NCBI GenBank assembly: GCA_963792585.1
Contig: CAWBWI010000002.1
Location: forward strand, 96,001-160,000
Origin: Candidatus Eiseniibacteriota bacterium
Lineage (GTDB): Bacteria > Eisenbacteria > RBG-16-71-46 > CAIMUX01 > VGJL01
Direction: 5' to 3'
DNA: 64,000 nucleotides
Shown piece after piece: positions 1-64,000 of this stretch. A model generated the notes under the pieces. That model was not told the origin of the DNA. It made no database searches and saw only the letters and a program-made list of their open reading frames with translations. The translations under genes were made by a program, and so were the position numbers. Positions within the stretch are counted from its first letter, which is position 1. Every line of letters begins with the position of its first letter.

Positions 1-88
1 CATACCGAGAGAACAACAGCCCGCAGACCAAACAGCCCAGCTGCAGACCGACAGACGGCGGACATGTTCAACGACGCTACGCATTTTC

Positions 89-950
89 CTAAGGCCGCCC
101 TTCAGTCGGCCCGCGACCCACAGCAATTCCAGCAGTTACGGCCGGACCCCTCCCCTTGCGGTAAGGGGAGGACATAAGGGGAGGACGGAGCTCGTTCACC
201 GCGCCCGTCAGGTGCGCCCGAAGCTCCTCGCGGTCTCGCCAAACCATCCACCAGCCGGACCAATGCCCCGCAATGCACGACTCGACGGATCGTCTTCTCG
301 GAGCAGAGGCGCCGGGCACGAAGGCACACAGCCCGAACTCGGGCCAGCCGAAGAGCCCCCCGTTTTGACGCTGCCTCTCGTATGCCCCGATTTTCCGGGC
401 GAGAACGGACAGCGCCTCCGTTCCAAGGTCCACTTCCAGGGCTAGGCGAATGGCGAGCGGGTCGTCACGACGTCCGATCGAAAGCTGAACCACGGCGTCC
501 GGAATCACGGGGGATCCGACCGTGTCGGGATGTTCTCGAATCTCCCAGTCGGACCGAACCAGATCGAGTCGCAAGCCGTCAATTTCGGTCGGCCACGATG
601 GCCAGATCAACCCAGGCGCGAACAATGGACAGGTGGTGCGCGACGCCGCCGCGTGGCGCCCGCAATGGCTGACCGCCATGTGCCTGGACCCAGGCGCGGC
701 CGGCAGGGCCGAGGACGTAGCGGTTCTCCTCCGATCGGTCACCAGAACGGACGTCAAGAAACCCGGCATCGAAGAGCCGACGCAGTCGACAGGCAACCGT
801 GTCCCGCCGGGTGTTGGGAAATGCGAAGCAAACTAGGTCGCTGGTTCGAGCCAGACGAAATCGGGCAAGCGCATCAAGAACGACCTGGTCCCGCTCAGAC
901 AGGCGGACGCGTACTCCGCTGCGGCGGCGGTCTCGTGGCTGCCGACTCAT
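89..950 (-). CDS. Replication-relaxation (Replic_Relax) family protein, split by a frameshift near 580-600
   Basis: N-half (579..950): LSERDQVVLDALARFRLART, RLRRLFDAGFL, HHLSIV. C-half (frame of 89..796): IPDAVV...LALEVDLGTE..LARKIGAY. ATG at 950 overlaps the upstream stop (ATGA). Confidence 0.8.
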
Positions 951-1285
951 GACGGATCCCGCATCAGGGGGTTGAGGATGGGGATTCCGCAATGCCTGCA
1001 CGGGGTCCAACCCGCTGACTGTTTGCAGACGCGGCAACGGGCGAAGACCCACCCTTCATGCAGGTGGGCCGGCGCCGCGCTCGAGCACTCGAACACACCA
1101 TAGGCCGGACTCTCATGGCCCCGGGGACAGATGAGAGTCTCAGAACGAAGCTCGGGCAGCATTCGGAGAAACCAGACGGTCCGACGGACGGTCTGAAGGC
1201 CCAGCCAGACGGTGGCGAGGATCCAGGACCCCGCTCGAAACACGGTGAGGACCATTCGCCCCGCCAATCCGAAATCCCCGTCCAT
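947..1285 (-). CDS. Small membrane-anchored Cys/His zinc-ribbon protein
   Basis: Hydrophobic N-terminus, then CPRGH, CRVC and CRHC motifs. Tightly packed between the VirD4-like and relaxase genes. Confidence 0.6.
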   Translation of the reverse strand: MDGDFGLAGRMVLTVFRAGSWILATVWLGLQTVRRTVWFLRMLPELRSETLICPRGHESPAYGVFECSSAAPAHLHEGWVFARCRVCKQSAGWTPCRHCGIPILNPLMRDPS

Positions 1286-1290
1286 GTCCG

Positions 1291-2850
1291 TTACCCCAGA
1301 CACGGGAACGACTCGTCCCGCCCTTCCGCGTCCGTGTTCGTGAAGACCGGCTTGCCCCGTCTCGTAGCCTCAGGAGCGCACTCCAGGTCCGCTTCGACCC
1401 GTTCGCGGGGTAACGCCACGATCCCGCGCTCGAGAAACGCACGGATTTCGTCAGGCAGCCCTTCACCGGTTGCCCGAAGCCTTGCAAGATCAAGTCGGGG
1501 CGAGCGCACCTTCTGGGCACGAAACGGCCGGCTCTTCAGCCACAGGTAGAAGGTGCGATTCGGCAGTCTTGGAATCTCTTCCAAGAGTCGTTGGCGTTCG
1601 GCGTGCGCCTGCTTCGGGTCGGCGCCGAGCGGCAAGGCGTGGGTGATCGACTTGGCGTCCTCGAAATTGGACCGGAAGATCGCTTCCAGGTCGGCGTTCG
1701 TGCGCAGGAGCTTCACCAGGCCCGAATCGAGTTGCGCGATCTGCTGATTGATGAACGTGAGCCCCACTTTTTCGTGTCGCGCCAGCGCCAGGAGGCGGCT
1801 GAACTGCTCGGTCTGCTTGCCAGATACCGCTTCCTGGAATTCCTCGAAAAGTACCCAGGCTTGCCGGGACCGATCAGTCAGGCGCCGCGACAGAATCGCC
1901 CGGCTCAATCGTCCAACCAGGATGCCGGCCCAGAACCGCGCCGCCCGTTCCGCACCGGCCGGGGGGTCTCCGAGGTCGATCACCGTCACGCCCCGAGAGA
2001 GGCTGTCCGCGAACGAGACACATCCGGGAGTGGAAAGCGCGAGGCGCGTTTGTCGCAGGAAGAGAAATACGTCGAGCCGGGCAATGAGCGCATCAACCGA
2101 CGCCCGCGCTTCTCGGGCGAACGTGCCGGCGGCGTACTGCCGGATCACCGGGTCGGAAGAGTTCCGCGCCTCGTCTTCGAACGTGCGGGGCTGTTCCAAC
2201 CACTGCTGCAACGCGGTCAGAGGTAGATTGCGCTCGATGGCGAGCGAAACGAGCTTCAGAAACACGCGGTTCATGCGGATGCCGAGATCGTTCCCGATCG
2301 TGTCCTCGATGGCCGAGGCGATCGCGAAGGCCTGGACTTCACGCGGAACGCCCGGCTCGGGCAGGGTGATGCGAAGCTCGGGCACGTACCGCGCGTCAAA
2401 GGGCCGAATGATCCTAAGCCGTTCGAGTAGCCGGCACCCGCGATCGGTTTGGGCGAGCTGCGGCAAGGCCACCTGGGTGAGGAGCACCGAGAGTTCGCCC
2501 TTGAGGTCTACGAGTACCACCGGATGCCGGCCGGATCGAAGCACCTGAAGGAGCAGGGCGAGCACGAAGAAGCTCTTGCCCGCACCGGTGCTGCCGGTAA
2601 TCCAGCTGTGCATCGAGAGCAGCTCTCTGGCGGGAAGCCCAGCCCAGAACGCCTCTCCCTCGAGCGAGACAACTCTGGCCAGGCGGACCTTGCTACTCCG
2701 GCTGCCCACCGCCATCGCCTGCTCGAAGCTCCGCTGGTCGCGCCGGGCGTCGTGGTCCTTCTCCAAGGCGATTTGTCTCTGCCAGTGCCGGGCGCGCTCT
2801 TCCTCTCCGTGGACGAGCCGGGAGCGCAACGACAGGAATGATGAGTGCAT
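1291..2850 (-). CDS. VirD4/TraG/TrwB-like type IV coupling ATPase
   Basis: Walker A GSTGAGKS, VLVDLKGE, Walker B FEEFQE, LARHEKVGLTFINQQIAQL. Lies next to the relaxase. Confidence 0.8.
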   Translation of the reverse strand: MHSSFLSLRSRLVHGEEERARHWQRQIALEKDHDARRDQRSFEQAMAVGSRSSKVRLARVVSLEGEAFWAGLPARELLSMHSWITGSTGAGKSFFVLALLLQVLRSGRHPVVLVDLKGELSVLLTQVALPQLAQTDRGCRLLERLRIIRPFDARYVPELRITLPEPGVPREVQAFAIASAIEDTIGNDLGIRMNRVFLKLVSLAIERNLPLTALQQWLEQPRTFEDEARNSSDPVIRQYAAGTFAREARASVDALIARLDVFLFLRQTRLALSTPGCVSFADSLSRGVTVIDLGDPPAGAERAARFWAGILVGRLSRAILSRRLTDRSRQAWVLFEEFQEAVSGKQTEQFSRLLALARHEKVGLTFINQQIAQLDSGLVKLLRTNADLEAIFRSNFEDAKSITHALPLGADPKQAHAERQRLLEEIPRLPNRTFYLWLKSRPFRAQKVRSPRLDLARLRATGEGLPDEIRAFLERGIVALPRERVEADLECAPEATRRGKPVFTNTDAEGRDESFPCLG

Positions 2851-2856
2851 GAATCG

Positions 2857-3210
2857 CTACTCCTCCTCGAAGGGGAGTTCAGGGTCATCGTCTTCAGGAA
2901 TCCTTGCTTGATCGTCGAAGGGGGCGTCGTCGGCCGGACGCCGGACCGTGGCTCTTTCTCGACGCTCCCACAGCTCTCGCTCCCGCGGGGTTCTGGCCGC
3001 ACCGGATTGAGTGAATCGATGAAGGCGCGCAAGCAGTCCGATGCCGAACAGAGCCCAGAAGAGTCCGCTGAGCGCCCATTCGAAGAACCCGCCGGAAGGC
3101 GCGCCGTGCGGCCTTGAGCCGATCAAGGTCTTCCCAAGCTCAGCGAGCGTGGTCGGCAGGACCATGACGATGAGCGCCAGGACGATGGCGCCTTTGGCCA
3201 GTCGTGACAT
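2857..3210 (-). CDS. Small two-TM membrane protein
   Basis: Two hydrophobic segments and an acidic tail. 2-6 nt spacing to neighbours. Confidence 0.65.
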   Translation of the reverse strand: MSRLAKGAIVLALIVMVLPTTLAELGKTLIGSRPHGAPSGGFFEWALSGLFWALFGIGLLARLHRFTQSGAARTPRERELWERRERATVRRPADDAPFDDQARIPEDDDPELPFEEE

Positions 3211-3212
3211 GG

Positions 3213-3809
3213 CTACTCCAGGGCGAGGATGGTCCTGGACGGGACCTCACACCGGACACCGTCTGACAGGATCAGGATGGAGCGGGAACGGCCGCGCTTC
3301 TCAATCACGACCCGCTCGCCCGGCCGGATCACTCGATGGGTCGTCGCATCCTCAAAGAGCAGGCTGTCCACGACGATCCCCGGTCCATGCCACGGCTTGG
3401 TGTCTTTCCCCAAGAACCCACCCCAGACCCAGCCGCCATACTCCCCGGGAACGCGCACCTGATACCAGCCGTTCTCTGACTTCTCGATCCGGGCTTTGTC
3501 GCCTACGGTAAGAAGTCGGTACACCCGAGCAGAACTGTTCGGTGCGGCGCACAGAGGTACGTTCTCCGCCACGATCCGGCTATGAAACTGCCGCATGGAT
3601 GCTTCATGAACCTGATAGCCAGCCACACCGACGATCACCAATAGCAGGATCACCGCACAGGCAATGATCTCACCACTCACGCCGCTCGGAGCTGTTGCTT
3701 GCGGTGTTGGCCGGGGGACGCTTCGGGTTGCCGGGTTCGAGAGTGCTCGGGCCACCTCGGGTCGGAGGTTTCCGTATTCGTCGGCCAGCCAGTCCGTGTC
3801 AGAGTTCAT
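3213..3809 (-). CDS. Membrane-anchored bacterial SH3-domain protein
   Basis: TM segment IIACAVILLLVIVGVAG, then SH3b pattern NVPL..PNSSARV..L..GDK..I..ENGWYQV....GWVWGGFL. Confidence 0.7.
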   Translation of the reverse strand: MNSDTDWLADEYGNLRPEVARALSNPATRSVPRPTPQATAPSGVSGEIIACAVILLLVIVGVAGYQVHEASMRQFHSRIVAENVPLCAAPNSSARVYRLLTVGDKARIEKSENGWYQVRVPGEYGGWVWGGFLGKDTKPWHGPGIVVDSLLFEDATTHRVIRPGERVVIEKRGRSRSILILSDGVRCEVPSRTILALE

Positions 3810-4935
3810 TGCATCCCGCCTCGCTATCTGTCTTCCAGCCACACACCGGGCAGGGCTCCCGTCGGGCTACTCGGGCATGGATCAGGTCGAAGGGCATGTT
3901 GAATAGCTCGGCGAGTCCGCCTTGAGGAACACTGCCGCCGTGCAACAGCAGGAATTCGTGGCCGGAAGCAACAAGGTCTGCACGGCTTCCCATGGGATCC
4001 AGGAGAGCGAGGACGTGCGCGGTGGCAACAGCGGACAGGTACGCGATATCTGCTCCAAGGCCGGGTTCCGCTTCGAGGCGCTCAGTGTCGGCCGACTGGT
4101 AGGCTTGCCGACGTTCCTTGACCGACACTCCTTCGCCGAGGCCCAGCCGGAAACCAATCGCACAGAAGGCACAAGGTCCTTGGCCCGGCCGCACGACGAT
4201 GATCTCACCGCCTGAGGCGCGCTCGTAAGCTCCAATGAAGATGCCCGGAGTGTTGGTCCGATGCAGCTTTCGTTTGCCACGAAATTGCGCGGCCGGACTG
4301 TCGGTGGAGGCGACAACCACATCCGATGCTCCGATCAGCTTGTCCAGATCGGCCTCTGAAAGTGTCAGTAGATCGATGTCATGCCCGTCACCGTGGGCCA
4401 GGCGCCGCTTCAAGAGATCGGCCACGACACGGACCTTGGGTCGGGCGAGATCCATGAGGTCCCCCGCATGACGGGAGAGGTTGGCGGCGTCTAGCGTATC
4501 GTTGTCGACGATTCCGAATCGACCGACTCCGGCTTCCGCCAGCAGAAGGCCGACCTGCGACCCGACGCTACCGGCGCCGACGAGCAGGACTGAGCGCTCC
4601 GCCAGACTCATCCCCGTAGAGGGACGGATCCGTCGACTGTCCAGACCTTCCTCCACATCGACCAGATGGACCTCATTTGGTCTCGGTAGCCCGTGGCGAA
4701 GCTTCAGCGCGTACTCGTTTCCGTCCACGCTGAGAATCAGCGAGCCCGGATGAATTGGCTTCCTCGTTGCGATGCCGAGTTCCTCCAGTTGACCGTCTGG
4801 CCAGGGTTCGCTGCTCAGAATCTGGATAAGGCTTTCGCTCAGTCTTGCCAGGCCGTAGACGGGCGACGAGTCGCTTGAAGATGCTGCGGCCAGGATGGCC
4901 TGCCTGCTCGCTACGAGCCGAGGCGCGACACTCAT
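3799..4935 (-). CDS. ThiF/E1-like adenylyltransferase
   Basis: VLLVGAGSVGS, IVDNDTLDAANLSRH, PKV, VVASTDS, Zn motifs CAFC and CPVC. A short compensated double frameshift is likely at ~4260-4285 (alternate frame reads FVANESCI). Confidence 0.9.
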   Translation of the reverse strand: MSVAPRLVASRQAILAAASSSDSSPVYGLARLSESLIQILSSEPWPDGQLEELGIATRKPIHPGSLILSVDGNEYALKLRHGLPRPNEVHLVDVEEGLDSRRIRPSTGMSLAERSVLLVGAGSVGSQVGLLLAEAGVGRFGIVDNDTLDAANLSRHAGDLMDLARPKVRVVADLLKRRLAHGDGHDIDLLTLSEADLDKLIGASDVVVASTDSPAAQFRGKRKLHRTNTPGIFIGAYERASGGEIIVVRPGQGPCAFCAIGFRLGLGEGVSVKERRQAYQSADTERLEAEPGLGADIAYLSAVATAHVLALLDPMGSRADLVASGHEFLLLHGGSVPQGGLAELFNMPFDLIHARVARREPCPVCGWKTDSEAGCNEL

Positions 4936-5458
4936 GCGGGACCTTCTCCTTTCCTTTCGGCGGTTCATTCAGAAGAATCCTTCGAATCCGCGGGTCCGAA
5001 TCGGGCACGATTTCAATGGGGATCTCCACGAAATCGTCGGCCTCTCGTGTCATCAGGTAGGCGCGCAGATGGACCTCACCGTCTTGAAGCGTTGCGATCG
5101 GGAACGCAGCCATTTCCGTGTCCCAATCCGGACTCGTCACAATCTCTCGGGCTGTCTGCCAGTCACGGCGACTCGGATGGTCCATTCGACCTGGGTGGAG
5201 GTGGACATCCCCTTGGTAAGAGAGAGTGAAGCGCTTAAAGAGATAGTCGAGATAGTGCTGTTGCCAGGCACAATCCGGCTCGAAGCCCGTCAGCGAGCGT
5301 CCAGCATTCGGCCCCGCCGGCACGACAAAGGGCACGATCAGATCTTCGCCAAGTTTGCCGCCGACCAATATGGCGCCGGTCTCTGTTTGGCTGTACTCAA
5401 GGCAATCATTCACAAGCATGTCGTGCGCTCGATTGGACAGGACTAGAGTCGGAGGCAT
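4673..5458 (-). CDS. JAB/MPN+ metallo-isopeptidase (true end probably ~4932)
   Basis: ETGAILVG ... HLHPGRMDHPSRRD matches the E..HxH-x7-SxxD JAMM motif. ATG overlaps the E2 stop. The ORF runs ~260 nt into the E1 gene, suggesting an indel. Confidence 0.85.
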   Translation of the reverse strand: MPPTLVLSNRAHDMLVNDCLEYSQTETGAILVGGKLGEDLIVPFVVPAGPNAGRSLTGFEPDCAWQQHYLDYLFKRFTLSYQGDVHLHPGRMDHPSRRDWQTAREIVTSPDWDTEMAAFPIATLQDGEVHLRAYLMTREADDFVEIPIEIVPDSDPRIRRILLNEPPKGKEKVPHECRASARSEQAGHPGRSIFKRLVARLRPGKTERKPYPDSEQRTLARRSTGGTRHRNEEANSSGLADSQRGRKRVRAEASPRATETK

Positions 5459-5875
5459 CAAAACACCTCCCCGTTTTCGAGCCAGTTGAGATAGGCGATC
5501 AGCCAGGAGGCAGCGAGCCCGACACAGCTTGCGGCAGTCCCGGTCATCGGATCCCACGATGCCTTGTGCACGCAGATGCTGTGCGTCATCTGCATAGACA
5601 TGCGGCGCACCTGATTGAAGAGGCGGATGCTCGAGAAACAATTTGGGTTCGGAGTAGGGGAATTGCGTCGGATAACGCAGCGAGACAACGAAGGGATATC
5701 CTGGAACCGGCTCAAGGACCCCGACCCATCGGAGCCCGCCGTCCCCAGCCTGCGCAAGCTTGAAGCCTGGGAAGCGACTTCCCATGATTTCAGCCTCAGC
5801 CACCAACCGTGATCGCCACTTCGGGTCTTCCCACCACACGGTTTGGCATACCTCCCGGCGAGGGCGAGAAGGCAC
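5458..5875 (-). CDS. Prokaryotic E2 (UBC-fold) protein, frameshift near 5582
   Basis: RLVAEAEIM, WVGVL, YPTQFPYSEPKL, APHVYADD / SICVHKASWDP..TAASCVGLAASWL. The catalytic Cys lies after the HVY motif once the frames are joined. Confidence 0.8.
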
Positions 5876-5898
5876 CCGCCCCCGCCGTCTTGTGGGTT

Positions 5899-6538
5899 CT
5901 AGTTACGCCGAGTTGACTCGATCACCGAGAGGCTCTCCACCCCTCCTGCGACCTCGTCAGCGCGGATTGTGAACAGCCGTCCATTGATAGCCACCGCGAT
6001 GGCCTTCTGGCCTGCGGTGACGAGAAGCCGATCAGGAGAGGTCAGGATCGCTGCGTGCTCGCCATCGGTCGGAGGGTTGGGTAAGTACGACAGGACGACC
6101 TTGACGGGCTCGGGGCCGGTCGACCGGCCCTCGTCTACCCACCTCCCAGATCCGGGAATCGCAGTCACTCCGCCTGCGATTTCGAGGAGCGAGGTTTCGA
6201 GCGCGGCCGCACCGAGATCGGCAGGAAGTCGGTGACCGCTGCGGTCGTTCACAGGTGCAAAGACAACCAACTGGCGTGCGTTCTTCAGCGCATTCGCCAG
6301 CCCGGCCCGGTCGGTTCTGGGATCGGGCAAGTCCTCGCATCCACCGACGACAGCTAGCCCGCCGATTGAGAGGCCGAAGGTGCGCGGCACCAGCTTCGTT
6401 ACCTTCCTTGTGGGTAATCTGTCCGCCCGTTCGGCTTGTGGGGTCTGAGCCTCGCGGACATGGCCGATTTGGATCGACTTCGACCTCGCGATCGCGACGT
6501 ACGACGGCATCACGCAGCCGCCGCAGGTTCTCGTTCAT
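5899..6538 (-). CDS. Hypothetical protein heading the E2-JAB-E1 operon, frameshift near 6466
   Basis: Strong RBS (AAGGAGGT) before ATG 6538. Joined frames give MNENLRRLRDAVVRRDREVEVDPNGHVRE...TKLVPRTFG-LSIGG-LAVVGG followed by an alpha/beta domain (GGVT..PGSGRWVD..EPV..GQKAIAVAING). Confidence 0.65.
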
Positions 6539-7134
6539 CGAACACCTCCTTTGAGTGTGTGGACCTGCGTCATCCCAATGTCACCGTGAATGGCGTCTCG
6601 TATACACCAGCCACGGCATCGTACGTTAAGAAACACATCGTGCTTCCATTTCGTGAGCCGTAGTTGTTCGCCACCTGAAAAACGCAGCCACGTGTAGTAA
6701 ATGCGATAGCGATGAGTATGAAGCGCCTGCCGTTCGGCTGGCGTCATTGCTCCAGGCCGAAGCTTGGCTGTCTTCTCTATGGCCACGCGCAGTCGAGGCG
6801 GCTCGATCGATTCGATGAAGCGCGCAAGCTCCGCTTCCGCCAAGGCATCCCAGGGAGTACGGTCGTCCTTTGCAGTCGGGTATGTGAGTGCTGTCGACCT
6901 GCTGTCTGATGCGAGAACGTGCTGGCGTTGGTATAGGGTCTCGCGGCGACAGACATTGAACATGCGCAGTTTCGCGATTCGCACGCTGCGCCCTTCGATC
7001 AGGGCGGCGATCAGTGCCGCACTGAGGCACTCGTCGGCCAGGTGGGAATCGCGGCCCGCAATCCGGCGCGCATAGCAGCGCAGGATCTGAACGATCTGGT
7101 CCTGGGTCAGCGGCCGAGGCGTGGATTTCGGCAC
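6535..7134 (-). CDS. Hypothetical protein, weakly sigma-70/ECF-like
   Basis: LRCYARRIAGRDSHLADECLSAALIA resembles sigma region 2. Stop overlaps the next ATG. Confidence 0.4.
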   Translation of the reverse strand: MPKSTPRPLTQDQIVQILRCYARRIAGRDSHLADECLSAALIAALIEGRSVRIAKLRMFNVCRRETLYQRQHVLASDSRSTALTYPTAKDDRTPWDALAEAELARFIESIEPPRLRVAIEKTAKLRPGAMTPAERQALHTHRYRIYYTWLRFSGGEQLRLTKWKHDVFLNVRCRGWCIRDAIHGDIGMTQVHTLKGGVR

Positions 7135-7905
7135 GGATTGTCCCTCCGACGGCCTTCGGAGGGCGCCCAGTTATCCACAGGGTCGTCCCTTGCAAGATTC
7201 TGCCAGCCGTGCTATCGTGCCCGGCAGATAATCGAGGGGTTCTTACCTACGGCAACGTGGGGCGCCTCCGAAAAGCTGGTTTGCGAACGGCGTCCTTCTG
7301 GGATTGTTCGCAGGCCTGAGTCCAAAGCGTCGAGCCTCTAGATCCAGGCGGCAGTAGGTGAACACTACTCGCCGCCTTTTTCCTTTTGGCCAGCGCGGTT
7401 CTTGTTCTTCGAAAGAGACGTGAGAAACTCTGTCAGGTCGGCATATCGATCCTCCTTCAAAACGCCTCCGCCTTGCCGAGGGCGTGATTGCATCAAAAGT
7501 TCGCCTGTGATCGCCTTTACGATCCAATGTCCGTGCTCGCTCAACGCACGAAGCTCCGTCAGAGTCGCGGCCCGGAGAGCAGCGGCCCCATTTGCAGGAA
7601 CGCGAACCAAGATCTCTGCCGGCGACGTGGTGCCGTCGACGCGAATCCGAGGCTTGTCGGGCCGCTCGCGCCACAGAGACGAAAGCGTGGGACAAACACT
7701 CGGCGCTGGCGGCGTTATCTGTTGTCCTGCATCCGTTTCTCCCTCTGATCGTGTCGCCGTCCCGAACCAACCCGAGATTCGCGAGGCTCGGCTGCTTCTT
7801 GCGCCCGCTCTTGTCGACCCTGCATCCGGGCGGGGGACCCGCTATAATGTCTCGATAGTCCACGCCCTGAGGTGCGATTGTCGCCGAGGCACGACGTGAC
7901 AAGGT

Positions 7906-9522
7906 GTGACAAGATCAATGCGCTCGAAAACACAGGTAGCCGACTGGAGTGGTCCCAGCGCCCTCGGCGAGATGCTTCATCGCCTCCGTCCCCAAGCCCG
8001 CTCTATCCTGGCCGTCCTCACGGCCGCCGCGAGATGGCCGGAGAGATACCCCGCGGGACTTGTTCCCATAAGAGAGCTATCCGAAAGCTCGCGCTTCATC
8101 ACCGACAACCCAACCAGTATTCGCCAGGCCGTTCATCGAGCCCGCCAACAATTCCGCGTCCTCCCCGGCGTTTCCACGACCGTGCAGGAGCGCATGCACC
8201 TGCGTTTCGAGACACCTCCGGACCAACACCTCGTGGATTGGTTGCATGAATCCGGTTGGCGGGATCTTCGACCGGAATTTTGGCGGGAGTTCCTGCGATC
8301 TGCTCCTGCCCCTGATTCTCCAAGTGATGCGATGCAAACGCTGGATGCAATCGTTGCGCGTCGCCTTGTTCTCCAAGGCGACTGCGCTGGAGCGCTGTCG
8401 CTGACCACGGCGGCGCTCCGACGTGAAACCGATCCGTATCACCGCGCGGGTCTAATTCTCGTTCGCGTTCTGGCCCTCAACGAGCGCGGATTAGCCAGTG
8501 ACTGGATCGCTGCCGAAAGGTTGCTTCGTGAGGCCTCCCGACTCGCGCGTTCGGGTTTGACGACGCGTGATCGTGTCGTTCTTTGCCGAGTGTGGGTTGA
8601 GCTGGCCTACACGCACCTGCTGGCCCTCGGTCGGGAACCTGCGAGTGCCACAGCCACTCTCCGGCATTTAGAGTCCGCAAGTGCCTGGCTGGATCGTTCT
8701 CGGCCCCTGGAGCCGGCTCTGGAGTCCTTGGACCGCGCCCGAATCCTTGAGGTCGGGGGCCTGCTCCGTGCATGGGAGGCGCGAAGCCCCACCGGGTCGA
8801 TACGGGACAAGCCTTACGACGAAGCTGAGGGCGACCTCCTGCGATCCCTTTCCCTTTACCGGGCTACCGGTGACGGCAACGGCGTACGAAACGTGATGTT
8901 CCAGCTGGGGGAGCTCTGCTATGACCGATCCCGCCTCCATCGCCTGCCTGCCTCCGAGGAGCCCATCGCTGAAGCGTTTACCTGGTACTATGCCAGCCTG
9001 CAATTGAGCACTCGCCTCGGTCTATCTGAAGGGTCGGCTTTGGTCCGAGCCCGCCTTGCTGAGCTTCTAGGTATCCTCGCGGAGATTCGATTCCGACTGA
9101 GTGCCTTCTCCCCCCATGCTGAGCGGGTTCGGATGACGCAGCTCGGACAGCTTAGGAGCTACGCAGCCCTCCCGCAGAAGCAGGCCCTCCAGGAGATGGA
9201 CGACTTCCTCAAGCCTCTGTGCGAACATGCGCATCTGCTCGAGAGCCTTCGACTGGCGTGGCGAGCCGACACCGTCCTGGCCGGAGTTGTCGGGAAAAAC
9301 CCAACGGAGTACCGCATCATCAAGGAAATCATGAACCGCCTTGCTCAGTTCGCCCGGTCCGCGGGCATCCTCCAGATCCGGGACGCTGCGACGCTCAAGC
9401 AACAGCACAGTGTATTCCTCCTGATGATTGGCGCGAAGAAGGAAGGGCTGTTGGACGTTGCCCTGCCCCCCGGCTGTCCGGATATTGGCCCCAACAAGAA
9501 AAGAGGCACCTACGATCTGTAG
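7906..9522 (+). CDS. Hypothetical helical-repeat (TPR-like) protein with possible N-terminal HTH
   Basis: 538 aa Ala/Leu/Arg-rich helices such as YDEAEGDLLRSLSLYRATGD..VMFQLGELC and EAFTWYYASL. Confidence 0.55.
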   Translation: MTRSMRSKTQVADWSGPSALGEMLHRLRPQARSILAVLTAAARWPERYPAGLVPIRELSESSRFITDNPTSIRQAVHRARQQFRVLPGVSTTVQERMHLRFETPPDQHLVDWLHESGWRDLRPEFWREFLRSAPAPDSPSDAMQTLDAIVARRLVLQGDCAGALSLTTAALRRETDPYHRAGLILVRVLALNERGLASDWIAAERLLREASRLARSGLTTRDRVVLCRVWVELAYTHLLALGREPASATATLRHLESASAWLDRSRPLEPALESLDRARILEVGGLLRAWEARSPTGSIRDKPYDEAEGDLLRSLSLYRATGDGNGVRNVMFQLGELCYDRSRLHRLPASEEPIAEAFTWYYASLQLSTRLGLSEGSALVRARLAELLGILAEIRFRLSAFSPHAERVRMTQLGQLRSYAALPQKQALQEMDDFLKPLCEHAHLLESLRLAWRADTVLAGVVGKNPTEYRIIKEIMNRLAQFARSAGILQIRDAATLKQQHSVFLLMIGAKKEGLLDVALPPGCPDIGPNKKRGTYDL

Positions 9523-10539
9523 GGCCTCGCCGCGCAATGATCAGCGACCGCTCGCAGCGTGGAGTGCTACGAAGAGCCCAGCTGCGAGTGCGGCCAATTT
9601 CCGAGCCTGATCCGAACGGGGTCCTGCGGGGAAGGACATTGTGTAGAGCGACTCGGGAACGCCTTCGCCGCGTACTCGGATAAGATAGCCGCCACTCTGC
9701 TTTGCAAACCGTCGGCATGCTCTTGCAAGCTCCGCCGGGTTCTGGAGCAACTCCAGGTAGTAGCGAAGGTCACCTGTCGGTGCCGCAGGAAGCCCGATCC
9801 AACCGCGAACAATAAAGGCTTCATCGCATCTCATGTGAACATGACATCGACCTTGAGGGTGGCGTCTAGCTCGCATAGGATCTCCGTTCTGGGGGCGTGT
9901 CCATTGACATGACTTCACCTCCTGGGCATCTCAGGCTGTACAAGTGCGGCCTGAGGTAGCAAGAGATGACAACGCCAGAACGGCACCTTGCGGCGCCAAG
10001 TGCGAAGCCCTGCAATATACCATATTGCTTGCCGCATGTCAAACATACTCAGTTGTCACGCGGCAAGGTCACGCACAGCTTGTGGATCATGAGATGAGAC
10101 TGCGCGCATGCCGGCAAAGTACGGAAGCACAGTGGTCGCGTGCATGCGTGCTCCGAAACTGCGGACGGGCAACCAACACCTCCTTGTACTTACTTGTGCT
10201 CCGCCGGAGAGTCCATCTGGACCCGCGGGCTCCGGACTTGCCGATCTCGATGAAGGCGTTGAGGAGAGAACCAAGCGTCCTGGACGAGGTTGGCAATGGA
10301 CGGCCTCGTCCGTGCTTCTTGATCACCGTTGGTTCTGGCCCGGGAGGACGCTCCATCAGGCTGGCGCAACGGAGGGCGGCCCTCGGCCACAATGTCGACT
10401 CGCCTCCGAGGACCTCTTCTGCCGGCGGGGCACAACGACAACATCATCCGTGCCCCGTGCCCGACTCGAACGCGGGGCGTCGGGCTTGCGGTCCCGATGC
10501 CATCAACCTGCGGGGTGTTGGCCCCGCGGACGAGCGGCA

Positions 10540-11000
10540 CCTACTTGATCTTGCACCGGGCGATGCAGCTGGCCGCCACGCCATCGATTTGCGAAAATCC
10601 ACCGGCCACCACCAGCTCATCGCCGTAGACGATGACGTCACGAATCGGGGTCGTAGGCATCCGATGTGTTGTCGTCGGTTCGGCCGAGGGGCGCGGTGCG
10701 TCCATCCTCCTCCACCACCGCGATGGCCCCGCCCAGCTCCGGGGAGAGGATCGCGTCTGCTACGTAGAGCCGATCATCGCAGATCCGAGGCAGGCGAAAC
10801 GTGCGCGAGCCGCACGCGGGTTCCCGGGCAGAAATCCTCGGTGCTGAGATAGACTCCGACATCGCGCTGGGTAGACCGTTGCGATCGTTCGAGCAGGGTG
10901 ACGCAGCAGTGCTTGATCTTGTACCCGCTCCCGCATAGGCATCGGGCATTGACTCCGACCCGTCGACCATCAAGCCATCGCAAGGACATGTCACACATGC
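10540..11000 (-). pseudogene. SEC-C motif protein, frameshifted
   Basis: VGVNARCLCGSGYKIKHCC is a SEC-C motif. Downstream frames give DVIVYGDELVVAGGFSQIDGVAASCIAR (propeller-blade-like). Confidence 0.4.
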
Positions 11001-11558
11001 TAATGCCGCCCAGCCCCAGACGGAAGCCGTGGAATGGAAGTTGCTGAACAGAAGCCGATCCTTGGTTCGGGATGGCCTCGTGAATCCGAGCGTAGCGGCG
11101 GATCTGGTCGCACACCTTACGCACCAACGATGTGTTCGGGGGTCTCAGCTCGAGCAACTGATGGTTGTGTTTCGGCGCGGGTGAGTAGTCCCGGACACGG
11201 ACCACGACGAATCGGTCACAGATGTCCGGGAGGACTTTGGGCCGCCAACAATTCCAAGTATGAGAGTCAGATGGCATTCAGGGCGATGGATTGTGTCCCA
11301 GCTCCACGCGCACGTGGGGCCGGACCCAGGCCCGATTGCGATACCCGGTGCGGCGCAGCCTTCAAATCCCCTTGGGGAAGTTTTCTTGCTTCCTCTCGCA
11401 CGCGGCGTAAGACTCAGCCGGCATTGGTCTTCCCGAAGGGCGTCGTTGCCAACGAGCCTTGAATCAGGACCAGCGAGTTTGGCGACGTCCAACGCCCGAG
11501 GCCGTCGTTGAGGTAAGTCCCGAGTGGCGAGAAGCCGACCGGAAGGAAAGTCCTCTCA

Positions 11559-12308
11559 ATGATGTCCACCGAGCTGCAAGCAGCCCTACGAACATCCCCT
11601 GACTCCGTCCATTTCCGCCGGAGCACCGACACTGGTCTGGGCGGTTCCGATGGAAGATTATCGGAGACCGTGGCGCGGTTGGATCGACGAGTGGCTCACC
11701 TTGAGGCCAGGGGTCTAGTGCCGGGGTTCGGCAGTTCAGCCTGGGCCACGCAGATAGGGTTGCCAGTCGGCATGTTTCTGCTCGGATTCGGCGCGAGCCA
11801 ATTCCAGAGATTCCTGGACCGTCGGCGCCGTCGTCGGAGCCTGCTTGCCGTGTTCGCTCCTGAGATTCAACAGAACTTCCGCCTGCTCACCTCATTGCGG
11901 GCGGAGGACAAAGTCCTCACCCCGGATGTCGTGGCACATACGCTCCCGTTCCTCGCCGATCAATTGCAGGCACGGTTCTATCGCCACTACATTGGAAGAC
12001 TTACGACCTTGTCCCCAGCGGACGCCGGGCGAGTTCGCTGGGCCTACGAGACTCTTTTGCGCTTCAAATCGGAAGCGTCCAGCATTCTGAATCTGGTGGA
12101 GCCTGAGGCCATCATGAGCAATGGAAGATCTCGCCTTGAGTACCAGTGCCACACTGCGATCGGAGTTCTCGACGGCGCGATTCGGGCGCATCAAGATGCC
12201 CTGGAAAAGACTCTGGGACTTTCCGCTTTTGTCAGGGAGCAGGAGCCCGATCGCGGCTCGACGATACGCCAGTTCCTCCACAGCATCGCTCCGCGCAAAG
12301 GTCGTTGA
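11559..12308 (+). CDS. Hypothetical single-TM helical protein
   Basis: TM segment IGLPVGMFLLGFGA followed by RRRRRSLLAVFAPEIQQN. Confidence 0.55.
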   Translation: MMSTELQAALRTSPDSVHFRRSTDTGLGGSDGRLSETVARLDRRVAHLEARGLVPGFGSSAWATQIGLPVGMFLLGFGASQFQRFLDRRRRRRSLLAVFAPEIQQNFRLLTSLRAEDKVLTPDVVAHTLPFLADQLQARFYRHYIGRLTTLSPADAGRVRWAYETLLRFKSEASSILNLVEPEAIMSNGRSRLEYQCHTAIGVLDGAIRAHQDALEKTLGLSAFVREQEPDRGSTIRQFLHSIAPRKGR

Positions 12309-12376
12309 CCGAAATCCGTCAAGCTGCTCACTGGGTTCCAGCGACTCGCTGCAGGGCGCGTGTTCCAGGTCCATCC

Positions 12377-14155
12377 CTACGGCAATTGACCGTTTGGGGG
12401 CGCAACCGTCATGATGTCCGTGCACTTCGAGAGATCCCCGACGTTAGCCCAGGTTGTTCCCCCGTCCGTGGAAGTGAAAACCCCGTCGGTACCCACGGCG
12501 TAGATCTGCCCGGTCGTCGGATCGATATCCAGGTCCGCCAGTGCCCCGGCCGGGACCGTCCATCCCGACCAGGTCCGGCCGCCGTCTGTGGAACGATCCG
12601 AACCGATGTAGACGATGTCGGAGTCTCGGGGATCAAAGAGGATAGAACGCCACTCGGCGGCAGGAGAGACCTTGGACCAGGACGCCATGGCGTCCTCACT
12701 CATGTAGATCCCTTGATTCGTGCAGGCAAGGGACCGCTCATGGTGCTGGGGATCCACGGCGACCGTATGGATGTCGACCAGGGTTTGTCCGTCGGTGACA
12801 CCGATGGTCAGGGGCGCCCAGCTGGAGCCGCTGTCCGTGCTGACAAAGAGTCCGTTCTTCTCCGTTCCTTGATCAAGGTCTTCCATGCCGACGTAGAGCC
12901 TGCTTGAATCGTCAGGGTCCATAAGGATCGCGTGCACCGCCGAATGTTCCTCGGGATGGAGGGGCATGGCCGGCAGGCCTTGGGAGATGTCCGCCCAGGA
13001 GAGTCCTGCGTCCGTCGAGCGATAGACGCCTCCGGCCTGGCCGAGGCAGTCGTTGCATTCAGACTGCCGGCAGTGCCCCTTGGTTCCAACGACGAGCAGC
13101 CCCGGCACGGCCGGACTGACGGAGATCGACTGAATGCCAGTGCAAGCAAGCAGTGTCGGGCTGCTCACGAGTTGCCAGTTCCGGCCCCGGTCATCACTCC
13201 GGTAGATCCGCGTAAGTCCCTGCCCCGTCCAACCGGGAACGCCTGAGCAGGCGTAGGCGGCACTCGGATCGGTGGGGTCGCCCGCGAGCAACCCGATTTG
13301 GCTCCGAGAGTCTGAGAGCGTCGCCCGGTTCCAAGTGAGCCGGGCGTCGCTCGAGTACCAGATGCCCGTCTCCTTGGTCGCCACCAGAACCTGTGCGCCA
13401 GCCAAACGCGTCTCTCCAATCGCGGTATTTGAAGCGATCGACCAGTTGCCCGCCTGGTCGACGCTCTGGAGGCGAAAGGCGTAGGTGGTTCCGGACAGAA
13501 GGCCCGCCACCTGCATCGTTTGGGTCGTCCCGGCTGCCGACGCCGACGGTTCTCCAGCCGCCTGAGCGAGCGAATCCCAAGCGGCGCTGGGGGCCGTCCC
13601 ATATCGCAGATCGTAGCCACTTGCCTGGCCCGACGGGCCGCGGTCATGCGGCGCGGTCCACGCCAGCGTGATCGAGCTGGGACCGGCAATCGCGACCCGA
13701 AGATCGGAAATGGGATCGGGCGCCTCGGTGTCGCCTCCCGCGGAGCGGAAGAACCACTCCGTCTCATCGTAGTCTGCCCGGGACGGGTCGACGAAATCGC
13801 AGTGGGTGTCCAGGCGCAACCGACCGTCTGACTCGACGATCGCGGCTTGGGTCTTTAGGGCATAACCTTGGTCCCAAATCAGGGAGAGCTGACCGTCGTC
13901 CGCGTCTTCCCCCGAAACCTCGATCTCGCCCCAATCGCAATCCTCCGGATGGCAGCCTCCCCACATATGAACTGATAGGCCTGCATCCACTTTCCGAATC
14001 CACGCTCGGGTAATGCCGCCGGCATTGGCGCTCTCGTTGCGCCAATCAGCAACGAATTGCGTTCTCGCATCCGGCTTCGTCGATGCGCCGTCGCCACAAC
14101 CGGCGGCGCTCACTCCAAGGACTAAACCCAACAACCAAAGATCTCGAGTATTCAT
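12377..14155 (-). CDS. Lipoprotein with fibronectin type III domain and BNR/Asp-box beta-propeller
   Basis: Lipobox SAAG-C. FN3 pattern ISDL..SITLAWTAP..YDLRY..GLLSGTTYAF..VDQAGNWS. Repeated SxDxGxxW Asp-boxes. Confidence 0.85.
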   Translation of the reverse strand: MNTRDLWLLGLVLGVSAAGCGDGASTKPDARTQFVADWRNESANAGGITRAWIRKVDAGLSVHMWGGCHPEDCDWGEIEVSGEDADDGQLSLIWDQGYALKTQAAIVESDGRLRLDTHCDFVDPSRADYDETEWFFRSAGGDTEAPDPISDLRVAIAGPSSITLAWTAPHDRGPSGQASGYDLRYGTAPSAAWDSLAQAAGEPSASAAGTTQTMQVAGLLSGTTYAFRLQSVDQAGNWSIASNTAIGETRLAGAQVLVATKETGIWYSSDARLTWNRATLSDSRSQIGLLAGDPTDPSAAYACSGVPGWTGQGLTRIYRSDDRGRNWQLVSSPTLLACTGIQSISVSPAVPGLLVVGTKGHCRQSECNDCLGQAGGVYRSTDAGLSWADISQGLPAMPLHPEEHSAVHAILMDPDDSSRLYVGMEDLDQGTEKNGLFVSTDSGSSWAPLTIGVTDGQTLVDIHTVAVDPQHHERSLACTNQGIYMSEDAMASWSKVSPAAEWRSILFDPRDSDIVYIGSDRSTDGGRTWSGWTVPAGALADLDIDPTTGQIYAVGTDGVFTSTDGGTTWANVGDLSKCTDIMTVAPPNGQLP

Positions 14156-14170
14156 GGCACGACCCCCTCT

Positions 14171-14812
14171 TCATGATTCGGAACGGCTGTCTTGGGTCGG
14201 AGAACCAGGCTGGACGATCCAGGGACTTGCCTCGAGCTGCCGGAAGAGCGCAGTTCGGTGCTGATCCGTAATCCGGGCGTAGATCGACGTGGACCGAATG
14301 GACTGATGCCCCAGGTGATCCTGGACGAACTCCAAGGACACCCCGGCATCAAGCAGATGTGTGGCAATCGAGTGGCGGAGCGAGTGCGCCGTGGCCGTGC
14401 GGGGAAGACCGGCGGCATCCCGATACCGTGAGAACAACGACTGGATCTGCCGCTTCCGGAGCGGACCACCATTCCCCGGGAAGAGCGGGCCGGCCGGTCC
14501 CGCGCCGTTCAGGCTTCGGACATGGATCGAGAGGATCCCCCGCGCCGACGAGAACAGCGGCCGCTCGGCCCATGCGCCGCCCTTGAGGCGCTTGACCACG
14601 ATGCGCCCGCGCTCAAGGTCGATGTCGCCGCGGGTGAGGAGGCCGACCTCGGAGACGCGCAGGCCGTAGAGGTAGACGAGTGTGAAGAGAGTTCGGTCGC
14701 GGGGATCCGCGATCACACCGAAGAACGCGCGGGTTTCCTCCTGCGTGAGGTAGCGGGGCAAGCGTTGGATCGGAGCATTGAAGGTGGGCATGGGGAGGGG
14801 ATGAAGGGGCAC
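14171..14812 (-). CDS. Tyrosine recombinase, catalytic domain only (FimB/FimE-like size)
   Basis: YGLRVSE (R), KRLKGG (K), HSLRH, HLGH, SIYA (Y). Confidence 0.9.
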   Translation of the reverse strand: MPLHPLPMPTFNAPIQRLPRYLTQEETRAFFGVIADPRDRTLFTLVYLYGLRVSEVGLLTRGDIDLERGRIVVKRLKGGAWAERPLFSSARGILSIHVRSLNGAGPAGPLFPGNGGPLRKRQIQSLFSRYRDAAGLPRTATAHSLRHSIATHLLDAGVSLEFVQDHLGHQSIRSTSIYARITDQHRTALFRQLEASPWIVQPGSPTQDSRSES

Positions 14813-15511
14813 GGGGCTGCACCTTTTGGCGAAAGGGCGCGGTGCATTGGTAATCGCCTGAATCTAAAGGGGTTTGCGCGTGTCGAAGACCGACGGTATT
14901 CTATCTGTCGGGAACTGCTTGCGGATCACGGCAGTCCGCGAAGGCGCGTGTCTATTGGAGTCTAGAATGGCTGAGGCGAAGGATGGGGATGAACTGCACA
15001 GAATCGCCAAAGGATGCAGTCTCAATCCTTTGGGAGGATACCTCCCGGCTGCCGCTGCTGTCAACGACTCGACATGAGTTGTGGCTGCGGAACCTTAGGC
15101 AGGGCGCTGCATTGTTCTCACCCCGACCAAGTCCGCGGTCCCGCAGCGCGAGCGGTCTTTAGACCATCTCGCATCCCGCAATTACTTGCAGTATCGGCAG
15201 ATGGGCTTGACAGCGCGCTAACAGTGATAGAGCCTTGCCACGGCAATCGAAGACTTGGCGGGGAGAGTCGTCTATGTCAGTCAAAGAGCAGCGAAGAGAC
15301 CGCGCACCGGGGATCTGGGCCCGTCATGATCCGGCGCTGCCGCGACTACGGCCGCTCGGCGGATCGCGCGATCATCGAGGTGAACGTAGGCGCGCTGCGC
15401 GGAGCTTCCGTTGAGCCGCCGATCTATGCCGCCTGCGGCACCGACGCAAGCCGGGACGACTCTTCGGGTGCGGCGGCGGGGAAGTGAGCCAAGCAGACCG
15501 GTGAACGCATC

Positions 15512-18500
15512 GTGACGACGCTCCCGAAAGCTCGCGACCGATTTCTCACGCTGGTCCGCGCCGTGGAGTGCGGAACTACGGCGCGCAGTGAGAACGAGCT
15601 GTCCCGGCGCTTTGCCGATGTGCTCGAGGGCCTCGGTCTCGCGACGGTGGTAGACACGGGGCAGGCTGGGTCACGGAAGCGACCGGATATCCTCGCGTAC
15701 TGCGATCCGGTGGACGCGGACCTTGTGCTCCATGCCGACGTGGTCGTCGAGTCGAAGACACCAGATGAGGTCAAGGGCTACGCCGACCTCGGAGTAGCGC
15801 TCGCCGAAGGGCTCTGGCAGGGGAAGACCATCCCGTACATCCAGCAGAGTATTTCGCGCATCCGCTACTTCGTCCTCACTTCATTCGTGGAATTCGCTTT
15901 CCTCCGGGTCACGGAAGCACTCCGGGCGGAATTTTCCAGGCGTTCTCCCACGGACCTCGCCACGGATACCGCTCTTCAGGCGAAGGTTCGGTCGGAGGTG
16001 CATCTCGTCTCGCTCGCGAGCAGCAGCGGGGCGGGGAGACAAGCGGCAGAGCGGGCTTGGTCGGCGTGGCTCGACACGCACCTCCGGCCGGGGATCCTTG
16101 CCCCACTCGAACTGAGCGCGATGGCGAAGACGGCACCCCTGCGGACGCACAGCGACCTTGAGCTCTTCGCCACGCGGCTGGCCGAACTGGCCGCCGGCAC
16201 GCCGGAGAGTTCCTACGTTGCAGCGGCGCGGGCAGGGCTTTTCGGGAGCATCCGCGCCAGGCTCCCGGACAACTACAACCTGCTCGACGGCGAGACCAAG
16301 AAGGACCTACACCTCTTCGTCATGTCCCAGCAGCCGTCGGCGGATCTCGACACAGTCGGCAAGATCGTCTCAGAGGATCCGGACCGCTGGCTCGATGACT
16401 TTGTAGCCGCCAGCATTCACTCGCTCGTCAGCCGGCTGTTCGCACTCAGCGTCATCGAGGATCTCTTCTGTTTAGACGACACGAATCCCCTCATCGAGCG
16501 AGAACTGTTGGTTGTGAACGTGAAGGCATACGATGGACTCGACGCGGAGCGGCTCGTTGCGGCGGTGACGGCTGCCGTCCGGCGGCTCAAAGAGAGCGCG
16601 AATCCCGTCGCCAAGCGACTCGCGGTGTTCGGGGCCTTCTTCGATTGGATCGAACGATACCTCGATCCGGTGCTCTTCAGACCGTTGTTTGAGCTCTTTG
16701 TGACGCACGATTTCCGCCAGCTTGATCTTGATCTCCTCGGCCGCTTCTTCGAAATCTACGCGCAGCGCATCAACGCCACCCGGCGTCGGGCGCTCGGGCA
16801 GTATTACACGCCCCTTCCGGTCGTGCGCTACATGTGGCGGATCACCCTGGACGCACTCGCAGCGCGGAACGTCGAGCTGCCAGCGGTCACGGTGCTCGAC
16901 CCCGCGATGGGGTCTGGGACATTCTTGAAGGAGGGAGCGAACGCACTTGGGCGCGCGCATGTGCCATCCTTCTGGCAGAACCTCGTCGGATTTGACATCT
17001 CGCCCCAGGTTATGGGCATCGCCCAGGTGAACTTCTACATATCGGTACTCTCAAACGTCCCGCGAGAGGACGCTTTGCGCGTCGCCGACCTCCGCCTGTA
17101 CACGACCGACGCCCTAGATCCACGCAACGGCAGGTATCTCAAGCAGGTCCAGCCACTCTTCGACGACGCCACGCACCGAGAGTTCCTCCAGCGCGTCATC
17201 GAGGTGAGCTCGCGTATCAAGCGTCACGACCACTTCCCGGTCGTTGTCGGTAATCCGCCGTACAAGAACAACAGCGCCCTCACGCTCGCTCAGGTGGCTG
17301 AGCGCTTTCCCCGGTTGCTCTCCAGCTCGGTCGCTGGCGCACGTGCCCAGGTACGGAACATCCGCGACGATTACGCTTGGTTCTTCGCAGCAGCCGATGC
17401 GTACGTGAGCGACCGAGGCCACATCTGCTACATCACGTCTGATTCGTACACACGGACGTCGAGCTATCGGTTCCTTCGCGAAGAGCTGCTCAGGCATTAC
17501 GAGGTGCTTCAGCTTGTGCGGCTCGGGACGCACGTCTTTCCTGATGTCAGCCATCGGATCTCGTTCGTCATCATTCATCTCGCACGGCGGGAACAACCGC
17601 TTGGGAACGCAGAAGACGCTGCGCCATTCCCGTTTTACGATTTGCGCTCTCTGGCGGAGGAGACCGGGCCGGAGTTTCTTGCGACGCCGGACGATCCGCG
17701 TTTCCGGCTCCTTGAGGCCGTCACGGCGGGAACAGGCTCCCTCCCCGCGCCCCTCATGGTGCATCCGGCCAGGGCTCACGACTTCGTCCTGCTGCCGGTG
17801 TCCGAGAGCGTCGTGAACCGGGTGCAGACGGAGGGCGTGCCGGTCTTCGCGAAGCAGGGGAACCGGCTCTTCGTCGCGAAGTGGCCGGGCGTGATCACAG
17901 CGTTCGACGCCCTGCTCAAAGGTGAGGACCGAGGGGAACTCGTGGAGCGCTTGTCCTCTTATTTTGCCGTGGCGCACAGGCACCGGAGGAACGTGCGGGC
18001 GCTTGAGGATGCACTGGGGAAGTGGGCGGCCGGACACGGCATTCGCCAGGACGACACTCCGCGGCTCGTCTCGGTCGCGTTGGCCGCAGGCCAGAACGGA
18101 ATTGCTTTCGACGAAACCAAGATCAAGCGGAGCGCGTCGGGGTCGATCCCGAACGAACTGAGGTGGTATCCTCCCCCGAAGTTTCGACACTGGATCTACT
18201 ACGAGCCGGCCATCAACATCCCGCGCAACGTTAATCCCGGCAAGTTCGAGGGCTGGGGGTGGATGCAGCAGTGGCGGGAGCCCGCCTCCCATACGATCCG
18301 ACCGAAGCTCATCTTCACGACCACGACAAACCCGAAATCGGGCTACAAGGCATTTGTGGTGGACGACGAGTGGTACGTCAAGCTCCACGGCGGTACGAGC
18401 CAGCAATATAACTACACAGGCCTCGTCAACCCATTGATGCCGCTGACCACTTCCGGCGTGGAGAACAACCTCACGCCTTTCGGGGAGAGACTTCGAACGT

Positions 18501-18928
18501 TGCTCCTTGACGGAGGCGGAGTGGCGGAGGATTTGCTGCACTACATCGCGGCCATCTACAACTCAGCATTGGCACAGGAATTCCTCGAGGAGGAATCGAG
18601 CCACAACCTCCAGATACGCATTCCGAGTGGCCGACGCGCGGCAGAAAGGTCTCTGAACCTCGCGTCCGCAGGTCGCCGGCAGCGGGATTTGCATCGTCTG
18701 CTGTACGACTGCCCGAAGAACAGTCAGGTCGCAGCGAGCACGATGCTTGCATTGGCGCCGGAGGCTCTCCTCTCCGAATTGGGATTCGTATTGTCGGCAG
18801 AGCGGAGGGGGCGATATCGTCCAAGTAACACATACAGCCTACCGGGCGATATTGAGGAGATTCTGACGGCCGAGATAGCCCGTGGCCAGGAGACAGTGGA
18901 CGAAATGGTGGAGCTCCTCTACTCCTGA
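15512..18928 (+). CDS. Single-chain type IIG/ISP-like restriction-modification enzyme (REase + N6-adenine MTase + specificity domain)
   Basis: N-terminal RPD...VESK nuclease motif, GQYYTP, LDPAMGSGTF (motif I), GNPPY (motif IV), C-terminal EDLLHYIAAIYNS..RIP..AGRRQRDLH. Confidence 0.85.
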   Translation: MTTLPKARDRFLTLVRAVECGTTARSENELSRRFADVLEGLGLATVVDTGQAGSRKRPDILAYCDPVDADLVLHADVVVESKTPDEVKGYADLGVALAEGLWQGKTIPYIQQSISRIRYFVLTSFVEFAFLRVTEALRAEFSRRSPTDLATDTALQAKVRSEVHLVSLASSSGAGRQAAERAWSAWLDTHLRPGILAPLELSAMAKTAPLRTHSDLELFATRLAELAAGTPESSYVAAARAGLFGSIRARLPDNYNLLDGETKKDLHLFVMSQQPSADLDTVGKIVSEDPDRWLDDFVAASIHSLVSRLFALSVIEDLFCLDDTNPLIERELLVVNVKAYDGLDAERLVAAVTAAVRRLKESANPVAKRLAVFGAFFDWIERYLDPVLFRPLFELFVTHDFRQLDLDLLGRFFEIYAQRINATRRRALGQYYTPLPVVRYMWRITLDALAARNVELPAVTVLDPAMGSGTFLKEGANALGRAHVPSFWQNLVGFDISPQVMGIAQVNFYISVLSNVPREDALRVADLRLYTTDALDPRNGRYLKQVQPLFDDATHREFLQRVIEVSSRIKRHDHFPVVVGNPPYKNNSALTLAQVAERFPRLLSSSVAGARAQVRNIRDDYAWFFAAADAYVSDRGHICYITSDSYTRTSSYRFLREELLRHYEVLQLVRLGTHVFPDVSHRISFVIIHLARREQPLGNAEDAAPFPFYDLRSLAEETGPEFLATPDDPRFRLLEAVTAGTGSLPAPLMVHPARAHDFVLLPVSESVVNRVQTEGVPVFAKQGNRLFVAKWPGVITAFDALLKGEDRGELVERLSSYFAVAHRHRRNVRALEDALGKWAAGHGIRQDDTPRLVSVALAAGQNGIAFDETKIKRSASGSIPNELRWYPPPKFRHWIYYEPAINIPRNVNPGKFEGWGWMQQWREPASHTIRPKLIFTTTTNPKSGYKAFVVDDEWYVKLHGGTSQQYNYTGLVNPLMPLTTSGVENNLTPFGERLRTLLLDGGGVAEDLLHYIAAIYNSALAQEFLEEESSHNLQIRIPSGRRAAERSLNLASAGRRQRDLHRLLYDCPKNSQVAASTMLALAPEALLSELGFVLSAERRGRYRPSNTYSLPGDIEEILTAEIARGQETVDEMVELLYS

Positions 18929-19026
18929 AATTCTCAACTTCCGGGAGAGTGGATTCTCGTCAATGAGACAGTCTACAGCTTCGTTGGAGACCTGCCACGC
19001 GGTTGTGAACGAACGACAACCCTACC

Positions 19027-20916
19027 TCAGCACATCCGGCCCTTCCCAGCCCGCCTCGGGACAAGGGAGAGAGCTGGCCAGATCAACGCGCGGGTCACGA
19101 ACACATCGACCTTCCGTTGCCCGGCGATGTGCGAGCCGTAGTGTCCACGGGCGGCATCGAGGAGCCGCATGGCCTCGGGAATGTCACCTTGATACATCGC
19201 CGCGATCCCCTTGGCGCAGATTGCGTTTCCGATGCCATGAGATGTTCCCGTCCAGCGGTAGTAGTCTTCCGGTTCGATCATGAGAGTCCGTGCAACCCGT
19301 CCGCGCGCCACCCTGCTGAGCGCTGCGGCGACTTCGCAGTACCGGGGGTGTACGAGCATCGTATAGTCAGGCAGTGGGTCTTCGGAGAGGCGCCGGGCAG
19401 ACCGCAGGTACCGCACATACGCGACACCTGCGCGGCGTAGCCACCGGTCGCGAAGTTTCCCGAGGAACGCCAGTACAACGCGGTCCGCAGCGGCAACCAG
19501 CCGCGGCATCGGACTGCGACCGCGCATTGCGATCCAAGCTGATGGCACCAAGACGTACTCTCCAAGAAAATGCCAGAAGTCTCCTCGCTGCCAGTGAGAT
19601 CGCAGGACGACCTCGGGAGCGAGATCACGCCGATGTCGAACGAGCGCGCGGCGCCATGTTAGATAGCAGTGAATGCGGGAGGGGCGGCGCTTCCACAGCC
19701 CAAGAGCCGCGGAGGCCAGACGAAGGTGCAGGACCGCGCGATCCTCCTCGGGGGCCAGACGCACTGCACGGCGCCATGCCCGGTAGGCATCGTTGACCTC
19801 TCCACCTCGTTCAAGGATGTGCGCCAACAGAGTCTCCTCTGCGGAGGGGATTCTCCCGGCCGCAGTGGGGAATCTCCTCCCGGCGGCCAACAGCTCCTTC
19901 GCGAGCTTCCGCTCCCCGACTTGGTCGGCCAATGCCGCGAGGATCAGGGACACCGACCGTGGCCGGGACGCATCGGTTCCAAGCAGTTCTGAGACGGCGT
20001 CCCTCAACTTGGCCAGACGATGGGATATCTCCTCGTCGCACATGCCATCCATGCGGCAGTTCATCATCCGCGCGACCGCTGGGGAGACGCTTCCGAGGAC
20101 ATCAGCGAATCCGTGTTCGCCCTCGCGGCGCCGGACAACGGCAGCCCGCCCACCGAGGCCCATCAATGCCTCGGCCACAGGGGGCGCGATCCTGCCATGG
20201 TGCGTATACCAGAAGATCCGCCGATTCGTCCTTCGGAGTATCGGGAATGTATCGATGTCGTGGTTGCTATACCCGGCACAGACGATGTCGTACTGCTCAA
20301 GGGCGTCCCGCAGAAGCGCGGCTCGCTCGGGCGCCAACCCTGTGCCGACCGTGCGAATGGTGGCGACGAGTGACGGTGCCACCCGGCCTTCCTCGATGGC
20401 TCCGTGAAGGTGCGCGACCACCGGGCGGTCCGCGGCCAGAGGGCGCCGCGACCGAAAGTCCGATCGTGCCTGAAGCGACAGGCCGTCGGTCCGCCCCAAC
20501 GCCTCGAGCGCTTTCTCGTGCAGGCGATCGAAGTTGAGTGTCACGACAAGCTTGGCCGGATGCAGGATTTGTGCCGCTGCGATCGCAAGGTGGTCTGCGT
20601 TCACCGTCGCGGTCGAGAAGCCGCTAAACACCCGGCCGACCGCATCTGGTGCGGCCCTCATCAACGCACTGAGAAAGACCTCCATTGGCGCCATGGACGC
20701 AATCCGAAACGCCTGGTCCAGCCTCGCACCGGAGAGATGCGTGCCCAGGGGCGCTCGGCCGGCCCTGGCCAGCGCGTCGACCGCCACCTCGATGATCTCG
20801 GCGCTGAGCGGTACGTTACTCGGAGCGGAACGCGAGATCCCGGCTCCGGTAAAGAACACGAGGCCCTGTTCCAGGCTTGCTCTGAGAGCGTCGCGGTTGG
20901 TATCCATCGGTGCCAT
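19027..20916 (-). CDS. SIR2-like domain + TPR protein (putative defence NADase)
   Basis: VFFTGAGIS, TLNFD, HLHG, AGYSNHD, then helical TPR-like repeats. Confidence 0.8.
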   Translation of the reverse strand: MAPMDTNRDALRASLEQGLVFFTGAGISRSAPSNVPLSAEIIEVAVDALARAGRAPLGTHLSGARLDQAFRIASMAPMEVFLSALMRAAPDAVGRVFSGFSTATVNADHLAIAAAQILHPAKLVVTLNFDRLHEKALEALGRTDGLSLQARSDFRSRRPLAADRPVVAHLHGAIEEGRVAPSLVATIRTVGTGLAPERAALLRDALEQYDIVCAGYSNHDIDTFPILRRTNRRIFWYTHHGRIAPPVAEALMGLGGRAAVVRRREGEHGFADVLGSVSPAVARMMNCRMDGMCDEEISHRLAKLRDAVSELLGTDASRPRSVSLILAALADQVGERKLAKELLAAGRRFPTAAGRIPSAEETLLAHILERGGEVNDAYRAWRRAVRLAPEEDRAVLHLRLASAALGLWKRRPSRIHCYLTWRRALVRHRRDLAPEVVLRSHWQRGDFWHFLGEYVLVPSAWIAMRGRSPMPRLVAAADRVVLAFLGKLRDRWLRRAGVAYVRYLRSARRLSEDPLPDYTMLVHPRYCEVAAALSRVARGRVARTLMIEPEDYYRWTGTSHGIGNAICAKGIAAMYQGDIPEAMRLLDAARGHYGSHIAGQRKVDVFVTRALIWPALSLVPRRAGKGRMC

Positions 20917-20998
20917 CTCAGGCCTCCAGGATACCAACGGCCACTCGCTGCGGAACAAAAAAGCACCACCCCGTGAAGTAGTGGCGCAGTGGGACCCG

Positions 20999-21295
20999 CT
21001 ATGAGGATGTCCCGATCCCCCGGTCTTCACGGGGCATTGGCCGCGTTGACCAGAAGTTGCCTAGGAATAGGGCGTGACCGCCCAGCGAACCGCTCCGCAC
21101 TTCCGGCTTGAGGAGGGGCCGGAGCCAACAGTCGCCATTTGCCTGGACGAGAAGCACGTACCGGGTATCTCCCTCTTGGAGGAAGCTCGCTGTGCTAATG
21201 GGCTGCAAGTGCCCTCCTTGTCCAAGCCCCACGCAGAGGACCCAGAAGATGAGGACGAGCAGCACGATGATGATGCCGAGTGCAGCCATGGTCAT
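20999..21295 (-). CDS. Small membrane protein
   Basis: RBS AAGGAGGTG before ATG 21295 and a strongly hydrophobic N-terminus. Confidence 0.45.
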   Translation of the reverse strand: MTMAALGIIIVLLVLIFWVLCVGLGQGGHLQPISTASFLQEGDTRYVLLVQANGDCWLRPLLKPEVRSGSLGGHALFLGNFWSTRPMPREDRGIGTSS

Positions 21296-21595
21296 ACTCT
21301 TCACCTCCTTTGCTTCCGCACACCCGCGGGCGATGAGCGGAATGAGAAGGTGACGAGGGGACCGATGCTCCTTCTGCGGTCCACAGACTGGGGCTGGTGA
21401 ATGGTGCGGGGACGAGCGGGGGGTCGTTCGGCTCGAACCCGATGTAGCCTTCGTCGGCCCGCTTCTTCGCCTGACGGCTCGGGGTCGGGCAGCCCTTCGC
21501 AGCGCGGGCCACCCCGTCCTAGCAGCGGGAGGCGCGAGGGGCTGAATGAAGGTAGCGGAATGTCTGCCGAGCACAGGCAGGATGATCGCCTGAGG

Positions 21596-22126
21596 TCACG
21601 CTCCCGGCCCGTGGGGCAATGGCGGCGTTCCCGTCGTCTCGGCCAGGGCTTCTTTGATGCTGGGCCACCTGTCCTCCAGAACCTCAAGCCTGAGAATCGC
21701 CTCCGCAAGGGCCGGACAAGGATCGGCGCGACGCTCGAGACGGTCCGCCACTGTCCGTTCGTATTCAAGAAGATCGATCGTGATACCGTATTCGGCGATC
21801 CGGGAGAGGAAGAAAGACCGCAGCGCGGTGAAGTCCAGGCCGCGGGAGGCGCACTCCCTCCGCGAGATGGGCGGTCCGAACATCCGGTGGGTGTGGTCGG
21901 CGGCGAGACGCGCGGCCACAATCCCGTCAGTAAGGGAAGCGATCACGTGTAACGCGGCCGCGACCAGTTCGATATCCAAGGGCTTCGGGCTCTCGCCAAA
22001 TCGTGTGTGTCGGAGGAGATCCGGGAGCGGCCTCCTTGGCCGGCCAGTGCGCGTGCGGTCCTTTGCTGGGAGCGCATTCAAGAATTCCTGCATGCGGCCC
22101 GGGTGTGTGTTTACGTGGGAGATCAT
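21596..22126 (-). CDS. Hypothetical protein
   Basis: Helical ORF filling the gap, with no recognised motif. Confidence 0.4.
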   Translation of the reverse strand: MISHVNTHPGRMQEFLNALPAKDRTRTGRPRRPLPDLLRHTRFGESPKPLDIELVAAALHVIASLTDGIVAARLAADHTHRMFGPPISRRECASRGLDFTALRSFFLSRIAEYGITIDLLEYERTVADRLERRADPCPALAEAILRLEVLEDRWPSIKEALAETTGTPPLPHGPGA

Positions 22127-22359
22127 GTAGGGGGGTTGATTGCTGAGTGCGGTCACTCTACCAAGATCGCGTCTGGGTGTCAACCCCACCCCGGGCCGTC
22201 GGGCGGCCTTCCCTGCCGGGTCCTGTCGCTACTCCGTTCAGGCTTACCGACTTGATTGGAGTGGTTTAGAGACGTCAGCATATCCGAGTACCATGATGGA
22301 CTCTCTTCGCAGCCATGGTTCTAGTACAATGCTTTGCGGAGGGCCGTATGTTGGACCAC

Positions 22360-23520
22360 ATGCCAATCGAGAACATCGACCGGGCGAGATTACAGTTGCT
22401 CGTTGAGCACCGGATTCCCGAACAGCTCACCCTGGAATACAAGCGGGCACTGCCGGGTGGATCACTGAAGGAGCGAAAGGAATTCCTGGCGGACGTGACC
22501 GCGTTTGCCAACACCGCGGGCGGGCATATCGTTTACGGGATCGAAGAACTCCGCGAGTCCGGGAAGAAGACAGCGATTGCCAACACACTCAGGGGGCTAC
22601 CTGCGGTGGACGTCGAGGAGGCGATCCACCGGCTGGAGCAGATGATTCTGGCCGGGACGACCCCAGCGCTTCGCGGTTGCCGATTCCACCGAGTGCCCCT
22701 GGAGAACCACGAGGAATCTCTGGTCCTGCGCATCCCGCGCAGCTGGGCCGCGCCGCATGCGGTGACGCTTGAGGGAGGGTTTCGGTTCTGGGCTCGTCGC
22801 TCAAATGGAAAGGGCCAACTGAACGTGCCGGAGCTTCGCGCAGCATTCCTGCGCTCTGATGTGGTGGCGGAGAGAATCCGGCGGTTTCGCTTCGAACGAA
22901 TGGCGGAGATCCGCGCCCGTCAGACTCCGCTTCCGATCACCGAGGGTGGCGCCGCCGTCATTCACGTTGTGCCCTTCTCATCGTTTGACCTGGGGCGGTC
23001 AGTTTCCGGTGAAATGCTCTACAATTGTCGGGACCAGCTCGCCCCGACTTGGGGAGGGGCTGAAGGGCACTTCGTCACAGCGGAAGGGCTATTCGCCTAT
23101 GCGACGAATAATGACCGTGACCGGGCCATAAGCTATGCTCTCGCCTTTCGCGACGGGCCGATTGAATACGTTGATGCCGAGTGTTTTCGCCGCAGAATCG
23201 AAATCACCTGGATACAGATCGAAGCATTCCGCGCTCGAGCAATTCAGGCGGTGGAGCAGGCCTTGAAGTTGCTAGAGCGCGTCGACGTTCTCCCTCCGGT
23301 TTCCGTTACGATGAGCCTGTTGGACGTACGAGGGTGCCGGTACCAGGAGACCTCGGCTCATTACTTGCATCCACATGCCATCCACTGCGAGGAAGTTCAC
23401 TCTCCCGACCTCGTGCTCGATAGCTACGACATCGACCTGACCTCCGCGCTCAAACCTGCGTTTGACGTGCTCTGGAATGCGGGCGGATGGGTCGTGTCGC
23501 CGAGGCCGATCACCGCCTGA
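22360..23520 (+). CDS. AlbA_2 (Schlafen-like) domain protein
   Basis: EQLTLEYKR, EFLADVTAFANTAGGHIVYGIEE, IPRSWAAPH, FWARRSNGK. Confidence 0.9.
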   Translation: MPIENIDRARLQLLVEHRIPEQLTLEYKRALPGGSLKERKEFLADVTAFANTAGGHIVYGIEELRESGKKTAIANTLRGLPAVDVEEAIHRLEQMILAGTTPALRGCRFHRVPLENHEESLVLRIPRSWAAPHAVTLEGGFRFWARRSNGKGQLNVPELRAAFLRSDVVAERIRRFRFERMAEIRARQTPLPITEGGAAVIHVVPFSSFDLGRSVSGEMLYNCRDQLAPTWGGAEGHFVTAEGLFAYATNNDRDRAISYALAFRDGPIEYVDAECFRRRIEITWIQIEAFRARAIQAVEQALKLLERVDVLPPVSVTMSLLDVRGCRYQETSAHYLHPHAIHCEEVHSPDLVLDSYDIDLTSALKPAFDVLWNAGGWVVSPRPITA

Positions 23521-23559
23521 TTGCCGAAGAAGTCCGGCGACGGAAAGCTAGCCCTCTGA

Positions 23560-23819
23560 TGCCGCCCGACGGAAGTACCGGCGATACATCCCGCCAACCG
23601 TCGGCTCGTCGAGAATCCCCCCCCCACGCTGGGCCGCCCGCTACCCCGCGGAACGGGATAGCCCTTCTCCAACCCAAAGTAAGTTCGCGAACCGTGGTAG
23701 TCCTCAAGGTAGCCTCGAACCACGCGCCGGAGACGCCTCTCGCTGAAGAAGATCTCCATGGCAAGGGCAAGCTGCGAATGAAGGACGGAGATCAGGGTGC
23801 GGAAGAGGGTGAAAGGCAT
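23560..23819 (-). pseudogene. IS integrase-core C-terminal remnant
   Basis: FSERRLRRVVRGYLEDYHGSRTYFGLEK resembles the rve transposase C-terminus. Confidence 0.55.
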
Positions 23820-23937
23820 GACGGTGAGGCTAACGTGGGCCCAACGCCATCTTCACACTTCCCAACGCGGACGGGGTTCTTTTAAGGAACAGGTGATCAG
23901 TATTTTCTTGGAGTATGCAGACAAGGATTTGAGAACG

Positions 23938-24150
23938 TTATACCCTTGCATACCGATAGATGTTCTTAATGTTCTGAGCGAGGAATTGACCAGTTGAAGG
24001 AGCGACCTTCAATTCCTCAAAGACAATCTCAGGCACGTCGAAATACCGATAGCGTCCGCCATTCCTGAACTCGACGGTCAGGACTGAGCTTTCCGGGTCG
24101 TAGCCAAAACCGGAAATGTTAGATGAATTGGGTGTCGTAATCCAGTTCAT
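23938..24150 (-). CDS. KTSC domain protein
   Basis: SSNISGFGYD..LTVEFRNGGRYRYFDVP..F..L..APSTGQF...IK. Confidence 0.92.
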   Translation of the reverse strand: MNWITTPNSSNISGFGYDPESSVLTVEFRNGGRYRYFDVPEIVFEELKVAPSTGQFLAQNIKNIYRYARV

Positions 24151-26096
24151 GCGATTGCTCCTGGGGTGGGGGGTATATCCGGATTGTCTGAGGCGCTCTT
24201 CTTGTGTTCATAATGAGGACTTTGCTTGCGCCACTGTCCCATCACGATCGCGTAGTCCTCAGGATGCCTGGGTATCGCCCAACCACCCTCGCCTTCATAA
24301 CCGTCTTTCTTCGGATCGCCTGGAATGGACGGCACCATTCGAATAACGACGCGAGGATCGCTGCTGTCAGGTCGTCGGTGCCTCTCTGGTGGATCAATCA
24401 GTGTCCGGATCGGAAGACTCACAGCCTCACCAACGATGATTGCCTCCCCGGTCCGGAGTATCGGAAGCATGTCGAACAGACCTTTGAGGTTGTCTGAGGC
24501 CGCTCCCGCGACTTGTCCACGGTCGACGTCACTAGCCAGTCGCATTGAGACTATGGTGCCACATTGCGAGAGAATAGTGGGGTCGATTTCGGAAGGACGC
24601 TGGCTTACGATCATTACTCCGACGCCATACTTCCGCCCTTCCTTGGCAATTCTTCTCACCGCAGTCGCGGCTGGGCCCGAGTGCTCCTTAGCCAGATACG
24701 CGTGCGCCTCTTCAAGAACGAGCATCAAAGGACGCTCACGAGCACCTTCTGGGAGATTTCTGGCCCAGAACATCGCGTCGTAGAGAATGCGCAGCAGGGC
24801 GCCGATGAGGTCGTTCAGGACTGTTGAAGGGACGCCCGAGAGATCCAGAATTGCGATTGGCGCAGGCCTTCCAAGCCATCCCGCCAGCAGGGCATCGAGA
24901 TCCTTGGCTACTGTGCCGTCAAGTTTGGGTCGCCATTCGTCGGGGTTGAAGAGGAATGCGAGCTGCGGATCCCTGAGTTTTGATGCAAGAATTGCTAGTT
25001 GCTGGCGCATCCCTAGCGAGTCTGGACCCCACTGTACCCGCTCGGCGGCCGGACCTGTAGTCTTGACCGTGCGAAACTGTGGTGGGGTTACCGTCATGGC
25101 ATCGCCAAGCTGAAGTGGCTTGCCGTCCGGACCAAGGACGTAAGCAGACTCCACCTCATCGGCGGCGGCGCCAGGTTTCGGGATTACCGTGCGATGCTCA
25201 TGCTGGTGGAAGTCAAACCAGAGCTTGTGAATACAGAAGGGCACCGGCGAGTCCACAGTCACTCGATCCGAGGTGACTCCAGCACGGGGTTGTTTCCCAA
25301 GCGCCTCGCGCTTGAGCGCAACGATGGCATCGGCAACGGCTGCCAACGGTCGCTCCTGCAAATCGCCAAAGGCCAGCTTCCCGAGTTCGTCAAATCTGAG
25401 AGCCCAAAACGGTATCTGGAGCGGGTACTCGCCCTTGCTGGTATCCGCTGAGATTCTAAACACTGTGGATCGATCAGCCAGCGCGCTTGCGTATTCACCG
25501 TGAATGTCCAGTATGACAATGCGGGCGGAAGGATAACGACTCGGTTCCGAAAGCGCAGCCAATAGTCCGGCGACGGTAGTCGATTTACCCGAACCGGTTG
25601 TCCCCACGACGGCGCAGTGACGAGTGATTAGCCTGTTGATATTCACCAAAGCTGGAATAGATTCAGCACTGGCCAAGTGGCCAACGGCGACAAAATCTAC
25701 TGGGTCTCCCGGACCGTAGATCTCGCGGAGGTCCTCTTCGGTGACGATGTGGACCGCATCATTGATAGTAGGATGCTGCGAAACGCCTCGCTCGAATCTC
25801 CCCTCACGACCTCTCTCACCAACCAGTTGTACCCTGATCCACTGATTGCCCCACGGTCGTGTGCCCTCATCGGTCTGTGGTGCTGCACCCGCCCCGACCT
25901 GCGAGACGATCCCGAACAGGGAGGTATAACCCAGGGGGATCCGGACGAAGCTGCCAACCTGCCCGATTCTGTATGATTCACCCTTGAAGAAACTTAGACC
26001 TGTGACGCTCTCGCCGAAGAGTGACACACTGATTGACGTTCCCGCGACATCTTGGACGGTTCCAATCAGTGTTGGATCAGTGCGCATCAACAACAT
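24147..26096 (-). CDS. herA: HerA-like ATPase (HAS barrel + FtsK/HerA) of a Sir2-HerA defence system
   Basis: GQVGSFVRIP, RHCAVVGTTGSGKST, DIHGEY, LEEAH, IAKEGRKYG, SQRPSE. Confidence 0.92.
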   Translation of the reverse strand: MLLMRTDPTLIGTVQDVAGTSISVSLFGESVTGLSFFKGESYRIGQVGSFVRIPLGYTSLFGIVSQVGAGAAPQTDEGTRPWGNQWIRVQLVGERGREGRFERGVSQHPTINDAVHIVTEEDLREIYGPGDPVDFVAVGHLASAESIPALVNINRLITRHCAVVGTTGSGKSTTVAGLLAALSEPSRYPSARIVILDIHGEYASALADRSTVFRISADTSKGEYPLQIPFWALRFDELGKLAFGDLQERPLAAVADAIVALKREALGKQPRAGVTSDRVTVDSPVPFCIHKLWFDFHQHEHRTVIPKPGAAADEVESAYVLGPDGKPLQLGDAMTVTPPQFRTVKTTGPAAERVQWGPDSLGMRQQLAILASKLRDPQLAFLFNPDEWRPKLDGTVAKDLDALLAGWLGRPAPIAILDLSGVPSTVLNDLIGALLRILYDAMFWARNLPEGARERPLMLVLEEAHAYLAKEHSGPAATAVRRIAKEGRKYGVGVMIVSQRPSEIDPTILSQCGTIVSMRLASDVDRGQVAGAASDNLKGLFDMLPILRTGEAIIVGEAVSLPIRTLIDPPERHRRPDSSDPRVVIRMVPSIPGDPKKDGYEGEGGWAIPRHPEDYAIVMGQWRKQSPHYEHKKSASDNPDIPPTPGAIA

Positions 26097-27297
26097 CCTG
26101 TTCGATGTCTCGATTTGAAAGTTGGTGAGTCAGAAAACGGGCGAAGGCAGCGAAGTCCCCGAGCAGCCATTTGCATCGGTCCGGAGGCGCTGCGGTGCGC
26201 GTCTTGGGCATGTCCTTTGTCACTGCGACGGAGTAGGCAGGGTTCGAGTCTTTGACGGTATTTCCCCAGTTGCGGTCGAGAGTCCCTACGATTCCGCCAT
26301 CCGCAGCCAACAGAGTCAAATTGGCATGTCGTCTAGCTAGTCCAATAGCCTTTGGGGCACTGACACGATCATTGAAGATCATCCCGAGACACGCAGCATT
26401 TGGATTACCTGAAAGGCCTTGCCCGATAAAGGCGTTGATGTGCTCATCGGCGAAGGAGTAGCCACATGTGAGCAGCACGCATTGGTCCGAGCGGAGAAAC
26501 ACGCGCAGTCGATCTAGCATCGCATAGTATGGCATCTGTCGACTCTGGTCGTACTTCAGGTGCGAGGGATAAACCAGGAGTTGCTCTCCCTCCACCTTGT
26601 CACGGCTACGGCGAATCTTCTTCTTGGCCGTCATCCACCAGTTGATAGATCCGTGTATCTTCCACAACCGTGTCCATCGCGCGGGCAGGTCGTCGGCGGC
26701 CATGGATTCGAGATCTAGGAAGGCACTGTCAGATCCGACAAAGCCGTCAAAATACGGAACACGTTGCTCTTCCAGAGCTTGTTCCAATGACAGGTCGTAG
26801 TTCGTTGTGAATATCTCGACGGGTTTGTCACGGGGAATGGCCTGAATCCATCGTGCGAGTGCATGATACGGCGTGTTAGTCGTTGGAAGAGGCTTATTGA
26901 CAATATCGCGGATCTTCGCGCAGATCGAGCCATCAAGCATGACAAGATCATCTGCGGAGAAGCCGTCGATGTCCCCGGTCTCGCACAGCGACTTGAGTGT
27001 ACGAATATGGCTAAGGACATCTTCGACTGTCGGCTCTGGAATGCCGCGCGCGATCACACGGTTCCACGCGATCTGGGCCGCCGACTTCAGGTCAGATTGG
27101 TTGTCCAGGAATGCCTTGACCTCTGCGGTGAGACCGGCAATATCCGGAATCGTCGGCCCTCCGTCGGCCTGTGAACAGCCCGCACCGATAAAGAAACCGA
27201 TGCGCATCTTACCTGGGGCAAGTCGTTGTAGGATGTCGGTGGCACGGCGATAAGGACAGTGCACCGGCCCGTTCGCTTCTGTTGGTGTAGGCGTCAT
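26077..27297 (-). CDS. SIR2-family NADase of a Sir2-HerA defence system
   Basis: FFIGAGCS, FTTNYD, FDGF, KIHGSINW, GYSFADEHIN. Overlaps the herA start. Confidence 0.92.
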   Translation of the reverse strand: MTPTPTEANGPVHCPYRRATDILQRLAPGKMRIGFFIGAGCSQADGGPTIPDIAGLTAEVKAFLDNQSDLKSAAQIAWNRVIARGIPEPTVEDVLSHIRTLKSLCETGDIDGFSADDLVMLDGSICAKIRDIVNKPLPTTNTPYHALARWIQAIPRDKPVEIFTTNYDLSLEQALEEQRVPYFDGFVGSDSAFLDLESMAADDLPARWTRLWKIHGSINWWMTAKKKIRRSRDKVEGEQLLVYPSHLKYDQSRQMPYYAMLDRLRVFLRSDQCVLLTCGYSFADEHINAFIGQGLSGNPNAACLGMIFNDRVSAPKAIGLARRHANLTLLAADGGIVGTLDRNWGNTVKDSNPAYSVAVTKDMPKTRTAAPPDRCKWLLGDFAAFARFLTHQLSNRDIEQDVVDAH

Positions 27298-27835
27298 AGG
27301 TCCTCTCTAGTGCGACCGCTGGATCGAACTCAGTGGTATCGCCGTACCGACACGGTCATCGCGGAGCATCTGCCACTCATGTGCTGGGAACCGGTTCGGG
27401 CCTCTTGCGCGATCGGTGTTGTGGGATAGTTGGGGGTGCGGCTGAGTCTTCTGCCGTGGGTAGGTGTGGACGCCCGCAAGCTGGACGCTTGTGCCGCCGA
27501 CCTACGCCTCCAAGTTGAGCCGACAGACCCCACCACCACCTCCTGGTGCCTTTCGTCCCGCCTAGATTGACCACAGCGAGTCTAGCCGAGCCATGGGGGT
27601 GGGTGCAAAGGTGTTTGAGGGGGTCCATCGGGCGACCTCCCCCTTTCGGCCCGACGGCGAGCCCGAGCTCGCAGGGTCCATCGAGATGGCGGCATCTATG
27701 AACGGCGTGGCGGTTGGGGCTGGGTCTCGCTGCAACGATCGCATCGATGCTGCGCTGTACAGTGGCTACGGCTTCATAGGGGATCAGAGCACACTAGATT
27801 TGGCGGGACGAGTCCATGTTGCCGTCTGAGAAGAA

Positions 27836-28075
27836 AGGCCGTCCCTTAAGTATGCGGCCTGTGACAGCAGAATCATGGGAGCGCGAGCGCGCTCCGGAAG
27901 GTGCTGGAGAGCCGGAATCCAGAGTCCATCTGGACCATTGAACTTCGCGACTTGGTGACCTCGGTGAAGGCATTGAAGAGTGACCAGGCAGCGTCCGGAC
28001 GGAACTCCGATTGCCGCGGCCGATTCCAGGCCCCCATGACGAGTGGCGGACTGCGAGGCTGGCAGTCTCTGCAAT
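27836..28075 (-). repeat. Diverged copy of the DUF932 gene 3' end plus its terminator
   Basis: Translates AWSLFNAFTEVTKSRS..QMDSGFRLSSTFRSALAL, versus AWSLYNAFTEVSKSRS..QMDAGLRLASTFRSTLAL at 29661-29850. Hairpin AGGCCG..CGGCCT at 27836-27860. Confidence 0.85.
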
Positions 28076-28434
28076 GTCTCACGACTGTCCACTGTGTCCT
28101 ATCTTCCTTCCAGGTGACCCCCGACAGAGGTCCCTGCCGTCAATCCCGTTCGCCACGGTGGTCTTGGGATTCCTTCCGTCTGCCTCCGGGTTCCACGCTG
28201 CGCCCTGGTGACGCGCGCCTCCGCCTCCAGCCCGAACGGTTCCCAGGCGGCGCCGGGCGGAACTCGCACACACAGAGAGTCGCCGCCCTGGCGCGGCGCA
28301 CAGTATCGGCAGATTACGCCCGATGGATCAGCCGTCCCGCCGGCCCCCACTTCGCAAGACGCTGACTTGCGAGCGGTCACGTTCGGCCGAGTATTGGCAC
28401 CGTACTGGGACAGGACAGCGACCTTACGACAAGC

Positions 28435-29244
28435 TCAGTATGTTGGAATCGGCCCCGGTACTGGACGCCAGCTCCACTCTACCTGCGTCAACTTTGCGCC
28501 TGTAAATGGTGCCGATGGATCATCGGGACGCGTGTACAGAACGCGCTGGGAGATGCGCAAGAGGTCGTAGAAGTTCCGTGCGTCTACCAGCTCCACAGGA
28601 GTTCCCAGAAGCGTCGCAAGCGACGCTTCCTCCGAGGCCCCTGGCTGGAACGATGACGTGGTCACGAAGACTCCTGAGGGATGACCCCTGAGGATCAAGG
28701 CCCCCACGAAGGCCCTAATGGCTTCCGCTCGAATCCGACGCTTGTAGCGCTTGACTTGGACACCAATCGTATCGCCAGTTGCACCCCGAAGGACGACGTC
28801 GATCCCGCCGTCGCCAGACCGGCCCGTGACAATAGTGCGATAACCACAGGAACCAAAGACACTCGCTACCGTCTTCTCAAGGAGGGTGGGAGACATGGAT
28901 AGGCGGTTTTCATACTTGGCCGCGAGGTACGCCCGCACTTCATTGAGAGGCGCCGTCTGGTTTGCGAGATCAAGGGGCTTGAGTACCCCCATTGCCCCAT
29001 TGATCTCGGTACTTGCACTGCCATGTCCTGTCTCCATGCGCTTGATCTTCTTTGTCCACCATCCGCATACAGGACAGACCCTGACTCGGCAGTGTTCCTC
29101 CTGCGGCCCGTGTCCTATGAAGACTCGCTCTTCCCGATCCTCGAGCGTCTGAAGGGGCTCATCACAGAACGCACAACAGACCCGATCGAGTGCGAGCTTC
29201 AAGATAGGGACGGTCACGGCACCGGGTTCATATTCCCAGATCAT
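28435..29244 (-). CDS. Mrr-like restriction endonuclease with N-terminal zinc ribbon
   Basis: CAFC/CPVCGWW, LEKTVASVF..GY, SGDGGIDVV..VQVKRY, VFVTTSSF, VELVD. Confidence 0.85.
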   Translation of the reverse strand: MIWEYEPGAVTVPILKLALDRVCCAFCDEPLQTLEDREERVFIGHGPQEEHCRVRVCPVCGWWTKKIKRMETGHGSASTEINGAMGVLKPLDLANQTAPLNEVRAYLAAKYENRLSMSPTLLEKTVASVFGSCGYRTIVTGRSGDGGIDVVLRGATGDTIGVQVKRYKRRIRAEAIRAFVGALILRGHPSGVFVTTSSFQPGASEEASLATLLGTPVELVDARNFYDLLRISQRVLYTRPDDPSAPFTGAKLTQVEWSWRPVPGPIPTY

Positions 29245-29619
29245 CTGTCTTTCCTCGAGTGATCCTTCAGAACCAGCAAGACACCACCACGAATCGAGCT
29301 GAGGTGTCCTCCGGACCCGCGGTTTAGCACCGATGGACCAACGAACGCAAGCGACCCCCAAAGTCCATACTCCCCGAGAAGCTCGTACCTATTCGGTCGC
29401 CAGGAGTAGTGGCGACTTGATAACACCCGACGGCACATGGCACAAGTCTCTGCGCGCGGATTCCGGCCATCGTGATCACAGAGATTCGAGGGCTGCAGGT
29501 CCTTGAGATCCTTCTCGTACGGATTAAACCTCGTCGTGCCCATTTCCGATCTCCGTGTCAATCGTTCCGCTGCCAGGTGGCGCCCTATTCTACGCTGGGT
29601 CTCGCCGAGAAGAAACATA

Positions 29620-29654
29620 CCAGAAAGGAGAAGCCGCCTCGGGAGAGACGGCTT
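29620..29654 (-). terminator. Likely intrinsic terminator after DUF932
   Basis: Stem AAGCCGCCTC / GAGACGGCTT followed by a pyrimidine run on the minus strand. Confidence 0.6.
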
Positions 29655-29660
29655 GTGTGT

Positions 29661-30392
29661 TCAGAGCGCGAGCGTGCTCCGGAAGGTACTGGCGAGCCGG
29701 AGCCCCGCGTCCATCTGGACCCGTGGGCTTCGGGACTTGCTGACTTCGGTGAAGGCATTGTAGAGCGACCAGGCGGTCCGGGCCGCGAATGCCTCGTGCG
29801 CCGGTCTCTCCCACGCACCGATCACTTGCGGGAGTTGCGACGCGGGCAGGACGTTCCTTCGAACGGCCTCGACCATGAGATGGTCGGCCGTCTCGGGCGA
29901 GAGTTCCCGCGCCCTTCATCGCCGCGATCTCCGCGTGGATCCGGCCCTGCATTGAGGAGACCTTCGAGAGCATGCGGTAGATGAGGTCGGGCAGGTCCCG
30001 GAACACGTTGACCGTGTGCTTGCGGTTCGTGCCGGCCTCGCCGGAGAAGCTGAGGTTGTCGCAGCAGAAGACCCTGGCCCCCGCAACGATCCCGACGGAA
30101 AGGGAACGATCATAGAGCTCGAGCGAAGACCGATCGCGAGGGCGTAGTCCGCGTGCTCCCCGCCGTTCCGGCAGGTCAGCACTCCGAACATCTGCTGCCC
30201 CTCGCGGGCAAGCGCATAGCGAGCGTCGGTGATCTGCAGGCCAAACCGGGGAACATGGAGTTCGACCTCCTCGACGAACCGGCCATAGGGGACCGGAACG
30301 TAGGAGTCGGTTTCGGAAGGAACAGGCACGGAGGCCAGGTCGGCTTTGGTTGCCTCCCATCCCCCGCGGTGAAGAACCAACTGGCCAGGCAT
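29661..30392 (-). CDS. DUF932-like protein, two frameshifts (~30120, ~29910)
   Basis: MFGVL, GLRSS/YDRSLSVGIVAGARVFCCDNLSF, RKHT, TAWSLYNAFTE. Confidence 0.75.
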
Positions 30393-30412
30393 GGTACGAA
30401 ACCTCCTTTCGG

Positions 30413-30845
30413 CTAGTGGAGCAGCCCCTTTTCCTGGAAGGAAAGGAACGAACCGTTCCCGCCCACGATGATGTGATCCAGGACCTCGATTCCGACGAGC
30501 CGACCACGTGTCTGACGAGCCGGTTCGTGATCTCTGATGTCGTCGTCTGAAGGGGAGATGTCTCCAGACGGGTGGTTGTGGGCCAGGATCATCGAGGCGG
30601 CGCTGGCGACGATGGCCGGCCGGAAGACCTCGCGGGGATGGACGATGGACGCGTTGAGGCTTCCCACCGAGATCGTCTCGATGCCGAGCACCGTGTGACG
30701 GCTGGTGAGGAGCACGACGATGAAGTGCTCCCGTTTCTCCTTCTTGAGCGAGGCCATGAGGAGCTGCGCGACATCGCTCGGGTTTCGTGACGACCGGGGG
30801 CTGCTTGCCCCGGTAGCGGCGGGTCCGCAGTTCGGCGACATACAT
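30413..30845 (-). CDS. radC: RadC-like JAB domain protein, small indels
   Basis: EHFIVVLL, SVGSLNASIVHPREVF, AHNHPSGDISPSDDD, VLDHIIVG. Confidence 0.9.
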
Positions 30846-30873
30846 AGGACTCTTTCCTCCTGGTTGCCGGGTG

Positions 30874-30911
30874 AGAAAGAAGAGGGGCCTTCAGGGATCT
30901 CCCGAAGGCCC
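30874..30911 (-). terminator. Likely intrinsic terminator
   Basis: Stem GGGCCTTC..GAAGGCCC followed by CTCTTCTTTCT on the minus strand. Confidence 0.6.
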
Positions 30912-30949
30912 GGCATTTGGTGGGAAACGAACGAAGAACGAAGCGCGGG

Positions 30950-31711
30950 CTACTCCCCACGCCATGACTGGCAGTGGGCGAAGTACTCGCACTCGGCGCA
31001 CCGCCAGGACGGGTTCGGGAAGAAGCAACCGGCCCGGATGGCGTGAGCGACCCGCTCGATGAGCCGAGCAGTCCAGGCGAGATCCTCGACCGTGCGGCTC
31101 GCGGGAAGCCTCTCGAGACGCGGGACTTTGGTCTTGAGGAGAGCGTCGATCCGAAGCGGTGGAACCTCCCCGGTTGCAATGAGACGGACGAGCGCGTACG
31201 TGGAGAGTTGGAGGTGCCGCTCAAGCGTGCCCGTGTCGAACGTCCGGGCGGCGGTCTTCAGTTCCACGAGGGTACCGTCGGCCTCGACGAGGTCGATGAT
31301 CCCCCGCAGACGCACGTCGAGCACTTCACCGGTTTCGGGATCAATGAGGTCGATCTCGAAGCGGTCCTCGATGAGCATGGGCAGCGTTTCGCCGATTTGC
31401 TCCACGTAGAGGGCGACGAGCTGGCGGCCTTTCTCCGCCAGGGAGTCCTTCGACTCCTTTTCTGGGAACACCACCGGCTCGAGGTTCTCCGCGAACCAGT
31501 CGGCGTCGAAGATCTTCGCGACGGTCTCCGGTTCCGGCCGGCGTCCGGCGAGCCGTTCCCGATGGAACCACTCGATGGCGGCGTGGACCGTAGAGCCGAA
31601 GACGAGAGCCGCGGGACGCCACGGCGGCGGGATCTGGTCGATGTAGCGGAAGCGGTACTGGAGGGAGCAGCCGAGGTACGTTTGGACGTGGCTAATGCTG
31701 AGGGGTTCCAT
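30950..31711 (-). CDS. RecB/AddB-family PD-(D/E)XK exonuclease with Cys cluster
   Basis: LSISHVQTYLGC, FGSTVHAA, RGIIDLVE..VELKT, QLSTYAL, CAECEYFAHC. Confidence 0.9.
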   Translation of the reverse strand: MEPLSISHVQTYLGCSLQYRFRYIDQIPPPWRPAALVFGSTVHAAIEWFHRERLAGRRPEPETVAKIFDADWFAENLEPVVFPEKESKDSLAEKGRQLVALYVEQIGETLPMLIEDRFEIDLIDPETGEVLDVRLRGIIDLVEADGTLVELKTAARTFDTGTLERHLQLSTYALVRLIATGEVPPLRIDALLKTKVPRLERLPASRTVEDLAWTARLIERVAHAIRAGCFFPNPSWRCAECEYFAHCQSWRGE

Positions 31712-32375
31712 GCGGGACCTCCTCACCCCGAAGCAGCTCATCGATCGCGACCGTGGCCTGCGCCTTGCTGACTTGGGCAAGGGCCGCGACGCCGAAGTGG
31801 CTCTTCAGATACTCGTGGGCCGCCTCGTTCTCGAGGCCTTGGCCGGCGAGAATCCGGAAGAGGTACCGGCGCTGGGCTTCGGTCATGAGCGCCCCGTTGC
31901 CATTGCCGGCGGACGCGGTGGTGCCGGAAGCAGTTCGGCCGCTGCCGCGAGAACTGCGGGCCGGCGGGGGAGGAGCACCCGATCCGAGGTCCGATTCGCC
32001 CGGCGGGAAGCCGTCGCCGTCCAACTCCTCGAAGGAGACGATGCCGATATTCACGGCATCCCGGAGGGCGCGGGCCTTCGCCCGGGTCTCGGCCATGCGG
32101 ATCAGGTGCGGGACGATGAAGGAGTTGACGTTCTCGGGAGTGGCATCGCCAATCCCGTCGAACCGCCCCTTCTTCGTTTCGACCAGAGCCTTGGCGATCG
32201 CTGTCCGGCCGTTTTCGTCCGTGGGGACTTGGACAAGCCGAGTCGCGATCCGTTGCAGGCCCTCGTCATGGGCCTTGGAAAGCAGCCCCTGATAGGTGAC
32301 CACCTCCTTGGTGCCGACGACGCGGCCGGTGCGGTCCTTGATCTCGATCGTGCGGATGAGGCCGTTCTGGCTCAT
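31692..32375 (-). CDS. Putative ssDNA-annealing protein (RecT/Rad52-like)
   Basis: YQGLLSKAH, GIGDA, RMAETRAKARALRDA..EEL, C-terminal TEAQ..LSKAQA helix module. Adjacent to the exonuclease. Strong RBS. Confidence 0.6.
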   Translation of the reverse strand: MSQNGLIRTIEIKDRTGRVVGTKEVVTYQGLLSKAHDEGLQRIATRLVQVPTDENGRTAIAKALVETKKGRFDGIGDATPENVNSFIVPHLIRMAETRAKARALRDAVNIGIVSFEELDGDGFPPGESDLGSGAPPPPARSSRGSGRTASGTTASAGNGNGALMTEAQRRYLFRILAGQGLENEAAHEYLKSHFGVAALAQVSKAQATVAIDELLRGEEVPHGTPQH

Positions 32376-32633
32376 GGAAACACCTCCTGTGTCGTGGGGG
32401 AATTGGGAAAGGGCAGATGGATGGAGAGCGAGTCTCCGAGATTCACGGTACGGGAGGTAGGGTGTTTGATGAAGGGAGGGGGATGTGCCGTTCTGCACAC
32501 ATCCTGTGGATAAATGGTAAGATGCCTCGGTTAGGGCCCAGAAGCCTAGGAGAGCATCAGATCCGCGGCAACGTCCGCTCGCCTGGTGGAGCAATCAGAC
32601 GCGGTCCAGGGACTCGAGGATGGGCACCTTCTT

Positions 32634-34028
32634 ATGAGAGACATGCTCTTCGTCAGCCATGCGAACCCGGAAGACAACGAGGCGGCTCGGTGGTTGTCGC
32701 TACAACTTGCGCGGGAAGGGTACCCGGTCTGGTGCGATCTCACTAAGTTGCTCGGTGGCGAGGACTTCTGGCGGGATGCCGAACAGGCTATCCGAGAGCG
32801 TACGGCCAAATTCCTATACGTTCTTTCACGTGTATCAAACGTGAAGTCCGGACCAATCGACGAGCTGCAAGTAGCCAAGAATGTCGCCCGAGAATTGCGC
32901 CTCGCTGACTTCATCGTCCCGCTCCGTTTCGATGATCTGCCTCCCCGCGATGCAAATATCAGACTGACGAACCTCAACATGGTGCCATTTCAGGCTAGTT
33001 GGATTTCCGGGCTGGCCCAGCTCCTCAAGAAGCTCGAAGAGGACGGAGTAGCGAAGGATCCGCGGTTCACACCACGGACAGTCGCAAGTTGGTGGCGGCA
33101 CTACTACCGCAGGGAGCGGGCACTGCGAGCCACAAGAGAGCAGCTCGTCTCGAACTGGTTCCAGATTTTGGATCCGGTGGCCCTGCAGTTCCACTTGCTT
33201 CGCTCAAGCGAAGAACATCACCCCTTGCAACTACCGGACGATTTGCCATACCCCGCAGTCCAATACGGTGAGTATCTTGTCTCCTTCGCAGGAGCGGGTG
33301 ATTTCAGTGATCATCTCGGACCCACACTTTCGATTATCGAATCAGAGGCAATAGAGATCAGCCGGACAACTGAGGCGGCCCGCCTTCTGAAATGGACAGG
33401 CGAACAGGAGTACAATGCCTTGGTGCGACTGCTAGATCTGACGTGGCGAAGATTCCTTTCCGGTCAGAAGCTCCCGCTCTGTTCTTTTGCGAACCACGTG
33501 GTGGCCATGTACTTCAAGGCCGGGACGGCGCGGGGCGGCCGCGTACTGCCGCCACGTCGCAACGGACGGCAAACATATCGGCAGGTGGTGGGTTTCCAAA
33601 CCGTTCGGAAGGCGACCGCCGAAACTCCAGCCAAGCTTCGACACTGGCACTTCGCTCTCGAAGCGCGGCCACTAGTTCATCCGTTCTTGGGCTACGCCAT
33701 GAAACCTCACGTCGTCTTCTCCGACGACGGCGAGGCAATCTGGGGGAACGTTGATCTCATGCACCGCGCTCGGCGCAGTCAGTGCCGGAACTGGTGGAAC
33801 GATGAATGGCGCGATCGGATTCTGGGAACGGTATCCTGGCTTGCAGGTGAAGCCGAGTTCATCAACCTGTGCGTGGGATCTGACCGGCGACTACGGTTAC
33901 GCGCGCTGCCAATGACGGTCACGTCGCCCGTTTCCTACGACAACTCTGACTTCCAGGGGCCACCCGTAGATGAGGACGAGGATGAAGCGGTCGAAGACGA
34001 CATCGAGCCAGAAGAACCACGAGCGTAG
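32634..34028 (+). CDS. TIR-APAZ protein (SPARTA effector)
   Basis: LFVSHANPEDN..WL..L..EGYPVWCDL..LLGGEDFW, catalytic E in IDEL, WHFA, RR..C.NWWN..WRD. Confidence 0.92.
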   Translation: MRDMLFVSHANPEDNEAARWLSLQLAREGYPVWCDLTKLLGGEDFWRDAEQAIRERTAKFLYVLSRVSNVKSGPIDELQVAKNVARELRLADFIVPLRFDDLPPRDANIRLTNLNMVPFQASWISGLAQLLKKLEEDGVAKDPRFTPRTVASWWRHYYRRERALRATREQLVSNWFQILDPVALQFHLLRSSEEHHPLQLPDDLPYPAVQYGEYLVSFAGAGDFSDHLGPTLSIIESEAIEISRTTEAARLLKWTGEQEYNALVRLLDLTWRRFLSGQKLPLCSFANHVVAMYFKAGTARGGRVLPPRRNGRQTYRQVVGFQTVRKATAETPAKLRHWHFALEARPLVHPFLGYAMKPHVVFSDDGEAIWGNVDLMHRARRSQCRNWWNDEWRDRILGTVSWLAGEAEFINLCVGSDRRLRLRALPMTVTSPVSYDNSDFQGPPVDEDEDEAVEDDIEPEEPRA

Positions 34029-34080
34029 ACAGGACAATCGGGAGCGGGCCCGACGGTCCCCGAGCCACGGACGTAACGAG

Positions 34081-35592
34081 GTGATTGTCCTGTCGGAGCC
34101 GGCGATACTCTTCGGGCATGGTCAGGCTGTAGAAGACCCGCGCGACGGGTTGACCCTGTTCGGCCCGTTGGACGAAGGCGCCCCCTATGGGCTTCGCGTT
34201 GGAGTCATCGGCACTGAGCAAGGGCTCGACCTGTATCGCTCATGGGTGGGCCGTATTCAGGGACCGCTTGCCAACAAGGCCGGATCTGTCTTCTCCGATC
34301 CGCCATTCCCCGGGTTTGAGTCCGTATTCCGCATTCCATGGTCACCAACGCCGACCCTGGCCGTGACTCTCGATGCCGGCGAGCTCGACCGGATCGTCCA
34401 TTTCGGCGATGCGCACCAGCGGGTCTTTAGCACGGTCAGCCTGTTTGCCGACCGCATTGCGAGGGCGGCCCGCACCGAGGACACGCCGGTCGACTTCTGG
34501 TTTGTCGTCATCCCTAACGTCGTCTACGATAATTGCCGGCCTAGATCGGTAGTTCCCTTTGCGGTGCGGACGCAGGATGAGGCGGTTCCCTATATCCGTG
34601 CGCAGCAAGCCAAGGGCCTTCTGAAGCAGCCATCCCTATTCCCCCAAGACCATGAGGCGGCGGCACCTTACTACTACGAGGTGGATTTCCACAACCAGTT
34701 GAAGGCCAGGTTGTTGCCGCATCTTGCGCCGACACAGATCGTCAAAGAAAGCACGCTTTCATTCCCGCCGCCCGAAATCCGTCTCCCGCTGAGCAGAGAC
34801 AAGCGCCGACTTCAAGCGGCTGTCGCCTGGAGCCTCACATCGGCCGCGTTCTATAAAGCCGGCGGTCGCCCGTGGAAGATCGCGAGCATCCGCGATGGCG
34901 TGTGTTACATCGGTTTGGTATTCAAGCAGGATATTACGCAGGCGGATCCGCGGATGGCATGTTGCGCGGCTCAGATGTTTCTTGATTCCGGCGATGGTGT
35001 CGTCTTCCGAGGCGCAGTTGGCCCATGGCTTGTCCCGGACCGACAGGTGTTTCATCTCAGTCGCTCTGCTGCCCGCGAACTGGTTACCATGGCAGTGTCC
35101 GCCTACAAGGACAAGGTTGGCCGGCCGCCAAGTGAACTCTTCATTCACGGCAAGGCGTTCTTTGAAGATGATGAATGGGGCGGCTTCCAGGAAAGCGTCG
35201 ATCCGTCGGTAACTAACCTCGTCGGCGTCCGTATTCGGGAGGAGCGCGACTTGCGGCTGTACCGGCCGGGCACGCACCCGGTCCTCCGTGGTACTGCGTA
35301 CACGCGCAATCGGCATTCGGCATATCTCTGGACCAGGGGATTTGCTCCCCAGCTTCGGACATATGTTGGCCGCGAGGTCCCGAGACCGCTGCGGATCGAT
35401 GTTTTGCGAGGGGAGGTCGAACTCCCCATCGTCCTCGCCGACATTCTTGCGCTCACGAAGCTGAACTTCAATACGTGCATCTTCGCGGATGGCATACCGG
35501 TCACACTAAGATTCGCAGACGCCGTTGGAGAGATTCTCACTGCGGGGCCCGTAGGTCAGAAAAACCCGCTGGCGTTCAAGTACTACATTTGA
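34081..35592 (+). CDS. Short prokaryotic Argonaute (MID-PIWI), SPARTA
   Basis: EP..FG..EDPRDGL.LFGP, FHNQLKARLL, TQIVKEST, YKAGGRPW, VCYIGLVFK, ELFIHG, LTKLNFN, PVTLRFAD, PLAFKYYI. Frame is open from 33970. Confidence 0.95.
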   Translation: MIVLSEPAILFGHGQAVEDPRDGLTLFGPLDEGAPYGLRVGVIGTEQGLDLYRSWVGRIQGPLANKAGSVFSDPPFPGFESVFRIPWSPTPTLAVTLDAGELDRIVHFGDAHQRVFSTVSLFADRIARAARTEDTPVDFWFVVIPNVVYDNCRPRSVVPFAVRTQDEAVPYIRAQQAKGLLKQPSLFPQDHEAAAPYYYEVDFHNQLKARLLPHLAPTQIVKESTLSFPPPEIRLPLSRDKRRLQAAVAWSLTSAAFYKAGGRPWKIASIRDGVCYIGLVFKQDITQADPRMACCAAQMFLDSGDGVVFRGAVGPWLVPDRQVFHLSRSAARELVTMAVSAYKDKVGRPPSELFIHGKAFFEDDEWGGFQESVDPSVTNLVGVRIREERDLRLYRPGTHPVLRGTAYTRNRHSAYLWTRGFAPQLRTYVGREVPRPLRIDVLRGEVELPIVLADILALTKLNFNTCIFADGIPVTLRFADAVGEILTAGPVGQKNPLAFKYYI

Positions 35593-35599
35593 TCTCAGA

Positions 35600-35842
35600 T
35601 CACCCTTCCTCTGCGCCAATGGGTTCAGGACGTGATTGCCTTCGGACAGCGATGGCAACCGCCAGCGCATCGAACATGCGGAGCCAGTACTTGTTCCTCG
35701 GCTTGAACCCGAGCGCCGGATGCAGCGTTTCCTTCGGCAGCTTCGCCGGCAAGGACTCGAACCCCATCGCCACGATTGCCTGGGCGACGCGGTGTTTCGC
35801 TCGGGGAACGGGGGCCACGATCGTCGACGCGGTATGTTTCAA
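35600..35842 (-). repeat. Diverged copy of the 3' part of the RuvC-like gene at 36549..37055
   Basis: KLPKETLHPALGFKPRNKYWLRMFDALAVAIAVR versus KLPEEPPHPFLGYKPKDKYWLHMFDALAVALAVR. Confidence 0.85.
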
Positions 35843-36090
35843 CCCGGCGCTCTTGTCGTGACGGGCGCACCTCCGCTAGCGTTCAGGCGAGCCCTCGGGG
35901 GAACTCGAGCAAGCCACTGGCGTATAGCAGATCGAGACGTCTGAAGGCCTCGCCCCGAACCGCCGCGGGATCGACTCTCGAAACCGTGACCTTCCACGTT
36001 TCCGGTCGAATGAGGTACGTAATGAAGCGTGGCTTCGCCCGGATCGTTCCTCTTCGTGAGACCAGGCCGCCATCCGCCGGAATCGGGAGC

Positions 36091-36510
36091 ATGCTGCCTC
36101 AGGGCCTTCCCGTCCTGGTCATGGTCCTCTGCGCCTGCGGATCCAGTCCGCGTCCACGGTCCGTCCCACCCTACCCCGAGAGCCTGACGGGGGAGGCCCA
36201 GACGACCTATGTGAGCTACATCACGGCCGTGCAGGCCGGGCGGGAGCCGGTGGACGACTTCACGATCCCGCCCCGGTATTGGACAGAGGCCGTCCGGGCG
36301 CTGCACCCACTCAGGGTCTACGTGCACGAGACTAACGTAGCCGTCGTCCAGAAGATGGTCGGGGACGTGGAGCATGGGATCTATATCTCAGTCCCGGTGT
36401 CGTCCTACCTGCCCCGATCGGGCGACGACGGATTCGAGTTCACTCCTGATCCCCGGACCGCCCGGCGGGTCACCGGTATCTACGAGTTCCGGAGGACGAA
36501 GACCCGATAG
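36091..36510 (+). CDS. Hypothetical lipoprotein
   Basis: Hydrophobic segment with lipobox-like LCAC followed by a globular region. Confidence 0.55.
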   Translation: MLPQGLPVLVMVLCACGSSPRPRSVPPYPESLTGEAQTTYVSYITAVQAGREPVDDFTIPPRYWTEAVRALHPLRVYVHETNVAVVQKMVGDVEHGIYISVPVSSYLPRSGDDGFEFTPDPRTARRVTGIYEFRRTKTR

Positions 36511-36548
36511 TCCCCACTTGGCCGGCGATGACGTGCCTCCGGAACCGG

Positions 36549-37055
36549 TCAGTGATTCCGGACCGCCAGCGCCACCGCCAGCGCATCGAACATGTGGAGC
36601 CAATACTTGTCCTTGGGCTTATAGCCAAGGAAGGGGTGAGGCGGTTCCTCCGGGAGCTTCACAGCTAGGGCCGGAAACAGTTTGATGAGCGCCAGTGCGA
36701 CATCGAGCTTCTTGGCGTGCTGATTGCCAACGACGATCCGACGGACCTCCCGGGGTGAGATCTCAACGACCCTCAGCCCGACCTCCCGAGAACGGGCATG
36801 GAGTTCCTGCGCGATGACCGAGACAAGCGCGGCGCGTTGGGTGGGGAACAGTAGGGGTTTCTCGATCGCCACGATCGATGGTGCGTAGTCCTCAACGTAT
36901 CCAAGCACGACCCGGCGAGCCTGCCCGATCACGTCATTCGGCCGCTCGCCGTTCTTCAGCGTCTTGACACCGAAGGCGAGAAGCGTGGCGCCCTGAATGA
37001 CGGCGATGCCCATCTCCTTGGTGCCGGGATCAATACCCAAGATGATCTCCTCCAT
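36549..37055 (-). CDS. RuvC-like Holliday-junction resolvase
   Basis: ILGIDPG, VAIEKP, MFDALAVA. Confidence 0.85.
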   Translation of the reverse strand: MEEIILGIDPGTKEMGIAVIQGATLLAFGVKTLKNGERPNDVIGQARRVVLGYVEDYAPSIVAIEKPLLFPTQRAALVSVIAQELHARSREVGLRVVEISPREVRRIVVGNQHAKKLDVALALIKLFPALAVKLPEEPPHPFLGYKPKDKYWLHMFDALAVALAVRNH

Positions 37056-37236
37056 GATGTTTGTGGGTGTGTTACGGATGTAAGCGCGTGCGAGGTGGTG
37101 CCCTCCCGATGAAGACCGCGACGGTGCGGGCTCCGTCTTGCTCGGGATTCCCGCGGTTGTCCGCGGCGGCGGTCCGCAAGATGAAGGCCGCCTGACGACT
37201 CAGCCGAAGAATCGGCTGCGGGAGGGCGGGTGATGC

Positions 37237-37737
37237 TCAGGCCGATTGGGCCTGATGGTGAAGGGCCAAGGCGACAGCATCAAACATGTTCTGGAAGTAG
37301 GCTTCCTTCCAGCGCCGGTCCTGCGTGAGATAGACCCGCAGGGCGGGCAGGCGCCAAGCGACCGCCTCGGCTGTCTGGCGTTTGTTGGCCCAGCCATGGC
37401 CAACGATGGACTTCCGGACGGTCTGGGGTGCGTAGCTGGCGACCGAGACGCCTTTGAGCATCGCCAGCCTTCGGATCCGCCGGGCCAGTTGCTCAAGCCG
37501 GTTGAGCGAGCTGATCCCGTTCCGATGCGTCGCCTCAATCACCACGACCGCGGGACGAAAGTGACCGATCCAGCCGTTGACCGCCTGGACGGCGGCCGGA
37601 AAGCGACGGCGAGGCGGAAGGAACCGAAGGGGATAGACCCCGGACTCGATCAGACTCCGGCCGCGAACAATGGCATACCCGAGATCCCGGAGACCGGGAT
37701 CAAGGGCGAGGATTGTCTTCACTGTGGCTTTGGGCAT
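37237..37737 (-). CDS. Second RuvC-like resolvase
   Basis: ILALDPGLRDLGYA, VVIE, VRKSIVGHGWANK, MFDAVALA. Confidence 0.85.
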   Translation of the reverse strand: MPKATVKTILALDPGLRDLGYAIVRGRSLIESGVYPLRFLPPRRRFPAAVQAVNGWIGHFRPAVVVIEATHRNGISSLNRLEQLARRIRRLAMLKGVSVASYAPQTVRKSIVGHGWANKRQTAEAVAWRLPALRVYLTQDRRWKEAYFQNMFDAVALALHHQAQSA

Positions 37738-38254
37738 GGCGTTTGAGAAGGTAAAGAAATAAGGCGGTGCGCGATCGGCGGATCTCTCCAGCCGGGACGG
37801 CGAGGGTGCCGGCCAGCGCGCGTTTGATGGTCTCATCATCATGGGCCTCGAGCGCCGATTCAAGTGACGCCCGGTTGCCGGCCTCTCCTAGCGCCCGTTC
37901 GAGCTTTCCGGCCGTGAAGAACCGCTTGGGAGCCGGCGGGGATTCCGCCTGAACCGGCGCTTCGGGAAGATGCCGGATCGTCACGCGGAGGGCTTGCCCG
38001 GACCGCTCCAGGCTCACGTACCGTCGTGTTCGCAGATGCCCGAGCCAGCTTCGAACGGTTTCGGCAGGAACCCCCATGGCGGAAGCGATCTCCGCCGGGT
38101 CCAGGTCCAGCGCGTTCTGTTTGGCGGGCAGTCGGGCCAAGAGGCCTAGGTAGAGCCAGACGGCGGAGTGCATGCGGTGGATGTGGAGCGCCTGGGGATG
38201 CTCCAGGAGTCCGCGGTCGAATCGGATCGTGATCGGCATGGCTTGACGGGTCAT
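37700..38254 (-). CDS. wHTH protein, replication-initiator-like (paralogue 2)
   Basis: AVWLYL..EIASAMGVPAETVRSWLGHL; C-terminal IRRSRTALFLYL. Confidence 0.6.
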   Translation of the reverse strand: MTRQAMPITIRFDRGLLEHPQALHIHRMHSAVWLYLGLLARLPAKQNALDLDPAEIASAMGVPAETVRSWLGHLRTRRYVSLERSGQALRVTIRHLPEAPVQAESPPAPKRFFTAGKLERALGEAGNRASLESALEAHDDETIKRALAGTLAVPAGEIRRSRTALFLYLLKRHAQSHSEDNPRP

Positions 38255-38865
38255 CGGTCGGTCTTGTCGTTAGCGATGAGATAGCGGAACAGGGCGAGGC
38301 GGGACTTGCGAATCCGGTCCGCTGGCGTGCGCCGCACCCGCTCCAGCACGCGGGCGACATGCGCAGCGGTATGCCGCGACAGGATCGTCGGCAGCTCGGC
38401 CACGATCGCGGGCCCGACTGCCTCCAGGGCAAGCTTGCGAAGCGCCCCTTCCCCCGCACCCCCATCCCCGATAGCTATAGCCTGATTGCCTAATAGCTTA
38501 TTGCTCTGATAGCTATAGCTATCTTCCATATGTGCCTTCGGAAAAGCCTCGGAATGGCTCGGATTCTCGCGCTCGGACGGGCTTTCGCCAGACCACGAAA
38601 CGAGGCGGGCGACAAGGTACGGCAGCGGCGAAAGCACGCGGACCAGCCCGGCGGCGACCAGGCGAGAAATCCATCGGTCAATGCGATCTTCCGTCACCTC
38701 GAGTTCACCGGCGAGGCGCACCCGAGTCGCGACCACTGTGCCTTTGGGTCCGGCGCGGCCAATCAAAACCACGTACAGGAACAGACCGTTTCCGATTGAG
38801 TCAACCGAGTGGGGTACACGAATCGCCGCGTCAAGGGCGTGGGTTGGAATACGCCGTCCGGTCAC
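38251..38865 (-). CDS. wHTH protein, replication-initiator-like (paralogue 1)
   Basis: GLFLYV..LAGELEVTEDRIDRWISRL; C-terminal IRKSRLALFRYL. Confidence 0.6.
   Translation of the reverse strand: MTGRRIPTHALDAAIRVPHSVDSIGNGLFLYVVLIGRAGPKGTVVATRVRLAGELEVTEDRIDRWISRLVAAGLVRVLSPLPYLVARLVSWSGESPSERENPSHSEAFPKAHMEDSYSYQSNKLLGNQAIAIGDGGAGEGALRKLALEAVGPAIVAELPTILSRHTAAHVARVLERVRRTPADRIRKSRLALFRYLIANDKTDR
38470..38523. repeat. AT-rich ATAGCT repeats including a perfect 16-bp palindrome (candidate origin)
   Basis: GATAGCTATAGC at 38470, ATAGCT at 38493, GATAGCTATAGCTATC at 38508-38523. Confidence 0.55.
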
Positions 38866-39137
38866 TGAGGGTCGGGGTTAGGATCATCATCGTGCTTCGG
38901 GAAGTAGAGCGCGGCATACAGGGACTCGGCCAGAGTGCCGAGTGCGCGAGCCAGGCGGAACACGTCCGGCAGGCTGGGGAGCTTCTGCCCGCGCTCCCAC
39001 GTCCCCACGACCTTGCGACCCCTCCCTATGACCCCTGCCAGCGCGGCTTGATTCAGGCCGGCCCGGAGTCTGTATTCGCGGATGCGGTTCGGAAACCGGA
39101 TCTTGCCGCGGGATCTTCGAAGCGTGAACTGGAGCAT
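38862..39137 (-). CDS. XRE-family HTH regulator
   Basis: NRIREYRLRAGLNQAALA..VGTWERGQKLPSL..LARALG. Confidence 0.9.
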   Translation of the reverse strand: MLQFTLRRSRGKIRFPNRIREYRLRAGLNQAALAGVIGRGRKVVGTWERGQKLPSLPDVFRLARALGTLAESLYAALYFPKHDDDPNPDPQ

Positions 39138-39347
39138 GAGTTCAGAATACCGACGCGGAGAACCGCAGAAAAGAGGGGGCGATGTGCACAAATTGGCACT
39201 TCTTGTGGAAAACGATCGCGTGTGGGCCGGTTCGATGCGGACCTTAGCGCAGTTGGTCAGCGGCGGACGTATTTGTTCCCATGAGTTCCTCAATCGGAGC
39301 CATCATCCCCCCTGTGACGGCGCGGGTCACTGTGGCACGATGGAAGC

Positions 39348-39554
39348 ATGCCTCTTCAAAGCGACCCGCAATCAGCCGGGGAAACAACATCCGGACCAGT
39401 GTTGACCGCCCAGGACATCCGCGAATTCCAGGACATCGTGGAATCCGAAACCGGCGTGCGCCTGGAGGACGCGGCGGCGTGGTCGAGCGCAACCGAACTG
39501 ATCGCGCTGTGTCGCATGCTCCTGGGCCGGATCCCGGAAGATCCCGAATCCTAG
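39348..39554 (+). CDS. Small helical protein upstream of the serine recombinase
   Basis: LTAQDIREFQDIVESETGVRLEDAAAWSSATELIAL. Confidence 0.55.
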   Translation: MPLQSDPQSAGETTSGPVLTAQDIREFQDIVESETGVRLEDAAAWSSATELIALCRMLLGRIPEDPES

Positions 39555-39652
39555 CGATGTTTCGCGAGTTCGAACGTCGTCCCGACTTGTGCGTTTTCCG
39601 ATTTAACGGGACAATGACTTCCGCCTTTTCAACTTCTCTGTTTCAACGTCCC

Positions 39653-41269
39653 ATGCCTGTCTACGTCATCTATGCCCGGAAATCCACCGAGTCCGAGGAC
39701 CGGCAAGTCCTCTCGATCGACTCGCAGATTCGAGAGCTACAGTCGCTCGCTCAGAATCGAGGGATTGCCGTGTCCGAGGTTCTCACGGAGTCCCATTCTG
39801 CGAAAGCTCCGGGCCGGCCCGTGTTCGGGGCGCTCATGCGCCGCATCGGTCGCGGCGAGATCCGCGGCGTTGTCTGCTGGAAGATGGACCGATTGGCTCG
39901 GAATCACTTCGACACCGGGTCGATTCTTCAGGCACTTGCGGACGGCAAGCTGCAGGAAGTCATCACCTCGGACCGCGCCTATACCCGCGACGGAAATGAC
40001 CGCTTCATGGGCAATTTCGAGCTGGGCATGGCGACGAAGTTCATCGACGACCTGCGGGCGAACGTGAAGCGCGGTAACCGGGCACGCCTTGCGCGCGGGT
40101 GGGCGAACTACGTACCGCCCCTCGGCTACCTGAACGACGTCGGGACGAAGACCGTGGTCAAGGATCCCGAGCGGTTCGACCTCGTCCGGCGGATGTGGGA
40201 CCTGGTGCTCACGGACTCCCTCCGACCATCCCAGATCTTACGCACGGCGAACGAAGAGTGGGGGTTCCGGACAAGGCGTTTCAAACGTACCGGGGGCAAC
40301 CGGCTCTCAAAGTCCGTGCTCTACAGCCTCTTCCAGAATCCGTTCTACTTGGGCATCATCCGCCTGAAGTCCGGCGAGACGTTTGTCGGCGCACACCCGC
40401 CGATGGTCAGCCGCGAGGAATTCGACCGCGTTCAGGAGACCATCGGACGACCCGGGCGGCCGCGCCCAAAGTCGCACGAGTTCCCGCTCACCGGCATCAT
40501 CCAGTGCGGCAACTGCGGCGGGTCGGTGACCGCCGAAGAACACGTCAAACCCTCGGGCCGACGCTACGTCTACTACCATTGTTCCCACAACCGCCTGCAT
40601 GTCCCCTGTCGGGAGCCGTCGGTGTCCGAGCGCGTGCTCGAAGAGCAGATCGTCGCGCTTCTGGAGCGCCTCACGATTCCGCAGCGTGTCCTCACCTGGA
40701 TTCTGAAGAAGGTCACGGCCTCGATTCACGCCGAAGCCGCCCGGCGCGTGGCGTCACGGGCGATGCTTGAAGCCGCGTTGGCCGATGCGACTCGGGAATC
40801 AGAGAATCTTCTCGCCCTCCGTCTTCGGGACCTCGTCTCGGATGAAGTGTTCCTCCGGAAGAAGCGGGACATCGAAGAACGCCGGGCCAGGCTAAGCGCG
40901 CAGGTTGGCGCCCCGGCGAAGACGCAGGAGGAGCTCACGTCGCAAACGGAGAAGATGATCGCGTTCGCTTCTCGTACCGCGGAGCTCTACCGCTCAGGGA
41001 CGACAGTTCAGCGGCGCATGATCCTGAAAGCGGTTCAGTCGAACTCGACGTTGCAGGGAAGAAAACTGCTAATCCAACTCAAAAGACCGTTCCGGATGAT
41101 TGCCGAGGCGGGCTCTTGTTCTAACTGGCAGCGCACGCCGGAGGACGTCAGAACGTGGATCCAAGATACGACCGAGTACTTGGCCGTGCCCGATTTCTCA
41201 AAACTCCCCCAAGATTCAGGACAAGAAGCGACCGCACGCTTTCACGAAACCATGATTTCCCAACCCTAA
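39653..41269 (+). CDS. Large serine recombinase (integrase)
   Basis: YARKS catalytic motif, SIDSQ, KMDRLARN, PLGY, NPFYLG, zinc ribbon CGNCG..YYHC..C, coiled coil. Confidence 0.95.
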   Translation: MPVYVIYARKSTESEDRQVLSIDSQIRELQSLAQNRGIAVSEVLTESHSAKAPGRPVFGALMRRIGRGEIRGVVCWKMDRLARNHFDTGSILQALADGKLQEVITSDRAYTRDGNDRFMGNFELGMATKFIDDLRANVKRGNRARLARGWANYVPPLGYLNDVGTKTVVKDPERFDLVRRMWDLVLTDSLRPSQILRTANEEWGFRTRRFKRTGGNRLSKSVLYSLFQNPFYLGIIRLKSGETFVGAHPPMVSREEFDRVQETIGRPGRPRPKSHEFPLTGIIQCGNCGGSVTAEEHVKPSGRRYVYYHCSHNRLHVPCREPSVSERVLEEQIVALLERLTIPQRVLTWILKKVTASIHAEAARRVASRAMLEAALADATRESENLLALRLRDLVSDEVFLRKKRDIEERRARLSAQVGAPAKTQEELTSQTEKMIAFASRTAELYRSGTTVQRRMILKAVQSNSTLQGRKLLIQLKRPFRMIAEAGSCSNWQRTPEDVRTWIQDTTEYLAVPDFSKLPQDSGQEATARFHETMISQP

Positions 41270-41437
41270 CAAGGGGGCGGAGGTGCCGCTCCGATGTCAG
41301 GTTGTGGACAACTCTAAGCGCGTTTGAACGAGCAAGGCCGGACGAAAGCTGGCAACTCGTTGAGCATTCAGCGACCCGAAGCCATTTGCCGATGGAGCAA
41401 ACCCCATGATATACTCCTATCACATGACCCAACCAAT

Positions 41438-41737
41438 ATGGCTCAAGCACTTACAAAGGCAGGTCTCACCGCGCTCCGAAAGGGGCTAGAGGCGTCATTC
41501 CACAGCGAAGTTCGCGACCCCCTGGTGGATCACTTCAATCGCAGCCAGGGTGGGCAGAATCAGCGGCTTGAGGGGATCGAGCAGCACTTTGATGGTGTCG
41601 ACCGTCGCTTCGATGAGGTGGATGCGAAGCTCTCCGCGATCATGGAGATGTTCGCCACCCGTCAGGAGTTACGCGCCCTTGTCCGAGAGCTCAAAGCTCG
41701 CGGTATCGCCCTGGATGAGAGCCGGATCTTGGCGTGA
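41438..41737 (+). CDS. Small coiled-coil protein
   Basis: RLEGIEQHFDGVDRRFDEVDAKL heptads. Confidence 0.6.
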   Translation: MAQALTKAGLTALRKGLEASFHSEVRDPLVDHFNRSQGGQNQRLEGIEQHFDGVDRRFDEVDAKLSAIMEMFATRQELRALVRELKARGIALDESRILA

Positions 41738-41855
41738 GCGCCGCAGGGTTCTTCGCTCTGCTGGGCTTCTGAATGATGACGTCCTACAAACGAGAGCGTA
41801 GTATGACAGTGCACTTTGACATAATGTTCTCCTGCCCCTGTTGCGTCGACTGTCG

Positions 41856-43112
41856 TCAGGGATCCGCTTCACCGCCGCTTCCATCCTTCTCACGGGACCA
41901 GGTCCGGGCAGCCTTCTCCCACGTCGCCTGCGCATGCTTCGCCTCCAAGTGTGTTCGTACAATATCTTGATCACAACTCTCCGAAATCACGATCCCTCCT
42001 TGCTCGGGATTAAGGGAGGCAAGAACACGCCAGATTGCTTTCGCTACGCCCTGACACTTATCCGCTTCACTGACAACCTTGTCGTCACTCATGCCCTTCT
42101 GTTGCGCAGACGCATCCCAGGTGATCCCCGCAACACCCACGGAAGCGGACACGACGACCGCCCTTGGCGCACCAGTCCTCATTGTCGTGCCCTCAAGAGC
42201 CTCTCGAACAATCCGCTCGAACGTCACTTTGTCCAGGCCAGAGGCGAGAACCACGAACTCGTCACCCCCTCTACGGCATACCCAGCATTGTCCTCCCTCC
42301 TTCATCACCTCCAGTGCAACATGTTCTCGGAGTCGTCTGCCAATCTCACAGAGTAGGTCGTCGCCCGCGTCATGGTTGAGCCTATCATTCACGTCCTTAA
42401 ATCTGTTGATGTCCAGATACGCGCACAGCACGCCGGGTTCTCCTGCCGCTTTCAGCCTTGGGATTGTGTCGTCTACAAAACGGCGGCTTAGAACACCCGC
42501 TTCGCCGGTTAGAGGGTCATAGTAGACCAGTCGAAGCATCGTCATCACGGTTCCGATGAGGTTCCCCAACGCCAGGAAGAACCTGCACACCTCCTCGCGG
42601 GCGAATGCCTTGCTTGCCCAACTGTCAACGCTCAGGATGCCGGCCAACCTCCGCTCGACAAGGGACGTGCGCCGATGCGGGATCGCGACGCAGACGGGAA
42701 CGTAGAGCACCGATGTCGGCGAGCGGGACGTTACTTCTTCGAGCACCTGCCGTTGGTCGACCTCAAGGTCCCTGACGGTCGCAATGTAGTATCCCTGCCG
42801 TCTCTCAATCCCTGCCGGCAGGGGCTCCCCGCACTCGGCATCGACGACAGCCCAAAGGAGCCCCCGTGGTCGGCGAACGGTTCCGCGTCCACGGAGGAGT
42901 TCGCTGCCACCCGGACTCAGTTCGGTGGGATCGGACACCGAGTACCAATTGACGCGCCCGGCCTTGCCGTCGTCGACGATGGTTGTCACGAGCAGTACGC
43001 TTAGTGCGTCACTCAAGATCGGAAGAGCGGAATTCGCTGCATCCTGGACGACTGCCGCGACCCAAGGGAACTCAAGGTCTCGCATGACGTCTGGAAAGAT
43101 GGACGTATTCAT
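41856..43112 (-). CDS. Diguanylate cyclase (GAF-like + GGDEF)
   Basis: YDPLTG, YLDINRFKDVND..HDAGDDLL, RRGGDEF, SASVGVA. Confidence 0.88.
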   Translation of the reverse strand: MNTSIFPDVMRDLEFPWVAAVVQDAANSALPILSDALSVLLVTTIVDDGKAGRVNWYSVSDPTELSPGGSELLRGRGTVRRPRGLLWAVVDAECGEPLPAGIERRQGYYIATVRDLEVDQRQVLEEVTSRSPTSVLYVPVCVAIPHRRTSLVERRLAGILSVDSWASKAFAREEVCRFFLALGNLIGTVMTMLRLVYYDPLTGEAGVLSRRFVDDTIPRLKAAGEPGVLCAYLDINRFKDVNDRLNHDAGDDLLCEIGRRLREHVALEVMKEGGQCWVCRRGGDEFVVLASGLDKVTFERIVREALEGTTMRTGAPRAVVVSASVGVAGITWDASAQQKGMSDDKVVSEADKCQGVAKAIWRVLASLNPEQGGIVISESCDQDIVRTHLEAKHAQATWEKAARTWSREKDGSGGEADP

Positions 43113-43878
43113 AAGTCGCCTCCCGAGGAGTCCTGAGGTCGAGAAACGGTATCGAAGGTGGCTTCGTGCAGCATGAAGATTGCCGGATTAGGGTTGGTAG
43201 TAACATGATAGGAGAATTCCATGACACGAGAGGACGACCTCCACCTTGCAGCGCTGCTAGCCCGGCTACTGCCGGAGCCTGCAATCGCAACGGCCTGTCT
43301 GTATTTGGCAAAGCGGTCCGGTAATGAGCAGCTATACTGGTCGTTCATGAAGGACTGGCTCGCCGCCCATCCTGGGGGCATTACTTACTTCCTCCCCGCA
43401 CCGCTTAGCGTCTTCGCTCCCGAGTTTCTTCGGGCGTTTCTGAAAGCGAATCCTGCCCTGCTCGTGCCGTGGAATGCTCGACATGGCTCCTGATCTCTAC
43501 ATCGCACCCCGTCAGTCCCGCTCAGCAGCACCCCATCTTGACACTCGCGTCCACTCCGGGTAAAATACCTATGCTGGTCGATACCCTGTTCCAGGAGGTG
43601 GAAGATGGATGGTTTGTTGACTGATTGGATTGGAGAGGGACTTGTACATTAGGGCGCTTATGAACGCCGATTGCCCGAAGGCAAGCGCCGACCCGGGTTT
43701 GCCTCGCTGGACCGGCATCACGGTGATTGTCACGGGCATGGCCTTGCCCTTCTTGCTCATTCTGGCATTTCTGTTGGAAGTACTTCTTGCCTAGGACGGC
43801 TGGAGGCTTCTGCAGCACGCAACACAGGAACACCCACCACGCACGAGGTGGGTGGTTTTCTTGTTGGACGGAGTTCAC

Positions 43879-44910
43879 TTAGGCGCCTATCCATAAGGTG
43901 TTGAAAGCGCCAGGCACGGCGGCGACCCAGCCGCTCGCATCCGTATCCTTGGTCAGCTCAACCACGAGACTCCACCCTGTAAGCCGTGAGTAGCCTTCAC
44001 CTAGAGTTGCCAGGAGGAGGCAGTTTCCGATGAGCGCGAAGTCGAGGTAGACACCGGAACCGTAGCTGTACCGTTCCGCGTGAACGGGCCTGCAGATCAT
44101 TGGTGACTGGTTGCGGTGGGCACAGATGCTGTCGATCTTCGCCCTGTAGTCCCGGTCACGGTCATAGTCGGTCTTGCGGTAGAACAGGATGTTACGGATG
44201 GTAACGCCATGTTGCGTTGCTTCCTGGCACACCCGCTCCGTGAAGTTCTGGTAGAAGGTCGCTCTGAGGATGTCTGCGTCTAGGAAACTCGTCATCAGGA
44301 CTTCCGCACCGCTGGGGAGTGCCTGAATCCGGGCGATGATCTCATCGGCGTACTTGGTTGCCCCCCGAAAGGTACGAACTTTGTCATAGGGGCCGAGAGC
44401 AGTTTCCCATTCAAGCAGGCGGTTCCGCACGTGCTCGCGAACGGGCTTGGCATCCACGACCGTGGAGATGCGTGAAGCGCTTCGGGCCAGTCCGGCAAGA
44501 GGGTCGGCGAAGTCGTTGCGACACAGACCAATCCAGACTGATCGCGTCGACAAGAAGCGAAGAAGGTCAACAAGGGGAATCCGAGCCATTTCAGCCTTTC
44601 CTCTACGGCACGGCCGAATGAGCCACACGGACCACGGCCGAGCGATCGAGAAATACACGCCAACGAGGATGAGGATGATCCTGAGGAAGGGCCACCTGTG
44701 AATGAGCCCGCGCCTCAAGTCAGTGAGAGCGGCAGCTATCTCGGCTGGTGGCCCCGACCAGATCCAGGTCGCGCAGGTGAATGCGAATCCCATGGCAAAC
44801 CAGCCAAGGAGAATGGATCCAACCCCGAGCCACCACCGCCTGGGCAGGCATGCCGCCCGACATAAAAGGACATCACGCAGGAGCCTTGTCCCGTTGAGCA
44901 TTGCTCTCAT
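43879..44910 (-). CDS. Membrane protein with C-terminal alpha/beta (possible sensor) domain
   Basis: Two TM segments; C-terminal GVTIRNILF..LDFALIG pattern. Confidence 0.55.
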   Translation of the reverse strand: MRAMLNGTRLLRDVLLCRAACLPRRWWLGVGSILLGWFAMGFAFTCATWIWSGPPAEIAAALTDLRRGLIHRWPFLRIILILVGVYFSIARPWSVWLIRPCRRGKAEMARIPLVDLLRFLSTRSVWIGLCRNDFADPLAGLARSASRISTVVDAKPVREHVRNRLLEWETALGPYDKVRTFRGATKYADEIIARIQALPSGAEVLMTSFLDADILRATFYQNFTERVCQEATQHGVTIRNILFYRKTDYDRDRDYRAKIDSICAHRNQSPMICRPVHAERYSYGSGVYLDFALIGNCLLLATLGEGYSRLTGWSLVVELTKDTDASGWVAAVPGAFNTLWIGA

Positions 44911-45064
44911 CACTCCAAGCCTGTGAGAAGCTTGGCTGTGGGGGAGAGGTGGATGAGTCGGTGGGCACCCCACCAATGCGTACGGAGTCGTTGGATAGGG
45001 GAGTGTAGGTCCAGCTCTTGGTTCCGGGCTGCGGGCCAACCCAACGAGCTGGTGACGGCACCCT

Positions 45065-45793
45065 TCATGTGCTGGTTGTCCCTCCTGCGGACGCAGAGCC
45101 GTTGCCTTGATGGGGGGTGCCCTCCGGATGCAGCGGCGTCTCGATGATCGATCCGTGGTCGCAACGATAGACTCGGTCAGCCTTTCGAGCGACCTCCAGG
45201 TCTTGCTCAACAATCAGTACGGCCTTGTCGGCCGCACGCTCCCGTGGCCTGACCCAGTCTAGAAGATCATCGACGAAGGTTCTTGCTAGCCCCAGCGTCG
45301 GCTCATCAAGCAATACGAGCGTGTCTCTCTGCCCAAGGCCGCACGTGAGCGCCAGGACCTGCTTCTCGCCGGCGCTCAGTGTCGCAGCGAGCTGCCGACT
45401 CCTGGGGGCTTTGAGCCAAGGCCACGTGTGCTCATGAGCGAAAGCTGCCACGCAAGCCGAGTTGCTGACCAGACGGAGGTTCTCCTTTACAGTGAGGTTC
45501 CGGAAGACTCGTCCACTTTGGGGCACGTAGGCAATTCCACGACGCGAACGCTTCCATGTCGGCATCAATCCGATATCTTCACCTCGATGCCGAACGACCC
45601 CTGACCACATTGGCACAAGCCCCATGATTGCCCGCAGGAGCGTTGTCTTGCCGGAACCATTGTCGCCGATGACCGCCACGACTTCTCCCGCATGAAGCGT
45701 CAGATTCACGCCGCGCAGGACTTCGTGCCTGCCGTAGCCAGCCTTCAGTGATTCGACCTGGAGGATCGGAGTCGTCGGTACTCGTTCATCCAT
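45065..45793 (-). CDS. Branched-chain-aa-type ABC ATPase (LivF-like)
   Basis: GDNGSGKTT, YVPQ..VF.NLTVKENL, LSAGE, LLDEP. Confidence 0.9.
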   Translation of the reverse strand: MDERVPTTPILQVESLKAGYGRHEVLRGVNLTLHAGEVVAVIGDNGSGKTTLLRAIMGLVPMWSGVVRHRGEDIGLMPTWKRSRRGIAYVPQSGRVFRNLTVKENLRLVSNSACVAAFAHEHTWPWLKAPRSRQLAATLSAGEKQVLALTCGLGQRDTLVLLDEPTLGLARTFVDDLLDWVRPRERAADKAVLIVEQDLEVARKADRVYRCDHGSIIETPLHPEGTPHQGNGSASAGGTTST

Positions 45794-46514
45794 TGGGGAA
45801 CCTAGCCCTTGGGAGAATGGCAGCCGCAGGGCCGACCCCTTGCACCTTGCCGTCCGCGAGAAGGACGACCGTATCTGCGATACCCTCCACGACGTGGAGG
45901 AGGTGCTCAATCAGGAGAATCGCAAGACCGTCCGCGCGTGCCACTTTGAGTCTGGTAAGTATGACATCGACCGTGCGGTCGAAGATGCCTGACACCGGCT
46001 CGTCGAGGAAGAGGGCCCTAGTACTGCCCGCGAGACAGGTCGCGAGCGAAAGAAGCTTCCTTTGCCCATAGGAGAGCTCCAAGACTTGTCTGTCACGGAG
46101 GTCCGTCAGGCCGAAGTCCCGAAGCAGGGCAACGGCCGCCTCCATGGATGCTGTGTCAGGTTCTGACCACCAGCGTTTGACGATCCTTCCAGGGTCGGCT
46201 TGACCGAGGAGGACGTGATCCAATACCGTCATCTTCTCGATGACGCGCACCTCTTGGAATGTCCGGCGGATCCCGCGGTGCTCGAGTTCCCACGGCGGGA
46301 GCCCGGAGATCCGTTCGTCCTCGATGTAGATCTGGCCCTCGTCCGGCCGAAGGAATCCTGTGAGGATGTTGAGGAGCGTCGTCTTTCCAGAACCGTTTAG
46401 TCCCACGAGCGCCGTGATGGTCCCCGGTTCGAGTGTTACGCTCACGTTGTCTAGGGCGAGAACGCCGTCGAAGCGCTTCGTCACGCCCTCCGCTCGCAAG
46501 AATGCGGCGCACAT
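45786..46514 (-). CDS. Branched-chain-aa-type ABC ATPase (LivG-like)
   Basis: GLNGSGKTT, RTFQ, LSYGQRK, FLDEP, IEH. Confidence 0.9.
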   Translation of the reverse strand: MCAAFLRAEGVTKRFDGVLALDNVSVTLEPGTITALVGLNGSGKTTLLNILTGFLRPDEGQIYIEDERISGLPPWELEHRGIRRTFQEVRVIEKMTVLDHVLLGQADPGRIVKRWWSEPDTASMEAAVALLRDFGLTDLRDRQVLELSYGQRKLLSLATCLAGSTRALFLDEPVSGIFDRTVDVILTRLKVARADGLAILLIEHLLHVVEGIADTVVLLADGKVQGVGPAAAILPRARFPNG

Positions 46515-46515
46515 C

Positions 46516-47400
46516 CTACCAGCTCCCCCGCCTTGGCTCGAACGAGAACGTGCCGAGGAGACCCTGCGGCCGCAGGCGCATGAGGAATACTAGCAAGAGC
46601 CCGAAGAGCAGCTCTCTCACTCGAGAGGCGGAGGCTATGTCGAGACCGACAAAGCGGAGCCCCTCGGGGAACAAAACGAGCACGAGGGCACCGAGCACGG
46701 CGCCCGCGGGACGTCCGGCGCCCCCGAGGATTACCATGGCCAGGAAGAGAATGGACTGGTTCACCCCGAAAGTCGTCGGATCGATGAAGCCTATGTGGGC
46801 GGCGAGAATCCCTCCGGCGAGGCCAGCCTCTCCCGCGGCCACAGCAACGGCAATGACCTTGACCCGAGGAACATTCCTGCCAAGAGATGCCGTAAGGATC
46901 TCGTCCTCACGGATTGCCCGCCACACCCTACCCGTCGGTGCGCGGGTCAGTCGCGTGTGGAGCCAGAGCAGAAGTCCTACGAGCGCGACGGAGAGACACG
47001 GCAGGACGAGTGGCGAGTCAGGCAGGACCAGCCACCCTCGACTGCTGGCGGATGCGATTCCCAACGGCCCGCCGGTGAGCATGCCCAGATTGTTGAGTAG
47101 TTGGATAGCGATGAGTTGGAGTCCAAGTGTCGCGATGGCGAAGTAGTCTTCATGGGTCCGTAGGGAGGCGAGACCGACGACCAGACCTCCGAGAATCGCA
47201 GAGACGACTCCGCCGACGAGTGCCAACTCGAGGGGCAGACCGAGACGGGAGGCGAGAATTACGGACCCGTAGCCACCCATGCCGACCATCGCAGCCTGGG
47301 CCGTCGACAGCAGCCCCATTTGCCCCGCGACGATGTCGAGGGACAGCGCGACCATGGCGCCGACCGCTGCGAGAATAATGAGGTGTAAAATGTAGTCCAT
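46516..47400 (-). CDS. ABC permease (LivM-like)
   Basis: YFAIATLG, LTGGPLGI, AIREDE, MVILGG, LRPQGL. Confidence 0.9.
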   Translation of the reverse strand: MDYILHLIILAAVGAMVALSLDIVAGQMGLLSTAQAAMVGMGGYGSVILASRLGLPLELALVGGVVSAILGGLVVGLASLRTHEDYFAIATLGLQLIAIQLLNNLGMLTGGPLGIASASSRGWLVLPDSPLVLPCLSVALVGLLLWLHTRLTRAPTGRVWRAIREDEILTASLGRNVPRVKVIAVAVAAGEAGLAGGILAAHIGFIDPTTFGVNQSILFLAMVILGGAGRPAGAVLGALVLVLFPEGLRFVGLDIASASRVRELLFGLLLVFLMRLRPQGLLGTFSFEPRRGSW

Positions 47401-47404
47401 AGGC

Positions 47405-48283
47405 TTAAAGTTCCACGCGCTCAATTCGGCTTCCGGCGAGTCCCTTCGTCCTCACCACGAGGAACAGGAGGAGAAGCGTGAAGGAGATCGTATCCTGCCA
47501 CACGGATGGGAGAAGGAGAAGGCTCATGTGGCGCAAGATTCCGAGGAGGAGGCCGCCGACAGCGGCACCGCCGACACTGCCCACGCCGCCAATGAGCATC
47601 CCGGTCACCCCCATGAGCAACGGCTGAAACCCCATCGTCGGACGGGCATCGGTATCCCACGCGAGCAGCATCCCGGCCACGCCCACGAGACCGGAGCCAA
47701 CTAGGAAGGCCGCGCGCACGATACCATCGCTGCTGATCCCCCGGACCTCCGCGAGTTCTCGATCGTCGGCGACCGCCCGGAGATGGAGTCCGAGCCGGCT
47801 TGACCGCACCACGGCGAAAAGCCCAACCATGAGGCCAAGGCATACCAGGACAGTCACGATCTGAACACCGGTGAGACGAACGGATCCGAGCAATGTCAGA
47901 CCGGCTGACGGAGGTCCATGCCGAAAGCTCTTTGTGTCATCGCCGAACCCCATGGCGATGAGGTTCTCTCCCACCAAGTAGACTCCGAGAGACGTTATGA
48001 AGAGCACAAGCCCCGATCCACCATGGCGCCGGATGGGCTCATAGACAAGCATGTGCAAGGAGAGCCCGAGGATTGCGCAGACCGCGAACACGCCAAGTAC
48101 ACTCAGACCGACAGGGAGACCTAGAGTACCGAACAGGATGTACGCGGCGTATGCCCCGGCGACGAGGATGGAGGCGTGAGCGAAGTGGAAGAACCGTCCG
48201 ACGCTGTAGATGAGCGCAAAGCTGGCGGCCACGAGGCCGTACGCCGCGCCTGCGGCAACTCCATTCGCGAAGAGCTGGAGCAT
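47405..48283 (-). CDS. ABC permease (LivH-like)
   Basis: NG..GAAYGLVA, HFAH, LRAVADDRELA, IGGVGS. Confidence 0.9.
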   Translation of the reverse strand: MLQLFANGVAAGAAYGLVAASFALIYSVGRFFHFAHASILVAGAYAAYILFGTLGLPVGLSVLGVFAVCAILGLSLHMLVYEPIRRHGGSGLVLFITSLGVYLVGENLIAMGFGDDTKSFRHGPPSAGLTLLGSVRLTGVQIVTVLVCLGLMVGLFAVVRSSRLGLHLRAVADDRELAEVRGISSDGIVRAAFLVGSGLVGVAGMLLAWDTDARPTMGFQPLLMGVTGMLIGGVGSVGGAAVGGLLLGILRHMSLLLLPSVWQDTISFTLLLLFLVVRTKGLAGSRIERVEL

Positions 48284-48453
48284 GATTCCCGGCCGGTTGG
48301 CGGCCCTACCTCTTCCTCTGTCGCTCGCCCTCTTCCGGGGCGAGGGAAGGCCGGAACTCCTCGTTGCGATGTTTCGCTTCTTCTGGTCGTACAGGTGGCC
48401 CGTCAGATTCCGGTCCAGCGAGCACGGCTTGGGTTCGTTTATCCTCCTCCAGC

Positions 48454-50127
48454 CTATGATGTACCGACGATGCGGTACTCCTCACCCGTCGCGACTTCAA
48501 TGCCTTCATTGGAACCCCCTTCTTCCATGATTGAAGCGAAGTGCCGAACGAGAAACCGCTCGAGATCCCGGTGGGTCCAGTACGGTGTGTCAATGTTCGG
48601 CCGGTGGAAATCGAAGAACTCGGGCTCGCGCCTGACCACGGATACCCCCGGCATCGCCCCGGCAAGGATCTGGCCACCGAGGTCCGATCCGGGGAAGGGC
48701 GTGAACGCGCCGCCCATGACCGAGACCTCAACCCCCAGACGATCTGCCGAACTCAGAAGCGACCTGATGTAGTCCGATTGCCGGTCAAGATCGTCCTTTG
48801 AATTCCACGGGAAGCCAAAGATGGAGCCGAACCCGAGCGTAAGGTCCAGATCTTTCGCGATTCGCATGACCCGGGACGGCGACTGGAGTGACACCTTGCC
48901 CCCCTTGCGCGTGAGCCGGATGTCGCGCTCGGTTAGCCCGTCGAGGCCGATCTCCAGGTAAAGATCATGGACCGCCGTCCGAAGTCTCCCGAGCAGACCA
49001 TCCGCGTAGCGGGACTCCACGGAGTCCACGCGAGACTGGAGGCAGAGAGAGGCGGTGCGGAAGGCCGGATCGCGGTCCAGCATCTCAGTGAACTCCGCCG
49101 TGCGATGGCGGTTGTGGAGCAGCTCGTCGTCCAGGAGGGCGATGGTCGATGTCCCGTGCCGGAGTGCTCTCAGCCACTCGCTCCGGACCTCGTCCAGCGG
49201 CCGATATATCGTCGGGACGCCCCCGACCGTGCAATATGAGCAGGAGAATGGGCACCCGCTACCCCAGAAGGATGCCCCCGGGGTCTGGTAGCGGCCTGGG
49301 TCGACGAGATCCCATGACGGCGTCGGGATGCGCACATCCCTCCGTATCCAAGTGGATGTCCGAGGCGCGGACGGCTCAGCCCACAGATCCGGAAGTCGTC
49401 CTGCGAGGAGCTCGGCGAAGGCCTGTGGTGCCGACAAGAACCCCTGCTTGCCAGGCAAGACAAGATCGTAGCAGCCGGATGTGGCAGCTTCCTTCTCGAA
49501 ATCAGTGGCATGATGGCCGCCCAGTACAATGCCGCGGAAGCGAGGGCTCTCGCTTTGCGCCCACCGCCTGACCCAGGTTGAGACCTGCTGTGCCTCACCG
49601 CCGGCTGCGGTGATGGCGGAAATCCCGACGGCCAAAGGGCGGTATCGCCGGAGTGCCGGTACGATCCGCCAAGCCTCCCAGCGATTCACGGCCATGTCGA
49701 CAATCGCAACGGAGAATCCCGCCGCGCGAAGAGAACTCGCAATCAACATGACACCGAACGGCACGGGTGTCGGCACGTTGCCCGCGTAGGGGTAGTTCGC
49801 TACGACCAGGAGGATGTCGGTCGGGGTAATCCCCTCGGGAGCCGGCATGTGGGGCCAGGGGGGCGGCGATTCCTCTTCAAGCAGTACGCCAGACTGCTTC
49901 AAGAACTCGATCTGTTCTTCCGCGCGCGCTCTGCCGCCCGCGATGCGCGCGAGCCTCCGCGTGACATCTTGGACAGGCACTTGCGAACCCTTCAGCCCGA
50001 GTTTGAGCAGGGCCCTCAGGGTTGCGGGCGGAAGCAGCACGATCGTACTTGTCCGTGGCGCGTAGATCGAGATTTCGCCTCCCGCGGGATCCCCAATGAG
50101 GCAATTCGTCAGCCTCAGCGTCCTCAT
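48454..50127 (-). CDS. Cobalamin-binding radical SAM protein with N-terminal wHTH/RRE-like extension
   Basis: PFGVMLIASSL, VGISAIT, VLGGHHAT, GCPFSCSYC (CxxxCxxC), LLDD, TPFPGS. ATG overlaps the MTase stop (TAATG). Confidence 0.9.
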   Translation of the reverse strand: MRTLRLTNCLIGDPAGGEISIYAPRTSTIVLLPPATLRALLKLGLKGSQVPVQDVTRRLARIAGGRARAEEQIEFLKQSGVLLEEESPPPWPHMPAPEGITPTDILLVVANYPYAGNVPTPVPFGVMLIASSLRAAGFSVAIVDMAVNRWEAWRIVPALRRYRPLAVGISAITAAGGEAQQVSTWVRRWAQSESPRFRGIVLGGHHATDFEKEAATSGCYDLVLPGKQGFLSAPQAFAELLAGRLPDLWAEPSAPRTSTWIRRDVRIPTPSWDLVDPGRYQTPGASFWGSGCPFSCSYCTVGGVPTIYRPLDEVRSEWLRALRHGTSTIALLDDELLHNRHRTAEFTEMLDRDPAFRTASLCLQSRVDSVESRYADGLLGRLRTAVHDLYLEIGLDGLTERDIRLTRKGGKVSLQSPSRVMRIAKDLDLTLGFGSIFGFPWNSKDDLDRQSDYIRSLLSSADRLGVEVSVMGGAFTPFPGSDLGGQILAGAMPGVSVVRREPEFFDFHRPNIDTPYWTHRDLERFLVRHFASIMEEGGSNEGIEVATGEEYRIVGTS

Positions 50128-51008
50128 TACGCCGATTTCCGAACGGAGCGGCCCTTCCGCCCAATGCAGAAGTCGTATCGCCACTCATGGGGAGTCGGCG
50201 TCTCGATGATCTTGACACGGCCGAAGCCAGCGCAACGCATTGCCAATCGGATGTCGCACGCCGTAACCCGCCAGACGGGGAATTCTCGGGCCACGACCGT
50301 GCCGTCCTCGCGTATTCGAACCGCGATCGTGTACGACTTCGTCGGGGTTGCGCCATACGCAACGTGACTTTCGATCATGAATGCGCGTCCGTCCTCGCCA
50401 ACACGGTGCACGACATCCCGATCCCTCGGGATCCACTGGTCACCGATGAAGATCAGCTCCCGTCCGTGGGCGTCGTATCGTTTCATGTCGATGATGGCAA
50501 TCCCCCCACGGTGGAGGACCTCAAGCATGTTCCGAAAGACGCCCGCGAGTTCACTCGGCGGAATGTGGCATAGCGAATTGCCGGTACAGAGGACGACCTC
50601 TTGGCCCCGAAACTCCGTCGTGTCCGAGAGGATCTGCCAGGCGACCGGTTTGGGAAGGACACGGATACCGAGGCCGAGTGACCGCACCCGGGTGCGCAGG
50701 ATATCAAGCATAGCGCCGCTGCCGTCGGACGCGGTCATGCGGTATCCAAGATGGCTAAGCCCCACGGATGGATTCCCGGTTCCGGCGGCACAGTCCAGAA
50801 CGCGCAACTCACGACGTTCTCTGCCTGGGAGTTCCGCCCGAATCATGCGGTCGATCAAGCTCGCGGGTTGAGGCGAATCCCACCAGCCGAGCCACAGGTC
50901 GTAGATGGACGGCAAATCGGCCTGCCAGTAGTCCAAAAGATATGACGCGGCGCCGGTTGCGCGCGCCAAAGCGGCGCACTCCTCACTCAAAGGGAACAAC
51001 CTTCCCAT
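50127..51008 (-). CDS. Class I SAM-dependent methyltransferase (glycine/sarcosine N-MTase-like)
   Basis: VLDCAAGTG, ASDGSGAML, CTGNSLCHI, L..GG. Confidence 0.85.
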   Translation of the reverse strand: MGRLFPLSEECAALARATGAASYLLDYWQADLPSIYDLWLGWWDSPQPASLIDRMIRAELPGRERRELRVLDCAAGTGNPSVGLSHLGYRMTASDGSGAMLDILRTRVRSLGLGIRVLPKPVAWQILSDTTEFRGQEVVLCTGNSLCHIPPSELAGVFRNMLEVLHRGGIAIIDMKRYDAHGRELIFIGDQWIPRDRDVVHRVGEDGRAFMIESHVAYGATPTKSYTIAVRIREDGTVVAREFPVWRVTACDIRLAMRCAGFGRVKIIETPTPHEWRYDFCIGRKGRSVRKSA

Positions 51009-52113
51009 CGCGGATGGTGAGGACTCGCATGGGCTGTTCAACGTCCCCATTCTCGAGGACCGTGAGCGTTCCGGCCGCCCCCTCATATCCACTGACTTCA
51101 TGAAGCCCGCGGCGAATGCCTTCGGCCGAGTATCCGTATCTCTTGATCGCCTCAAGGACGAGCTTGGCTGCATCGTAGCTGTTGGGGGCGTAGTTCTCGG
51201 GATCCTTCCCGTATCGCGCTCGGAACGCCGCATTGAATGCCTGCACGCTCCGACCGCCTGTCGCCGGGTCAAGCGTCCCGGAGGCGAAGACAACCCCTTC
51301 CGCTGCGCTCCCCGCGATCTCACGGACCTCGGGTGCTTCGGCCGTCTGATGGGCGAGTACGGGGAGTGTGACCGCGAGCTCGTGACGCTGCTTTAGGAAG
51401 ACGCCGGTCTCTGTGGCGAATCCAGCGAAGAACATTGCATCGGGTCTAGATGCAGAGATGCGAGTGAGTTGGGAGCGTAGGTCGGTCGCCCCTTGAGATG
51501 CTTTCTCGATGCCCGTCACGGTACCGCCAAGACCCTTGAACGCCATCCGGAACTCTTCCGCAACTCCAAAGGGACCTGCGGATTCCACATAGATGATCGC
51601 GATGTGCCGGTAGCCCATCCGTTCATAGGCAAAGCTCGCCGTCACCTGGCCTTCGTACACGTCCGAAGCGATCGTGCGGAAGAAGTTGGGAGACTTCCCC
51701 GTGAGGCCGTGGTCCGTAGCGGACGGGGAGACAATGACGGTCCCATGCCGATCACAGACTGGCAGGACCGCCTGTACCTCAGAACTCGCCATGGGACCGA
51801 TGACGACGGGCACTCTGTCCACAGTGGAGAGTTTCGTCACGGCGGAGACGGCCTCGCTCGGGGTCATCCTGGTGTTCTCGTACACCACCACAATGGGTCG
51901 TCCGTTGATGCCGCCAGCCTTGTTGGCCTCCTCCACTGCAAGATCGATGGCCATCCGCGCGTTACTACCGTAGACGGCACCGTCCCCGGTGAGTGGAAGG
52001 GCCGCACCGAGCTTTGTGGCGTGTTCTTCTCGCGCGCAGCCAACCAGGACGGTAGTGAGGACAGCCGCGCAGGCGATGAGTCGTATGACTATCCGGTCCG
52101 CTTCAGCTTTCAT
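50983..52113 (-). CDS. ABC substrate-binding lipoprotein (LivK-like)
   Basis: Lipobox LVGC, LPLTGDGAVYG, GGINGRPI, IGPMASS, FFRT, YDA. Confidence 0.92.
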   Translation of the reverse strand: MKAEADRIVIRLIACAAVLTTVLVGCAREEHATKLGAALPLTGDGAVYGSNARMAIDLAVEEANKAGGINGRPIVVVYENTRMTPSEAVSAVTKLSTVDRVPVVIGPMASSEVQAVLPVCDRHGTVIVSPSATDHGLTGKSPNFFRTIASDVYEGQVTASFAYERMGYRHIAIIYVESAGPFGVAEEFRMAFKGLGGTVTGIEKASQGATDLRSQLTRISASRPDAMFFAGFATETGVFLKQRHELAVTLPVLAHQTAEAPEVREIAGSAAEGVVFASGTLDPATGGRSVQAFNAAFRARYGKDPENYAPNSYDAAKLVLEAIKRYGYSAEGIRRGLHEVSGYEGAAGTLTVLENGDVEQPMRVLTIRDGKVVPFE

Positions 52114-52455
52114 TATTGAGCTACCTCCACGGGTTCCCTTCCGCACCAGCACGCATTATCTGTGGCGTGGGGTCAGTCGCCGACCGACTCCTTCGCGGTG
52201 CCCGACACCCGCTGGTGCCGCCGGTTGGGTAGTCTACCACTCTGCCAGGCCCAGTAAAGTCCCATCTGCCGATCCCTTGACTCATCGACTCATCCAACTT
52301 CTTGCAGTCTTGGGGGATTTCGAGGGAATCGCTTCGTGAGGCTTCCATTCTGGGGCCCGTGCGAATCCTGGGATCGCGCGATCTCGCGCCGCAGTCCCGG
52401 GACGGATCTTCGAGAGGCCCACGGACCCGCTCGGCACCGAGGCGTCGGCCGGGGC

Positions 52456-52476
52456 CGGGTGGGGACATCTCGATCT
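52456..52476 (+). repeat. 21-bp exact direct repeat, copy 1 (copy 2 at 59504-59524)
   Basis: CGGGTGGGGACATCTCGATCT at both positions. Confidence 0.8.
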
Positions 52477-52530
52477 GACTGCGGAGAATCTGGACTGATC
52501 GCCCGGAGTTCGCCGTACCGGGTGGCCATG

Positions 52531-52800
52531 TCAGCGGCCGTCCTGTCTCCCGCCCGGCTCCTCGACCTTCAGCTTCACCCGTAGCCCAGACTTTGTAGCA
52601 CAGGCGACCACAGGATGCCGGATTGCCTCGATCGAACGGCCCTGCCTCCCGATCACTAGGCCGACCTCTCCGGGTGCGACCCGGATGGCCAAGTGAATGA
52701 ATCCGTCGTCGGCTGGTTCGGCTGCGACCTCGACGGCTTCCGGCTGGTCGACGAGCATCTGAACCAATCGGCGTGTGAATTCCCGGATCTCGGTATGCAC
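52531..52800 (-). CDS. KH-domain RNA-binding protein (KhpA/UPF0109-like)
   Basis: LVDQPEAVEV..V...VGLVIGRQGRSIEAIR. Confidence 0.85.
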   Translation of the reverse strand: MHTEIREFTRRLVQMLVDQPEAVEVAAEPADDGFIHLAIRVAPGEVGLVIGRQGRSIEAIRHPVVACATKSGLRVKLKVEEPGGRQDGR

Positions 52801-52836
52801 GGAGCACGCCCTCCTGCATGGTCAGGGGTGACGTAT

Positions 52837-53454
52837 CTATGTGGGACGAGGGTGACCACAAACAACTAGCCCCCGTCGGCTCACCGTCGCCGGATCTGAG
52901 TCGCTCCTGCGAAGCGCATTCTCCTGGACTATGTGACATGGGTGGGCAGCCCTTGGATGCACCGCTCCGCCCACCTCCGTGGGAATCCGTGACGGCATCG
53001 GAGATGAACTGTCCGGCAACGGCTCTATGTGACGGATCCAGGGAGGGGCTCCTCCGCCCAGAGTCACGTCACGACCGGCCGTGCCGATATCGAGGACCGC
53101 GCGAAGTTTCCAGCGGGTCATAGGGCTCGGCCGGTATCGCCCCAGCTCGGTGTTCCGCACCGTCCTCGGATCCCGGCTGGTTCTGGCGGCCAACTCGGCC
53201 TGGGTCATCCCGAGGGGCCAACGGGCGGTTCGGGCACGGGACCCGATCGCGGCGTCCTGCGAAAGCAAATCGACCCCGAGAACCTTTGCGATGCTCGCGC
53301 ACGAGGATGCGAGCGGCCTGGTCGCGCCGGACTCCCCGTTCGCCAGGGCCCGTGTCGTTCGCCCGAGTCGGTCCGCCAGTCCCGCCTGAGTCAGGCAGAG
53401 GTCCATTCGCTGTTGGCGGAGGGGATTTTCGGCCGGATCAGGGCTACTTGACAA
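52837..53454 (-). CDS. Tandem XRE-HTH regulator, possibly degenerate
   Basis: Two LTQA.LA / MTQAELA..E.G..P repeats. Confidence 0.6.
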   Translation of the reverse strand: MSSSPDPAENPLRQQRMDLCLTQAGLADRLGRTTRALANGESGATRPLASSCASIAKVLGVDLLSQDAAIGSRARTARWPLGMTQAELAARTSRDPRTVRNTELGRYRPSPMTRWKLRAVLDIGTAGRDVTLGGGAPPWIRHIEPLPDSSSPMPSRIPTEVGGAVHPRAAHPCHIVQENALRRSDSDPATVSRRGLVVCGHPRPT

Positions 53455-53533
53455 CCCGCATTGATAAGATATCCTCTTTGGGCGATGCCCGGCGCGGTTA
53501 CTGGCTGACGGGGGCTACCAGGAGTACTCTGCA

Positions 53534-56149
53534 ATGGTTTCCTGGATCTTCATTCTTGTGGTTTCGCTGGTTTTGGCAGGCGCTGCGCAACGCACATGGC
53601 GGAACCGATGCTTCTCCAAGTTTGCACGGCTTCATGACCAAGCGGTTCGGGCCGCCACCCCTGCGCTCCTGCATCACGCGTATGCTACTTTCCGTCGAAG
53701 TGGACTCTATCTCTCCAGAGCATATTGGCCCCTTATCACCAGGGACTTGACCATCCCAAGACTATTTCTGACGCAAGATCTTAACTCCGTCCTTCTTTGG
53801 GGACGATCGCGCGATAATCTTAGCGTCGTCGCCCATATTGCCAGCAGGACCAATCAGTGGCTTGCAGTCACCTCCAACCGCCTCGGCTATATTTCAGCTT
53901 CCATCACACATGCGCATCAATCAGTTCAATGGGCTCGATTAACGTCTGATTCACAAGCGATCGGTGGAGCATTGAACTGCCTGGGCAGCATCATGTCACC
54001 ATTCGATGCGGACTACGCTCGTAAGTGTTTTCTCGAGGATTTTAGCCATCGCAGCGATCCGTCAACGTACCTCGATCTTGCGAAAAACAGCATCGGCGCA
54101 TCGGAGTTCGCCGGTGCTCTTGAGTACCTGGAGATGGCGGAGCGCTTGTCGACGGGAGATGCGGAGGTTGACCACAAAAGCACGTTCCTCAGGGTCGAGC
54201 TGTTTCTTCGCCGCCGAGAGTACTCTCAAGCGGAGTCGCTTCTCGATTCAATGAGCGGGTGCGAGGACTCCGTGATATCCACCGGATCCTATCCGGAACT
54301 CATGGCTCGGCTTCTGCTGGAGACCGGACGAGGCAAGGAAGCCAACACCTACCTCATTGGTACCAAGTTACTAGCTGCCGACCCAATGATGCCATTGCCT
54401 CAGCTGGCAGCTGAGACCTGCAATTTTGGCTGGTGCGCCGAGCTGGTGGGAGACACGGAGACCGCCGTCGACAGGTATCTGAGGTCCGTTGACTGTTTAG
54501 AGCGGTTGCGACTCCTGAATCCAGAGGGGTTGCGACTCGGGTTCTTGAAGAAGGACAACCACCTTCGTCCGTACAAACGGCTCGTGGCACTGCTCGCACG
54601 AACTACTTTGCCGATCTCCGACCTAGACGAACGAGGATTCGGTAGGACGAATAGAGAAGCGGCTCTCTTCTTTGCGGACGCGGCGAGAGCGCGCGTACTT
54701 CTTGAACAGGTGGCGGCCAGGAGCAGGCCGGCGTCTGAGATCCGGAACAGCGCGCTGGTTCGAAAGGAGCGACGACTACGTGCTCGCCTGTTGAACGCGA
54801 CGCTGGCGACGGAAGCTGAAGCGGTGGCCTCTGGGTTTGAAACAGGGAGATTTGATCGAAGCGACGACGGCAAACTTGTATGGAGGGTGGCGTCAGCACC
54901 GAAGGAGTATATCAGGGCATGCGATCGGCGTACCGGCATTGAGAAGGAGCTGCGGGCGTGCGTGAAAGATCTGGTCGGTTCTGATCCTGGTTATGCATCT
55001 ACGCACTACCCGATACCGATTGCTGGCTGGGAAACGACCCTGAGGCCGAACGAGGTTGTCATCGAGTATGCACTCAGTCACCCGGAGAGTTATGCATTCG
55101 TCATATCCAAAGATGGCATCAGAGATGTAGTGGAGATTGCGGCGAGCGATGACCTAATTCGATGTAAGATCAAGGGATTCGTTGAGGCGATCGTCAGCGA
55201 GGACATTGTCGAGCGGGAAGCGCTTGGGTCTGAGTTATTCAATCTCCTGCTTTCCCCTGCGATCACGAATCTTGATGGCGCGGAGTCCCTGGTGATGATC
55301 CCGGACACGGGGATGTGGGGCTTGGCTTTTGGCGTCCTTCCCGTAGCAGGGCGCGTAGGGAATGGAGTGTCAACGTACGTGGGTGACCGCTGGCCGATTA
55401 GCTACCATGCGTCTTTGTCCAGCCTCCGACTTAACAGAACTAGAGCTAGAGTGGCTTCACGACGGCCGTTCTTTGGTCTTGGAAACCCGGCGTTCGGGCC
55501 GGGTGAGGTGGTGACGGCGGCCGTGGCAGGAGGAATCGTGCGACGGGCAGGCTTGTCGAGACCAGGATACAACGTGGAGGCGCTTCCGGAAACCGAGGAG
55601 GAGATCAGTGCTGCAGCGCGGCTCCTCCGAGCCGAGGTAGCGCCGCCGGATGTGCTCCTGCGAGAAAATGCGAGCAGGGCGATGCTTGAACGGACAGATC
55701 TGTCAAAATACAGGATTATTCACTTTGCGACACACGCAATAGCCAGCGATGACATCGCGGAACTCCGCGAACCCGTGATCGTGTTGTCGGGAGAAGCAGG
55801 GCAGGGACCGCAGGTGCTCCGAGCGGGCGAGGTGGCAGCCCTGAGACTGACCGGGTGTGAGCTTGTCGTGCTGTCCGCGTGCAGGACCGGCGTTGGCGAA
55901 GAGGTTCCAGGAGAAGGTCACTGTAGCCTTGCGTGGGCCTTTCAGCAGGCCGGGGCGAAGGCAGTGATCATGAGTCTCTGGGACGTCCCCTCGGTGGCCA
56001 CCGCAAGGCTCTTTGAGGAGTTCTATCGACGCGTGGCAGCGGGATGCAGCTTCGTGAGTAGTCTGGACGAGGCACGTAGACTTGTCCGTAACGAGTTCGG
56101 ATCCCCGCTGTTTTGGGGAGGGTTTGTGTTGGTGGGAGACGAGTGGTAA
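53534..56149 (+). CDS. TPR-CHAT (caspase-like) protease
   Basis: IHFATHA and VLSACRTG (His/Cys dyad), LPETEEE, SLWDV, FY, FWGGFVLVG. Confidence 0.92.
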   Translation: MVSWIFILVVSLVLAGAAQRTWRNRCFSKFARLHDQAVRAATPALLHHAYATFRRSGLYLSRAYWPLITRDLTIPRLFLTQDLNSVLLWGRSRDNLSVVAHIASRTNQWLAVTSNRLGYISASITHAHQSVQWARLTSDSQAIGGALNCLGSIMSPFDADYARKCFLEDFSHRSDPSTYLDLAKNSIGASEFAGALEYLEMAERLSTGDAEVDHKSTFLRVELFLRRREYSQAESLLDSMSGCEDSVISTGSYPELMARLLLETGRGKEANTYLIGTKLLAADPMMPLPQLAAETCNFGWCAELVGDTETAVDRYLRSVDCLERLRLLNPEGLRLGFLKKDNHLRPYKRLVALLARTTLPISDLDERGFGRTNREAALFFADAARARVLLEQVAARSRPASEIRNSALVRKERRLRARLLNATLATEAEAVASGFETGRFDRSDDGKLVWRVASAPKEYIRACDRRTGIEKELRACVKDLVGSDPGYASTHYPIPIAGWETTLRPNEVVIEYALSHPESYAFVISKDGIRDVVEIAASDDLIRCKIKGFVEAIVSEDIVEREALGSELFNLLLSPAITNLDGAESLVMIPDTGMWGLAFGVLPVAGRVGNGVSTYVGDRWPISYHASLSSLRLNRTRARVASRRPFFGLGNPAFGPGEVVTAAVAGGIVRRAGLSRPGYNVEALPETEEEISAAARLLRAEVAPPDVLLRENASRAMLERTDLSKYRIIHFATHAIASDDIAELREPVIVLSGEAGQGPQVLRAGEVAALRLTGCELVVLSACRTGVGEEVPGEGHCSLAWAFQQAGAKAVIMSLWDVPSVATARLFEEFYRRVAAGCSFVSSLDEARRLVRNEFGSPLFWGGFVLVGDEW

Positions 56150-56233
56150 TCCAAGTGAAGGGTACAAAGGGTGGCAACGGTGGTCACAGAACGTAGAGCA
56201 TTGGTGCTGAGAGCCACCTTGATTGGGGGAACC

Positions 56234-56590
56234 ATGACCGATGAGATCAGTATCCGTTCCTCGGAGTTGTCGGCGGCGGACTTGATTCAGTCATTAGTTG
56301 CGCCGGATTCGGGCAACGGGGATCTTCGACTCGAACTCAGACAGCGCGGTACGCGTGTCCGGAGTATCGATCAAACGGTGTTGGTTGCGATCGTAGGGGC
56401 GAGCGGAACGGCTCTGGGTGCATTGATTGCCGGTGTGCTCAACTTGGCGGCACAGAAGGGAGGAAGGAAGGTCATCATTGTTGGAAGAACAGGCCGGAGG
56501 TTAGAAATCACCGGGCGGCCCACTCCCGAGGAACTCGAAGGATACGTACAGATCGCCCGGGAGATTGACGCCGAGATCATCAAGCTGTAG
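56234..56590 (+). CDS. EACC1-like small membrane-associated partner
   Basis: VLVAIVGASGTALGALIAGV..KVIIVGRTGRRLEITG. Confidence 0.6.
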   Translation: MTDEISIRSSELSAADLIQSLVAPDSGNGDLRLELRQRGTRVRSIDQTVLVAIVGASGTALGALIAGVLNLAAQKGGRKVIIVGRTGRRLEITGRPTPEELEGYVQIAREIDAEIIKL

Positions 56591-56858
56591 TAGTGCCGCA
56601 AGCAACGGCCATCCATCTAACCGTATGGTGCCTTCTCAGAAGTAGGTAGCCGCAATCTCTCGAACCTCGTGAACTCGCGCCGCAGCGCTGATTGGCGCAC
56701 CGCTTCACGGGTGCGGCCAATCTGAACTTCTCCCGAGGGACCTGGTTGCAGTTTGCAGTTGCTCCGGCGCCACACGCGCATCGCCCTCGACTACGGCGGG
56801 GTTGTCGCAGCCGCTCAGTCGCGGGTGATGTCTCTCTAGGTCAACCCGATGGTTTCGG

Positions 56859-57534
56859 TGCGCGTTTCGCTCCATCGTGAACGCCAAGATCGGCGCATCG
56901 TGAACAGTCAGATCGGACCATCGTGAACACCGGGATCGGGGTCGTGAACACGGCCCGGTCGGCGACACTGCCCCGTTGGGTGGCAGGGGAACCGGCTGAG
57001 GTGAGGGACGCTGGATAGTCGGTAACACCGTTCGCCCTTCGCCAAGGAGGGACGATGACCAAGGAGCGACTGCCCATGCGGAAGGTACGAGAGATTCTGC
57101 GCCTGGTTGGGGGGCTGTCCGGGACTTACCGGGACGCGGCCTGCAGCCTCGGGGTGAGCCTGGGAATCGTGGCGGCGACAGTCCGGCAGGCGACGGACGC
57201 GGGCCTGGACTGGCCCGGGGTGGAGGCGTTGCCCGACGACGCCCCCGGGCACCGACTCTACGGTTCCGTCCCGATCCTGGGCGAAGAGCGACCGCGCCCG
57301 GATTGCGCGTGGCTCCACACGGAGCGCCACCTGCCCGGAGTGACGCTGGCCCTGCTCCACCTGGAATACTTGGAACGCCACCTGAACGGGTACCGCTACA
57401 CCCAGTTCTGCGAGTACTACCGGCAGTGGCTCTCCCGCCGGCGCCTGAGCGTGCGTCAGGTACACCGGGCCGGCGAGAAGGCGTTCCTGGATTACGCCGG
57501 GAAGAAGCCACACCTGATCGATCCCGCGACCGGT
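56859..57534 (+). mobile_element. istA: Truncated IS21-family element (terminal repeats + istA 5' part, CDS from 57055)
   Basis: TG-start end with four (A/G)TCGTGAAC repeats; MRKVREILRL, LLHLEY, Y.YTQFC, RQVHRAGEKAFLDYAG. Confidence 0.88.
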
Positions 57535-57652
57535 GTCAGGTTTCAACTGAACCGGCACACTGTCTTGGTTCAGCGTGAACATGACACGTCGACCTGCCCG
57601 ACAGGGCGGCCGTTCCGCCCGGGCGCTCCGTTCGGCGGCGACACTTCCGTGA

Positions 57653-59035
57653 TCACTCCCAGCAGTCGGAGAATCGAGAAAGGTCGTCTGCCGTCATCTG
57701 GTGCCACAATTGTCCGCCGCGTTCCACCGTAAACTGCGCCGAATCGAGGACGAAGTATCGCTGCTGCTCAGTCAATGACGTGATGACGAGATTGAAGGAC
57801 CCAGATTGCATAAGTGGCCATTCTACCCACAGGTCCTTCAGGTCACAGACGCTCGACCCAGCGCTAGTGAGCCCGGTGATGTCCAGAACCATCATGGCAT
57901 TCACCCTGAGCACTCCTGTGTTGAACTCTGCAGTGATAGACGGCGACTCTTGGTGCGCAGTGGTCGTCAGGTCTTTCGGCCACAGCAGCATTCGAATGCT
58001 CGGTGTTCGGGCAAGATGGACATCCAGATCTTTGCGAGAATCAGGAAGGCTTGTATAGAAGCGAAGCTCGACTCGAAACAGCTCGGAAGCAGCCTTTGCG
58101 AGTCTTTCAGCGTCCCCCTGCGGCCCGTGGGCGCGCCGAAGTGAGTGGTCGAAAGAATACTCCTTCGGATTATATGGCCAACCGTATTCGAACAAATAGA
58201 GAAAGGCCGAAGTTCTGGCGGGAAAGTAGATGCGATCAGCTCGCTGCACTTGCTCCTGCAGATCGTCGGATTCTTCCGGAGTTGAAGGGAAGTATGGATT
58301 GACTGGCGCACCGGACACAGGTGTAACGACAATGTTGTCCAGCGATTCGTTTTGAAACGCCGCGCGGGGATACTCCCAATCGACAGTCGAGTCGGGAAGG
58401 ATCGCGATCACGCCGCTTACACACTGCCTGCCGTTGGAAGGGAGTGCAGACGTGGCTGTCCACTCAGCCTGGAGGCTTTGAAATGAGTACTGGTGACCTA
58501 GGATGGCACTCGTTCGCCGTTTCATTACGTCGTGAAGCACCTTTACGTCTGCTGAGGCCGTCGCAATGCGGCGTGCTGTCGTCTCCGCAACCCCTCTGAG
58601 CTCGTCCGACTGTCGGCCCAATTGCTGTTGTGCTACAAACGTGGATTCCTGTGCCGAGCGGATGAGATCGCTCAGCTCGATTGCATCGCCAAGGCCGCGT
58701 TCGAGTTTCTCCAGAGCTGCCTGGGCGTCGGCTTGGCGCTCATCCCATGTGCGCCAGTGCTCTGCAGTTGCCCTGGCAGCCTTCTCCGCGTCTATTGCCG
58801 CCAGAAAACTCCAGACGGCGACTGCTGTCGCCAGGGTGACAGCCACGAGGAGACGAGCTGACTTGATGCGTAGTCGTCGAAACTGGACCGGCCTTAGATG
58901 CTCGCGGTCAAGGGACACATACAGGATCGAGAGAAGAAGCTGCAAGAAGATGAGACACCCGACGAGAAACATGCGGCATCCCCCGTGTGTTGGTCCAGCG
59001 TTAACCTGACTCCCATGGTTTTCGGCCATGCACAT
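57653..59035 (-). CDS. Hypothetical membrane-anchored coiled-coil protein
   Basis: Two TM segments, a coiled coil and a C-terminal globular region. Confidence 0.6.
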   Translation of the reverse strand: MCMAENHGSQVNAGPTHGGCRMFLVGCLIFLQLLLSILYVSLDREHLRPVQFRRLRIKSARLLVAVTLATAVAVWSFLAAIDAEKAARATAEHWRTWDERQADAQAALEKLERGLGDAIELSDLIRSAQESTFVAQQQLGRQSDELRGVAETTARRIATASADVKVLHDVMKRRTSAILGHQYSFQSLQAEWTATSALPSNGRQCVSGVIAILPDSTVDWEYPRAAFQNESLDNIVVTPVSGAPVNPYFPSTPEESDDLQEQVQRADRIYFPARTSAFLYLFEYGWPYNPKEYSFDHSLRRAHGPQGDAERLAKAASELFRVELRFYTSLPDSRKDLDVHLARTPSIRMLLWPKDLTTTAHQESPSITAEFNTGVLRVNAMMVLDITGLTSAGSSVCDLKDLWVEWPLMQSGSFNLVITSLTEQQRYFVLDSAQFTVERGGQLWHQMTADDLSRFSDCWE

Positions 59036-59047
59036 GACGTGTGATCG

Positions 59048-59375
59048 TTCAGGCGCAGAGCTGGTCTTGGCGATGCGCCTCGCGCGCCGCTTCGAGCCGT
59101 CGATCGCGCTCGGCCCGGGTGGCCTGTTCCCGCCCCTCGAACCTATCCTCGGGGGTGACAGAGCCGATGGCGCTATGGAGCCGGACGTGATCGTAGTAGT
59201 AACTGTAGCGCTCGACCAGGTGTTCCGGCTTCTCTTTGGTGGCCGGGCGGTGGGGTTTGAATGGCCTCGGCCTTCAGGGGCTGATTCCAGCGCTCGATCT
59301 TGCCGTTGGTCTAGGGGTAATAGAGTGAGGTGCGGACGTGGGTCATCTCAGCCTCGCATATGAAGATCCTGAAGC
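59048..59375 (-). pseudogene. IS3-family transposase C-terminal remnant
   Basis: Minus strand reads THVRTSLYYP*TNGKIERW..HVRLHSAIGSVTP..ERDRRLEAARE. Confidence 0.75.
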
Positions 59376-59524
59376 TCTCCTCTACCCTCCGTCGCCGGAC
59401 CGTCGGCCTGGCCGGTCCATGCTTGGCCGCGGCAGCGAGGCTCCTCCGAAACATGGAACGTGGCGCCGTATGCGGCGGTCCGGTTGGCTATGAACGCCGG
59501 GGACGGGTGGGGACATCTCGATCT

Positions 59525-59689
59525 CCCCAGCGATCGAGCAGATCGCCGCCCACTGCGAGGCGTGCTCCCGCTCGTGCTCCAGAACCATCCGCACGGCCCG
59601 TTCCCGGACCTCCGGTGAGTACCTGCTTGGTCTTCCCATGACCCCATCCTCTCAAGGAATGGAGCCTCCGGCAATCCCGGGGCGGTTCA
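59525..59689 (-). mobile_element. IS3 family (IS51-group-like) left end and truncated orfA
   Basis: Terminal repeat [52 protein letters not shown]. Confidence 0.85.
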
Positions 59690-59852
59690 CCTTGAGGATT
59701 CGTGCGCTTATAGACTCGGCTCCGTGGCAAGGCTCGGAGATACGGGACTGAAAGATAAGGCGCCTGGATGGATTTCACCAATAGTCGGCATTCGGCAACC
59801 ACTCCACTTATCTCTTCTGCTCACTCCTCTGCTGCATGCCTGAAGAGGGAGG

Positions 59853-60938
59853 TCAATGGTCAGGGATTCGAGAACGTGGCTGCAGCCCCGAAGCGGATGT
59901 GCCGTCAAGACCGGCAACGAGTTCAGACTCGAACAGCGAGCCGTGGACATAAAGGTGGGTCAATCGCAGGGAGAGGGGTCCCCCGCAACGCGAGCAATGG
60001 GTTTCCGTTCCGCGCACATAGGTTTTGCACTTCGGGCTTCGGCATTTTCGAAAGGAGATGGTGGTATAAGCCGGCGGCCAGATCAACCGGACATTGTCGA
60101 CTATGTACGACCGGCTTCCGGGAGCGGTCCGCCCGCAGGATCTGCAAGAACCAACAGTGTCGTACTCGGTTCTCGTCGAGCAGCCGGCACACTCACGGTA
60201 GGCGACGCGGGCGATCGAGAGCAGACCATCGTCCTCCAGGACGGGGTAGAGGATGCCGTTGCGAAACCGGTTTACCTGGAGATTCCCCTTGATCGTGCCA
60301 AAACCGTCGATAGCCCGGAGTAGCCACCCATAGAGGCTTCCCATCATTGGGTTCCAGTTATGGATCGACTGAAGTTGGTGATAGACGCGGGTCGACGTGG
60401 GGCGTATCCCCACGAACACCCCCACGGCGTAGTCGCTCAACATCTCGACATCGAGGTGGCTCGGTAGCCGGAACCCGTGAACATCCGTGGCAAGTCGCCG
60501 GCACACCCTGCGAACATGCCTGTTGGCAAGGTTGACCAACTCCCGTACCGCACCCGACCAGTGTCGATTGTCCCATGGGGGTTGGTCGACGTTTTGGACA
60601 TTTCGCCTCCAACCGCATCCATATGCCAGGACGATCTGGGTCTCCAACTCATCCGGTTTCAATGGGGTGGAACGGGTCGCGTTGAGGATCCGCTCGACCC
60701 GGTTGTCCAGTTCGTGATGGAGAATTCGAGGAGGCGGGCCCCCTCCGATCGGCTTCAGTAGTGACATGAGTGCGGCCACCCTGAGGGAGGGGGGCGGAAT
60801 TTCAGGAAACTGCTTCGAGAGCACGGGATGGACGAAGCGGGTCGCGTGGGCGTGAAGTTCCCCGTTCCCTCGGGGATTCTCACGCAGGATCATGTCGACG
60901 GCGGCGTTGATTTCGAGACACTGCGATTGGGTGAGCAT
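59853..60938 (-). CDS. Hypothetical protein with C-terminal double zinc ribbon
   Basis: CAGC, CRSC, CRSPKC and CSRC pairs. Start uncertain (frame open to 61538). Confidence 0.55.
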   Translation of the reverse strand: MLTQSQCLEINAAVDMILRENPRGNGELHAHATRFVHPVLSKQFPEIPPPSLRVAALMSLLKPIGGGPPPRILHHELDNRVERILNATRSTPLKPDELETQIVLAYGCGWRRNVQNVDQPPWDNRHWSGAVRELVNLANRHVRRVCRRLATDVHGFRLPSHLDVEMLSDYAVGVFVGIRPTSTRVYHQLQSIHNWNPMMGSLYGWLLRAIDGFGTIKGNLQVNRFRNGILYPVLEDDGLLSIARVAYRECAGCSTRTEYDTVGSCRSCGRTAPGSRSYIVDNVRLIWPPAYTTISFRKCRSPKCKTYVRGTETHCSRCGGPLSLRLTHLYVHGSLFESELVAGLDGTSASGLQPRSRIPDH

Positions 60939-61219
60939 TGGATTCAGCTCGGGCCGGCAGTTCACTGGTCCACTCCCCAAGGGTCTCTCAGCTTCTCGGC
61001 TTGGCCCCACAGCGACCTCAGCAGGTTGAGTGAGGTTTCCGTGGGCACTTCGACACCGTCTTGCCGAAGCACCATTTGGACTCATAGCCAACGGAGAGTC
61101 GAGTGGTGGGTTCGCTCGAGCTGGCGCTTGGTTCCTGCCCATCGCATTCGGCGTGTTCACAGGAGCCCAGCTTCGAAAGGACCGGAAGAGGATGGTCCCT
61201 TTGGTTTCGTTCTCCCCAC

Positions 61220-61420
61220 CTAGAATAGCCCCTTCCAGGCCATGACCATCAAACCCAGGAGAAGGTATGTGCCGATGATAGTGACCATGGCTATCCGCTG
61301 GGCCGAGTTTATCGCGCGAGGCGGCTTGATTCCCGAGACCAAAATGGTGACAATCAGCGCGACAGAGAAAAGAATGACGGTGAGCAGGTTGGTGAGAATT
61401 AGCGAGAAGAACCCGAACAT
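61220..61420 (-). CDS. Small two-TM protein
   Basis: RBS AAGGAGG and two hydrophobic segments. Confidence 0.5.
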   Translation of the reverse strand: MFGFFSLILTNLLTVILFSVALIVTILVSGIKPPRAINSAQRIAMVTIIGTYLLLGLMVMAWKGLF

Positions 61421-62127
61421 GAGAGCGTCCTCCTTGTCGGTTTCCCAGGGTTCCATTCTGGGGGACCCGAGCGCGGAAGACGTTGGCGAGGAGTCGGGTC
61501 CCACGGAGCGCATCGCGACGTAAATGATACAGCATCATTCGTGGTTTTGGAACGAGAATACTATCGATAGCCAGTTGAGCGGATGCTTTGGCGGTTGGTG
61601 GTCATGTGATGTGCTAGCACCAAACCACAACATGAACCCAGTGCTGCCTGTGAGTGGAGCTTCTGGCGCTTTAGCAACTGCGGCAGTTGGAAATCTCAGC
61701 GAATGCCAACTGCTGGGCATTGTTCAGACTCAACCAGTTTCAGACGTTCGGGACACTAGGATAGAATCGATGGCTAGCTATTCAAGTGCAGCAACCCTTC
61801 GGTACAGCCAATCGTCTTGGGTATTCGAGAATCTTGAGGGTCTTCGCGATTAGCTGAGTTTGATGGTCACCTGAAGTCACTATAAACATAGTGAGGGGTG
61901 CATCCGGTCCCACGGAGCGTATCGCAACAATCCCAAGACTGGATGAACCCCCCTTCAATTTGCTGCTTCGGTGTGCATTGAACATGGATCCGTCCATTTT
62001 GGTAGTTGGGGCTTTGAGAATCATAAACACGTCAATTTCAGCGCATTTGCTGCGTGCTCTCACTCTTTAGCAGTACAGATGACCAGTTGGTGATCCTCTT
62101 CCCACAGGGAGAGGGCGCCGAACCTGG

Positions 62128-62528
62128 TCATCCGGGTGCTCCGAACAGCCGGTCCCAGTAGACCGCCTTGACGTAGGTCCCTCGGCGGTTGGCGAAGACA
62201 TAGAGCGTTCCCGACAGCGGGTCCTCGGACAGGACGTTCTTCACAAAGCCCAGGAGGCCTTCCAAGGACTTCCTCATGTCGACGGGCTGGCGATAGGCGA
62301 GGATCTTCGAAACCTCTCGCGCCAGGACCACGCATCAACCCTGGAATCGGAGCTGGACGCCGTTGGAGAGCGTGATCTCCAGCGTCCACGACGGTGTCCC
62401 GATCATCGATGGCGCTTCTGGCGTCACGGGTACGAATTGCGCCTGCGCCGACCCAACACCGAGTCTTTCCTGCCAGCGCTGAAAGCTCGTGGGCCGCAGG
62501 TCCTCTTTCTTGCAGAACTCCACGGGAC
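62128..62528 (-). pseudogene. IS66 tnpA/tnpB remnants
   Basis: FVPV..LEITL.NG..LR (TnpA); PVDMRKS.EGL..DPLSG.LYVF.NRR..K..YWD (TnpB). Confidence 0.85.
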
Positions 62529-62645
62529 TGGGTATTCCGGACCATTTCGAACGCCGATTCCGGGCGAAGCCGAACACCGATTCCGGAGCAAGGTGAACAG
62601 CGATTCCGGGCATCCCGAACGCTGATTCGGCCATTCCGAACACCC
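62529..62645 (+). mobile_element. IS21-type terminal repeat array interrupting IS66 tnpA
   Basis: TGGGTATTCCGG start followed by repeated GAAC(A/G)xxGATTC units. Confidence 0.7.
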
Positions 62646-62744
62646 ATTGATAGCGCTCGCCAACTCGGGATCCTCCTGTCCAAGTCTGACGCGCCGCAGG
62701 AACTGCAGCAGGACACAGATATAGGTCGAGAAATAGGTCCGCGC

Positions 62745-62835
62745 TACTCGATCGCAGGCTGGTCTCGCTCGTCCGGTCGGCAAACAGATCCAGCTGTTGC
62801 TCCTTGATCCGGTTCTCCATCTCTTCGAGGGCGCA
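62745..62835 (-). pseudogene. IS1380-family transposase fragment
   Basis: MENRIKEQQLDLFADRTS. Confidence 0.7.
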
Positions 62836-63034
62836 TGAGATGTCTTTTGAGGGAGCGGACTCGAGGGGTCACCAACATGCCCACGACGCATGCCCGGTTG
62901 TGTCGGGCAGGGCTTACCCGCTACTTTTCCATGTGGACGGAGCTACTAGGAGAGCCGCCAGGGAAGTAGTGATGGCTCCTTTCGCCTTGCGATTGAGCGA
63001 GATTTCCTGACCCGGACACGAGTGGAGGGGATCG

Positions 63035-63775
63035 GTGGGGACAATCGAAGAACGCTCGCCTTCGACGTGGCAAGAATTGCAGGTGGACGTCGCGCGGATC
63101 ATGCGAGAAGCCGGATTCGAGACTCAGGTTGAGTCCAGCGTACACACGGCGCGCGGTAGGGCTACCATCGATGTAGTCGCCGTTGACCGCGACGGAGCAC
63201 CTGTCACGACTTTCTTCTTCGAATGCAAGCACTGGCGACGCCGAGTGCCTAGATCGGTAGTCCGCAGTTTCCGAGTCGTGGTCGAGGACTATGGTGCGAA
63301 CGGCGGATGGATCATCGCACTCTCCGGGAGTCAGCGTGGAGCACGTGAAGCCACGAACTGCACGAGTATCAAGTGCCTGACCTACGAGGAGTTCCAGGAT
63401 CTCTTCGCAGTCCGCTGGTACCGTCGCTACTTCGTGCCCCAGCTGGAGGCTGCTCACGATCACATCGCTGCCCTGTCATTCGGGATTTCTGAGCGACCAG
63501 TCGCCGCAGCCCCCGATGGGCTAATGCCCTTGGATAATCGTTACCGCGGACTGGAATTGGTACGGGTGGAATGCTCGCGGGAGCCCGGGGCCGGTGACGA
63601 CAGCACGATCTCAAACTGCCGGGAGAGATTAGCCAACCTTCCGCTGGACGAGAAGAGCCAGCGGCTCTTCCGGGACGCACCTTTGCGGACTATCCTGAGA
63701 TTACTACTGCAAACAGCCGATCTTGCCGAAGCCGAGTATCAATCAATCTATCGTGGGCGGCCGAGGTCGGAGTGA
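63035..63775 (+). CDS. Mrr_cat-like restriction endonuclease
   Basis: WQELQ..VA.I...GF, IDVVA..FECKHW, SGSQRGA. Confidence 0.8.
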   Translation: MGTIEERSPSTWQELQVDVARIMREAGFETQVESSVHTARGRATIDVVAVDRDGAPVTTFFFECKHWRRRVPRSVVRSFRVVVEDYGANGGWIIALSGSQRGAREATNCTSIKCLTYEEFQDLFAVRWYRRYFVPQLEAAHDHIAALSFGISERPVAAAPDGLMPLDNRYRGLELVRVECSREPGAGDDSTISNCRERLANLPLDEKSQRLFRDAPLRTILRLLLQTADLAEAEYQSIYRGRPRSE

Positions 63776-64000
63776 TCTGCGAGCAGACCGTGACTGGGCC
63801 ACGGAGGAACGGCGTGTCCATAGATCGCGTCTTCGACGATCTCAAACGATTGCTTGGTAGGATGGCTGGTTATGAACGCCGGGACCCGGTGGTCGCCCCG
63901 CTATCTGATCGCGGGCAGGATCGATTGCTCGCCCGAAGCCCACCGCACCCTTGTGCGACAGCCGTTAGTGGCCGACCTGCGACCCCCCCGGCTCCTCGAC

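Follow-up and report, generated by a model that had tools for sequence, protein, structure and literature searches.

What does a ubiquitin-like conjugation cassette attach when no ubiquitin is encoded beside it? The question is raised by adjoining E2, JAB, and E1 genes on the minus strand of the window, by which we mean the whole 64,000-nucleotide stretch of a Candidatus Eiseniibacteriota contig analyzed here. The initial annotation, which had noticed these genes, proposed that they ligate a modifier other than ubiquitin. Our analysis supports that proposal, and the candidate is a conserved peptide ending in RTFG, encoded at 6538-6373, at the start of an open reading frame whose content was overlooked in the first reading.

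Conjugation enzymes and their reading frames

That the three enzyme genes are genuine is borne out by Pfam and PADLOC matches and by catalytic residues conserved in homologues. The UBC-like E2 (5458..5839, minus strand) matches PADLOC CBASS E2 models, to E 9.6e-21, and alignment identifies its His and its catalytic Cys, the latter invariant among the aligned relatives (6/6). A single extra base near 5583 breaks the E2 frame; His and Cys share one frame in an intact relative, P0002, which is 73% identical and has a precomputed PF26395 assignment. The JAB/JAMM metallopeptidase gene (4673..5458, minus; PADLOC JAB, E 8.6e-12) begins at 5458, where it overlaps the stop of the E2 gene, encodes its catalytic domain at approximately 5458-4990, and continues in frame for 263 nt across the E1 start; its Glu and HxH-x7-S-x2-D are invariant in 9/9 homologues. 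The ThiF-type E1 (3799..4935, minus; Pfam ThiF, E 8.6e-22) is 378 aa long and consists of an N-terminal domain of about 100 aa, a single ThiF adenylation domain, and two CxxC pairs, and it lacks a Cys after the first CxxC. The crossover loop is likewise devoid of Cys and carries an invariant ERRxAY; Tyr281 of the E1 is invariant. A reading of the N-terminal domain as a dead JAB was not supported (hhalign probability, 0.3%).

Frameshifts affect the peptide, E2, E1, and relaxase genes, in the E1 as two compensating indels near 4280-4260, and the window copy could on this basis be taken for a decaying pseudogene cluster. We regard such decay as very improbable: rpoB and gyrA of the same assembly are broken as well, into 12 and 4 pieces, respectively, so the cassette frameshifts are most likely assembly errors, and catalytic residues are retained in the E1, E2, and JAB, with relatives intact.

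Profile searches of the genome agree with the earlier observation that neither a beta-grasp gene nor a cyclase lies near the cassette. The three ThiS matches are all on contigs other than that of the cassette, Prok_Ub has no match in this genome (84% complete), and Multi_ubiq matches neither the genome nor the control, which makes this last search uninformative. The sole SMODS cyclase match of the genome lies ~61 kb from the cassette and has its own E2. Small CxC/CxxxH genes upstream and a sigma-like ORF at 7134 matched no Pfam family, and a promoter scan gave 0 sites against 0.9 expected.

A candidate peptide in the place of ubiquitin

The open reading frame at 6538 encodes a peptide precursor fused to a SAM-lyase-like domain. 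In a three-frame reading, the peptide gene (6373..6538, minus; ~55 aa) is split over two frames by one extra base near 6466, a probable assembly error, and the peptide profile A4 matches at 6467-6538 and 6373-6465; a Shine-Dalgarno-like GGAGG lies upstream. The peptide comprises an N-terminal helix, a two-strand hairpin, a charged/proline linker almost devoid of hydrophobic residues, and a C-terminal TKLxxRTFG. It has no match in Pfam or NCBIfam, and a profile search finds 145 stand-alone relatives, most of them 51-65 aa long. Among the 120 relatives listed, the T and F of the C-terminal motif are invariant, K and L are present in 119, and the Gly is present in 117 (two Ala and one Ser replacing it). 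Conservation breaks off sharply at this Gly: among the same 120 the next residue is variable (Ala in 37, Val in 16, Arg in 11, and others), and 93 end 0-2 residues past the Gly, the profile having been built to end at FG, which biases the set toward the motif but not toward where the sequences stop or how their tails vary. This conserved peptide, hidden at the start of the open reading frame, is probably the missing modifier, and we consider it likely that it is what this E1/E2/JAB set activates and conjugates.

Fold and complex were modeled on relatives (P0013 and G120, respectively), not on the window's broken copies. A beta-grasp at 6538 had been named as a possibility to check, and the modeled precursor of the relative is not one. 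Its peptide part consists of a single helix, a pair of short strands, and coil (pLDDT 52-85); this part is the weaker because in alignment A5 the N-terminal regions of stand-alone lyases were wrongly aligned to peptide columns, and the fold search, which scarcely covered it, is not counted here. The whole open reading frame as modifier, by way of a GG near its end, was rejected, as the 23 relatives compared show no conservation there. A single-sequence fold of the window's frame was discarded (pLDDT 33.5), and a word-based search with it returned only itself. Atlas matches were all under 0.8, and DUF3574, found on 43% of one cluster, offers no more than a lead; a sub-threshold Pfam match of P0014 echoes it.

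The domain encoded in frame behind the peptide Gly (5899..6372, minus; ferredoxin/PII fold) can be called SAM-lyase-like from its modeled fold and three invariant residues, and its activity is predicted. The model of the fused relative P0013 aligns with the phage SAM lyase 6zm9 at Z 11.0 (rmsd 3.1 over 112 residues; 15% identity), the next match scoring 7.1; by sequence 6zm9 was missed, a profile search with the lyase alignment against the PDB giving repeat-protein noise only. G122, E134, and Q168, invariant in 23/23, correspond by motif and spacing to the strictly conserved G56, E69, and Q104 of the Svi3-3 SAM lyase (PMC7877911), and the window's domain has Lys at the position of Svi3-3 Glu105. 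Fold and conserved residues are features that the domain has in common with Svi3-3, T3 SAMase, and CRISPR SAM-AMP lyase. Members of this family form trimers and cleave SAM or SAM-AMP; the window's domain is fused to a peptide, and its putative substrate could be SAM or SAM-AMP. Fused and split forms both exist, with the junction directly after the Gly, and the lyase of relatives may be a separate gene or absent. As the window's peptide runs on into the lyase domain after its Gly, JAB cleavage would be required in this copy.

Searched with a profile derived from different sequences, 8 of the phylum's 206 genomes contain the peptide; these are exactly the 8 with a strong match to this E2 type, and the peptide always lies upstream of the E2. 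The order peptide-(lyase)-E2-JAB-E1 holds in seven, the eighth contig stopping after the E2, and it recurs in all five peptide-selected metagenome loci that reach the E2 (four distinct); kin are not independent, the G082 and G120 cassettes being near-identical. Wherever E2 and E1 can both be seen, the JAB gene sits between them, and JAB and E1 are fused in G038. Homologous loci have the peptide, and the gap between peptide and E2, the optional lyase excepted, is too short for a canonical ubiquitin-like gene. One narrow-pattern scan of genome contigs gave three loci. No E2 or peptide relative was confirmed on viral contigs, the peptide has no match in the plasmid and phage collections searched, and the C-terminal part of the E1 has no match in plasmids; plasmid E2 matches are 25-33% identical, and one is annotated beside a cyclase.

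Modeled activation and comparison with known systems

The modeled complex of E1 and peptide scores 0.83, against 0.20 for the best control; the score mark was reached by 116 of 157 solved pairs and 2 of 215 mismatched pairs in a calibration that did not span own alignments or ATP, and the complex may score through its resemblance to E1-tail complexes of solved structure. Contacts agree between runs to at least 93%, and the partner pLDDT is at least 58. In the model the peptide end sits in the E1 adenylation site, residues 48-56 contacting the Gly-rich loop and the TxD motif, while residues 18-30 contact E1 residues 352-362; Tyr281 is not among the peptide contacts.

Seen through its genes and these models, the cassette would form a pathway of ubiquitin-like conjugation in which a short peptide, for the most part unfolded, serves as the modifier. 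The JAB would cut the precursor past the Gly of RTFG, shedding a tail of one or two residues or, as here, a whole SAM-lyase-like enzyme. An E1 dimer is modeled to grip the peptide twice, with the hairpin bound at an edge strand and the ATP site occupied by the final nine residues, and could then adenylate the Gly. As the E1 has no catalytic Cys, two routes to the E2 cysteine are conceivable, directly from the adenylate or via the invariant E1 tyrosine, and there are precedents for both. The E2 may subsequently ligate the peptide to an amine, probably that of a lysine, on some target, and the JAB could undo the ligation. A peptide in place of ubiquitin would be an undescribed route of protein labeling, and a dedicated tag pared down to a hairpin for docking and a tail of nine residues would indicate the minimal requirement for E1 recognition. 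The suggestion that the system is new stands, in that our literature search found no paper on the cassette.

Its gene order is that of Bil, modifier-E2-JAB-E1 (10.1101/2023.09.26.559546). BilABCD (types I and II; operon type 6c for type II) likewise has separate genes for these proteins, and its precursor modifier is trimmed to a C-terminal Gly and used without an E3, as proposed here (10.1101/2023.09.26.559546; PMC11601596). The Bil E1, however, combines a tandem IAD-AAD with a CYS domain, whereas the cassette E1 has its single ThiF domain and no catalytic Cys, and a peptide of mostly 51-65 aa, built of helix, two strands, and coil and matching no Pfam or NCBIfam family, is outside the definition of a Bil modifier. 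Bub (6E/DUF6527) resembles the cassette in its E1, which in type I lacks a crossover-loop Cys and has an invariant Tyr (PMC11601596); ours also lacks the Cys, and its invariant Tyr281, which does not touch the peptide in the model, may be the counterpart of BubCD Y370. The Bub JAB frees the modifier from a fusion, as proposed here, and Bub shares the JAB-E1 fusion with G038 (PMC11601596). The Bub E2 nevertheless has a catalytic Ser in place of the invariant Cys, and the Bub modifier is a beta-grasp fused to the E2, whereas the peptide is no beta-grasp and is fused to a lyase. DUF6527 (BubE) had no Pfam match among the 14 neighboring ORFs scanned, and the 48 solved sequences that the E1 matches at E 1e-5 do not include BubCD. 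Pup and UBact, too, are short, largely disordered tags with a conserved C terminus, but they rely on a glutamine-synthetase-like ligase and the proteasome rather than on E1, E2, and JAB.

The E2s closest to that of the cassette by sequence are those of E2-CBASS. Cyclase-linked E2s align with it end to end (the out-of-frame one of G132 was left out), and the His and Cys are common to the CBASS E2 family, although the cassette E2 lacks the C-terminal loop of E2-CBASS E2s. In type II CBASS (Cap2/Cap3) and in E2-CBASS, the substrate is not a beta-grasp and has a disordered tail with a conserved Gly at its end, as does the peptide. Three cyclases beside related E2s end in NTF[YF]G plus a short tail, and the C-terminal Gly of the cyclase is the residue conjugated in E2-CBASS (10.1101/2022.05.25.493364), which suggests that cyclase tails and free modifiers are linked. 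CBASS operons nonetheless hold a CD-NTase and an effector, neither seen in this cassette or its homologues; Cap2 is an E2-E1 fusion, whereas E1 and E2 are separate genes here; and the CBASS substrate contrasts with a bare peptide that has no enzyme activity of its own. Cap2 can function in vitro when its E1 Cys is missing (10.1101/2022.03.31.486616).

Host element and possible roles

The cassette is optional accessory cargo of tmRNA/tRNA-type integrative elements. An integrase and a tmRNA lie just left of the window, and the transfer module of the host element spans 89..3210 on the minus strand, with genes for a Replic_Relax relaxase in two frames (89-1052), a small Cys-rich protein (947-1303), a coupling-protein-like ATPase (1291-2850), and a small membrane protein (2857-3210). 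An SH3 membrane protein (3213..3809, minus; bacterial SH3 domain) with a conserved N-terminal motif (WLADDEGNLRP-like) comes after the E1 in every locus with enough DNA and is a candidate target or adaptor. The slot is shared with SAM-lyase-like genes, and in three other elements it is taken by a second, unrelated peptide-E2-like-JAB-E1 cassette.

As optional element cargo in a slot shared with SAM-lyase-like genes, the cassette may help the element against host defenses, a tentative guess that we place ahead of anti-phage defense. The latter, with the same chemistry, is possible but less favored; the peptide would be conjugated to a phage structural protein or prime an effector to the benefit of the host. 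The Bil gene order, the defensive nature of type II CBASS and of Bil, which protects by conjugating its modifier to phage proteins, the presence of an E2-CBASS locus in the same ~90-kb island, and the action of SAM(-AMP) lyases within type III CRISPR defense (PMC12255297) all argue for it. Wherever visible, however, the SH3, ATPase, and relaxase genes run in the same direction as the cassette and adjoin it closely, and it is not scattered in defense islands; the fold of its slot neighbor was first known as phage counter-defense (PMC7877911), and no CapH/CapP or WYL regulator was noticed, short of a profile search, adjoining the cassette. Regulation of element transfer, in which the peptide is put on the SH3 protein, coupling ATPase, or relaxase or acts in entry exclusion, would fit the constant SH3 neighbor and the second cassette in the same slot, but appears unlikely: 16 and 14 of the 206 genomes have related ATPases, against 8 with the cassette, and several of the elements examined carry no E1, so transfer does not need it.

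It could also be speculated that the peptide is a decoy that mimics a cyclase tail, the cassette tagging or jamming the E2/Cap2 or the cyclase of host CBASS. The resemblance of RTFG to the three cyclase ends, the kinship of the E2s, and the joint presence of both systems in G000 and G120 would agree with this, but we think it improbable, since the motifs differ by one residue before the Gly, common descent explains their likeness, a decoy would make the cassette's own E1, E2, and JAB superfluous, and only these 2 of 8 carriers have a cyclase-linked E2 (one E2 query). There is similarly little likelihood that no protein is tagged at all and that the peptide is a RiPP-like precursor or a sulfur or amine carrier, with a small-molecule acceptor and an E1 acting like MccB or ThiF. 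These are the best solved relatives of the Cys-less E1 by profile (E 3e-16 to 5e-16), a ranking that means little because the scores of ThiF, MccB, UBA5, MoeB, and Cap2 are nearly tied. Moreover, adenylation of a peptide or carrier by MccB or ThiF involves no E2 and has exporters, sulfurtransferases, or biosynthetic enzymes as partners, whereas an E2 with intact Cys always accompanies the cassette, which contains no exporter, sulfurtransferase, rhodanese, or biosynthetic gene.

Returning to counter-defense, a bolder and doubtful version would be that E1-E2-JAB cassettes are exchanged among integrative elements and put bare peptides on proteins as a weapon, the JAB freeing an anti-restriction SAM lyase from the tag precursor and the Cys-less E1 relaying via Tyr to a Cys E2, which would place its chemistry between those of Bub and Bil. 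If true, this would be the first ubiquitin-like pathway to serve an invader and not the host, and, as at least two unrelated peptide families occupy the same slot, peptide tagging by E1 and E2 would constitute a general, diversifying class. At this locus, ubiquitin-like chemistry is connected with the cargo of a mobile element and with a SAM-lyase-like enzyme, in a small four-gene system that could be rebuilt in E. coli.

Genes and catalytic motifs of the cassette

The minus-strand run of the window opens with an ORF starting at 6538, which is followed by genes for an E2 (5839-5458), a JAB protease (from 5458), and an E1 (4935-3799); directly behind E1 come an SH3 membrane protein (3213-3809), a small membrane protein, a coupling-protein-like ATPase, and finally a Replic_Relax relaxase. 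The three conjugation genes named in the initial annotation are indeed present on this strand, with catalytic motifs kept among homologues. The assembly is indel-prone: in gene matching, rpoB came out as 12 fragments and gyrA as four. Artefact is therefore the likeliest cause of the one surplus base near 5583 in E2, of another near 6466 in the 6538 ORF, and of a compensating indel pair in E1.

The His and Cys of E2 are invariant in all six homologues and in all 12 members of a wider set that includes two cyclase-linked E2s. Its top matches are the PADLOC CBASS E2 models, and NCBIfam holds no matching model. Every JAB catalytic residue is invariant (9/9 homologues), as are the Gly-rich loop, NLxRH, Lys, TxD, and first CxxC of E1 (8/8); the second CxxC is kept in all seven sequences extending that far. 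By motif, these E1 residues are the counterparts of MoeB Gly41, Arg73, Lys86, and Asp130 (residue names from PMC12355090). From the first CxxC to the next helix, the aligned E1 homologues contain no Cys, and ERRxAY is invariant there. Since BubCD uses a Tyr at the corresponding place (PMC11601596) and Cap2 lacking its E1 Cys still makes conjugate in vitro (10.1101/2022.03.31.486616), it is possible by analogy that the peptide passes to E2 either through the E1 Tyr or directly from the adenylate.

The JAB frame overruns the E1 start by 95-263 nt in six of seven loci measured (4673-4935 in the window), in a constant relative frame wherever present and with an Arg-rich, amphipathic-looking end; in one genome (G038), JAB and E1 form a single in-frame fusion. 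The overlap is possibly neutral, or possibly gives a fusion by frameshifting.

A conserved peptide linked to E2, JAB, and E1

Used as the query of a sensitive search, the 6513 frame (the second frame of the broken 6538 ORF) returned 32 proteins. As the starts of five relatives (P0004, P0012, P0013, P0018, and P0024) match the 6538 frame and then the 6513 frame, alignment shows that the true precursor of the window runs from the one into the other. The peptide part is a separate gene in G038, G081, G082, G097, and G120, stopping at FG or two residues beyond. A profile from nine stand-alone peptides retrieved 145 proteins of 29-107 residues, and the 120 matches listed all contain T-[KR]-[LI]-x-x-[RH]-x-F, followed by Gly in 117, Ala in 2, and Ser in 1. 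Past that residue, the tail has 0 residues in 3, 1 in 40, 2 in 50, and at least 3 in 27, and is variable in kind; the profile is biased to the motif, while stop position and variable tail are free of that selection. The conserved hairpin is joined to the motif by 9-21 linker residues, among which Pro, Glu, Ala, and Asp abound (parsed in 116 of the 120).

The peptide has no family match in Pfam or NCBIfam. Beta-grasp folds have four to five strands plus a helix. The peptide part of P0013, a fused relative, is modelled by AlphaFold as a helix (3-13), two short strands (19-21 and 27-29), and coil, and is thus predicted not to be a beta-grasp, from an alignment flawed by stand-alone lyase N-termini misplaced onto peptide columns. 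Directly upstream of the peptide, an ORF at 6535-7134 looks sigma-factor-like by eye, has no family match, and weakly resembles the same-place ORF in G038 (E 0.053).

An E2 profile matched 9 of 206 phylum genomes, 8 of them at E 3e-30 or better. The weaker matches (G132 and second copies in G120 and in G000, the genome of the window) all adjoin cyclase genes, Pfam-checked for the G000 one only. A profile of 34 database peptides matched precisely the eight strong-E2 genomes, among which the near-identical G082 and G120 are both counted. The order peptide-(lyase)-E2-JAB-E1 occurs in seven carriers; the G003 contig stops after E2. Among nine metagenome loci chosen by peptide alone, five (two identical in sequence) run on into E2, JAB, and E1, and four stop within 17-368 bases, two inside the lyase gene. 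The peptide thus lies upstream of E2-JAB-E1 in all homologous loci long enough.

Modelled binding and relation to known systems

A complex of two copies of G120 E1 (residues 95-372), ATP, and mature peptide scored 0.83 versus 0.20 for the best control. Among calibration pairs, 116 of 157 solved ones and 2 of 215 mismatched ones attain the mark; separate runs shared at least 93% of contacts, with partner pLDDT at least 58. Peptide residues 48-56 lie against the E1 Gly-rich loop (122-127), TxD (212-214), and 236-240, and the hairpin against 352-362 and 260-265, so that each conserved block of the peptide corresponds to one of the two modelled contact patches. The model supports binding of the peptide to E1, although solved E1-tail complexes may account for part of the score.

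Given the observed genes, motifs, linkage, and precursor architecture, the peptide is probably a modifier: JAB would cleave the precursor after Gly, the mature peptide would bind E1 as modelled, E1 would adenylate it, and it would then charge E2, which would ligate it to a target. The initial proposal of a non-ubiquitin modifier gains support from this comparative evidence for a dedicated peptide, with ligation itself a prediction.

The cassette is Bil-like in gene order and precursor trimming (10.1101/2023.09.26.559546), its own trimming being predicted from the genes, CBASS-like in its non-beta-grasp tail and E2 type, and possibly Bub-like in its E1, but it misses a defining feature of each. 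Nor does it match operon types 6a-6e as described in the available text of PMC1779556. A literature search found no description of it, with most subscription journals out of reach and supplementary operon tables that may list the family unrecognised. The sequence comparisons lend good support to the cassette as a probable new form of ubiquitin-like conjugation in bacteria, one with its own peptide tag.

The SAM-lyase-like domain, possible roles, and the host element

The domain behind the peptide is modelled with a SAM-lyase-like fold: P0013 residues 79-192 match phage SAM lyase 6zm9 (Z 11.0, rmsd 3.1, 112 aligned; Foldseek E 1.9e-5), the next structural match having Z 7.1. Gly, Glu, and Gln, invariant in 23 relatives, are spaced like the three residues that alone are strictly conserved among SAM lyases (PMC7877911). 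The domain is optional, being fused to the peptide in the window and G003, a separate gene in L033, L035/36, and L037, and absent from the cassettes of G038, G081:C8, G082, G097, G120, L030, and L032. The domain turns up in 8 of the 206 genomes; in five instances the peptide is missing, and these peptide-free genes lie upstream of transfer genes of like kind. Fourteen stretches of P0003 (2904 aa) and 10 of P0011 (2285 aa) match the middle of the domain and may be repeat-protein noise.

SAM lyases are described as counter-defence enzymes of phages (PMC7877911). As the cassette is tightly joined to transfer genes and has a SAM-lyase neighbour, we tentatively rank counter-defence, including a CBASS-decoy form, ahead of other roles. 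SAM-lyase relatives also function in CRISPR defence and may, in addition, serve as anti-CRISPR (PMC12255297). Anti-phage defence is a reasonable, if lesser, candidate role for the cassette. Regulation of transfer appears unlikely, and small-molecule chemistry more unlikely still.

Immediately left of the window are an integrase and a tmRNA gene, and the tmRNA 3' end recurs as a 29-base copy ~90 kb rightward; as this repeat brackets G000:C2:93712-183718, it suggests that the entire window is within one island. Integrase identity to the G025 counterpart is 92%, versus 64-68% likeness for the cargo DNA. The cassette is carried by two ATPase subtypes, one present in 16 and the other in 14 of the 206 genomes, and is cargo, since several of the ATPase-type elements examined lack E1.

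The same slot in G073, G081:C3, and G138 holds a different cassette, with a 21-33-residue peptide ending aromatic-His (L059:479-2545 on G073:C24, with two 11-residue repeats in the peptide; L057:5085-7150; and L063:4432-6479, respectively). In this cassette, the E2-like gene is divergent, encodes a hydrophobic N-terminus, and has no Pfam match; it is accompanied by JAB and E1, which are fused in two of the three.

The SH3 membrane protein, whose short cytoplasmic-side N-terminal motif is strongly conserved in all readable loci, is a candidate adaptor or target. In several relatives, unlike the window, an M23 peptidase gene lies between the SH3 and ATPase genes (L007:11227-11940, L025:3316-4272, and L023:1842-2588). 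Small CxC..H/KC genes immediately upstream of peptide or lyase (L008:5295-5519, L009:10840-11076, L048:~1070-1274, and L050:~1166-1393) have no Pfam match and by eye resemble the Mu Com zinc finger. The window also encodes a divergent TPR-containing protein (7906-9522, plus strand) and a lipoprotein-like Fn3/BNR-repeat protein (12377-14155, minus strand) common to the G025 element. Just right of the window, within the same tmRNA-anchored island, lies an E2-CBASS locus (cyclase, E2, and HNH-SAVED; L022, G000:C2:160864-163900), whose cyclase has a C-terminal motif like that of the peptide.
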